From positions 905,242 to 969,241 of the forward strand of contig NIVC01000035.1 of NCBI GenBank assembly GCA_002269645.1: a stretch of 64,000 nt of DNA. Direction: 5' to 3'. This document shows positions 1-64,000 of this stretch, piece by piece. The translations under genes and the position numbers were made by a program. A model generated the notes under the pieces. That model was given only the letters and a program-made list of their open reading frames with translations. It made no database searches and was not told where the DNA came from. Within the stretch, counting starts at the first letter, position 1; every line of letters starts with the position of its first letter. This DNA comes from Macrostomum lignano (lineage: Eukaryota).

Positions 1-837
1 TTCCAGATGAAGATATCCACTGGATGTACGAGTAAGTGGCTTGTGTCTGCTTAGTGAGAACTATTTTACCAACAGCCAGTTGGCTCACAGCTGGAGGTTC
101 CGAAACATCCCTAGCTAATTGAATAGCTTACTGATATGCCTGCACGGATGGGAAAAACTAGACAATCTATGCAGAGAATATTCAGAATAGCCTTTGCATA
201 TCTCTTGTTCTACTTATGTCTTTATGGTAAAAGAAAAAATGGATATGCCTTTGTCGTTCGCTTTCAGTTTGGCAATAGCTTTTGAGTTCTAAATATTGCC
301 AAAGGGTTATAAAAGAAAAATCGATAGTCAGCTCATTAAATATGCGGCATGAGGTTCCCTCTCTGCAGCCTGTTGCTGTGACAGATGAAGCTACGCATTT
401 TATCATCCGTAAATTTTCTCACACATGAAACTTCATGAGCCTTCTAAGATGAGAATAAGTCGTATTGAAAGCTAAATTATCTGGTTTTAACATGCTGGTT
501 TGAAGCATGCATTAAATCTCGTCGGCTGGGGTGCCACGCAGAATGACACGCAGAGTTTGGGATTGCTAAGAACATTGAGCTAGTCAGTATCCTGTAGGTT
601 AGACTATAGTGTTGCCGCTTGGCAGTTCAGTCGAGAGCCGGCGGCCATGTTGAAAATCGCATTTAAAATCAAGAAAAATCGATATCATTTTTTTCATTTT
701 GGATACTTGTCTCATTACACTGTCCACTATATTTAAAGTTTGTGGAGTAGTAATCATAACAATTTAGGACGCCAACGGTGCTTAGGTCGTAGTAATCATA
801 AAGTCCGATCTAAAATTCTTTTAAAGTTTTTTAACAG

Positions 838-1578
838 TCAATTGAAGGGCGACAGGCACTCGCACAGGCCGGTTCTGATTGCATCAAAGCTGGCAGCGTC
901 TCCCAGAAAGGTTCGGGCAGAAACCGCGTCCTCGGAGCTTCTGAACCGGTTGTCGGGCTCTGCGCTGTCCCACAGGCTGGCATCAATGCTGATGTTGCAG
1001 GCCACCCAGCGCCAGCCTCCGTCGGGCTCCGCACTGCCCGGAGTCTGGAAACCGCCGACCCACATGGCGACGCCACCAGCCTTCGTGCTGTAAACTTGTC
1101 CGATGGCAGCCAGCTCGGCGCTGTCGATCACGTCCGCCATGATCACCAGACCGCTCTCCGACTCGCACCTCTGTCTCTGCACTGTCCAGGTGTTGGTCGT
1201 ATTGAAGAGCTTGTACTTCACTCCGCAGTGGTCGTCTCCGAAGTCGGACGGACACAGCGCACCCGGCTCGAGTCCCGGCTGCTGCTTCACGAACACTCGG
1301 CCTCTCCTGGAGCAGCCGCAGTCCCTCACCGACTTGCTGCACTTGTCGAACACGAACAGCTGGCACGGACCGTCAGCCAGGCTGAACGCCTGACAGCGCG
1401 GCTCCATGCTGCAGAGCAGCGAGCACTCGACGCTCAACTTTGCCAGGGGCTCGTTTCTGACGAACTCTGGCCGGATGCAGAGCGAGCCGTTGATGGCGTG
1501 GAACACCTGGCCTGGGGACACAGCGGGTGAGCTCAGCAGCAGCAGCAGCAGCAGCGACACAACTTTCATTGATGTCAT
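838..1578 (-). CDS. Secreted PAN/apple-like + C-type lectin domain protein, copy 1 (246 aa, intronless)
   Basis: Signal peptide MTSMKVVSLLLLLLLSSP; Cys-rich PAN-like segment (C..ECSLLCSMEPRCQAF..CQLF); CTLD motifs (TW..QRQRC, WVGG, WRW, W...EPDN, terminal LCEC). ATG at 1578. Confidence 0.85.
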   Translation of the reverse strand: MTSMKVVSLLLLLLLSSPAVSPGQVFHAINGSLCIRPEFVRNEPLAKLSVECSLLCSMEPRCQAFSLADGPCQLFVFDKCSKSVRDCGCSRRGRVFVKQQPGLEPGALCPSDFGDDHCGVKYKLFNTTNTWTVQRQRCESESGLVIMADVIDSAELAAIGQVYSTKAGGVAMWVGGFQTPGSAEPDGGWRWVACNISIDASLWDSAEPDNRFRSSEDAVSARTFLGDAASFDAIRTGLCECLSPFN

Positions 1579-1944
1579 GTTCGACGCTCTCAGTTTCTAT
1601 GTGGCTTGGAATTTGTTAGCTGCAGTTTTGGAGCTGAGTTGAAAATGATGGAAAAAATCTTTTTGCACAAAGAGACGCACTTTATGGCCGCCCTGATGTT
1701 TACAGCCTCATTGAGCAGCTCTGCTCTGGCCAATCGAAGGGCTCTGCTTTAATTTTTGGACCTGGAAATTTCGCCAATTGGCCAAACGGATGAGCTGCAT
1801 GAGCTGCAGTCGCCTACAGACCAAATGTACAGTGTTGAATGCCTGCTCCAGTCTGGCGAGCAGGTGGCTGAGACCGAGCTTCTTCAATGCCAGCAATGGT
1901 CACTGGGTCCATGAAAATTGACTGCCTACCTTAATCTTAATTAA

Positions 1945-3180
1945 CCTCTTCCTGACGAATTGAAAACAAGTCATCTGAATTGCGAACGGGTGGCCTGCAT
2001 TGCAGGCCATAGAAGAAATTCTAATTTTGTGAACCTTCTGATCTCCTCACTTAAAGACGGATGGCCTGCTATGCAGGCCATGGCTGCAGGCAACAACGAT
2101 TTTGTCTATGGGCGTGTTTGTACTCAGTGTCACAGCTCCTGACTGAAAATTGTACTGGAGTTCTCACTGCATTGACAGGTTGAATAATTTTATAGTTATG
2201 TCATATACAGTTGGTTGGACTGTCCGCTAAAGACCTGGAGTTTTAGGAAATCTTATGAATGTGGTTAGGAAATTCACTGTAAAAACCTAGCATAAGAGCT
2301 TGGATTTTGTAAGAGTTGGCATACAGATGCGAGTAGTTATACATGGCATCACTCAACGAAGAACCAAATTTTGAGCAGTTGATGTCTGATGACGAGGATC
2401 AAGATAGCAGCGATTCCACTACTGACTCGTCCGATGAGGCTTCCGATCTAGACAATGCATCCGTGGATGAAGAAATAGGTGGCTGGCAACGCGTCGTACC
2501 CGGAGAGAATGGTTTGCAGGAGCCAGATTCGGAATTCATGGCGACCTCTGGCTTGCATCCGGATTTGGTGGCGCCAGCTGATCCAGACAACAATATTCAA
2601 TGGTTTTTCGACCTATTTTTAACTGACGCGCTGATGAAAAATCTGTGCGAGAGGACCAACAAGAAAGCTTGGTTTGAGTTAGAAAGGTTTCAAGCTGAAG
2701 AGCCAGCTGAGGTGCCACCAATCTTGAAGACTTGGAAGAATTGCACATTGAACGAGATCAGGAAGGTGATAGCGACCAACTTTTTCATTGGGCTGAGCAA
2801 GAAGCCGGAATTGGACCTTTACTGGTCTACGGACCCGTTCGACCAGTGCCCTTTCATGCAGCAACCTTCAAGCTTGTCAAGAGATCGATATAAACAAATC
2901 ATGCACTTCCTGCGCTTCTACGACTGCACCGCAATCGCAGACTTGAACGACATTCTAAGAAAGATTCGACCGTTTCTTAGAATTGTGCAGCTGGCAATGC
3001 AGAATACTTATTTGCCAGAGCAGAACATCTGCATTGACGAATCGCTAGTGCTGTACAAAGGACGCCTGATTTTTCGTCAGTACATACCAAGCAAGCGAAA
3101 CAAGTTTGGCATCAAAATGTACCGTCTATGCGAATCCCAGACAGGGTACATGTGGAACTTTTTAATTCACAAGTACGGAT
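1945..3180 (+). mobile_element. piggyBac-like DNA transposon, left end plus 3'-truncated transposase (ORF from 2343)
   Basis: TTAA at 1941-1944 followed by CCTCTTCCTGACG (piggyBac-like end). ORF has an acidic N-terminus and PGBD motifs (YWSTDP, SRDRY..I..FLRF, ICIDESLVLYKGR..FRQYIPSKRNKFGIKMY.LCES..GYMWNF). Similarity stops at about 3180; later catalytic Asp residues and right end not seen. Confidence 0.85.
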
Positions 3181-3332
3181 GCGGAAAACGGAAAATTTGG
3201 ACAAGGGCTCCCCAAGGCTTAGTAAGTCTTAAGAAAGATATTTACCCGATGAAAACGTTTTGATAGTAACTGCATATCAAATGCATATTTTTTTGAACGG
3301 GGGGGCAATGAAGACAGAATCTAGCTACCAAA

Positions 3333-4685
3333 TCAGTCAGTCAGTCAGTCAGTCAGTCAGTCAGTCAGTCAGTCAGTCAGTCAGTCAGTCAGTCAGTCAG
3401 TCAGTCAGTCAGTCAGTCAGTCAGTCAGTCAGTCAGTCAGCCAGTCAGTCAGTCAGTCAGTCAGTCAGTCAGTCAGTCAGCCAGTCAGTCAGTCAGTCAG
3501 TCAGTCAGTCAGTCAGTCAGTCAGTCAGTCAGTCAGTCAGTCAGTCAGTCAGTCAGTCAGTCAGTCAGTCAGTCAGTCAGTCAGTCAGTCAGTCAGTCAG
3601 TCAGTCAGTCAGTCAGTCAGTCAGTCAGTCAGTCAGTCAGTCAGTCAGTCAGTCAGTCAGTCAGTCAGTCAGTCAGTCAGTCAGTCAGTCAGTCAGTCAG
3701 TCAGTCAGTCAGTCAGTCAGTCAGTCAGTCAGTCAGTCAGTCAGTCAGTCAGTCAGTCAGTCAGTCAGTCAGTCAGTCAGTCAGTCAGTCAGTCAGTCAG
3801 TCAGTCAGTCAGTCAGTCAGTCAGCAGTCAGTCAGTCAGTCAGTCAGTCAGTCAGTCAGTCAGTCAGTCAGTCAGTCAGTCAGTCAGTCAGTCAGTCAGT
3901 CAGTCAGTCAGTCAGTCAGTCAGTCAGCCAGTCAGTCAGTCAGTCAGTCAGTCAGTCAGTCAGTCAGTCAGTCAGTCAGTCAGTCAGTCAGTCAGTCAGT
4001 CAGTCAGTCAGTCAGTCAGTCAGTCAGTCAGTCAGTCAGTCAGTCAGTCAGTCAGTCAGTCAGTCAGTCAGTCAGTCAGTCAGTCAGTCAGTCAGTCAGT
4101 CAGTCAGTCAGTCAGTCAGTCAGTCAGTCAGTCAGTCAGTCAGTCAGTCAGTCAGTCAGTCAGTCAGTCAGTCAGTCAGTCAGTCAGTCAGTCAGTCAGT
4201 CAGTCAGTCAGTCAGTCAGTCAGTCAGTCAGTCAGTCAGTCAGTCAGTCAGTCAGTCAGTCAGTCAGTCAGTCAGTCAGTCAGTCAGTCAGTCAGTCAGT
4301 CAGTCAGTCAGTCAGTCAGTCAGTCAGTCAGTCAGTCAGTCAGTCAGTCAGTCAGTCAGTCAGTCAGTCAGTCAGTCAGTCAGTCAGTCAGTCAGTCAGT
4401 CAGTCAGTCAGTCAGTCAGTCAGTCAGTCAGTCAGTCAGTCAGTCAGTCAGTCAGTCAGTCAGTCAGTCAGTCAGTCAGTCAGTCAGTCAGTCAGTCAGT
4501 CAGTCAGTCAGTCAGTCAGTCAGTCAGTCAGTCAGTCAGTCAGTCAGTCAGTCAGTCAGTCAGTCAGTCAGTCAGTCAGTCAGTCAGTCAGTCAGTCAGT
4601 CAGTCAGTCAGTCAGTCAGTCAGTCAGTCAGTCAGTCAGTCAGTCAGTCAGTCAGTCAGTCAGTCAGTCAGTCAGTCAGCCAGTC
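3333..4685. repeat. (TCAG)n microsatellite, about 1.35 kb
   Basis: Directly visible tetranucleotide array. Confidence 0.98.
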
Positions 4686-4726
4686 TACCACCAGTTTTCA
4701 CCAATCCACAAGTGTACTCATTTTAG

Positions 4727-5413
4727 TCAAACGGCGACACACTCGCACAGCCCGTTCTTTGTCCTGGGATGGTAGGCGTCACCAAGACCAAAGTGAGCAA
4801 AGATTGCGTCCTCTTTGCCTCCTCCGTTGCTGGGCTCCGCTCCGCCCCACAGGCTGGCGTCGAATCTGATGTTGCAGGCCACCCAGCGCCAGCCTCCGTC
4901 GGGCTCCGCACTGCCCGGAGTCTGGAAGCCGCCGACCCACATGGAGACGCCGCCAGCCTTCGTGTTGAAAACTTGTCCGATGGCAGCCAGCTCGGCGCTG
5001 TCGATCACGTCCGCCATGATCACCAGACCGCTCTCCGACTCGCACCTCTGTCTCTGCACTGCCCAGGTGTTGATCGCATTGAACAGCTTGTACTTCACTC
5101 CGCAGTGGTCGTCTCCGAAGTCGGACGGACACAGCGCACCCGGCTCGAGTCCCGGCTGCTGCTTCACGAACACTCGGCCTCTCCTGGAGCAGCCGCAGTC
5201 CCTCACCGACTTGCTGCACTTGTCGAACACCGTCAGCCAGGCTAAACGCCTGACAGCGCGGCTCCATGCTGCAAAGGTTCGAGCACTCGATGTCCGACCT
5301 GGCTCGAGGCTCGTTTCTGACAAACTCTGGCCGGATGCAGAGAAAGCCAGACACGGCTTGGAACACCTGGCCCGAAGACACACCGGGTGAGCTCAGCAGC
5401 AGCAGCAGCAGCA
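4727..5413 (-). pseudogene. PAN + C-type lectin copy 2, 3' part; disrupted by LINE insertion and a 17-bp deletion
   Basis: High identity to copies 1 and 3. GAACAGCTGGCACGGAC (1354-1370 in copy 1) is missing between 5230 and 5231, causing a frameshift. Signal-peptide (CTG)n is cut at about 5408-5413 by the retrotransposon. Confidence 0.85.
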
Positions 5414-5486
5414 CGACCTCCTACCCGCCAAGTGGGGTGCTGTGGATACGCGATGGCCCGACACCAATCGCGGAACGAAAGGAGGT
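5408..5486 (+). ncRNA. HDV-like self-cleaving ribozyme at the element 5' end (predicted cleavage 5' of G5408)
   Basis: Manual fold. P1 GCAGCAC(5408-14)/GUGCUGU(5437-43) with G.U at position 1; P2 ACCUCCU(5416-22)/AGGAGGU(5480-86); P3 CCC(5424-26)/GGG(5434-36); 7-nt L3 GCCAAGU with CC pairing to GG(5444-45) as P1.1; P4 5449-5472; J4/2 contains C5476-G-A-A matching HDV C75-G76-A77-A78. Confidence 0.8.
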
Positions 5487-5552
5487 GTTCTGTTCAACTA
5501 CAAAGACAGCGCACGCTACGCTGTCAGCGCCAGGATGATCACCTTGTCTGGT

Positions 5553-5576
5553 GATGTCGAATCTAACCCCGGCCCA
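5553..5576 (+). other. 2A-like (StopGo) motif DVESNPGP
   Basis: GAT GTC GAA TCT AAC CCC GGC CCA, in frame with the element ORF; matches D(V/I)ExNPG|P, preceded by ITLSG. Confidence 0.85.
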
Positions 5577-7907
5577 CCATCGCCGGGGAGGAACCTGTGC
5601 GGAGTTTGCGGCGGAAGGCATACTCACAGAGGGCCAAAATGCTCGGAGTGCTCTGGCCAGCTGCATCTTAAGTGCAGTGGGCTGAACAGAGGGAGTTTCT
5701 ACGCGCAGAAGGTTACCAGCATAGAATGGATCGGGCCGTGCTGTAGGAAGGAGCCATTGCAGCCAGCTGGGCCCATTACTCCTGGTGAACGCCGGCCGCC
5801 TACCAGCAGTGCGAAATCCGATGCAGCCAACCAGGCTGCTGGCCAGTTGCATCTGTCGGAGCAGAAAGTTGTGTGGGCCAAGCTGAGCGGCTGGGGCTGG
5901 TGGCCAGTCAGGATGAAGGCTGAAGACTGGCCATGTGTCGGCAACGAAGTGGTGGTTTGGTGGTTTGGATGCAATGATAAGACTTTTTTTAAAAAAGCCA
6001 ATAAAAATAACGAATTCACCACCTCCGAGACTGACCGCTTTGCGCAGCAGAAAGCAGGTTGGAAGAAAGCCGTAGCGGAAGCCACTGAGTTCGTTCAAAG
6101 TGAACAAACGAAAGGAGCCAGCCAGCCGCCAGGAGAGGTCGAGGAGTATGGTAGGACAGAGCCAAAAGGCTCAGCTAGCGTCAGCCAAGCCTGCGGAGGG
6201 AGATGTTCCATCTGTAAAGCAAATATGAAGTTCGGTATCAGCGGAATTCAGTGCACGGGATGCGGAGTTAGAGTGCACCGCAGCTGTAGCGGATGCAGCA
6301 GGTACAACACCCAAGCCCAGTCCAGCTGGAGATGCGCCAGATGCGGCAGCAGCCCCCGGGGACGACGTCGCGGAGGCTGAGCAGCACCGCAGCAGCGGCG
6401 CCTATGACGGTGACCAGCAATGCGCTACCAAGGACAGTGGTGGACACTGTGCGGAGTGTCACAAGTACAGAAGGCGAGGCACCGGGGTCAGCTGCGGCGG
6501 CTGCGGGAAGACCGTGCACTGGACCTGCGCGGGCATTGAAAGCCGCGCCTGCAGAGAGAGGTTCAAAAAATATGGTGGATGGGAATGCAGCCTGTGCAGG
6601 GCGACCAAGGGGAAGGCCGCGGAGGTTCAGCGCTTGATTATGCCACCAGTCCGGCAGGGACGGTCGGCAACGAAAGCATCAGAGTCGCGCAGTGGAACTG
6701 CGACCACCTCAGAGCCAAACTGCCGCTGCTTGAGAAGTTCCTGGACGACCACAACGTTGACGTTATGCTGCTCCAAGAGACCAAGTTGAGGGAGGAAGAC
6801 GGTACCCTATCTATACCAGGCTACGAGATTGTCAGAAAAGACCGGCACAGGAAACTCCTCAGTACATTCGGTAGGGGAGGAGGCGTAGCCACGCTCATCA
6901 AAGCAGGAATCAAATACGAAGAGGTGGAATGCAACCTATGCCAGAAGGACGGCATCGAAATGATCGCTACTAAGATCTGGCTGAGAAGAGACCGCTCCAG
7001 CAACGGCAACGGCAACAGTGTCCAGATAGCGAATGTGTACATCCCGCCTGAAGGGTCCAGAGCGGTGAGCAGCGAGGCCATCAACAAACTCCCAGCAGGC
7101 AGGAATTGGCTAATCGCTGGCGACTTTAACGCCCACCACTCCCTCTGGGACAACATCTGTCCAGGTGACGACAGAGGTACAGCGCTCGTTGAGTGGCTGG
7201 ACAACAATGAATTAGCTGTGCTCAATGATGGCAGCGTCACTAGGGTTGATCCCACCGGGAGCATCAAATCATCGCCAGATATCACCTTCTGTAGCAGAGA
7301 GGACGAACCCATATGGTCCTGGGAAACAGCTCAGCTGCACGGGTCGGACCACCACCCCATCATCATGCAGCTAGGGCATGGCTGCAGCAACAGAGAGCCA
7401 GCCAGAAAGATCATCAGCTGGAATTGGAAAGCCGCTGACTGGACAGCCTACAGAGACAACATCGAAGCCGGCCTGGCAGAATCGATTTGCGGCGCTGGAT
7501 GCGTTAAGGAGAATGAGAAAAAGATCAGGGATATCATCATCAATGCTGCGAGAGCGTCGGTCGGTACCATTGCGCGCACAACCCGGAACCGGTCCTCCAT
7601 CAACGACGAGGTGAGGGAAGCCCTGGAGGAACTTGGCAAGTGCGACGCCTCAGCTGAACCGGAGCTATGGGCCGAAAAAGAACAACGGCTCAAGTCTGAG
7701 ATTAGGAAAAGCAAGGAGGAGGATGGGCGAAACCACCTGAGTAACAACGCGAGCAGTGCAAAAATGTGGTCAGTAGTCAAACGCCTCAATGGCAAAAGCT
7801 GCCCTGCAGCTGCCCTGCGTGAGATGGAAACTTCAGCGGAAGCAGAAATGGACCAGCCCATCCTCATGTCCGAAGTCGTGAGTGCGCTTGAAGCCATGGA
7901 TGGTAAC

Positions 7908-8730
7908 TATAGGAGGTTGCGCGCCTGTCGAGTTAAGCGGCTAAATATGTTTGCTTGCGCCTCCTTTTGATTTCAATTAGCCTTTCAACTTTACTGGCTT
8001 TACTGTTCAATCGAAAGTTTAGAACACAAGTTTTTGTTCGAACGATAGTTGTTAGGCCGCCAGTTTGCTCGCTCGCAAGTTGGCCCATTTCTACTTTTCC
8101 GCACTTATATTTATACAACAAAATTTGCCTCAGTCAGCGTTATTTCAAACCAATAGCAATTGCAAGAAAGTCTGGGAATTATTTTTTTGGTGCGAAAGTT
8201 TGGATGTCTGCGTGCCAGTTTCATGTGAACAGCGAAATCGGACACCGCCGTTGTGCGTCATTCGGCGGCTCCACCAGTGTTGCAGCTGTATCGATGTCGC
8301 AGATTTTGGGCGCTGATCTCAGCAGTTTTCGTGAGAACCAGACGTTCAGGCGTTCTTAGTGCAAGCCAAGTTCAGCCGGCTAAACTTTTCTAACTTTCAC
8401 TTGTGCAACAATTGAGCGTTGGGAAGCACAATGAACTCCTGCTGAACTGGTCTTGCTGTCCTGAGCCGATCGGCTGATTGTTGCGTACTGCTGAGATCGT
8501 TGATGCTGCTGCTGCTGATGGTGCAAGCCGAGCTACGTTGGGTGTCTTAGACAAAAGCTAGCGTCCGCAACGTTGGGGCCTACTTCATAACTTTGGTCCC
8601 CTCGCTCCAGGCTCACATTGGGTCCTCTCGTTGCCGTCCAGCCTCGCCAGGTGACTCGACCAGGTGACACGACCAGGTGACCTAGCCTATCCCCGTTCCT
8701 AGACTTATGAGCATTTTCTTATGGCTCTTA
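7908..8730. mobile_element. 823-bp unclassified insertion nested in the LINE ORF, 5-bp TSD GTAAC
   Basis: GTAAC at 7903-7907 and 8731-8735. Removing the insert plus one TSD copy (828 bp) restores the in-frame ...EAMDG-N-KAAGEDL... at the start of RT. Confidence 0.8.
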
Positions 8731-11112
8731 GTAACAAAGCGGCCGGCGAAGACCTTATCCACCCCAGGCTCCTCAAGGAATTGCCATCCAACAGCCTACC
8801 TGTCATCACTAGCCTCTTCAACGACTCCTACAGGCAGGCCGAAGTGCCCCAGAGCTGGCGCACGGCTAGAATCATCCCGCTCCTGAAGCATGGCAAAGAT
8901 GCTGAATGCATACCCTCATACAGGCCGATCAGCCTCACATCCTGCCTAGGCAAATGGCTTGAAAGAGTTATCACCAACAGAATTAGTTACCACCTCGAGA
9001 GCAAAGGGCTCCTTAGCGACTGCCAGGCTGGGTTTAGGGCTGGCAGATCCACGGAGGACCAACTACTCAGGCTCGCGCAGGACGCCGATGACGGCTTTCA
9101 GAAGAAAATCTGTACGCTTTTGCTACTGGTGGATTTCGAGCGAGCGTTCGACAAAGTGCTCCGCACCGGCCTCATCTGGAAACTGATCAGCAAAGGAGTG
9201 GGCAGGCTCTCGATCAGATGGATACAAGCGTGGCTGAGTCACAGATTAGCTAAAGTCAACTTCAATGGCAAGGACAGCAAGCTTAAAGTGCTCGAGCAAG
9301 GCCTGCCGCAAGGCTCCGTCCTGTCGCCGCTGCTGTTCCTGGTCTACATTGACGACCTCCTAGAAGGTCTCAGCGCGGTCGAGGGGGTCAAAGTTAGCGG
9401 CTTCGCGGACGACCTCGCCATCTGGACCTCTGGCAGGCAAGACCAGATGCGCGCGAGTATGGATAAAGCCATCCAGCTCACGGAGACTTGGAGCAATAAC
9501 TGGCTTATGCCGATTGCAGTAAGCAAGTGTTCCCTCACGCTTCTGTCCACGACTAGCACTAGAACCAGCCTAGAAGACACCACCTTCACGATGTACGGCA
9601 GCACTATCAGCTGGGCCCCAACCGCGAAGTTCCTGGGGCTCACCTTCGACAGAACGCTGAAGTTCGAGACGCTCGTTAACAACATCAAAGAGGCATGCCT
9701 TAAGAAAGTTAACATATTAAGGAAACTGGCTGGCAGTGACTGGGGCTGGAGCCTGGAGCTAATTAAAATCACGTACGAAGCTCTTATTAAGAGCAAGATC
9801 CTGTACGGCGCTCCAGCATGGATGCCTTGGATCAGCGAAAGCAGCTGGCACAAGCTCGAAGTGATACAGCGCTCAGCTGAAAGGATCATGACTGGTCTCA
9901 TGGCTACTACCCCGGTTGAAGCGCTCAGTATGGAAAGCGGCCTTGAGCCCCTCAAAGTGTGCAGCAAGGCCAGATGGGCCGAGAAATTCGACCGCCTCAG
10001 ACGACAGCCCCCGGTAGCATCAGAAGAGAGCTGGTTGGCGAAGGGCCAAAGCAGAGGCTTAAAAGAAAAGGCTGGAGAGCCCGAGCTAAAGAGTTGCTTG
10101 ATGACCATGGTCTGCTCAACATCACAGTGGAGAAGGATGAACAACCTGCCACGCTGGCCCCATGGGAGGAAAGGAAATTCACGATTCACATGGAAGGCCG
10201 GCGCAAGCTTTGCGAAGCTGACAACAGGAACCTGGCCGAGAACATCATCCAAAGCTGCGCAGCCGACGCAGACCTCATCCTCTACACGGACGGATCAGTT
10301 AGCAGTGACGGTAAAGGTGGTGGCGGAGTCGTTGTGACAGCCAAAGGGATCGACGGCTGGGACACACAAACCCGTATTGAGGTCGACGCCGGCAAGCCCT
10401 GCAGCTCACTCCAGGCTGAGCTGCACGCACTGCAAGCAGCCACTGATTGGATCCGTCACCATGGCCGGGGAAAAAGCACCTGCATTGCCACGGACAGCCT
10501 CAGCAGCCTCCAGCTCCTCCACAGCAGGAGAAGTAATCCGATAGCCAATAGAATCACCAACAACTTGCAGGCAGCCAGTGAGACCAACGGCCGGCTCATC
10601 ATTTGCTGGGTCCCGGCCCACTGTGGCCTCAGCGGGATCGAAGAGGCCGACACCACGGCAAAGGCCGCAGCCGGCAGACCAGCTGGAGGAGCCGGTGTGC
10701 TTGCCAACCCGGTTAAGAGATCCATCTACCGAGACCTGACCAGAGCGAAGGAATGGAGCCACCAACGCAGCAAAGAGACCTACAGCAAAGGCCCCAAAAG
10801 CAACTGGAAGAAGGACTATGCAGACCGCAGCGAAGCAGTGAGCTTCAGACGCTTCCGTACCGGACACTCCCTCGAACTGAACCAGTTCCGCAAGAGACTT
10901 GGCAACCAGGACAGTGACAGCTGCAGGCTATGTGGAGATGGCGAAGAATCCAACTCGCACTTAATGGATTGCCCGGCTACGTGGAAAAGGAGGCAGGAGT
11001 ACAACATCACCGGCCTGTGCGATCTGTGGAACCAACCAGACGCTGCCTACAGGTTCTGGAACTGGATCAAAGAAGCGCATGAGTTGAGCGGCACACACAC
11101 ACACACACACAC

Positions 11113-11170
11113 GCAGCAGCAGCAGCAGCAGCAGCAGAAGCAGCCGCGGCGCGATGTTTGCGGATGCCAT
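11113..11170 (-). pseudogene. Probable 5' end (start codon and signal peptide) of lectin copy 2
   Basis: ATG at 11170 gives MASANIAPRLLLLLLLLL up to the LINE tail; joins logically to LLLLLLSSPGVSSGQVF on the other side of the element. Confidence 0.7.
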
Positions 11171-11791
11171 TCACTGCAGTTTCTTCGATTCAGTTTCCAA
11201 GCTCTCAATTTCACAGGTTCTTCAAGCACAGAATGCTGAAAAATTACAGAGGGCTCTGCAAGCGCAAGAGTCCCGGCTGGCTTGCTGTTTGCCAGACGCG
11301 ACTAAATAAAGTCAATTTGAGAACCTCGTGCTCCTCCAGAATCAACAAGACGACAGAGCTGTATTGCCAGAATAAATATTGAGTTTTGAATGAACGATCT
11401 TGCACCTGTTTGTCTGTTGGTGTCAGATTGAATAACTACTGACAGGGCTGTCTGAGTCTGCAGCACCTGCCTTGCGTCCCAAGCCATGCAACTTCAAGTC
11501 TCTTTAAGTGCTCGCTTGTTTGACTTTTAAGTGGGTGAGAAACTTTCATTGACTCTGCTGGGTTGCGGGTTGAGTATAAAGTATAAGTACAAGTCATCTC
11601 GAGAGCTCAATGAGAAATGTCTGCTACAAAATCGCGGACGCGAAGAGAGAGTTAGATAAGAGCTTCAGCATCTCTTGAGAAATTGAATTGATGGTGCTGA
11701 GAACGTTTGTGCTAATCAGCGGACGCACTGGCACACTGCTGATAGAGTTTGATATAATTTGAAGTGTCATGAGTCTCATTTGGTCTCTGAC

Positions 11792-12078
11792 GACTCAGCT
11801 CCAGTATCTCACTGGTAGCTCACATGCACATGGATTATTTTACAGGACTACTCAGCTCCAGTATCTCACTGGTAGCTTACATGCACATGGATTATTTTAC
11901 AGGGCTACTCAGCTCCAGTATCTCACTGGTAGCTTACATGCACATGGATTATTTTACAGGGCTACTCAGCTCCAGTATCTCACTGGTAGCTTACATGCAC
12001 ATGGATTATTTTACAGGGCTACTCAGCTCCAGTATCTCACTGGTAGCTCACATGCACATGGATTATTTTACAGGACTA
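11792..12078. repeat. 57-bp minisatellite, about 5 copies
   Basis: Unit ACTCAGCTCCAGTATCTCACTGGTAGCTTACATGCACATGGATTATTTTACAGGGCT. Confidence 0.9.
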
Positions 12079-15034
12079 CTACTTCAGTCCAAATGAGAGT
12101 TCGGCTGCAGTTGGGTGTTAATGTTCATGGGCCAAAAAGCAGACTTTACTGCTGAGTTTCTGGACTTCATATGATGTCAGACGGAGAGAAAATCTCTCTT
12201 ACTCTCTTGAAGAGAGAGAGAGAGAATTAAGTCGAGTGTCTAAACGCACGAACTCCCACTTCCAGACGTCAAGCCTAGTAACAAAATTCAGTGATCACTT
12301 ACTGGTGCGGGCTCCTCTTCTTTGTCGGGCAGGTTCTCCGAGCTCGTTTCTTCAATTCTTCTTCATCCGGAACAGTCTTCTTGAGTTCTAAAATCGGCCG
12401 AATATGAGAGCTTAACAGTTTAATCCGTCGACGTCGAAGTAGTCCTCAAGTGCAGAAATCAAAGATGCGCCCAAATAATTGAGGTCCTCCAGAAAGGCCG
12501 TCTTCTTCTAGAAATAACGGAATCGGAGTCGTGTGCCCCTATCGGTTACTCTAGGGTACCAAAATCAATTAATCGATAATCCTCTAAGGGTATCGGAATC
12601 AGTCCGCAGATCCTATCCAATCCCTTAGGAATAGGGAGGCCTCAAATTCAATAACCCAGTAAATTAAGCCTCTTGCAAAGCCCAAGATCTCTTGAGGCTT
12701 ATCCGAGTCTGAGATATCAGCTAGGATTTTCGCTTGTATTTGTACACAATTTGTCGGCCTTGTTCACGATGAGTTGCGCGCTCAACCTCATCCGTCTGCT
12801 GCTGGCCTCCGTTCTCATCTACTGCGACGGCTCAGCGTCAGCTACTGGTCGCTCCACTAACGGTGAGCCCTCCGCACCGGTATTGGGGCAGCGCATCACT
12901 GTCGCCGGTGTTACACTTTAAACTATCCGGGTTTTTTTGTCTGGCCCGGATATCCGAACGCACTTACAATATCCGCCCGGATACTGCCAAGCAAAAAACC
13001 TGCTTTTTTTCTCCTTCCCGGATTTCTTGAGCTGCTTTGCATTGTCTGGGCACTTTGAGATGTCTCTTCCGGACATCGTACGGCACTGACTCTGCTATCC
13101 GGCCCGGAGATCACAAGAAGGGGAAGTTGTCTTGGGACATCCGACTGTAGGTTGAAAGAGAGTGGTCAGTCTGCGGAGACAAAGGTTTGCTTTAGGACAT
13201 CCGGCTACTGATATCCGGGGCTAGAAATAGCTAAATTTCTAGATCAATTTTCGCAAAGTACGCTAGTAGAAAATCACTTTTTGCTACTTTTCAATCGGAA
13301 ACATCTACGTCATGCTTATTTAACTGCATGTGTATATTTCAATAACAGTTTCGCATTTCACACGCTCCAAAAGAATTAAAGTTAAAGCTACTACTGTCAA
13401 CCGAAAAGTTACTCCCCTCCCCAATCTGATTCGATAAATCAAAAACTGGCGATCCGCCGAATGAAGCGTGAATTTTTTTCCAAAACGTAGGACTTGGACA
13501 AGAAATATATTCCAACTATCTGAAAAGAATGGGTGTATTATAATTTGCGCAACACATTCTTTTGCGGGCTATTAGCTCGTACACTGATATTCATGGCATG
13601 TACGCTTGTGCGGGTGCTTTTAACGGCAGTCTATTATCGATTTATTCTTAGACTGTATGATTGCATCTTATCCGCCCCTCCCAAGCACTCTGAGTCAGTC
13701 CCATTCTCGCTTAATGGTGTCCTTCTGCCCCACGCATTCGCATGCGCCTGCCGCCTCTGGCCCACTCGATCCCTCTTCCGTCTTGCCAGGTCCCTCTGCT
13801 CTGGATCCCCGGGCACGCGGGCATCAAAGTCAACGATTTTTCGACCTACGCGCGGACGCCGCTGCCTCTCCCGTCTTCTGGGCTCCTTTTTAGCTCCGCC
13901 TGAGGCAAACATCGTCTCAGAAAGTTTTATTTTATGACTATAGTCTTTAGTAGCTCTCTGCTCAAGCTAATCGTGGAGCCTTCAATTGCAACCTGTAGTA
14001 GTTTTACTAAAGCTTTTGTGGTGTCGCAAGTACATCGATTTTAGTACGAGAAGTAGCATTTTCCTAACGTGTGCATAATATTTTTCTGCTAATACTAAAA
14101 GTAGTCCAATGTGCTGCTAACAAACTGCTAACGAACGACATACTTATGTCTTTCAGGTATGGGATAATATAATGAAGCACTGTTCAATTATTTATTGTCT
14201 TCATAGCCAACTGTGGAGCTATTGATGCCGATTCCCATGCCCTCCGAAATTGAAGACAGGCTTAAATAACTGGAAGCGGTACAGCAATTTAACATCAATC
14301 ATAGTTGGAGCTAATTAGCAGGCTGCAATTAAAAATGTTCGTAAAAATGTCAGATCTACGACAAGCAGGAACTTGCCGCTTCTACGGGCAGGTAGGTTTT
14401 AGGTAATGATCAACACACAGCAAATGTGGGACCTTGAGCCCCGCAGTCAGTCAAAAAATTAACGGTGCGCTGCCTCCCTAAACTGGGACACACACTGCTT
14501 CCTCTGCCGTCCTTTGACGTCCCACTGGTGCGCCTGTTGGGTCGCCTCATCATAACTCCGAAAACCAAAATAGTGTTGGATATTGCTAACACTTTCGGAG
14601 TTATGATATTTCGGGTTTATGATGCCACCCCGCCTGCCGACTAAGCTAAGACCAAAGCAACCGAATATAGCAATGAATAAATTATCAATAGTAAGCACTT
14701 TTTCTCGAAAAGTGCCATTTCATAGGAATGATAATAAATAGGTCTTTTACTTTGTTTAAAAGGAGCCATTACAGCTTTTCTCTTTCGACTAGCGTTCCGT
14801 TTCAATGATACTTCAAGTACTGCATACGAGCGTTTTTCGTAAGATAGTTACAGATCTCTAAAACTTCCAAACTGCAAAATTGAACAAAACCCAAAAATGT
14901 TGGAAAAATAAGCACGGGAATATTGATGAGAAGAGCTCCGGCGGAACAATCGTACAGACTCATGTGACTACACGCCGGATGCCTACGAAAGTTTAGCCTG
15001 AATTCAAAGCAAACACCTTGAGTTCATTTTTTCG

Positions 15035-15769
15035 TCATTCGAAGGGCGACACGCACTCGCACAGCCCGTTCCTTGACTCTTGTTGGTAGGCGTCACCAAG
15101 AACAAAGCGAGCAAAGACTGCGCCCTCGCTGCCTCCTCTGTTGTCGGGCTCTGCGCTGGCCCACAGGCTGGCGTCGAAGCTGATGTTGCAGGCCACCCAG
15201 CGCCAGCCTCCGTCGGGCTCCGCACTGCCCGGAGTCTGGAAGCCGCCGACCCACATGGCGACGCCGCCAGCCTTCGTGCTGTAAACTTGTCCGATGGCAG
15301 CCAGCTCGGCGCTGTCGATCACGTCCGCCATGATCACCAGACCGCTCTCCGACTCGCACCTCTGTCTCTGCACTGTCCAGGTGTTGGTCGTATTGAAGAG
15401 CTTGTACTTCACTCCGCAGTGGTCGTCTCCGAAGTCGGACGGACCCAGCGCACCCGGCTCGAGTCCCGGCTGCTGCTTCACGAACACCCGGCCTCTCCTG
15501 GAGCAGCCGCAGTCCCTCACCGACTTGCTGCACTTGTCGAACACGAACAGCTGGCACGGACCGTCAGCCAGGCTGAACGCCTGACAGCGCGGCTCCATGC
15601 TGCAGAGGTTTGAGCACTCGATGTCCGACCTGGCTCGAGGCTCGTTTCTGGTAAACTCGGGCCGGATGCAGAGCGAGCCGTTGATGACGTGGAACACCTG
15701 GCCTGGGGACACACCGGGTGAGCTCATCAGCATCAGCAGCAGCAGCGACACAACTTTTATTGATGTCAT
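15035..15769 (-). CDS. Secreted PAN/apple-like + C-type lectin protein, copy 3 (244 aa from MTSIK)
   Basis: Same architecture as copy 1; ATG at 15769; shares about 350 bp of upstream sequence with copy 1. Confidence 0.85.
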   Translation of the reverse strand: MTSIKVVSLLLLMLMSSPGVSPGQVFHVINGSLCIRPEFTRNEPRARSDIECSNLCSMEPRCQAFSLADGPCQLFVFDKCSKSVRDCGCSRRGRVFVKQQPGLEPGALGPSDFGDDHCGVKYKLFNTTNTWTVQRQRCESESGLVIMADVIDSAELAAIGQVYSTKAGGVAMWVGGFQTPGSAEPDGGWRWVACNISFDASLWASAEPDNRGGSEGAVFARFVLGDAYQQESRNGLCECVSPFE

Positions 15770-16129
15770 GCTCGACGCTCTCAAGTTTCTAAGGGACCTG
15801 GAGTTTCTTAGATGCTGTTTTGGGAGCTTATTTTGAAAAAAAGGCAAAAATGTTTTGCAGAAGAGACGCACTTTATGGCCGCCCTGATGTTTGAATCCTC
15901 ATTGAGCAGCTCTGCTCTGACCAATCCAAGGGATCTGTTTTAATCTTTGGACTTGAGAATTTCGCCAATTGGCCAAACGGATGAGCTGCAGGAGTTGCAG
16001 TCGCTTGCAGACCAAATGTGCAGTTTTGAATGTCTGCTCCAGTCTGGCGAGTAGGTGACTGAGCTTCTCCAATGCCAGCAATGGTCATTGGGTCCATGAA
16101 AATTGACTGCCCTAGCTTTCAGGACGGGC

Positions 16130-16710
16130 ACAACTAACTCGGCTCAAACCCGGACCTCTCCGACACTTTCACGCCCAAGAATCTCTGCCAGCTCGTCTGC
16201 TACCTAAGGGCTACCGGGAGAGCGACAATCCGTGCACTTCCTGGACTCTCCAGAGGGGGGCCGCGTTGCGGACACTGGCACCACCGGATCTCCCTGCTTG
16301 ACACCGCAGCACCAGCTGCCCGTGGTCGGAATGGGCGGCGACGCCTCCCCGCTGCATCCGGATGCCCGGAACCCCCTGCAAGTAAGAACCGCCGACAGTG
16401 TGCGAGAGTGGTCTTCTGCCTGTCTGCTCCGCGACATTTCTGGCCCCTCATCTGGCCGGCATAATGAATTCAATTGTCATCGGTCTTGAGCGACCACAAG
16501 ACCACAGTTCCAGCTGACCACAAGGTTATCGCTGGAAGCCACTTTGACCAGCCTGCCGATCTGATGTTGGGCGCCTTCAAGGAGGGCGATGTCGTCGTTG
16601 TCAGCTGAGGGAGTGCGTTCACGTCTGTCTACATGAATCACCAGAGCGTCCCAATGTCCGAAGAATCGTTTATATTGATGGCCAGGACGCCCTAACGCCT
16701 GGTTCATACA
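16130..16710 (-). mobile_element. Degenerate non-LTR reverse transcriptase fragment
   Basis: GVKQGDP (16285-16305) resembles the non-LTR RT motif GVKQGDPLSP, with an ADEL (FADD-like) motif further on in a shifted frame; broken by stops and frameshifts. Confidence 0.4.
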
Positions 16711-17537
16711 TATTGTAGCTTCTTTACTTTAAGCACTGGGACTGGGAAACCCAATCCGAATTAATACAATATCAAGACAATACCTAACTCTCTACTGTGA
16801 GTAGAGAATTACGAAAAAAAAACAATTCTTCGTTACGGAGAGCATCGATTATCAGCTTGGAATTCTATCAGTTCTATTGTATATAGCTTACTAATATCGA
16901 AATATTATAAATTGGTAACAAAGTCAGCGATGTAGAAGACCAATTTAGGGTTCTGCAGGCAACTACTTTTATGATACAAAACCATTTTCCATGTTCATCT
17001 ATCCAACTTATAGAGAGTTGAGCGCACGATTGCAAAAAAACTGGCTTATCGATTTGAGTTTACACAAACGATATTTCAATATTTATACAGAAGAGTCGAG
17101 GAAACAATGAGGAAGTCCTTATTGGTTGCATTGCTACATCGGAGGCTTGGCCAAACTGTGTTTTTCCTCCTTTTATACCCAAAGGTGAATTGCATGAAAA
17201 TATGCAGCAAGGGGACAGAGAGAAACGCTTGCGAACGGCCGCTATGCCAGAAATTATTGACAGCGCTATTGGCAGGAAATAGAAACGGAGAGACAGAGGG
17301 AGAGAGGGAGAGTTGGGCAGAGTGGCCAAACAAATGAGCTCAATGCTGAAGGCTGGTGGCACTGAGGACTCAGATTGCCGGCAGTGCAGGACACAGTTCA
17401 GCATGGAGTGGCTTTGGTGGAGGGCAAACAGGGCAAGACTGTATTTTCTAGCGTTTCAACTGTGTGTGAGTGTGTGATATGTGACATGCAGCTGAGGGGC
17501 TGGATGGCGAATATGCGCCTCGTTTGGCACTTCTTTT

Positions 17538-18716
17538 CCGATTGTGACGTCTCTTCCACCAATTTTGGTGTCTTTCCCCGATTGTGGCGTCTCTTTCCCA
17601 GATTGTGGCGTCTCTTTCCCCGATTGTGGCGTCTCTTTCTCCGATTGTGGCGTCTCTTTCCCCGATTGTGGCGTCTCTTTCCCCGATTGTGACGTCTCTT
17701 TCCCCGATTGTGGCGTCTCTTTCCCCGATTGTGGCGTCTCTTTCCCCGATTGTGACGTCTCTTTCCCCGATTGTGGCGTCTCTTTCCCCGATTGTGACGT
17801 CTCTTTCCCCGATTGTGGCGTCTCTTTCCCCGATTGTGGCGTCTCTTTCCCCGATTGTGGCGTCTCTTTCCCCGATTGTGGCGTCTCTTTCCCCGATTGT
17901 GACGTCTCTTTCCCCGATTGTGGCGTCTCTTTCTCCGATTGTGGCGTCTCTTTCCCCGATTGTGACGTCTCTTTTCCCGATTGTTGTGTCTCTTTTCCCG
18001 ATTGTGGCGTCTCTTTCCCCGATTGTGGCGTCTCTTTCTCGATTGTGGCATCTCTTTCCCCGATTGTGGCATCTCTTTCTCGATTGTGGCGTCTCTTTCC
18101 CCGATTGTGACGTCTCTTTCCCCGATTGTGGCGTCTCTTTCCCCGATTGTGGCGTCTCTTTCTCCGATTGTGGCGTCTCTTTCCCCGATTGTGACGTCTC
18201 TTTCCCCGATTGTGGCGTCTCTTTCCCCGATTGTGGCGTCTCTTTCCCAGATTGTGACATCTCTTCCCCGATTGTGACGTCTCTTTCCCCGATTGTGGCG
18301 TCTCTTTCCCCGATTGTGACGTCTCTTTTCCCGATTGTGGCGTCTCTTTCCCCGATTGTGGCGTCTCTTTCTCGATTGTGGCATCTCTTTCTCGATTGTG
18401 GCGTCTCTTTCCCCGATTGTGACGTCTCTTTCTCCGATTGTGGCGTCTCTTTCCCCGATTGTGACGTCTCTTTCTCCGATTGTGGCGTCTCTTTCCCCGA
18501 TTGTGACGTCTCTTTCACCGATTGTGACGTCTCTTTCCCCGATTGTGGCGTCTCTTTCCACGATTGTGACATCTCTTTCCCCGATTGTGACGTCTCTTTC
18601 ACCGATTGTGGCGTGTTTTTCCCCGATTATAACGTCTCTTTCCCCGATTGTGGTGTCTCTTTCCCCAGGTTGTGGCGTCTCTTTCACTGACTGTGTCATT
18701 TTTTACCGATTGTGGC
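17538..18716. repeat. 21-bp minisatellite (CCGATTGTGGCGTCTCTTTCC)n
   Basis: Directly visible array; source of spurious ORFs on both strands. Confidence 0.95.
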
Positions 18717-19341
18717 GCCTCAGTCACTAAACCTCTGCGCTTAGTTAACAGCACCGGCCTTAATTTCTCTGTTTCAAGTACCCATTCACATGTATATTCT
18801 TTCAGCTTTTCTGTAGCAAATAATAATTATAACTAACCGTACAGATGAGTTAAAAGAGATAATGCTACTTTTAAAGTATTTATTTTGCTACAGGGGATAC
18901 AACTTTAACCAGTCCGTGGAATTGCAAGAATACACAGCAACTTGCAGCCGCACATGCATATCGCTCAAACGCCGATACAGACTCAGGATTATAGAGGTTT
19001 TAATGAGCTTTTACCGCACCAATGAGCAGAAGGAGACAGAATCAGTGAGAGGGCCAGTGGGGAAGGGGAGCTGAGCTGCAGGGAAGAGAGATGACAGCCC
19101 AGAGCCAGGCGCAGACAGGCAGACACAGCGGCATCACAGCCTAGCCAAGCCCTCAGCTCTCCGCAGCCCAGCGCGATTGGCCAAATCAGAGGTGAAGCTC
19201 TTTCTCCTCTAAAATGCGATAGCGAGACAAGAGAGAGAGACAGACAGACAGACAGAGCAGCTCTCAGCTCCTTCCCCTAAAAATTGCCCCGCAGGGTTGC
19301 CCAACTCACAGTTATCAGACAGTCCAGACAGCCGCCAAGCC

Positions 19342-20517
19342 ATGAACAACCAGAAGCGATCGAATTTCCACTCAACACAGACAACGCCGACGCCGACCTG
19401 TCGATCTCGACGTCTGGACGGCCGATCCGGCCGATTCGCCAGCGCGCTGCTGCTGCTGGCGGCTCTGGTGCTGGCTATCGACGTCATCAAGCTGGTCACC
19501 TTCGCCTGGTGGTCTGCGGGCAGCTACCTGCGGTACAGCATCGGCTCCACGGGCTCATCCGCGAAGACGGACAGGGTGACTTGGCCGGACTGCACCGAGC
19601 ATGAGTCACAGTCAGCACCGGCGGGTTCAGCAGCTACAACAGCCGCGCCATCCTCGCCGCTGGCGCTGCCGCAGGTTGCGTCCGAATCAGCCGGCAACTG
19701 GAAGCAGACAGTCGGAGCTTTCGTCTGGTTGCTAGGCGATTTCCTGGAGTACACGGGCGGGCAGCGGGAGCCGCCCAGGCTGCTGATTCGCCTGTTGGCG
19801 CACGCCAGCTCAGCGGCCTGCCTGCTGATGCTGCTGACGGCCGCCCTGCCGGTTCGTCTGCGACTTCAACGAAGGCGTCAACGGTTGATACGGCAGCGAG
19901 CCGGCCAGCAGTTGCAGCTGCTCACTTGCCAGATTGACGGAGAGTTTCGAGCTGATGCCGACGCGATCGGCGGCGACAGAGCCTCGGTGTGCGGCCTGGT
20001 CGCCTCCCTGACGATCTCGGCGTTGGCAGCCTCGGTCGGCCTGCTGGCGATCTCGGGCAGCATCGTGAAGGTGCACCTGCTGGCCCTGTGCGAGATGTCC
20101 CCGACGGTCAGGCGGCAGTTCGCCAACCTGCTGCCGGCGGCCTGCACCGGACTGCGACGGGCCGCCTTCTTTGCCGAGTGCTTCTGCCTGCTGCTGCTGA
20201 CCACAGCGGCCTGCATGTGCCTCTGCCTGGGTGCCCTGTACTGCAGAGCGCTGCGGAATGCTGGAGGCCAGCAGAGTCAGCAGCCGCGGCAGCAGCAGAG
20301 CCAACAACAACAGCAGCAGGCGTTTCTGTCGGCAACAACGAATGACCAGCTGCTGCTGGCAGACGATGGCACCATGGCCGCCAGGCAACGCTGGCTGCAG
20401 CTTCAGGACGGCGGCTGCTCGCACTGCAGCGGCGTCTCCTCGACAGCAACTGGCGCTGCCGTGACAGCAGCCGCGCCTCCGACCGTGCGAGGGCAGGCAG
20501 AGTACCGGCTGAACTAG
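19342..20517 (+). CDS. Intronless multi-pass membrane protein of unknown family with a C-terminal Q-rich tract
   Basis: Long GC-rich non-repetitive ORF (ATG 19342) with 4-5 hydrophobic stretches; no family recognised. Confidence 0.65.
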   Translation: MNNQKRSNFHSTQTTPTPTCRSRRLDGRSGRFASALLLLAALVLAIDVIKLVTFAWWSAGSYLRYSIGSTGSSAKTDRVTWPDCTEHESQSAPAGSAATTAAPSSPLALPQVASESAGNWKQTVGAFVWLLGDFLEYTGGQREPPRLLIRLLAHASSAACLLMLLTAALPVRLRLQRRRQRLIRQRAGQQLQLLTCQIDGEFRADADAIGGDRASVCGLVASLTISALAASVGLLAISGSIVKVHLLALCEMSPTVRRQFANLLPAACTGLRRAAFFAECFCLLLLTTAACMCLCLGALYCRALRNAGGQQSQQPRQQQSQQQQQQAFLSATTNDQLLLADDGTMAARQRWLQLQDGGCSHCSGVSSTATGAAVTAAAPPTVRGQAEYRLN

Positions 20518-20719
20518 AACTGATCTAACTTGATTTTAATTGAGCCGAAATCCCGGGAAAATTCCACCTGAGCCCGTCTTAATACAGATCCCTTCAGCAT
20601 CTCTTTGGAGGGTCAGTCGATGAAGATCGGTAAATATCCCAGGTGCATATCAATCTAGCTTGAGACCCTTAGCGGCTCTTTTTGATCAATAATTGAGGTC
20701 CTTTCTTCCACGGAGTTGT

Positions 20720-21150
20720 CCAACTAATTAGATCCCCAAATATCCCAGTTGAGTATAGTCCAACTAGTTAGAGATCCCCAAATATCCCAGTTGAGTATAG
20801 TCCAACCAATTAGATCCCCAAATATCCCAGTTGAGTATAGTCCAACCAATTATAGAGATCCCCAAATATCCCAGTTGAGTATATTCCAACTAGTTAGAGA
20901 TCCCCAAATATCCCAGTTGAGTATATTCCAACTAGTTAGAGATCCCCAAATATCCCAGTTGAGTATATTCCAACTAGTTAGAGATCCCCAAATATCCCAG
21001 TTGAGTATATTCCAACTAGTTGGAGATCCCCAAATATCCCAGTTGAGTATATTCCAACTAGTTGGAGATCCCCAAATATCCCAGTTGAGTATTGTCCAAC
21101 TAATTAAAGGCCCCAAAATATCCCTAAACACCAAATATCCCAACTGAGTA
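20720..21150. repeat. 42-bp minisatellite
   Basis: Unit AGAGATCCCCAAATATCCCAGTTGAGTATATTCCAACTAGTT. Confidence 0.9.
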
Positions 21151-21825
21151 GTTTGACATTAGATCCCATATGCATTCCTGCAGTGAATTGCGATAATTAG
21201 TGCTAATCTGAACTAGTATATTTAAAAAGCAGTGATTTCATTTCACCCTAATAAAATACCTTGAACGAATCGCCCTTATTTGACAGCATTTTTTCACAGG
21301 TTGTAAATTATATTGTGCAAGCGCTCTGCATGGCAGTTTCATTCTAGATTATACAGTAATGAAATCATGCTGTTATAATGTGTTGCTTCTTAAACTAGAA
21401 TTTTATTAGCAAATTTTTTAACCGAAGTTTTCACTCAAGTCGTGCGATGGACTTGCTCGGAAAAAAAACAGTTTTAATTATCTCCAGCATTACCAGATTC
21501 AACTGTCAATCAAAATCGCGGATTTTCTAGCTGCGCTAACTAATCTAGAGCAGCACTCAGTCCCGGAATAAAAAAATAACTCAGTTCAAGCATTGCATCC
21601 TTTAAACAGACGAAAAGGAAAAAAAACCTGATGCATTAGGCGGAGAAAATCTTCAAAGCTTGCATTGAATTTTCTGTCTGTTCTAAAAAGTATTCAGTCA
21701 GAATTTGCTAGAAGCAGAAATGCTAATGGAGCTCTGCAAAGATGTGAGCCGAATCGCATCTAGGGCTAATGCGGATGCTAGATACTCAGAGGGTGGAGGG
21801 ACGGACAGACACATGCAAACAGATT

Positions 21826-21828
21826 GAC

Positions 21829-21877
<49 letters not shown>

Positions 21878-21988
21878 GACAGACAGACAGACAGACAGAC
21901 ACACAGACAGACAGACAGACAGACAGACAGAGACAGACAGAGACAGACAGACAGACAGAAAGACACACAGACAGACAGACAGACAGAC

Positions 21989-22027
<39 letters not shown>

Positions 22028-22085
22028 CAGACAGACGGACGGGCAGACAGATTGAGACAGACAGACAGACAGACCGACGGACAGA
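21826..22085. repeat. (GACA)n microsatellite
   Basis: Directly visible. Confidence 0.95.
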
Positions 22086-22629
22086 CGCAGTTGGACCCAA
22101 ACCCACAGGCAGCGGTTCAGGCGCAGCGCCCAAATCTCCAACTGGCCCTAGCAACAGTTCGAAGCGGGTGGCACCGTTGCAGCAGACTAATCCCCCAGCC
22201 AAAGAATAGGCGAAGCGACTTACTTCAATCCCATGGATATCTTTTTTTCAATTCCCAGAATTCCTATTTCATATCCTCTTATATCCCCTAAGCAGCCTAA
22301 ACCAATCCAGCCCACATCTCGGGGAAAAAGAACGGGGCGGAGGCCTGGCCGAGTGGAACTGGGAGAAGATCAATCAAATTAACGATCTCCTTCACTGGAT
22401 GGGGAACTCGTATAGGGAGTAAAGCTGGCAGTATACGCTTCAGCGGGCTCAAAGTGCGACAGTGGATTGATGAAAAAACTCCAGTCTTTAAAGTCACTTG
22501 ACCCCGTCTCTACGTCCCCCCCCCACCCGAGGCCTGCACTGCGTCTGTAGTTAATAATAATAATAGTAAGTAGTTTAAAGACTACACTTCAAAGATTCCG
22601 TGCAATCCCTTTTCTCATCGCTGCTCTTC

Positions 22630-23170
22630 AATTCCTTATTTCCCTCTCGCGTCAATTCCTTATCTCCCTCTCGCTTCAGTTCCTTATCTCCCTCTCGCTT
22701 CAGTTTCTTATCTCCCTCTCGCTTCAGTTCCTTATCTCCCTCTCGCTTCAATTCCTTATCTCCCTCTCACTTCAGTTTCTTATCCCCCTCTCGCTTCAGT
22801 TTCTTATCTCCCCCTCGCTTCAGTTTCTTATCTCCCCCTCGCTTCAGTTTCTTATCTCCCTCTCGCTTCAGTTTCTTATCTCCCTCTCGCTTCAGTTCCT
22901 TATCCCCCTCTCGCTTCAGTTTCTTATCTCCCCCTCGCTTCAGTTTCTTATCTCCCCCTCGCTTCAGTTTCTTATCTCCCTCTCGCTTCAGTTTCTTATC
23001 TCCCTCTCGCTTCAGTTCCTTATCCCCCTCTCGCTTCAGTTTCTTATCTCCCCCTCGCTTCAGTTTCTTATCTCCCTCTCGCTTCAGTTCCTTATCTCCC
23101 TCTCGCTTCATTCCTTATCTCCCTCTCGCTTCAATTCCTTATCTCCCTCTCGCTTCAGTTTCTTATCTCT
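22630..23170. repeat. 24-bp pyrimidine-rich minisatellite
   Basis: Unit TTCTTATCTCCCTCTCGCTTCAGT. Confidence 0.9.
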
Positions 23171-23999
23171 CTCTCTCTCCCTTTTACTTATCTTTCCTTT
23201 TAACGTCGCCTTCCACCTCTCTTTAATCACCCTTTAATCCCTCGTCATTAGTTAAGCTTTTGATTTTTGCTGTTTCCATTGAATTATTGTACAAGCAGCT
23301 CTGCAGACTAAGAGTTGACTATAACAAAAGTACTCTAATACATTCAACTACGACGTATAATCCCACACACTCAATCAAACTGCAGAGGTTCATTTACTCA
23401 CTAGCATAGGAACACAGCCGCCCCACACACATGCAGGCATAAATTTCTCAACATCTGTTTTACAGGACACAACGCCTGTACGGCGGGTGCTACAGCTAGC
23501 TGTGTTAAATAATTAACCCAGTAGACAAATGCAACACATTACGGACGGAGCCTTGCTACATGGAGGCTGGTGGAGCTGTCAAATAATGTACAGCCAGAAC
23601 TGCACCCCGTACTCCTGTGCTAACTCACCTCTAACAGCATCAGCTCTACCCTCCAGCTAAGATATTATTGATTTTTATGTTCCCTATAGACGCAGCTGTA
23701 GCAAAAATTTTTTTTCTAGACTTTAGTCAGAGAGAAATGGCTACAGGACTAAACTGAATCGGCTGCAAGGCATTTGTCAGGGGTAATTATAAGTTTTGCA
23801 GAGTCATGGCCTATCAGATAATTGAGCTATAATTACGATGAATTCCAAAGAGTCCACAGACTGCGTGTACAGATTAATAATTATATACTGCAACTAGATG
23901 ACAGCGCATATAATGCTATAGTAACTACTTGTATTCGATGTGATTTCAAATGCAAAGCTAAAACTATTCAGGATTACTAGACTCTGAAAAACCAATCGC

Positions 24000-24460
24000 T
24001 TCTAAGAAATTGTCATTGTAAGAAACCATTTCTAAGGAGCCATTCTAAGAAACCTTCCTAAGTAGCGATTCTAAAAAACCGGTGCTACGGAGCCCTTCTA
24101 AGAAACCGGTGCCAAGGAGCCCTTCTAAGAAACCGGTGCTAAGGAGCCATTCTAAGAAACCTTCCTAAGGAGCGATTCTAAGAAACGGGTGCTAAGGGGC
24201 AATTCTAAGAAACCGTTGCTAAGGAGCCATTCTAAGAAGGAGCGATTCTAAGAAACCGGTGCTAAGGGGCCATTCTAAGAAACCGTTGCTAAGGAGCCAT
24301 TCTAAGAAACCGTTGCTAAGGAGCCATTCTAAGAAACCTTCCTAAGGAGCGATTCTAAGAAACGGGTGCTAAGGGGCAATTCTAAGAAACCGTTTCTACG
24401 GTGTCATTCTAAGAAACCGCTCTTAAAGGAAGATTCTAATAAGCCGTTGCTAAGGGGCCC
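24000..24460. repeat. Diverged approx. 27-bp minisatellite
   Basis: Recurring TTCTAAGAAACCGGTGCTAAGGAGCCA variants. Confidence 0.85.
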
Positions 24461-24614
24461 TTCGGTATTCAAGAAGCTGCTGGATGACACGGCAGCCTAA
24501 AATCCAAGCCATCTTAAAACCTATTTCGTCTTGTTAATCTACCAGTATAAAAAGATTCAGATCTAATTGCTAGAATAGAATAAGACTTTGGACACGGTGG
24601 CAGCTGGCAAATCC

Positions 24615-25702
24615 TGGGAATCATTGATGCCCCGCTTTCAAAACACAACGGTCTGACCGATTTCTCGCTCAGTGCAGAGTACCTGAGCAGAAAATGAATA
24701 AACTCAAAAAAATACTTGCGTATAAACAAAAACTTCTCTGGCTGAAATTTAGGGCGAATAACCTTAACGGTACATATACAAGACTGCATAGTATATTGAT
24801 TGTTGTTGTTAAACGAGGGTGGGAAGCTTAGCTACCCGCGGATCAGCCCTGGGAGGGGCTCTGCCGCAGAGGGCACTGCCAAGGGCACAGATAAGACTGT
24901 GTACCCGAGATACCCAGTCACCAATTTAGTTGGGCCCCAGCTTAAAGCTAGGGAAAGGGCGAGGGACTTCAAGCCTATGGTACAAGACACCGCCAACCCA
25001 AACAGTGGAATCAGGGACGGTGCTAAGACCGAGTCCACCCAGGCCACCCCCCCCCCCAGCTAGCGAGTCCTTGGGAGTGCGCAGAAAAATTGGAGAGCGA
25101 AAAGCTTTGGATATTACTAAGAAAGCGGTCCGAGTGAGGAGTTACTCCTAAACCTACGGAAATGGCTTAAACTATTGGAGCGAGTCTGGGCAGCTAATTA
25201 CCAAGAGCGATCCTATACAGCACCCGTCAACTGTAGGTCTCGAGCCTCAAGGCTTTTCACTACCCAGCTCTATTTTGGAGTGAGTCTGGAAGGCTTGTAT
25301 CCGAGGGGGAGACTCTAGGCGGATAGACAACACCTCTATTGCTGCCAACCCAAGGGCATCGCCTATCCAGCTCATTATTGGGGGCCAGGCCAAGGGGTCG
25401 GGAGAAGAGGCACCCAGGGCAAGAGGACTCCGGACTCAGCCGGTTGTCCCCGGTTCGGGACGAACATCCTTCCCAGGACACCAATCCACTGTCAGGATGA
25501 GAGCTGTGAATCCTGTGAATCATTGATGCCCCGCTTTCAAAACACAACGGTCTGACCGATTTCTCGCTCAGTGCAGAGTACCTGAGCAGAAAATGAATAA
25601 ACTCAAAAAATACTTGCGTATAAACAAAAACTTTTCTCTGGCTGAAATTTGAGGGCGAATAACCTTAACGGTACATATACAAGACTGCATAGTATATTGA
25701 TT
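24615..25702. repeat. Pair of approx. 185-bp direct repeats flanking an approx. 715-bp GC-rich segment
   Basis: 24617-24801 is near-identical to 25517-25702 (GAATCATTGATGCCCCG...GTATATTGATT). Confidence 0.9.
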
Positions 25703-25814
25703 AGTGAATTTATTATTAATGTATTTAATTTGCGGAGAATACATATACGTACATGATAGAGTGAAACTGTATAGGTCATCCGATAGCTATATCGCATGAC
25801 TCACTTTATATGAC

Positions 25815-26455
25815 GTCATGACCCTAGATCTAGTACTTGACACCAATATGACGCCAATGACCCATATGGCCTCTAATCTAATTGAGGTCATGACCCTAGA
25901 TCCAGCAATTGACACCAATATGACGCCAATGACCAATATGACCTCTAATCTAATTGAGGTCATGACCCTAGATCCAGCACTTGACACCAATATGACGCCA
26001 ATGACCCTAGATCTAGCACTTGACACCAATATGACGCCAATGATCACTATGACCTATAATCTAATTGAGGTCATGACCCTAGATCTAGCACTTGACACCA
26101 GTATGACGCCAATGACCAATATGACCTCTAATCTAATTGAGGTCATGACCCTAGATCTAGTACTTGACACCAATATGACGCCAATGACCCCAGATCCAGC
26201 ACTTGACACCAATATGACGCCAATGACCACTATGACCTCTAATCTAATTGAGGTCATGACCCTAGATCTAGTACTTGACACCAATATGACGCCAATGACC
26301 AATATGACCTCTAATCTAATCTAATTGAGGTCATGACCCTAGATCTAGCACTTGACACCAATATGACGCCAATGACCAATATGACCTCTAATCTAATTGA
26401 GGTCATGACCCTAGAACCAGCACTTGACACCAATATGACGCCAATGACCCATACG
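25815..26455. repeat. Composite approx. 69/39-bp minisatellite with an internal GACCTC...GAGGTC palindrome
   Basis: Directly visible, just 3' of SYF2. Confidence 0.9.
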
Positions 26456-26519
26456 GCCTCTAATACAGACACATAAAAGCAAAGATCAGTCAGTAACAGT
26501 CAGTCGGCCAGCAGCAACT

Positions 26520-27127
26520 TCAGATGGCGGTACCCCTCTCCAGATTCTGCTTGATCTCGGCCGTGTAATGTCCGAACGCCCGCTCCAGCTTGCGATTGTA
26601 GCGCATATTCTGGTCGTTAATGTAATCCACATCGGCGTCCTCGTCGAAGGCGCGCCTGCGCGAGTATTTCTTGCGCTTTTCAACCTGCTGCTTCACATCC
26701 TGAGACATGCGCTCCACGGCCTGAGGATCGTCTTTGCGATCGGCTACGCCCAGAGTAGACGAAGTGGGATAAAAGCGATCCTCGCCCATGCGAGCTTTCT
26801 CCTCGGCGTAGGCCCGCATGTCCGGCTTGAGCTGCCGGCACAGGGTCTGGTACTTGCGGCTGCTGGCCGCCTCGAAGGTGGCGAAGCCGGTGTCCGGGTT
26901 GGCCTTGCGGCGTCGGCGCGTGTCCAGCTTGTCCGCCGTCTCGGCGCCGACCTCCAAGAGGCGCATCCGGCGATGGTCATGGCCTTTGGACTCGCAGTCC
27001 TGGAATTGGCGATGGGAATAGTTGGCTCTTTGAGTTCCTACTGTACTGTGAGAGGCTGTCTTGTAGGGTCAAATAAGCCTTAAACTGTCTATCTATCCAT
27101 CTGTCTGTCTATCTATCTATCCATCTG

Positions 27128-27160
<33 letters not shown>

Positions 27161-27165
27161 TTATC

Positions 27166-27213
<48 letters not shown>

Positions 27214-30017
27214 CATCTTTCTATCTATCTAACTATATATCTACAGTATCTAGCTATCCATCTGTCTATTTATTTATCAATATATAGATTAATCTATCCA
27301 TTTGTAAGGGTGTACAGCGACCCCTGCCTTTCCAATCGTCTGGCATGTACAGTCTCAGTGCCTTGGGGGTTGGCCCTCAGGGTTGAATCGCACGATAACC
27401 CCCTGGGCCAAGAATCGAACCAAAAGGTCGAGAATCAGACGCTTTCACCGCTGAACTGCTCCATGACCGCACAGATACGATACATTCGAAAAAAATCTAC
27501 ATACATTAATGTGTACCAAGCGCTTAAACAGAACTGATGCAAACTGATAAAAAAGTGCTCCGTGGAGGAGGAGTGTAAGCGAAGAAGCGACAATCAGTTT
27601 ATCAAGTAATGCTGGCAGCTCGCCACAAGCTCAATATGAAATACATAAATGCATTTCCGCGACTGCTGACGACAACATGACGAAAAGAGAGACCGAAGTG
27701 CAGAGCTCTAACGAGGCCAGCCCAAGCATACTCTAATTTGAAAAATCGAAAAGCCCTTTATTGCTTAGCAACTATAATATATGCTTCGACATTATTCAAT
27801 ATAAGTATGAATATAATAATGAAAGTAATGTTGAAATAAGCGTTAAGGTTTCTAAATAAATTCATCACTATACTAAAAATCAAGCCCTCAGCTCTCTCTG
27901 TACAAGACATCCAGAAGCTATTGACATCCTTCAATAGGCGGCTCCTTCTTAGTAAATTTCATGGCTATTGTTGAATATCTCGACAGTCCGGTATTTAAGT
28001 ATTAGTAAGTATTTACTCTACTTAAAGTAGCTGATCCCAAATGTTATTTACTCTACTTAAAGTAGCTGATCCCAAATGTTATTTACTCTACTTAAAGTAG
28101 CTGATCCCAAATGTTATTTACTCTACTTAAAGTAGCTGATCCCAAATGTTATTTACTCTACTTAAAGTAGCTGATCCCAAATGTTATTTACTCTACTTAA
28201 AGTAGCTGATCCCAAATGTTATTTACTCTACTTAAAGTAGCTGATCCCAAATGTTATTGACTCTACTTAAAGTAGCTGATCCCAAATGTTATTGACTCTA
28301 CTTAAAGTAGCTGATCCCAAATGTTATTTACTCTACTTAAAGTAGCTGATCCCAAATGTTATTTACTCTACTTAAAGTAGCTGATCCCAAATGTTATCTA
28401 CTCTACTTAAAGTAGCTGATCCCAAATGTTATTGATTCTACTTAAAGCAGCTGATCCCAAATGTTATCTACTCTACTTAAAGTAGCTGATCCCAAATGTT
28501 ATTGACTCTACTTAAAGTAGCTGATCCCAAATGTTATTGACTCTACTTAAAGTAGCTGATCCCAAATGTTATTGACTCTACTTAAAGTAGCTGATCCCAA
28601 ATGTTATTGATTCTACTTAAAGCAGCTGATCCCAAATGTTATCTACTCTACTTAAAGTAGCTGATCCCAAATGTTATTGACTCTACTTAAAGTAGCTGAT
28701 CCCAAATGTTATCTACTCTACTTAAAGTAGCTGATCCCAAATGTTATTGACTCTACTTAAAGTAGCTGATCCCAAATGTTATTGATTATACTTAAAGTAG
28801 CTGATCCCAAATGTTATTGACTCTACTTAAAGTAGCTGATCCCAAATGTTATTGACTCTACTTAAAGTAGCTGATCCCAAATGTTATTGACTCTACTTAA
28901 AGTAGCTGATCCCAAATGTTATTGACTCTACTTAAAGTAGCTGATCCCAAATGTTATTGATTCTACTTAAAGCAGCTGATCCCAAATGTTATCTACTCTA
29001 CTTAAAGTAGCTGATCCCAAATGTTATTGACTCTACTTAAAGTAGCTGATCCCAAATGTTATCTACTCTACTTAAAGTAGCTGATCCCAAATGTTATCTA
29101 CTCTACTTAAAGTAGCTGATCCCAAATGTTATCTACTCTACTTAAAGTAGCTGATCCCAAATGTTATCTACTCTACTTAAAGTAGCTGATCCCAAATGTT
29201 ATCTACTCTACTTAAAGTAGCTGATCCCAAATGTTATCTACTCTACTTAAAGTAGCTGATCCCAAATGTTATTGACTCTACTTAAAGCAGCTGATCCCAA
29301 ATGTTATTGACTCTACTTAAAGTAGCTGATCCCAAATGTTATCTACTCTACTTAAAGTAGCTGATCCCAAATGTTATCTACTCTACTTAAAGTAGCTGAT
29401 CCCAAATGTTATCTACTCTACTGAAACTAGCTAATCCCAACTCAGCAAAGCAGATCAATAGGACAAACCTGTTTAAACTGGTCGTCTTTTTCTTCCCATT
29501 CAAGTCGACGCCTTTTGTGCTCCCAGTTGGTCGGCAGGGCTCTGCGCTTGTCCTCCGCCACCACCTCCTGGTGGTTTTGCTTGCAGGCGTCTTGCTGAAT
29601 AAGCATGGTGAGGGAGTTTTTGAAATGAAAATATTAGTTTGCGAAATTTTTACAAGTCCAAGCTAAAAAAATACCACTTGAAGATTAGAGATACTCAGAT
29701 ACAGTCTGAAGGTTTGGGAACACACAGTCTGAAGGTTTGGGAACACACAGTCTGAAGGTTACACACAGGGAACACACAGTCTGAAGGTTCGGGAACACAC
29801 AGCCTGAAGGTTTGGAAACACAGCCTGAAGTTTTAGGAACACACTCCTGAAGGTTCGGGAACAGACTATGTGAACAGTAGCAGTGAATTACTAATAAAAC
29901 ATATAATAAACAATAATAATTAGACCAGCTCACCCTCTTAGCCGTCAGCTCCCGCAGCTTCTTCAATTTGTCCTCTTTCGACATTGCGGACGTCGAGGTG
30001 GACGCCGGTTGAAACAT
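26520..30017 (-). CDS. SYF2: Pre-mRNA splicing factor SYF2, 3 exons (30017-29934, 29594-29469, 26999-26520), 229 aa
   Basis: GT-AG phase-0 introns. Joined protein contains NHQEVVAEDKRRALPTNWE..RLEWE, KANPDTGF, KKYSRRR.FDEDADVDYIN..N..YN.KLER.FG.YTAEIKQNLERGTAI. Confidence 0.95.
27310..27472 (-). mobile_element. tRNA-derived SINE-like fragment (family A) in SYF2 intron 2
   Basis: B-box-like GGTTCGATTC on the minus strand; body GGCCAACCCCCAAGGCAC...TGTACATGCC..ACGAT shared with 52190-52375. Confidence 0.55.
28005..29420. repeat. 35-bp minisatellite, about 40 copies, in SYF2 intron 2
   Basis: Unit CTGATCCCAAATGTTATTTACTCTACTTAAAGTAG. Confidence 0.95.
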
Positions 30018-30714
30018 GATTGTGTCGGCAAAATATTTCAACTTTAAAGTTTACTTGCATGCATTATTTTTGAAAAATAGAGAAGTTTAAATTTAAATAT
30101 TGTAAGTAATTAGATTTTAACAAAAGCTGTCAACATCTAGGCTTTCTTAGAAAGAAAAGACTCAAGACTATTGTAAAATTATGTAGCGAAAAACTGATAT
30201 ATTTACTGAAACATTGTTTACCAACAGTAGTTAAAGCAAACATTAACTATTTCGTTACTATATTATTAAAACAAAAAATTTAATAGATTATTTTTCAAAA
30301 CTGAAAGCCGAACCTACAAGGCTGTATATTGCTAAAAGCATTGCTAAAACCGTTTACCTAAATAAAAAATCTAAAGAAAATCTAGACCACCAACAACATA
30401 TTATTAACAATTATTGAGTAATGAACTCATTTTAACAGTGAATAATGAGAAAACAAAATCAAGTTTTTGAAAAATTTAAAGCTGTACTCGAAGAAGTAAT
30501 ACTAATCAAGCTGTCTGCAGGTGCCCTTGCTAAAGCTTTGTTGCAATAGCAAAGATTATCAAAAACTTCAAAACAAGAGACTTCCTTAGTTGAGAATTAC
30601 AAAGGTGCAAAATTCGTTTGTTTGTTTGTTGCCTGCGAAAGATAACAGGAAAAAGTAAAACGACAATATTAAAGAAATAGTTAATGTTATTTCTATCAAT
30701 CATTCACGTAATCA

Positions 30715-31155
30715 ACCTGTCAATCAATTAACTAATCTACCTGTCAATCAATAACCTAATCTACCTGTCAATCAATAACCTAATCTACTTGTAAATCAAT
30801 TACCTAATCGACGTAAATCAATCACGGAATCCACCTGTCAATCAATCACCTAATCCAACTGTCAATCAATCACACAATACACCTGTCAATCAATCATCTA
30901 ATCTACCTGTCAATCAATCCCACAATCCAACTGTCAACTAATCACCTAATCTACCTGTCAATTAATCACCAAATCTATCTGTCAATCAATCAGCTAATCT
31001 ACCTGTCGATCAATCACCTAATTTAACTGTCAATCAATCACCTAATCTACCTGTCAATCAATCCCACAATCCAAATTTCAACTAATCACCCAATCTACCT
31101 GTCAATCAATCACCTAATCAGCCTGTCAATCAATCACCTAATCTATCTGTCAATC
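30715..31155. repeat. Diverged 24-bp minisatellite
   Basis: CAATCAATCACCTAATCTACCTGT variants between FAXDC2 and SYF2. Confidence 0.85.
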
Positions 31156-31211
31156 AGTTGATCAGCCGTTACTTGAACTGAATCTGAATAACATAATAAT
31201 GAGTATTTCTT

Positions 31212-32971
31212 TCAATCTTCTCCACCGGAAGAATCTTCGAGTCCGGCTTTCCCAGCATCCGTTTCGTTCAGCTTCTCCTTCTTCATCGCCTTGTCCCCGT
31301 CGGGATACAGTTCCCTCACAGGCACCAGACTAAGCAGCAGGAAGTGCCGCTGATAGGCTCGGCTAGACCGGAACAGCCGATCCGTGCCGTGCAGACTGTC
31401 CAAAATGCCCAGCACACCGAAATTGTTAACAAATTTTAGATGATGAAAGTCGTGCGCCTCAGGCGACGGCAGCAGAGGGAAGTGATAGCCGCAGTGAGAG
31501 ATAGAGGTCGATACTAAGGCTAGGCAGAACCAGAGCCAGATGGTGCCCAGATGCGAGCCCATGATCAGAGGTCCCATGCACGGTGGCAGTAGGTTGGATA
31601 GCACGTGCTCAATTGGGTGAGCGTACAACGAGATTATGCCGATCGGAGCCGTCCATTCGTGGTGGATCTTGTGCACGTAGCTGGTGTTTTTATTGGGTGT
31701 TTGGTTGACAGGTAGGAGAGGTATATAGTTCGTAAGCCGGTAATTTGTTCTGGCAACTTGATAATAAAGTTGACAGATAATGTACGTTTAGGTTAGGCTA
31801 AGCGATGTAGCCAAAGCTTGACTAGACAATGTACATTCAAGCTTGACTAGTCAATGTACATTAAAGCTTGACTAGTCAATGTATATTTAAGCTTGACTAG
31901 CCAATGTACATTCAAGCTTGACTAGCCAATGTAAATTTAAGCTTGACTAGCCAATGTAAATTTAAGCTTGACTAGTCAATGCACATTGAAGCTTGACTAG
32001 CCAATGTACATTCAAGCTTGACTAGCCAATGTACATTCAAGCTTGACTAGTCAATGCACATTGAAGCTTGACTAGCCAATGTACATTCAAGCTTGACTAG
32101 CCAATGTACATTCAAGCTTGACTAGCCAATGTACATTCAAGCTTGACTAGTCAATGCACATTGAAGCTTGACTAGCCAATGTACATTCAAGCTTGACTAG
32201 CCAATGTACATTCAAGCTTGACTAGTCAATGTACATTTAAGATTGACTAGCCAATGTACATTCAAGCTTGACTAGCCAATGTACATTTAAGCTTGTCTAG
32301 CTCAAAGAACTCAAAGAAGCTACTTACTTGAATACATTTAAATACAATTGGCGACAATATATAAGAGAAAAATCTCACCGATAAATTCTAGGATGATGCA
32401 GCATCCGATGCGAATAATAAAAGAACACCTCCTCGGTCAGAGAGAACACGGCAATCTCCAAGATAACCCATTGAAACGTTGGCAATTCGCCGCTAAATGC
32501 GACACCCCGCCAACTGTACAGAGCAAACATTAGCAGCATAAACGGAGGGGCTACAACAAACTCGTTGAAGAGAACAGTGGCTACAGCTTTAGCCAGCATT
32601 CGCTTATCAATCGGGGCGTTCTTATCCGGTTGGACTTTGTACTTCAATAGAAATTTCGGCCAATTAAAAACGTCCAGAAGCATGAGGAACAGATTGAAGG
32701 CCCAGTAGACCACGCCAGTGATGGCTAAAGTCCCGAACAGCCAGGCGCAACGATCGTCGGATCCGAACGCTGCGTAGGTCCAATCGAATGCCTGTTGCCA
32801 ATAGTTACCGGACGCGCCCCAGAAGCGCTGCAACAAATCCGTGGCGGTGTTCCTAGCGGCCACGAATACGATTAGAGAGGTGCCAAGTACGAAGGCCGTC
32901 TTCTTGGCCGAGTCTATCCATTGGCGTCGCGGCGGTACCATAGCAACGGCTTTTTGACGAGCGGTTTCCAT
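31212..32971 (-). CDS. FAXDC2: Fatty acid hydroxylase/sterol desaturase family protein, 2 exons (32971-32378, 31680-31212)
   Basis: His boxes FYYSHRMLHHP, YVHKIHHEWTAP, SHCGYHFPLLPSPEAHDFHH. Phase-2 GT-AG intron (cg|c = Arg). N-terminus (AFVLGTSLIVFVAARNT) is FAXDC2-like. Confidence 0.9.
31815..32300. repeat. 25-bp minisatellite in the FAXDC2 intron
   Basis: Unit AAGCTTGACTAGCCAATGTACATTC. Confidence 0.92.
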
Positions 32972-34048
32972 GGCAAGATAGATGTGAGCATGCAGCAATT
33001 ACATAAGCATAAGAGTTAACGATTAATTAAATATATCATTTTCAGGAATAGTCATAATGGCTAATGACTCAATTGGAGTGGTCATAATAGCGAATGACTG
33101 AATTGGAGTGGTCATAATGGCGAATGACTCGATTGGAAAGGTCATAATGGCGAATGACTCGATTGGAGAGGTCATAATGGCGAGGGACTGAATTGGAATA
33201 GTTGTAATGGTGAATGAATGAATTGGAGAGGTCTTAATGGTGAATGAATGAATTGGAGAGGTCTTAATGTTGAATGAATGAATTGGAAGGGTTACTTTTG
33301 AACTAGTGAAAGTAATTCTGTACCATCGTAAATTGCAGCTTGTACTTTTATTTCTAGTTGCAAGTTACAAGTAAAATAAATTACAGGAATTTAAATGGTT
33401 AATATAAACATTCAATGAATGCACAGCATCTGGAAAATACATCATGTACATCAGCAAAAATATGTGCGTATTAAGTTTTATGCTACACACATGTAAATAA
33501 CAACAATTAAAAAATTTAAATTGTAAAAGAACTACAAAGTAAGCAAAGACAACAGTATAACTATCATTGGACGGAATGGCAGAAAACTTATAAACGTTAA
33601 CTTTATTCGTAGAAATTTAAATCGTAAAGAGTGATGATAAACCAAGGCAACGAAAGGTAAAAAAATTAAGGCTAAACCAAAGATCATATATAAGACCTAT
33701 TGGCTAAGCAATGCATTGACACGTTAGCTGAATGAACTCGCTAGTTTGAACCAAAGATTCATTCAAAAGCTATTTTTAATCCTAGAACACGTCACGCCGA
33801 ATCTCAAGGTGAGAAAAGTGACGAATCTCAAGGTGGATAAGTAACGAATCTCAATGTGAGATAAGTGACGAATCTCAAGGTGAGATAAGTGACGAATCTC
33901 AGGATGAGATAAGTGACGAATCTCAGGATGAGATAAGTGACGAATCTCAGGGTAGATAATAAGCAACGAGATGAAAATCAAAAGTAGACCTTTAACTTCC
34001 AAGGACGAGAATAAAGACACCAATTCACACAAGCATCGGCGCCAATCG

Positions 34049-37000
34049 TCAAGACAGGCCCCTACGCCAGGACGGCACAGCTCGATGCGGCATGGACGCC
34101 GCCCCGGCCACCGGCCGTCCACCAGCCGCCGCCGCCGATCGCTGATCATCAGCCGCGGCCGCCATTCGCTCCCGACAGACTGCCGTGGGCTGCATCAGCC
34201 GGTTCGGGTCGCGAACTGCCCGAACCTCAACGGCGGCTTTCAACGAAGCCAGCCGACGCTGGCGTTCCTCCTCCTGCTCAGCCTGCTGCTGCCGTCGGGC
34301 CAGACGTTCGTCAACAATCTGACGATTTCGGTCGGCCAGCCGGCCGGCGTCCGCTTCGGTTTGAATTCGACGACGGGCGCGCTCTTCAGCCTCCCGTCTG
34401 GCCTCCTGTTCGGCGGCTTCGGCGCGCTCCGCCTCGCGTCTGGCGCGGAACTCGTCGGCTTGACGGCGAAGCTCAGCCTGGCGGTCGGAGTGGCGGTTCG
34501 ATCAGCACTTTCTCAACGATGCCATTCCAGCACATAGAGTGTACAAACCTACTGACATTGAGAAAGTTGGAACTGCTATACATCCTGACTGAGCGTATTC
34601 ACTGACTCAATTGCTCATTCACTGACTCAATTGCTCATTCACTGACTCAATTGCTCATTCACTGACTCAATTGCTCATTCACTTGCTTAATTGCTCATTC
34701 ACTGACTTAATTGCTCATTCACTGACTCAATTGCTCACTCACTGACTCAATTGCTCATTCACTAACTCAATTGCTCACTCACTGACTCAATTGCTCATTC
34801 AGTGACTCAATTGCTCATTCACTGACTCAATTGCTCACTCACTGACTCAATTGCTCATTCACTGACTCAACTGCTCATTCACTGACTCAATTGCTCACTC
34901 ACTGACTTAATTGCTCATTCACTGACTCAATTGCTCATTCACTGACTCAATTGCTCACTCACTGACTCAACTGCTCATTCACTGACTCAATTGCTCATTC
35001 ACTAACTCAATTGCTCACTCACTGACTCAATTGCTCATTCAGTGACTCAATTGCTCATTCACTGACTCAATTGCTCACTCACTGACTTAATTGCTCATTC
35101 ACTGACTCAATTGCTCATTCACTGACTCAATTGCTCACTCACTGACTCAACTGCTCATTCACTGACTCAACTGCTCATTCACTGACTCAATTGCTCACTC
35201 ACTGACTTAATTGCTCATTCACTGACTCAACTGCTCATTCACTGACTCAATTGCTCATTCACTAACTCAATTGCTCACTCACTGACTCAATTGCTCATTC
35301 AGTGACTCAATTGCTCATTCACTGACTCAATTGCTCACTCACTGACTCAATTGCTCATTCACTGACTCAACTGCTCATTCACTGACTCAATTGCTCACTC
35401 ACTGACTTAATTGCTCATTCACTGACTCAATTGCTCATTCACTGACTCAATTGCTCACTCACTGACTCAACTGCTCATTCACTTACTCAATTGCTCATTC
35501 ACTAACTCAATTGCTCACTCACTGACTCAACTGCTCATTCACTTACTCAATTGCTCATTCACTAACTCAATTGCTCACTCACTGACTTAATTGCTCATTC
35601 ACTGACTCAATTGCTCATTCACTGACTCAATTATGATATTCAGTGAATCACAAAAAGCAGTCCTCACCTGCTTCTGCCGTTCAGCCTCTGCTTTCCGCGC
35701 CGCCGCCTCAGCCTGCTTCTTTCGGCGCTCTTCGGCCTCGCGCTTCTCTTTGGCGGATTTCTCCGCTCTCCAGGCGCCCAACTCGGAGGCGCGCTCGCGT
35801 CTCTCAGCTTCGGCGCGTTGGCGCAGTCGTTCGGCACGACGCCGCTCGGCTTCCTCGTCGCTGTCGATTGCGGCGTCAGCCTCAGCCGCGTCGACAGCAG
35901 CGGCAGCGGCAGCGTCGGCTTTCTGTTGGCGCCATCTAGCGATGGCCGACTTCTTCTGCCGTAGCAACCGATTGTACTCGGTGTACCACTGCTCATGCTC
36001 GCGTACCTGAGAGCAGGCCAAAACCAATTATTTGACGTACTCACTACTTGATTTTTTTGTTTAGTAGTATGCTTGAATTGATTCTTCCTTCCCTGACATC
36101 TCAGATCCTTCCCTGACATCTCAGATCCTTCCCTGACATCTCAGATCACTCACTGACATCTCAGATTCCTCCCTGACATCTCAGATCCTTCCCTGTTATC
36201 TCAGATCCCTCACTGACATCTCAGATCCTTCCCTGACATCTCAAATCCTTCCATGACATCTCAGATCCTTCCCTGACATCTCAGATCCTTCCCTGTTATC
36301 TCAGATCCCTCACTGACATCTCCGATCTCTCACTGAAATCTCCGATCTCTCACTGACATCTCAGATCCTTCCCTGACATCTCAAATCCTTCCATGACATC
36401 TCAGATCCTTCCCTGACATCTCAGATCCCTCACTGACATCTCAGATTCCTCCCTGACATCTCAGATCCTTCCCTGTTATCTCAGATCCCTCACTGACATC
36501 TCCGATCTCTCACTGAAATCTCCGATCTCTCACTGACATCTCAGATCCTTCCCTGACATCTCAGATCCTTCCCTGACATCTCAGATCCTTCCCTGACATC
36601 TCAGATCCTTCCCTGTTATCTCAGATCCCTCACTGACATCTCCGATCTCTCACTGACATCTCAGATCATTCCCTGACATCTCAGATCACTCACTGACATC
36701 TCAGATCATTCCCTGACATCTCAGATCACTCACTGACATTTCAGATCCCTAACTGATATCTCAGATCCCTCACTGACATCTCAGATCCCTCACTGACATC
36801 TCAGATCCCTAACTGACATCTCAGATCCCTCACTGACATCTCAGATCCCTAACTGACATTTCAGATCCCTCACTGACATCTTAGATCCCTCACTGACATA
36901 TCAGATCTCCCAATGTCTTCCCTAGCCACAGACCTGCTGCGCCGTCTTAGTAGGCAGGCTGGAAAGAGCTTCATCAACAAGGCTGCCGCTCCTGGCGCTG

Positions 37001-38386
37001 GCTCCTTCGAACCGCTGCCTAGCGCGTAGAAAAGCCCGATGATCCACGTCCTCCCAGCCGCCTGTGTGGCCGCCGGTCTGGGTCAGATAGCGTTCGAATT
37101 CGGCCACCTCGGGCGGCAGAGCGTCCGCAATGTCTGTTCGGGTTGTGGCTGGGGCTGCGGCGCCAGATGGAACAGCTTTGGGCCTGGAGCGAGATGGTTT
37201 AAAAAAGACGATTACTATTGATTGGTTGAAGGCAATTCTTATTGGCTGATTGAGGCACGATCTTTATTGGCTGGCTGATGGCTAATCTAACTATTTTTAT
37301 AGGCTGTCTAAGGAGAGATTGCTACTGGCTTGGCTTGCTATTGCAACGATTTTATTAACTGCATGGCTGAGGTACAATTTTCTTGACTTGCTGGGGGACG
37401 ATTTAATTGGCTGGCTGGGGGGCGGTTTTATTGGCTGGCTGGGGTACGATTTTTATTGGCTAGCTGGCGGACGATTTAATTGACTGGCTGGGGGACGATT
37501 TAATTGGCTGGCTGTGGGGGCGATATTATTGGCTGGTGGCGATTTTATTGGCTGGCTGGGGGGAGTTTTTTTAGCTGTCTGAGGGGGGGACGATTTTATT
37601 AGCTATCTGGCGGGACGAGTTTATTGGCTGGCTGGAGAAGAAGACGATTTTTATTGGCCTTAAAGTTTCTATCCAGCTGCAGATACGACCTCGGTCTCAG
37701 CTAATAAGGCCCAGAAATTAACAAAGAATTATAAAAGCCGATTAATTGATGCCAGTACAAAGGATTCATTCGAAAGCACTACACCTCAACTGGTTAAAGC
37801 TTACTATAGATAAAAAAGCTAAAACATATTAGTACACAATCCACTAAGATTCTTACTTAACGGAAGCGGCCGCATCCTCCACCTTCCAGGCGTCAATTCG
37901 TTTATCTAAGGCGGTCACTTCCTGTGCCAACAGACGCTCTTCATTAGTGAGCTCATCGTATTTCGATCGCTGAGATTCTTTCAATTCCAGCACCAGTCGT
38001 TCAATGGTTTCAACGGCCTGTTTGGCGCGCGAGACGAAATCCGCGCTTGGCGGCTCCACGGCGTCTGGATCTGTGGCCGGTTGGGAAAATTCCTTTTTAA
38101 ACGATTCCACAGCTGCTCGGATTTTGTTGGCTCCCGCTTGGAGTTGGCGCCGGTCCTGCAGCCTAGTGGTATTCAGCTCCGTCTCTAGTTCGATCAGCGG
38201 CGCCAATTCGGCGCAACCAGCAACGGCGCCAACGCGCCTACCGGACAAAAGCTGCCGAAATTCGCGCTCGATGCCACGGGCGCTGCCATCCAAACGGTGC
38301 AGATCGCGCAGAGTCTCCTGGCGTCTGGCCAACTCGGTTTGGCCGCGCCAAGCTTGAACTCGGTCCAGGCCTGCCGATGACGTCAT
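34049..38386 (-). CDS. CCDC112: Coiled-coil domain-containing protein 112, 4 exons (38386-37857, 37183-36934, 36006-35668, approx. 34510-34049)
   Basis: Motifs YDEL..EE.L...E...L..RIDAW, LPPEVAEFERYL.QTGG..GGW...DH..F, VREHEQWY, RDPNRL..PT, PHRAVPSWRRGL. First three junctions GT-AG and phase-consistent; last acceptor uncertain (apparent 1-nt surplus near 34497). Confidence 0.85.
34600..35630. repeat. 20-bp minisatellite filling CCDC112 intron 3
   Basis: Unit ACTGACTCAATTGCTCATTC. Confidence 0.95.
36090..36905. repeat. 20-bp minisatellite filling CCDC112 intron 2
   Basis: Unit TCAGATCCTTCCCTGACATC. Confidence 0.95.
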
Positions 38387-38454
38387 CTGACTGTGCAGTG
38401 CGGTGCAGTTGCTATTGCTGCGGATAAAGGGTTGCTATGGTTTTAGAGAGCTTA

Positions 38455-38805
38455 AGGTTGGTTACTATGGCGTCGGGAGCTTAATTTTGGGGATATTAAC
38501 TCCGGAAGCTTAATTCTCTTGGTTGCTAAGGAGTTACGGAGCTTAAGCTTGGTTGCTATAGAGTTAATGTGCTTATGCCTGGTTGCTATTGAGTTAATGA
38601 GCTAATGCTTGGTTGGTTGCTATGGAGTTAAGGAGCTATGCTTGGTAGGTATGGAGTTAAGGAGCTTATGCCTGGTTGCTATGGAGTTAAGGAGCTTATG
38701 CTTGGTTGCTATGGAGTTAAGGAGCTTATGCTTGGTTGCTATGGAGTTAAGGAGCTTATGCCTGGTTGCTATGGAGTTAAGGAGCTTATGCCTGGTTGCT
38801 ATGGT
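38455..38805. repeat. 30-bp minisatellite
   Basis: Unit GGTTGCTATGGAGTTAAGGAGCTTATGCTT. Confidence 0.85.
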
Positions 38806-39274
38806 GCCAGGGACATTTATGATGCTTTCAACGAGTTTTCAATGAAAGCTTAATACTTATTACTATGGAGACGTTGAGCTTTGGCATGGTTGCTACGGTC
38901 TAAAGAGACTCAATATATAAAATAGATAGTTATTCTGTCAATTAAAAAAACATGAATTGTCATTCAAGATGTAAGGCATTCAAAAATCTTAAAAATTATA
39001 TACATTTAATATTATTTTTAAAATGGATACAAGCTTCAGTTAAATTTATACATGCAAATTGCAACATTACCTGAATTTATTAACGCAAGGCGGTACTAGT
39101 ATTTGTTTTGTATAGGAGTTGTCAACACAAGTAAAAATGCTTTATGCATAAACAAAAATAGGATTAAGCCACTAATAAAACTACAGAATGACCTAAACTG
39201 AACATAATTTACTTGATAATAAGAAACTGATTTTCACTTATTACGCTCATACATTTGGAAAATCTGAAAGTTTT

Positions 39275-39635
39275 TTAACTACAGTTGAGACTCCGAAGGC
39301 CATTCTTAACTACAGTTGAGACTCAGAAGGCCATTCTTAACTACAGTTGAGACTCCGAAGGCCATTCTTAACTACAGTTGAGACTCCGAAGGTCATTCTT
39401 AACTACAGTTGAGACTCCGAAGGTCATTCTTAACTACAGTTTAGACTCCGAAGGCCATTCTTAACTACAGTTGAGACTCCGAAGGTCATTCTTAACTACA
39501 GTTGAGACTCAGAAGGCCATACTTGACTACAGTTGAGACTCCGAAGGTCATTCTTAACTACAGTTGAGACTCAGAAGGCCATTCTTAACTACAGTTTAGA
39601 CTCCGAAGGCCATTCCTAACTACAGTTGAGATTCA
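39275..39635. repeat. 31-bp minisatellite
   Basis: Unit TAACTACAGTTGAGACTCCGAAGGCCATTCT. Confidence 0.9.
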
Positions 39636-39691
39636 AGGACCATTCTGAGCAGAGATTAGACTGTCAAAGGCTCAATAAAATAGTTCTCAAA

Positions 39692-42167
39692 TCAAGCGTA
39701 CAACGGACAAGCTGAGACATTGTCAGCTCGGAAATGAAACTGGTGACAGATGCGACAAGAGCGCAAGCCGAACGCATTTGTGCAGGTTGGCGCGGAGCCA
39801 TCAACAGCAGGCTGAGCAGCCGCACACGACAACAAGCCGCACGGGTACCATAGCAGACAGGCAGCTAGCTGACAGACACAACCAGACGATGAAGATGAAG
39901 AAGCTAAATTTGAGTCCAGACTCCAAGCTTGGCGACAAGTTATCGATGGAAACTGTTGATTAATACCCGCACGCTTTAGCTGGTTAAGCATAGTTCGCAT
40001 AGCAGGATTATGGGGCCTGAGCTGGGCTGACAAGGTCAAATCCTCTGGAGCAAAGTGAGCAGTGCCCATCCGGCCTATAGCCCTGATGCAGTGCTTGGCC
40101 AGCGTTGGAGAAACTTTAACTAGCGTTGCCATGGCAACCGATTGACTAGCCCAGTGAGCGAGTTTGCCTCGATCTTCGTTTGCCACAAAGCTTAGTAGAG
40201 ATTGCTTCTGAGACAGCATCATTGAGGCAAGACGATGGCGGAGCTCGCGCATGGGGACATGGTCCTGTGAAGGGTGCAGAGTCAATCCATTTTTATATTC
40301 CTATAGATAAATTCTACCGATTCACACAAATGCATTGTACCTGTCATCACAAATCCTATCTACCGATTCACACAAATGCATTGTACCTGACAACACAAAT
40401 CCTATCTACCGATTCACACAAATGCATTGTACCTGTCATCACAAATCCTATCTACCGATTCACACAAATGCATTGTACCTGTCATCACAAATCCTATCTA
40501 CCGATTCACACAAATGCATTGTACCTGACATCACAAATCCTATCTACCGATTCACACAAATGCATTGTACCTGTCATCACAAATCCTATCTACCGATTCA
40601 CACAAATGCATTGTACCTGACATCACAAATCCTATCTACCGATTCACACAAATACATTGTACCTGACATCACAAATCCTATCTACCGATTCACACAAATG
40701 CATTGTACCTGACATCACAAATCCTATCTACCGATTCACACAAATGCATTGTACCTGACATCACAAATCCTATCTACCGATTCACACAAATGCATTGTAC
40801 CTGTCATCACAAATCCTATCTACCGATTCACACAAATGCATTGTACCTGACATCACAAATCCTATCTACCGATTCACACAAATGCATTGTACCTGACATC
40901 ACAAATCCTATCTACCGATTCACACAAATACATTGTACCTGACATCACAAATCCTATCTACCGATTCACACAAATGCATTGTACCTGTCATCACAAATCC
41001 TATCTACCGATTCACACAAATGCATTGTACCTGACATCACAAATCCTATCTACCGATTCACACAAATGCATTGTACCTGACAACACAAATCCTATCTACC
41101 GATTCACACAAATGCATTGTACCTGACATCACAAATCCTATCTACCGATTCACACAAATGCATTGTACCTGACAACACAAATCCTATCTACCGATTCACA
41201 CAAATGCATTGTACCTGACAACACAAATCCTATCTACCGATTCACACAAATGCATTGTACCTGACATCACAAATCCTATCTACCGATTCACACAAATGCA
41301 TTGTACCTGACATCACAAATCCTATCTACCGATTCACACAAATGCATTGTACCTGACAACACAAATCCTATCTACCGATTCACACAAATGCATTGTACCT
41401 GACATCACAAATCCTATCTACCGATTCACACAAATGCATTGTACCTGACAACACAAATCCTATCTACCGATTCACACAAATGCATTGTACCTGACATCAC
41501 AAATCCTATCTACCGATTCACACAAATGCATTGTACCTGACAACACAAATCCTATCTACCGATTCACACAAATGCATTGTACCTGACAACACAAATCCTA
41601 TCTACCGATTCACACAAATGCATTGTACCTGACAACACAAATCCTATCTACCGATTCACACAAATCCATTCTACTGATTCACACAAATCAGTTCAAATCA
41701 GTTATTCACACATACATTCTCATTTTTCAAACATTTATATCTACCCCAAATTTACATAAAAAATTTAAAAAACCTGAAATAACAAAATCAAAAGTTTCAC
41801 AGCCATAAAACAGCAGAATTACCTGAGGCGGCACCGATGTTAAAAAGCAAAATCCAAGTGGCACGTGAGCCTGTCTCTTATCAGTCCCTGTGCCTAATTG
41901 AGGCGGCACAATCAAACGAAAACTAGCCAAAGAGGTGACAGGATCAAAGGCCGCTGACACATCAGTTTGTCCAGGCCTTGGCTCAGTGGTGACAACCAAA
42001 ATTTTCGCACCTTTATCAGCCAGCTTAGTAAACCGATAAGTGATAAACTCGCCAACATTGTTGTGACTCACAATACGAATTAGATTTCGAGATGCATCAG
42101 TTGTTAATAATAAATTATAAGCTGCTACTGAGATCAGCACCAGCAGCCAATGCTTTGAAAGAAGCAT
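39692..42167 (-). CDS. OAF: Out at first (OAF) homolog, 2 exons (42167-41823, 40264-39692), 305 aa, secreted
   Basis: Signal peptide; C-terminal Cys pattern CVCQLAACLLWYPCGLLSC...GLRSCR.C..FHF.......C matches my recollection of OAF (CVC.Y...LAWYPC.LKYC...CGIRSC...F.F). Phase-0 GT-AG intron. Confidence 0.85.
40314..41690. repeat. 46-bp minisatellite, about 30 copies, filling the OAF intron
   Basis: Unit CTACCGATTCACACAAATGCATTGTACCTGACATCACAAATCCTAT. Confidence 0.95.
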
Positions 42168-42984
42168 GAACAAATAATTTTTTTTTCAAAAGCATAAATG
42201 ACTAGTCTAGATTCATAAATAAAAGCTAATAAATGTACTATGATAATAATTGGGATCTCATTTAGTCTTATTATATATTTAGGCCACATAGGTTGATTTT
42301 TAGGATTGGTTCAAAGATTAAAGTCCATATCCTAAGCTCAAAAAATAATTGTTTTATTTTTTAGAATATATATTGATAACTACCATTCAAATCGACACAA
42401 GAAACTAGATATTTACCTTAGATATTCTCATTAATTTGAATTTTTGAACCTATTTGATTTAACTCAAATATTCCATAGAACCAATTCAAATATCAAATAT
42501 TATTGAATGCAGATATTTTAGTTAATAATATGCCTACCTCACTACTTATCTGTTACTTGCCAATAGTACTGATTAATAGTTGAATGAATTCATTTTTGAT
42601 AAATTGCAATTACTTACTGCTCATTGCTAGAAGCACATGGTATTTAATATTTGGCCCAATGCTTTAGCAGCCCTTGCCAAAAAGGCATATATCTTTATGA
42701 ACAACAGACCAAAGGGCAATCTCACCCCTCTGAGTTTGGAAATCCAGTGCCCTAAATCCAATGTTCTATAAACTAGATTCTTAATGCTCCACTTTTTTTG
42801 GAGGGTTTAGTTGGGAGAGGCCAGGGTTTAGTTGGGAGAGGCTCCTTTGGGTTGCCATGGCTGTGGGGGCCATCATACAACCGGTTTTTTGGCTCTTTCT
42901 AACCTGGTGAAGGCATGGGCTTCCCTGATTGGTTCACTCAACCCCCCCTGGCCCTAGGGGGTTTTGATTTGAGCTTGGAGTAGG

Positions 42985-43995
42985 TGAATGCCCCGAAGGC
43001 AGGGGGTAAGGCCCACTCTTTGCCCAACTGGTATTGCCTGCTCAGCTTCACCCTGGCTCAACCCCGCATCTTTGTTGTTGACTTTGAGGCCGCCATGTGG
43101 AGAGCAATGCAGGAGGTCTTCCCTGAGTCTTCTCTTTGTGGCTGCACATTCCATTATACCCAGGCTGTGTGGCGGCATGTTCAGGCCATTGGACTCCAAC
43201 AGGCATATATAAATGATATGGGTACATAGAGCTTCTGTTGTAAGCTCATGGGTTTACCATTCTTGCCTGGTAGACACATCGCACAAGCATTCTATGAGCT
43301 GCATGCAAGTATGGATTCGGAGTGACTGTAGCAGTTGTGTGACTATGTGCAGTCAACTTGGATCCAAAGCAGCATCTGGACCACCATGGAGCTATTGGTC
43401 TACTGTCATGCAATATGCATTAACAACGATACAGAGGGCTGGCACCACAAGCTGAACCACTAAGCACAGCATGGCCAGCTCCAGTTCTACCTGCTTTTGA
43501 AGCTGCTGCATGACGAAGGGCAACTTGTCATTGTTGAGGTACAGCTGCTTGCCCAGGGAGGAATTTGACACCTGCAGCGGGTGGACATCTGCCACCGACA
43601 AGAACAGTTTGTGCAGTTTTGGAATGAGTACAACAAAGGTACGCGCATAGCCCAGCAGCTCTTTGGGGGCCTGCGGCTGTCTGAATGCGCCTACTTGAAA
43701 TAGAACATGCTAATTGCAATCAAAGTATGGAATATCCATTTTATATATTGTAATTTTCTCTTTGTATTTTTGTATGCTCTAACTTACCTTTCAAATGATC
43801 ATTGTTTTATGTTTTACTGCATTTATATTCATGCTGCTCAATATATCAATTTGAAGTTTGAACTCGTCTAAGCTGTTCAGAGATTGCATGCAAAGTATTG
43901 TCAAAGACAAATGCACTGCAGAACCTTTTGCTGAAATGCCTTTGCCAAAATGTCCTTTTGCCGAAATGTCTTTTCGCCGAAGTGACCTGTATCCC
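42985..43995 (+). mobile_element. Decayed Mutator-like (MULE) transposase fragment with a probable right terminus
   Basis: VVDFEAAMWRAMQEVFP...GCTFHYTQAVWRHVQAIGL, then LPFLP, YVQSTWI, NNDTEGWHHKL with stops and frameshifts. TIR-like end with GCCGAAA-type subrepeats ...AGTGACCTGTATCCC (to 43995). Left end not found. Confidence 0.8.
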
Positions 43996-45199
43996 ATAGA
44001 TAGTAGTATGCTATCAAGTAGGGCTTAGAGGATATTGCCAAAGTGCTAATAGGGGAAAGCTTGGCGCCACATGAACTCCTGCAGGTATGTTTTGTACATT
44101 TTGCCCTACAAACTCTGGGGCTTTAAGGAAAGGGATGCTGCTAAGCTGCAAATACTGTGAATATAGTGCTTTGCACTTAAAATCAAAATGACTGTGGATG
44201 ACCTTCTGCCCTAACATGGATTGTGCCTGCCACCTCAGGAGGTTCACCCAGCTCTTGAACAATCAAATATGGACACTTCTAAATGTTTCTAAAATGTTGA
44301 CATAATGAAAATATTCATTTTTGGAAAGTTTCATGTCAATAGGGCCTAGGGCTAGGCCTAGCTAAAAATGTGCATACAGTGAGTTTACCAAACGATTCTG
44401 CAGGATAGCCAAACTTTCGGCTTTATCAATGGAAAACTCTTATAAAATACAAATATTAGGCCTATAATACTAATAGGGGAACCGTTGAGACCATAACATA
44501 CGCCTATGTATGCAATGCAAGGGCAAGGCGTCCGCGTGCGCTAGTGCAGAAAAAAAGTTTCAGTTTTAATGCTTCCGTCAATATGTGCTACGGTAGTTAA
44601 CAATCATTTTTTGAAAAAGAAAAATCTGACAGTGTCGAATTATTGGTCAAAATTTTTGTTCTAAGCTTTATTGGTATTAACCGTTTCCGTTGGTAAATGC
44701 CATTGTCATTTCGTACTCGTAGTCATTTCGTTTTAAAATTCGTGGAATTAAAATGCTTAAATTTTTTTATTGCACTAAACAAATAATTAAAATTTGAGTA
44801 ATTTTTGGCAAAAAAATATGTGTGGTTTTAGAAATAAACTAATTTTATTTACATTTTGCATTTAAAAAAGAAAAAACTTTTCGTTTAATCGTTTTCATCG
44901 ATCTAAAACAAATTACCTTTTTTCCAAAAAACACGGTTGACCATAACACAATTTGTTGGTAGGCCCTAATAGTAATTCAATTGTAATTGGTAAATGAACA
45001 AAAGCATATAAATAGCAGGTATAAGATATCATCTTGAAGTTTTCTGTTTGGTATACAGTTTCTATCATATTTTTTAGGCTAGAGGTCTGCTTGTGACTTT
45101 TAATTATATTTTTTGAAAATTTATTTACCTGGGAATTAGCAGTTACCCATCTATGTTTTTAATGAATTAGAAATTAAATCTATTTTTGTCTCACTCATC

Positions 45200-48025
45200 A
45201 TGAACAATACAATCGTTGCAATAAAGTTAGAGGACTCTGAACCAGGCTTTATTTTGCTGTCTGCCTCCAAAAATTCTATCACTGGCTGGAAAATTGAAGG
45301 TTCTCATGTTTCTCTTCTTAAGGTTTCCAGTGCTTTTAGTGATGGTATAGACTTTTTTGCTACTCTCAAACATGTTCAACAAGATAAGCAACTTTTCTTT
45401 GCACGAATTAATAGTGCCAACAAGTCTGTGTCAATCTGCAAGAATGTTGATGATATTGTGATTAAAGTCATTCAATTTGATATTATTGAAATCAATAATG
45501 AGAAATTAACATCAGAAGATTTTATGCCCATCTTTAATGTTGCTTTGTAAGTATTTTTTAGGTAAAAATATTGATTAAACATTTGCTTGTTTTTTGTTGC
45601 TATGTTTTTAATTCTAGAATATTTTATTAAATTTTTTTTCTTTTTTAAATTAGGCCTTAGGCCTAGTTGCCATAGTCCGGATCATGTTGGGTGCACGCCC
45701 AAACAAAAAGTAAATAATAACAAATGCATGCCAAAAAATATATAGTGCACGCCCATTCTCAAAAATATGCCAGTGTTGCGACAATAAAAGACCTTTTTTA
45801 CATTGTGACAATAAAATACCTTTTTTAAATTGCATAATAGACCCTTATTACCAGATTATTTGGTTGCTTGGTTGCTTTTTATGTGATGCTTTTTGGCGAT
45901 ATTATTTACAGTAGAAGATTTATATATGAAAAGATTTGTTTCAATGCTAATGTATAGTGCATGCCTATTCTCAAAAATATGCCAGTGTTGCGACAATAAA
46001 AGACCTTTTTTACATTGTGACAATAAAATACCATTTTTAAATTGCGTAATAGACCCTTATTACCAGATTATTTGGTTGCTTGGTTGCTTTTTATGTGATG
46101 CTTTTCGGCAATATTATTTACAGTAGAAGATTTATACACAAAAAGATTTGTTTCAATGCTCTTTTACAAGCTTAAAAAACTGGAAAGCTTAGAATTTGTG
46201 CTTAAAATAAACTTTTTTCATCTTTTTTCTACTTCACAATAACTCTTACACGTGATTCTATAAAGTGCATGCCAGGTATGCATGCATACTATTTTCTCAG
46301 GAGTGATGTACGCCAACTGTGCATGCCTAATTTTGGCATGCAAGGCCAATATACACCCAAATTTTTGGGCATATACTACATGATCTGGAGTGTGGCCTAG
46401 TTGCCCTATTGGTTTTATTATAGTGTTCCGCCGTAAGGAGGGTCCATGTATTGTAGCCATAGCCATAAGCAAAACTATGGCTTACTCCACTTCTCTGTAT
46501 TATAGATGGCCATTGGGACCTCAAAATTACCATATTCCTGTAGTTCCCGTAGCCATAGCTATAGTTTTACCAAAAAGTCTAAAAAACAAAATATTTTGAA
46601 TCAAGAAGATAACATAGTGCTTAAACAACTACAAATTGAATTAGAAAATAAAAGAAGCACTTAATTGTCTTTGTAAGATTATATTTTGTCTTTTTTCAGA
46701 GCAACAAGACTTAATCATTATTGAAAGTACTAATGCTAAACTTTTTCAAATTAATAAAAATTAGAGTTTGCTAGTGTTTTATTGTACTTTTTTAGGTATA
46801 TTTTATAAGTTTCTAGGTTGATAATACAGTTTATTAAAAGTATCTTTGTTTTACTCTACCTGTTTCTAATATTTTTTTTCAATTTTTAACATGAATAACT
46901 ACAGCTATGGGAATCTACGGAATGTAACAGCAACTACTATATTTCTGTAGTTGTAGCCATAAAAGCAGCTAGCTACCGTAGGCATATCTGTAGCTACCAT
47001 ATGTACTTTTTTACCATATTTGTCATAGGATCCGTAGCTATGGCTATGGTGGAACACTTTTATTATTAGTAATAGTGTCAATAAAAGCAATACTTAAAGA
47101 TAATGCTGTGACACTCTGATCCCAGTAATATATAGAAAGCTTAATATCAACATTTGAATATGATTGCAATTTCTGAAAACTTCAATGCGTTTCGCACGCC
47201 ATGGTGCATTGTCAGGATTTTATTAGAACGATTTGAGAAATTGAGATTGAAAGCAATTGATTAAATATTGGTTTTTTGCAACGTACACAGGTAAGGAGGG
47301 TAAGATTGAAAACAATTGATTACAACATTGATTACAACAATTATAGATTGAGATTGAAAGTTAAACCAAATGTACAAAATTCTTGTCCAGTGGTCAAAAG
47401 GCAGAATCAGGGGCGGTAGCTTAAGTAATTGAACGTCAAGCTAAGTGTACACAGCGTGCACGACTGTGTCACTCACTGTTCAGAAAACGCGGAGAATGTG
47501 ACTTGCACCACTATGTTGTAATTGGGTGTTGAGATTCGGGGTCTGAGCTTTTATGTGCATGATTACCTTCACCTTCTCAACAATGCTCATTCTGACAGGT
47601 CATTGGAGTCCCACCTGGCGGCAGCTCAGGCCGCTTTGGCCAGCCAATCAGCTGAGCTGGCTGATCTGCACCAGCGCAACGAACAGTTGCTGGCCAAGTA
47701 CACTGGAACTGCCGCTGAGAAGGCCGCCATACGCGACAACCTCTTGACTGCATTCTCCCGAGTGCTCAACTCTAAAAAAGAGCGCATTCGCCAGTTGGTT
47801 GACAAGGATCCAGTTGACAGGTCTGAGTCAGACGAAGTTGGAGACGGTGATGCTGCTAATAGCGAGGGCGGCGGCGACATCAAACGCGGCGGCAACATCA
47901 AACGGAAAGTGCCAACAACAAAAAAGGCGGCAACATCAAAGAAAACTAAGCCAGCAGTTCGACGCACTAGAAGCGGTGCGAAATCAGCTGCCGCTGAAGA
48001 GGATAGTGGAAGTGAAGAATTCTGA
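45200..48025 (+). CDS. XRCC4: XRCC4-like NHEJ protein, 2 exons (45200-45546, 47599-48025), 257 aa
   Basis: Exon 2 has a coiled coil and FSRVLNSKKERIRQL (XRCC4 signature F..VLN.KK.KIR.L). Exon 1 resembles the head domain in length and pattern (..KNVDDIVIKVIQFDI..). Phase-2 junction tt|g with GTAAGT donor and CAG acceptor. Confidence 0.8.
45744..46150. repeat. Tandem duplication of approx. 200 bp in the XRCC4 intron
   Basis: Block starting TAGTGCA.GCC.ATTCTCAAAAATATGCCAG at about 45744 repeats at about 45954. Confidence 0.85.
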
Positions 48026-48309
48026 ACTCTATCGGTTCAATCTGCTATGCTGCTTTTCAGACAGAAACTTATCAATCAATCAATGTATCACATGTACTTT
48101 TAATCATTATGATTAATAAATTGTCCTATAAATCCAGACCAAAGTGCTGCGTTTGGTTAAATTTTCTAGCTTAGCTTTTTCTTTCATCTTAAAAAGTTAA
48201 TTTCTTTATTACTATTTTTATATTAGCGAAGGTTAAATTGTTGTTTTAGAGCACAGGTCGGCGAACTTTATAAAACTAAGGGCGAGTTATTGAAACTAGC
48301 GCAAGACTG

Positions 48310-48710
48310 CCGGCCAGAGAGGAGAGGGGAGAGAAGAGAAAATGGGGAGATGAGAGGAGAGAGAAGAGGGGAGAGGAGAGAGAAGAGAGTAGAGAGAGTA
48401 GAGTAGAGAGAGGAGAGGAGAGACAAGAGGGGAGAGAAGAGAAAATGGGGAGATGAGAGGAGAGAGAACAGGGGAGAGGAGAGAGTAGAGTAGAGAGAAG
48501 AGAGGAGAGGAGAGACAAGAGGGGAGAGAAGAGAAAATGGGGAGAAGAGAGGAGATGAGAGAGGAGAGAGAAGAGAGGAGAGTAGAGAGAAGAGAGGAGA
48601 GAAGAGACAAGAGGGGAGAGAAGAGAAAAGGGGGAGATGAGAGGAGAGAGAAGTGGGGCGAGGCGAGAGAAGAGGGGAAATAGGAGAGGAGAAAAGAAAA
48701 ATAATAAGAG
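48310..48710. repeat. GA-rich low-complexity tract
   Basis: Directly visible. Confidence 0.9.
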
Positions 48711-49078
48711 AGCTGAGATCCGGGACGTAAACCTTGATCGGGCTGGATTGCTTTTGATGTCCTTTGAAGTTAAAGATTTAAACTACATGGCATGGTTTTA
48801 GCCCGTTGAAAACGATACCGTGACAAGAATTGCTTAAGAGTCATTGCAAGCAACTCACTGGTGACTCTAGCGATTCTGGGGCCACTCTTGTGACTTTTTA
48901 ATGATTCACAATTTCAATGCGACGAATTGGGCGACTCTTTAGTAAAGACTACGGGATTTTTAGAGTCGCAAAAAGTCGTCCAAGAATGGTGGTGTTGGAG
49001 CTTAACTTTCTACTAACTCAAGTAGACTAAATAGAGTTGTAATGAGTGCGCCAGAGTCGCAGACAATAAAACGCTCAG

Positions 49079-49650
49079 ATGCTCGACGCAAATGACTGGG
49101 CATGGGACGCTTGTTGGCCTCAGGTACCGTTTTTATCGGGTCGGGTAAACAGCTAGAGTAACTATAACTTAATTTAGATCTAAAAAGCCTCGTCACCTAA
49201 TTAGAACTTATTATTTGTATTACGCTTCAGGACTGGATTGACACAAGCCAGATCTCGGGCCCGCTGTCCGCCCTGTCAACAATATCTTGGCGTACGGAGC
49301 CCGGCCTGTTAATATTGCTGAGCATTCATCCTGTTTGCCTGATGCTGATATTGTTGCTGCGCAGAAGAAGTTGGCTACTGTTTGGCTTGCTTTTGCTGCT
49401 TCTAGCCAGCGTCTTGGCGGCCGATGCCGTCAATCGTCAGTTGGCGACGCACTGGCGAGTCCTCAGATTTGGGGAGCAGTACTTCGATTCACCTGGATTT
49501 TTCATTACCTTTATCTGGTCTGTGCCGGTGCTGGTCAACTGCGTGGTGATTCTGTGCTTCCTCATCTATCAGATGATGAACCTGACTGTTGATAAGGAGA
49601 GAGCCCGGCTGCTGACCGAGGCTAAGGACAGGCGGACTAAAAAGGACTGA
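49079..49650 (+). CDS. TMEM18: Transmembrane protein 18; main exon 49231-49650, putative first exon 49079-49123
   Basis: W.TEP.L..L...H, AD.VN...A.HW......QYFDS.G.FI..IWSVP.L.N. Acceptor TTCAG at 49226-49230. The first exon is a plausible ATG..CAG|GT but less certain. Confidence 0.85.
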
Positions 49651-49719
49651 GCATCTTTGAGAACTGAACTCACAGACTCACTAATTCACATTTCTCAGGT
49701 TTGTCACAGCTGTTAGCGT

Positions 49720-51260
49720 CTGTCAAATTGAATCTGTCAGATTTGATGTCAGACTGTCAGAATCTGTCAGATTTGATGTCAGACTGTCAGAATCTGTCAG
49801 ATTTGATGTCAGACTGTCAAATTTGATGTCAGACTGTCAGATTTGATGTCAGACTGTCAGAATCTGTCAGATTTGATGTCAGACTGTCAGAATCTGTCAG
49901 ATTTGATGTCAGACTCAGAATCTGACAGATTTGATGTCAGACTGTCAAATTTGATGTCAGACTGTCAGATTTGATGTCAGACTGTCAAATTTGTTGTCAG
50001 ACTGTCAGGTTTGATTTAAAACTGATTAATAACAATCAGATTCATAATTAGCTGTAAAAATTATCGTAACACACTGTGTCAGAATCTGACAGATTTGATG
50101 TCAGACTGTCAGGTTTGATGTCAGACTGTCAGGTTTGATGTCAGACTGTCAGAATCTGTCAGATTTGATGTCAGACTGTCAGATTTGATGTCAGACTGTC
50201 AGGTTTGATGTCAGACTGTCAGGTTTGATGTCAGACTGTCAGATTTGATGTCAGACTGTCAAATTTGATGTCAGACTGTCAGGTTTGATGTCAGACTGTC
50301 AGATTTGATGTCAGACTGTCAGGTTTGATGTCAGACTGTCAAATTTGATTTCAGACTGTCAAATTTGTTGTCAGACTGTCAAATTTGATGTCAGACTGTC
50401 AAATTTGTTGTCAGACTGTCAGGTTTGATGTCAGACTGTCAGATTTGATGTCAGACTATCAGATTTGATGTCAGACTGTCAGATTTGATGTCAGACTGTC
50501 AAATTCGATGTCAGACTGTCAAATTTGATGTCAGACTGTCAAATTTGTTGTCAGACTGTCAAATTTGATGTCAGACTGTCAAATTTGATGTCAGACTGTC
50601 AGATTCGATGTCAGACTGTCAAATTTGATGTCAGACTGTCAAATTTGTTGTCAGACTGTCAAATTTAATGTCAGACTGTCAAATTTGATGTCAGACTGTC
50701 AAATTTGATGTCAGACTGTCAAATTTGTTGTCAGACTGTCTGGTTTGATTTAAAACAGATTAATAACAATCGGATTCATAATTAGCTGTGAAAATTATCG
50801 TAACATACTGTGTCAGAATCTGACAGATTTGATGTCAGACTGTCAGATTTGATGTCAGACTGTCAAATTTGATGTCAGACTGTCAAATTTGTTGTCAGAC
50901 TGTCAGGTTTGATTTAAAACAGATTAATAACAATCAGATTCATAATTAGCTGTGAAAATTATCGTAACATACTGTGTCAGAATCTGACAGATTTGATGTC
51001 AGACTGTCAGATTTGATGTCAGACTGTCAGATTTGATGTCAGACTGTCAAATTTGTTGTCAGACTGTCAGGTTTGATTTAAAACAGATTAATAACAATCA
51101 GATTCATAATTAGCTGTAAAAATTATCGTAACACACTGTGTCAGAATCTGACAGATTTGATGTCAGACTGTCAGGTTTGATTTAAAACAGATTAATAACA
51201 ATCAGATTCATAATTAGCTGTAAAAATTATCGTAACATACTGTGTCAGAATCTGACAGAT
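49720..51260. repeat. 20-bp minisatellite with an interspersed higher-order unit
   Basis: GATTTGATGTCAGACTGTCA units, with a longer block (GATTAATAACAATCAGATTCATAATTAGCTG...) repeated about 5 times. Confidence 0.92.
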
Positions 51261-51818
51261 TACTTATAGACTGTGTCTAAATTAGTGTCTATTACTATGT
51301 CCTGTTATTTGTCAAAAATTTGTTTTGTTATGCAGTTGTTTGTCCCTGATTATCCTTGGTTATTGTATTTTTTTGTTTAGAAAATGTCTCGTTAAAGTAC
51401 TCGTTGACATTGCCGAAAGCAGCTAAAATTCCTGTTGGCCAAAGTACATACAAATTCAATTCATTTTAACTTGAATTTTGTTTTTTTATCGAATCATTTC
51501 ATGCATTGCTACTATTAGTAAGGTACACAGTAGGCCAGTGACTCACAACCCATGAAGGCCATCACACAAGACACAAGGGCCGCTGTACAAGCATGTGGGT
51601 TCTTAGGCATGCCTTAAGACCTACCTGTTAACTAGCTAACAAACGACTACTAATAGTAAGTAATAAGCGTTTTACTCTAGTTAGAATTTTGCACTTTAAA
51701 TTAAGTAGCTCGTGTATTGATTTTTTATTAAAACAGAGATTAAACCTTGATGAGCTTGTTGGCTGCGGGATGCGCAACTTTAATAATAGTTGACAATCGC
51801 ACTACACTATATTTCCAG

Positions 51819-54499
51819 TTGTCCAACTCCCTGTCTCATGGACTACTCACAAATTATTGATGTCGACTGGCGTCTGTCTGGTTAGTTCTCTCAATTTCTA
51901 TGGTTTGATTGACAGGTGGTGCTTATAATGTCTTATTCCTCAATGCGTATTGCAGTGACAGCTGCAGGCAGTGACCCTAGCGAGGTTGGTCGCACCTCAG
52001 TTGTACTCAGCATCTTACTGCAGAAAGGTGGCAATGCCTCATCTTCAACTTGTTCCTCAGGTGAACGGGAGCGAGTCTTTCTGGGTGAGCAAGGCTTTTG
52101 TTTCCATTTTTTCCTGTCTCTCGCCTGTTGTATTGTCTTGATCGCTCTTTTGTTTGAGCGCAGGGTCACAACTTGCGTCAATCACCGCGGTTGCTGCAGC
52201 CAAGTGGTCTGGCGCGGCGCTCTGATGTGCCAGCGGCCCAGGCTCGATTCCAAGTGCAGTCACATTAATTTGGGGCTGAATTGGAATCTCGGCTTGGCTC
52301 TGCTCGTGCAGTTAACGGCCTTGAAGGCCAACCCCCAAAGCACAGTGAAGTGTACATGCCTAACGATAAATAAAGTCTTGTGTGCCTGCGCGTATGGAGG
52401 GGCTGTAGCCTAGTGGTTAGAGCGTCGGTCTCACGATTTGAAGGTTGGGGGTTCGATTCTTGACCCACTCGGAACAATTTGTGTCCTTGAGCAAGACACT
52501 TGACTCTGCATTGCTTCAGTTCACCCAGCTGTAAAATGGGTGCCAGCATTAGCAGGGGTAATTGAGGGTGTGTGGCGACCCCCAGTCCTTGGACCGAACA
52601 GCCGTACGCAGCCTTCAGATGCGCCGCGCAATAGCTGCGGCTGAGCTGTCGGTTGCGCATCTGGCCCAATTGGGGCAGGTGTAATCAAATATTATTATTT
52701 TTTATTATTACTGTATGAATGCTTACGTATCCGCGCGCTTGTGTGCCTGCTCAGGGGAGTCGGCGAAATGGGCAGCAATTGCCTCTCTCCGGTTGTGTGA
52801 CAATGTCACTTCAAGTGCGCCAGGGTGCACACAGCCCTTGTCTCGAATAACAAAAAGTGATACTTTGCAAGTTTTTATTTCTGGTGTTTTATAACTAATT
52901 ATTTTGATTTAAGGGTTCTCATCTTCCTTAACCTCTTTTTATACATGTACCATCTGCAATTTTCTGCTTTGGTTTGCCACTTCCATTCTCATCATATCTT
53001 CTGTCACCTTCTATATGCTATCATCTAATTGAATTTTTTTCTGGATTTCCCTACTTAATTCTCTTCTTTCCTATCTCCCTTCTTACTTCCAGTCTCTCAC
53101 TTACTCCTTCTTGGTCTCTCTGACTGTGCTCGCTTCATCTCATCTCTCCAATCTCATCACATCTCATCGCATAAAATCTCATCTCATCTCATCACATCAC
53201 ATCTCATCACATCTCATCTCATCGTATAAAGTTTCATCATATCGCATCACATCACATCTCATTTCATCAAATCTCATCACATCACATCTCATCACATCGC
53301 ATCACATCACATCTCATCTCATCAAATCTCGTCACATCACATCTCATCACATCAAATCTCATCTCATCACATCACATCTCATCACATCTCATCTCATCAT
53401 ATAAAGTTTCATCATATCGCATCACATCACATCTCATTTCATCAAATCTTATCACATCACATCTCATCACATCACATCACATCTCATCACATCTCATCAC
53501 ATCTCATCACATCTCATCTCATCATATCAAGTTTCATCACATCTCATCACATCACATCTCATCACATCACATCTCATCTCATCACATCAAATCTCATCAC
53601 ATCACATCTCATCACATCAAATCTCATCTCATCACATCACATCTCATCTCATCGCATCAAATCTCATCACATCACATCTCATCACATCACATCTCATCTC
53701 ATCACATCAAATCTCATCACATCACATCTCATCACATCAAATCTCATCTCATCACATCACATCTCATCACATCTCATCACATCACATCACATCTCATCAC
53801 ATCTCATCACATCTCATCTCATCATATCAAGTTTCATCACATCTCATCACATCACATCTCATCACATCACATCTCATCTCATCACATCAAATCTCATCAC
53901 ATCACATCACATCTCATTTCATCAAATCTCATCACATCACATCTCATCACATCAAATCTGATCTCATCACATCACATCTCATCACATCTCATCACATCAC
54001 ATCTCATCACATCTCATCACATCTCATCACATCACATCTCATCACATCTCATCTCATCATATCAAGTTTCATCACATCTCATCACATCACATCTCATCAC
54101 ATCACATCTCATCTCATCACATCAAATCTCATCACATCACATCTCATCACATCAAATCTCATCTCTCACATCTCATTGCATAAAATCTCATCTCATCTCA
54201 TCACATCGCATCACATCACATCTCATTTCATCAAATCTCATCACATCACATCTCATCTCAATCTCAATTTACCTATATGAAAATCTTGACTTACCTTTGA
54301 TAACTTTTCTTAAATAGTAATCAATGTGGACTTTAGAGTACACTTTGCCAGAAATATTATAAATAGTGTTTTTTATTCATAACTTTTATCTCACTTCCCT
54401 GACTCGGTTGCAGAGCTGTCCTTGACCGAGTTCTACGACTTTCTGCACCAGATGGAGAAGGCTAAAGGCCTGTTAGACATGCAGGGCGCACTAGACTGA
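51819..54499 (+). CDS. COMMD7: COMM domain protein, 3' exons (51819-51880, 51956-52060, 54414-54499); 5' exons not identified
   Basis: Spliced peptide QIIDVDWRLS|VTAAGSDPSEVGRTSVVLSILLQKGG...|ELSLTEFYDFLHQMEKAK resembles the COMMD7 C-terminus (QLIDMEWKFGVT..SSE...VG...; ELTLPQFYSFLHEMER). GT-AG junctions are phase-consistent. Confidence 0.7.
52190..52375 (+). mobile_element. Degenerate tRNA-derived SINE-like element (family A)
   Basis: A/B-box-like GCAGCCAAGTGG / GGCTCGATTCC; 3' body matches 27310-27472. Confidence 0.5.
52396..52710 (+). mobile_element. tRNA-derived CORE-like SINE with (ATT)n tail
   Basis: A box TAGCCTAGTGG and B box GGTTCGATTC; central TGTGTCCTTGAGCAAGACACTTGACTCT...CAGTT....AGCTGTAAAATGGG resembles the MIR/CORE domain; ATT tail at about 52690-52710. 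Confidence 0.8.
53135..54260. repeat. Pentamer microsatellite (ATCAC/ATCTC)n
   Basis: Directly visible, inside a COMMD intron. Confidence 0.95.
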
Positions 54500-54864
54500 A
54501 CTAATTGACATTGTTAGGCGTGCCAAGTCTGCTGCAAATATTGTAGCTACTGCAACTACTATAGTATTTTATTAGAGATTTAGTATATTGTGACTATTCA
54601 CACTAGCGATTCACACTGATAATTCCGATTCTCTTATATAACGACTGATTGTCTAATTATGTTTTGTAAATCCTTTGTATCATTTGCGTCAATTGGACAA
54701 TGTTGATGCTATAAATATAATACGAGTCTGAAATATTGCTCTATTAAAATATTGATTTTTTACCCATTGCTGATCTATTTGGGTGATAGAGTATAAAAAA
54801 TTTTCCGCTTATACTTTTGCACCTTTATTTTTAGCTGCGCCAGCCCCCCCCCCCCCCAGAGTGT

Positions 54865-55990
54865 CAGTTGCTGGGCCAGCCTCCCAGATCCTCAGTTGCT
54901 GGGCCAGCCTCCCAGATCCTCAGTTACTGGGCCACCAGCCTCCCAGATCCTCAGTTGCTGGGCCACCAGCCTCCCAGATCCTCAGTTACTGTGCCAACAG
55001 CCTCCCAGATCCTCAGTTGCTGGGCCACAAACCTCCCAGATCCTCAGTTACTGGGCCACCAGCCTCCCAGATCCTCAGTTACTGGGTCAGCCTCCCAGAT
55101 TCTCAGTTACTGTGCCAACAGCCTCCCAGATCCTCAGTTGCTGGGCCAACAGCCTCCCAGATCCTCAGCTGCTGGGCCAGCAGCCTCCCAGATCCTCAGT
55201 TACTGGGCCACCAGCATCCCAGATCCTCAGTTACTGGGTCAGCCTCCCAGATTCTCAGTTACTGTGCCAACAGCCTCCCAGATCCTCAGTTGCTGGGCCA
55301 ACAGCCTCCCAGATCCTCAGTTGCTGGGCCAGCCTCCCAGATCCTCAGTTACTGGGCCACCAGCCTCCCAGATCCTCAGTTGCTGGGCCACCAGCCTCCC
55401 AGATCCTCAGTTACTGTGCCAACAGCCTCCCAGATCCTCAGTTGCTGGGCCACCAGCCTCCCAGATCCTCAGTTACTGGGCCACCAGCCTCCCAGATCCT
55501 CAGTTACTGGGTCAGCCTCCCAGATTCTCAGTTACTGTGCCAACAGCCTCCCAGATCCTCAGTTGCTGGGCCAACAGCCTCCCAGATCCTCAGCTGCTGG
55601 GCCAGCAGCCTCCCAGATCCTCAGTTACTGGGCCACCAGCCTCCCAGATCCTCAGTTACTGGGTCAGCCTCCCAGATTCTCAGTTACTGTGCCAACAGCC
55701 TCCCAGATCCTCAGTTGCTGGGCCAACAGCCTCCCAGATCCTCAGTTGCTGGGCTAGCCTCCCAGATCCTCAGTTACTGGGCCACCAGCCTCCCAGATCC
55801 TCAGTTACTGGGTCAGCCTCCCAGATTCTCAGTTACTGTGCCAACAGCCTCCCAGATCCTCAGTTGCTGGGCCACCAGCCTCCCAGATCCTCAGTTACTG
55901 GGCCACCAGCCTCCCAGATCCTCAGTTACTGGGTCAGCCTCCCAGATTCTCAGTTGCTGGGCCAACAGCCTCTCAGATCGTCAGCTGCTG
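54865..55990. repeat. Approx. 29-30-bp GC-rich minisatellite
   Basis: CAGCCTCCCAGATCCTCAGTT(A/G)CTGGGCCA(C/A) variants. Confidence 0.95.
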
Positions 55991-56473
55991 GGCCTCGCAG
56001 ATCCTCGAGTTCAGTCTTAGACAGCCGGTCGCAGCCTTCAGATTTTACTGCACACTAAAGGAATTCTCTTCAGCCATCGTCTTAATAGACCATCTCTAGA
56101 AGGAATTCATAACGTTAACTAGGCGCAAGGTAGCTGCATTTAGCGCCAGACCCAGTTATATCACATTGTGGTTGGCATGCAGAATTACTGTACTCGTATA
56201 TTTTACTGCCTATAGTGTTTCGGCGCAAGCAAAAGTAACAGCAAACATACTACTCGTAATAGGTGCTACAAATGTATAGTTAATGACTTCTGTAGAACAA
56301 ACAGCATGAGGTAGGAACTGATTGCTTCAATCGATTGCTATTGAATTTATAAGAATTGGCAGAGCAGTTGAACATTATTCCATACGAGCTACGGGTATAT
56401 AATTTAATTGGGTGAAGGTGATGTGAAGGGGAGTGCAATGAAGAAATTATTAAAGTTTTCGCGAGCACTCAAC

Positions 56474-63930
<7,457 letters not shown>

Positions 63931-64000
63931 CTGAAAGTTATGGAGAAATATTGATTGTTGCAATTCCTCATTCCTTAAGTATCCATAAATCAATAGTGAT

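What the first reader, a model, noticed from the sequence alone, without database searches (positions are those of the whole stretch)
5408..5486. HDV-like ribozyme at the LINE 5' end, with P1 built from target-like GCAGCA
Seen: the first 79 nt fold into the full nested double pseudoknot, with 7-bp P1 starting in a G.U pair, P1.1, 3-bp P3, 7-nt L3, P2, P4 and a CGAA J4/2 (candidate catalytic C5476). Deviations from HDV are G rather than U at the first L3 position and one extra A before P3. Known: HDV-like ribozymes process the 5' ends of R2 and trypanosomatid L1Tc/Ingi RNAs, and some R2 ribozymes include target rRNA sequence. Inference: the 5' strand of P1 (GCAGCAC) is indistinguishable from the flanking (CAG)n, so the processed RNA would begin with target-matching sequence. 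That could aid 5' integration into CAG repeats.
Basis: partly seen in the sequence, partly recalled or inferred. Interest (0 to 1): 0.9.

Follow-up and report, generated by a model that had tools for sequence, protein, structure and literature searches.

The report
HDV-like ribozyme at LINE start
The first 79 bases of a dead jumping gene (a LINE sitting in a CAG repeat) fold into a hepatitis-delta-type self-cutting RNA, as do its relatives that sit in CAA repeats, so this is a real but expected new example of a known retrotransposon device.

Summary
It begins exactly where a 5.7-kb non-LTR element meets a (CAG)n tract.

The fold is homologous, not chance. Related elements from metagenomes sit in (CAA)n repeats and carry the same fold starting at "...CAACA|G". 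A covariance model built from one relative alone finds only 5408-5486 in the window (E about 9e-6). P2, P3 and P4 differ by compensatory changes.

Two points of the interpretation need correcting.
- The P1 strand GCAGCAC is encoded by the element. It is identical in two relatives flanked by (CAA)n, so it is not built from the target. It merely happens to continue the (CAG)n here.
- The G at the first L3 position is U in the three relatives with a standard L3. The same G/G combination slows the antigenomic HDV ribozyme 470-fold. This copy also has frameshifts and a nested insertion, so it is probably a crippled relic.

HDV-like ribozymes at LINE 5' ends are already known, including in the microsatellite-specific element Dong. 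This is a new member of a known kind. Self-cleavage remains untested.

The parts
5394..5407 (+). 5' flank: (CAG)4CA of the target tract. On the minus strand these are CTG (Leu) codons of a host signal peptide.
   Evidence: Sequence. Paralogous uninterrupted sites. Joining the flanks restores the host ORF.
5408..5414 (+). P1 5' strand GCAGCAC. The predicted cleavage site lies 5' of G5408, which is also the first base of the element.
   Evidence: Pairs with 5437-5443. The same heptamer starts the ribozyme in L005 and L007.
5416..5422 (+). P2 5' strand ACCUCCU. G5415 is J1/2 and A5423 is J2/3.
   Evidence: Six of 7 pairs show changes on both sides among relatives.
5424..5436 (+). P3 (CCC/GGG) closing L3 GCCAAGU. 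C5428 and C5429 form P1.1. G5432 is the conserved L3 G. G5427 replaces the usual U.
   Evidence: PMC3386971 for the effect of G/G.
5437..5445 (+). P1 3' strand GUGCUGU, followed by the P1.1 3' strand GG.
5446..5475 (+). P4 hairpin: stem 5449-5454 with 5467-5472, plus joiners.
   Evidence: The P4 sequence is unrelated in L005 and L007 but still pairs. P4 is absent in L001 and L009a.
5476..5479 (+). J4/2 CGAA. C5476 is the candidate catalytic cytosine.
   Evidence: CGAA directly precedes the P2 3' strand in the window, L005 and L007, and lies 2 and 4 nt before it in L001 (CGAAGA) and L009a (CGAATCTC).
5480..5486 (+). P2 3' strand AGGAGGU, the 3' end of the ribozyme.
5535..5576 (+). Start codon and 2A 'ribosome-skipping' peptide, MITLSGDVESNPGP, 49 nt after the ribozyme.
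5408..11112 (+). Whole non-LTR element: 2A, PHD, PWWP, PHD, AP endonuclease, RT, RNase H, CCHC, then a (CA)10 tail. It is degenerate: in-frame stops and frameshifts at 6378-6560, and an RT/RNase H frameshift near 9959-10337.
7908..8735 (.). Nested 828-bp insertion between the endonuclease and RT, flanked by GTAAC direct repeats.
11113..11144 (+). 3' flank: the (GCA/CAG)n continuation of the target tract.
1534..1554 (-). Natural 'empty site': (CTG)7 poly-Leu codons in the intact paralog 838-1578(-). A third copy lies near 15632-15749.

Best explanation
Window 5408-5486 is the 5'-terminal HDV-like self-cleaving ribozyme of a single-ORF, AP-endonuclease-type LINE (2A, PHD/PWWP, APE, RT, RNase H, CCHC). 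The element belongs to a lineage that lives in trinucleotide microsatellites: (CAA)n in the relatives found, (CAG)n here.

Proposed mechanism, by analogy with R2, R4/Dong, Baggins and L1Tc:
- The element is transcribed as part of a longer RNA, either read-through from outside or from an upstream copy in a head-to-tail array.
- The double-pseudoknot fold cuts 5' of G+1, using the J4/2 cytosine (C5476).
- This releases a unit-length RNA whose first base is the first base of the DNA copy. The folded 5' end may also help translation of the 2A-led ORF 49 nt downstream.

Shown: the fold; its conservation and covariation; its exact coincidence with the repeat/element junction in five elements; and that the element is an insertion in a (CAG)n tract.

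Inferred: catalysis, co-transcription, and any role in translation.

This particular copy is a relic. It has an L3 U-to-G change expected to slow cleavage by orders of magnitude, frameshifts and a nested insertion. P1 (GCAGCAC) is element-encoded, and its resemblance to the (CAG)n target is specific to this lineage.
For: All helices are present.

Descriptor statistics: 4 of 400 window shuffles match as well, and 0-2 of 10,000 matches are anchored at +1 of shuffled 5' UTRs for the window, L005 and L001.

Relatives with the same protein layout carry the fold starting right after '...CAACAACA':
- L005:446-516
- L007:34-112
- L001:578-633
- L009:153-216

Covariance models: the L005-only model finds the window site (37 bits, E about 9e-6). 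The model built from window plus L005 finds L007 (E about 0.01).

Pair counts on window/L005/L007: 98.6% of cells paired, 12 pairs changed on both sides, 0 of 500 shuffles as good, and slid controls at 35-49%. The five-sequence table gives P1 33/35, P2 37/37 and P3 15/15 cells paired.

The ribozyme hits among the 10 sub-threshold Rfam hits in the relatives fall exactly on the predicted sites: RF00094 on L005:444-518, and RF02682 on L001:578-647 and L005:446-510.

Insertion status: paralogs carry an uninterrupted (CAG)7, and joining the flanks restores the host signal-peptide ORF.

Precedent: PMC3774820, PMC3185411, and PMC11620745 citing Ruminski 2011.
Against: - No cleavage assay exists for any member of this lineage.
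- Rfam models do not reach threshold on any member, and give nothing at all on the window copy.
- The window copy lacks the conserved L3 U (G5427).
- L007 has a 27-nt P3/L3 region in place of 13 nt.
- L001 and L009a have an A.C mismatch in P1 and no P4, and P1.1 of L009a does not pair fully.
- A second element in L009 (5' end at 4735), also after (ACA)n, shows no HDV fold.
- Only five sequences were available, and they were aligned partly by searching for pairing, which favours pairing.
- The host gene is on the opposite strand, so it cannot supply a sense co-transcript for this copy.
Confidence: 0.8

Rival explanations
1. This is an R2-style arrangement. The P1 5' strand is target DNA, not element sequence. 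Cleavage occurs inside the upstream (CAG)n, so the RNA carries target repeats that later anneal to the target and guide 5' joining.
For: GCAGCA continues the (CAG)n in phase. P1' can also pair 6 of 7 bp with registers 3, 6, 9 and 12 nt upstream, so some upstream cleavage is conceivable. R2 does exactly this with 28S sequence (PMC3774820).
Against: The same GCAGCAC heptamer starts the ribozyme in L005 and L007, whose upstream flank is (CAA)n. In L005 it lies only 14 nt after the 3' end of the previous copy. It is therefore carried by the element. The native register is the only 7-bp one and the only one that stacks directly on P3. The (CAA)n relatives have no target-matching 5' end and still show uniform junctions.
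Confidence: 0.12
2. The conserved fold is kept for a non-catalytic role, such as binding the element's protein, internal ribosome entry or an internal promoter. It does not self-cleave in this lineage.
For: In R2 the ribozyme region also binds R2 protein and is proposed to promote translation (PMC6765202). In L1Tc the same 77 nt act as a promoter (PMC3383444). Several members deviate from the canon: P1 mismatches, loss of P4, an expanded L3, and G5427.
Against: CGAA in J4/2, the L3 G, P1.1 and a P1 that begins exactly at the element's first base are the catalytic-core features. A mere binding site would not need them. A genomic 5' end coinciding with the predicted cut site is what cleavage predicts.
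Confidence: 0.1
3. It is a chance fold in GC-rich sequence next to a repeat.
For: The generic descriptor is met by about 1% of shuffled windows. A 'medium' quality match also exists at 45449-45538 in AT-rich sequence. The MFE z-score is not significant.
Against: The position is exactly at the LINE junction. The site is detected independently by a model built from another element. There is covariation. The same fold sits at the same place in four relatives.
Confidence: 0.02

Closest known systems
L1TcRz / Pr77 of the Trypanosoma cruzi L1Tc element (Ingi clade)
   Same: A compact (77 nt versus 79 nt) HDV-like ribozyme forms the very first nucleotides of a single-ORF APE-type LINE. That LINE also begins its ORF with a 2A peptide and carries RNase H (PMC3185411, PMC3383444, PMC3708506). 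Cleavage is at +1.
   Different: No sequence relationship was shown, and clade placement was not tested. L1Tc is not microsatellite-associated. Its first pair is C1-based, and its 77 nt also act as a promoter. Here PHD and PWWP modules lie between 2A and APE.
R2 5' ribozyme
   Same: An HDV-like fold at the 5' end of a site-specific LINE. P1 defines the 5' end. In many R2s the P1 5' strand is target sequence, and this is proposed to guide 5' joining (PMC3774820).
   Different: R2 is an RLE-type element in 28S rDNA, usually with a long J1/2. Here P1 is element-encoded and only coincides with the target in the (CAG)n lineage.
Dong and R4 (R4 clade)
   Same: Dong is a microsatellite-specific ((TAA)n) LINE. 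Its HDV-like ribozyme was shown to cleave at the element's 5' end (PMC3774820, section 15).
   Different: It has an RLE-type endonuclease, a different clade and a different repeat. No 2A, PHD or RNase H architecture.
Rfam RF00094 (HDV ribozyme) and RF02682 (HDV-like ribozyme of F. prausnitzii)
   Same: Relatives L005 and L001 align full length to these models at the predicted coordinates. The P3-L3 core of L001 closely matches the RF02682 consensus.
   Different: Scores of 22-27 bits fall below the gathering thresholds of 44-50. The window copy gives no hit.
2A-PHD-APE single-ORF LINEs of marine invertebrates (Crack/CR1-type elements of amphioxus and sea urchin)
   Same: An N-terminal 2A followed by PHD finger(s), then APE-RT, in one ORF (PMC3708506).
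   Different: That paper mentions no ribozyme. Those clades lack RNase H. The relationship was not tested here.

Membership tests
HDV-like self-cleaving ribozymes | Nested double pseudoknot in the order P1, P2, P3, L3, P3', P1', P1.1', P4, J4/2, P2'. | tested here: met
   The same order is seen in L005, L007, L001 and L009a.
HDV-like self-cleaving ribozymes | Helices supported by compensatory changes among homologues. | tested here: met
   Twelve pairs changed on both sides, 98.6% of cells paired, 0 of 500 shuffles as good. Five-sequence table. Only 3-5 sequences were available.
HDV-like self-cleaving ribozymes | Catalytic cytosine in J4/2, just before the P2 3' strand. | tested here: met
   C5476 lies in CGAA. 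CGAA is conserved in all five sequences.
HDV-like self-cleaving ribozymes | L3 with U at its first position and G near its end, forming the reverse-wobble metal site. | tested here: not met
   The window has G5427 and G5432. L005, L001 and L009a have U and G. G/G is 470-fold slower in the antigenomic HDV ribozyme (PMC3386971).
HDV-like self-cleaving ribozymes | Two-base-pair P1.1 between L3 and the nucleotides after P1'. | tested here: met
   C5428-G5445 and C5429-G5444. U.G/C-G in L005, C-G/U-A in L001, incomplete in L009a.
HDV-like self-cleaving ribozymes | Score above the curated threshold of an Rfam HDV-type model. | tested here: not met
   No hit on the window at gathering threshold or at E<=10. 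Relatives score 22-27 bits against thresholds of 44-50. These models are narrow and cannot encode the pseudoknots.
HDV-like self-cleaving ribozymes | Mg2+-dependent self-scission 5' of P1, giving a 5'-OH product. | not testable with these tools
   Indirect only: the genomic 5' ends of five elements coincide with the predicted cut site.
Ribozyme-terminated, target-specific non-LTR retrotransposons (R2/R4/Dong/SART/L1Tc type) | The ribozyme occupies the first nucleotides of a full-length element that encodes RT. | tested here: met
   The element runs 5408-11112 with APE, RT and RNase H.
Ribozyme-terminated, target-specific non-LTR retrotransposons (R2/R4/Dong/SART/L1Tc type) | Repeated insertion into one kind of target sequence. 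| tested here: inconclusive
   There is one copy in the window, inserted in (CAG)n. Relatives are flanked by (CAA)n, mostly as head-to-tail arrays. In those arrays the 3' tail and the target cannot be told apart.
R2-type 'target-derived P1' | The P1 5' strand lies in upstream target DNA, outside the element. | tested here: not met
   GCAGCAC is retained in L005 and L007 behind (CAA)n.
Ingi/L1Tc clade | RT phylogeny placing the element in that clade. | not tested
   Only the domain content (2A, APE, RT, RNase H, C-terminal zinc knuckle) is shared. No reference sequences were compared.

The most novel reading that the evidence does not exclude
In the (CAG)n-dwelling branch of this LINE lineage, the ribozyme's own P1 strand (GCAGCAC) has the same sequence as the target. 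This would have two consequences.
- P1' can slip along the upstream repeat. Registers at -3 to -12 keep 6 of 7 bp. Transcripts would then be cut at several CA|G positions and carry target repeats at their 5' ends.
- Even the canonical product starts with 6 nt of target homology.

Either effect could let the cDNA 3' end anneal to the cleaved top strand and give homology-guided 5' joining, as proposed for R2. Pre-existing P1 sequence may thereby have eased a switch of target from (CAA)n to (CAG)n.
Probability: 0.2. Interest if true: 0.6.

Novelty: new member of a known kind. Interest (0 to 1): 0.45.

Why it matters
- It adds a new lineage to the set of retrotransposons that define their RNA 5' end with an HDV-like ribozyme. 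The lineage is of the AP-endonuclease type, is 2A-led, and is associated with trinucleotide repeats.
- It supplies natural sequence variation for this fold: P4-less forms of 56-64 nt, an expanded L3, and a G/G L3.
- It gives a natural system in which the relation between the P1 sequence and the target repeat could be studied.
- For annotation, it shows that Rfam's HDV models miss this lineage entirely. It also shows that a coding (CTG)n poly-leucine tract of a signal peptide can act as a landing site that destroys the gene.

Tried and rejected
- Rfam scan of the whole window at gathering threshold, and of 5300-5600 at E<=10: no hit.
- Nested MFE folding: it recovers P2, an extended P3 hairpin and P4, but z = -0.57. 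It is uninformative for a pseudoknot.
- Search for other copies of the ribozyme or the element in the window: none.
- Protein search with the element's ORF1: no homologues at E<=1e-3.
- Pattern AACAACAGCAGCAC...GTGCTGY in viral contigs (7 loci) and prokaryotic genomes (84 loci): all chance, none folds.
- Other 2A-PHD LINE 5' regions (L101, L102, L103, L105): no microsatellite junction and no HDV fold.
- L003, L004, L008 and L104: these contigs do not reach a 5' end.
- L009 second element (4735 onward): an exhaustive search for P1/P3 combinations gave nothing convincing.
- MAFFT alignment of the five ribozymes was not in structural register and was not used for counting. Infernal alignment and a hand segmentation were used instead.
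- The looser descriptor gives many false hits inside G/T-rich tandem repeats, for example window 40.3-41.7 kb. These were discarded as repeat artefacts.
- A weak CM hit at L004:2806-2872 (E 0.55) lies inside coding sequence and was taken as chance.
- The RT clade of the element could not be assigned, because no reference LINE proteins were at hand.

Full report
**1. The observation**

- P1: G5408-C5414 with G5437-U5443, 7 bp, opening with G.U.
- J1/2: G5415.
- P2: A5416-U5422 with A5480-U5486, 7 bp.
- A single A5423 follows P2.
- P3: CCC 5424-5426 with GGG 5434-5436.
- L3: GCCAAGU.
- P1.1: C5428-G5445 and C5429-G5444.
- P4: stem 5449-5454 with 5467-5472.
- J4/2: CGAA, with C5476.

Rfam finds nothing, either at gathering threshold over the whole window or at E<=10 over 5300-5600. 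The nested MFE fold recovers P2, P3 and P4 but is not unusual (z = -0.57). Neither method can score the two pseudoknots.

I wrote a generic HDV descriptor to estimate chance. A match at least as good as the observed one occurs in 4 of 400 dinucleotide shuffles of the 64-kb window, both strands. Weaker matches are common, at 0.17 to 1.2 per window. The fold alone is therefore roughly a 1% event per window. Its position, not its existence, is what needs explaining.

**2. What surrounds it**

The fold is the first 79 nt of a non-LTR retrotransposon spanning 5408-11112. Its parts are:
- an ORF starting at 5535 with a 2A peptide (MITLSGDVESNPGP);
- PHD and PWWP modules;
- AP endonuclease, reverse transcriptase, RNase H and a CCHC knuckle;
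- a (CA)10 tail, followed by (GCA)n outside the element.

The copy is dead. It has stops and paired frameshifts at 6378-6560, an RT/RNase H frameshift, and an 828-bp nested insertion at 7908-8735.

The element is a genuine insertion in a (CAG)n tract.
- The 5' flank (5200-5407) is paralogous to two other places in the window, near 1448-1558 and 15632-15749. There (CAG)7 is uninterrupted.
- On the minus strand that tract encodes the poly-leucine core of a signal peptide. The intact paralog is 838-1578(-), beginning MTSMKVVSLLLLLLLSSP.
- Joining 5407 to 11113 restores MASANIAPR-L15-SSPGVSSGQVF in frame.
- The 15 Leu codons, against 7 in the paralog, fit a target-site duplication of up to about 24 bp, or a longer original tract.

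**3. Relatives**

The ORF1 protein has no database homologues. The RT finds relatives at no more than 51% identity, mostly on short marine and other metagenome contigs. Fetching contigs gave four further 5' ends with the same N-terminal 2A-PHD protein (alignment).

In all four, the sequence immediately upstream is ...CAACAACA. In L001, L005 and L009 that repeat follows the 3' end of another copy, so these are head-to-tail arrays. L104, L002 and L008 also end in (CAA)n or mixed CAA/CAG repeats.

The sequence starting right after the repeat folds as follows.

| Element | P1 | P2 | P3 | L3 | P1.1 | P4 | J4/2 |
|---|---|---|---|---|---|---|---|
| L005:446-516 | GCAGCAC/GUGCUGC | UGUCCCC/GGGGACG, then one A | ACC/GGU | UUCACGU | UC/GG | 8 bp | CGAA |
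| L007:34-112 | GCAGCAC/GUGCUGU | UUCCUCAA/UUGAGGAA | GGG/CCC closing a 27-nt P3/L3 region (normally 13 nt) | expanded | not assessed (P1.1' is AG) | 6 bp | CGAA |
| L001:578-633 | GCCCAAC/GUCGGGC, one A.C mismatch | 8 bp | ACC/GGU | UCUACGU | CU/AG | none | CGAAGA |
| L009:153-216 | CCAGAUC/GAUCCGG, one A.C mismatch | 7 bp | CCC/GGG | UACCCGC | incomplete | none | CGAA |

**4. Tests of homology and structure**

- A covariance model built from L005:446-516 alone, with only P2, P3 and P4 specified, was searched over the window plus 13 loci (152 kb). Its only hit apart from L005 itself is window 5408-5486. The match is full length, 37 bits, E about 9e-6 with rough calibration.
- A model built from window plus L005 finds L007:34-111 at E about 0.01.
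- On the Infernal alignment of window, L005 and L007, I added P1 and P1.1 as pseudoknots that had not been modelled. 98.6% of cells pair, and 12 pairs change on both sides: 6 of 7 in P2, 2 of 3 in P3 and 4 of 8 in P4. None of 500 shuffles does as well, and sliding the partners drops pairing to 35-49%.
- My hand segmentation of all five sequences gives P1 33/35, P2 37/37 and P3 15/15 cells paired. This table is biased towards pairing, because the folds were found by looking for complementarity.
- As a control, the looser family descriptor hits shuffled 120-nt 5' UTRs anchored at nucleotide 1 in 0, 2 and 0 of 10,000 trials for the window, L005 and L001.
- Among the 10 sub-threshold Rfam matches in the relatives (E<=10), the three to ribozyme families fall exactly on the predicted sites: RF00094 on L005:444-518 (26.6 bits), RF02682 on L001:578-647 (24.4 bits) and RF02682 on L005:446-510 (22.6 bits). 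Two of them are the top-scoring hits.

**5.

The ribozyme assignment stands.

The claim that P1 is 'built from target-like GCAGCA' needs revision. GCAGCAC is the first heptamer of L005 and L007 too, and there the flank is (CAA)n. In L005 only 14 nt of repeat separate it from the previous copy. The heptamer therefore travels with the element. In the window it merely continues the (CAG)n in phase.

That coincidence does create something the relatives lack. P1' can pair 6 of 7 bp with registers 3, 6, 9 and 12 nt upstream. Even the canonical product starts with 6 nt of target homology. The R2 model gives a precedent for such homology guiding 5' joining. In that model, target sequence left on the RNA 5' end lets the cDNA anneal to the target and prime second-strand synthesis (PMC3774820). 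Nothing here tests it, and the (CAA)n relatives achieve uniform CA|N junctions without it.

The G at the first L3 position is U in the three relatives with a standard L3. In the antigenomic HDV ribozyme the G/G combination at these two positions keeps only residual activity: k2 is 470-fold lower, with 16% cleavage in 2 h (PMC3386971, Table 1). In R2, loss of the partner G abolishes cleavage (PMC3774820). Together with the coding lesions, this makes G5427 most simply a decay mutation in a dead copy.

**6. Mechanism**

By analogy with R2, R4/Dong, Baggins and L1Tc, the fold cuts a longer transcript 5' of G+1. That transcript could be read-through from outside or from the upstream unit of an array. 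The cut yields a unit-length RNA whose first base equals the first base of new DNA copies. The structured, uncapped 5' end may also assist initiation at the 2A-led ORF (PMC6765202, PMC3185411).

The fold, the covariation and the junction coincidence are shown. Catalysis, co-transcription and any translational role are inferred.

For this copy the neighbouring host gene is antisense, so it could not provide a sense co-transcript.

**7. Comparison and novelty**

HDV-like ribozymes are already documented at the 5' ends of R2, R4, R6, RTE, SART, Baggins and L1Tc (PMC11620745, citing Ruminski 2011). Dong, a (TAA)n-specific element, has one that was shown to cleave (PMC3774820, section 15). 2A-PHD-APE single-ORF LINEs are known in marine invertebrates (PMC3708506); that paper does not mention ribozymes.

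L1Tc is the closest functional parallel. It has a 77-nt 5' ribozyme, a 2A peptide, APE, RT and RNase H.

The present case is therefore a new member of a known kind: a previously undescribed, trinucleotide-repeat-associated, APE-type lineage with a compact HDV-like 5' ribozyme that current Rfam models miss.

Negative and odd cases remain. The second element in L009 shows no fold. Other 2A-LINE 5' regions have neither a repeat nor a fold. Several members deviate from the canon.

**8. Verdict**

- Observation: confirmed.
- Interpretation: partly supported.
- Confidence that this is a homologous HDV-like ribozyme element defining the LINE 5' end: about 0.8.
- Confidence that this individual copy cleaves at normal rates: low.
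- Interest: moderate, 0.45.

Noticed in passing
window 838-1578(-), 4727-5414(-) plus 11113-11170(-), and about 15530-15750: A small family of intronless secreted-protein genes, with a poly-Leu signal peptide encoded by (CTG)n and only weak PAN-domain similarity (E 0.013). The middle copy is split by the LINE and also carries a frameshift relative to the intact paralog.
   Followed up: partly
window 7908-8735: An 828-bp insertion nested in the LINE between the endonuclease and RT, flanked by GTAAC direct repeats. Its length is a multiple of three. Its identity was not determined.
   Followed up: no
window 3333-4685 and throughout: A 1.35-kb (TCAG)n array lies just upstream. The window is packed with dozens of minisatellite arrays with periods of 15-180 bp (70 TRF rows). 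This is typical of some marine invertebrate genomes. The organism was not identified.
   Followed up: no
window 45449-45538 (+): A second, AT-rich match to the medium-stringency HDV descriptor, with 2 G.U pairs in P1. About 0.17 such matches are expected per shuffled window, so it was taken as chance.
   Followed up: partly
L001:578-633 and L009:153-216: Relatives whose ribozymes have no P4 at all (56 and 64 nt) and an A.C mismatch in P1. They may be natural minimal HDV-like variants or decayed copies.
   Followed up: partly
L007:49-75: The P3/L3 region is expanded to 27 nt while P1, P2, P4, P1.1' and CGAA are intact. This is an unusual L3 architecture, if it is functional.
   Followed up: no
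L009:4702-4940: A second element in the same contig follows (ACC)5(ACA)6 and has a 2A-led ORF, but its 5' UTR shows no recognisable HDV fold.
   Followed up: partly
L001, L005, L009 (whole contigs): Relatives occur as head-to-tail arrays separated only by 12-18 nt of (CAA)n. This suggests that the 3' repeat tail of one copy serves as the landing site for the next.
   Followed up: partly
L008:3380-3493: The 3' end of a 47%-identical relative runs into a mixed CAG/CAA tract. This may be an intermediate between the (CAA)n and (CAG)n associations.
   Followed up: no
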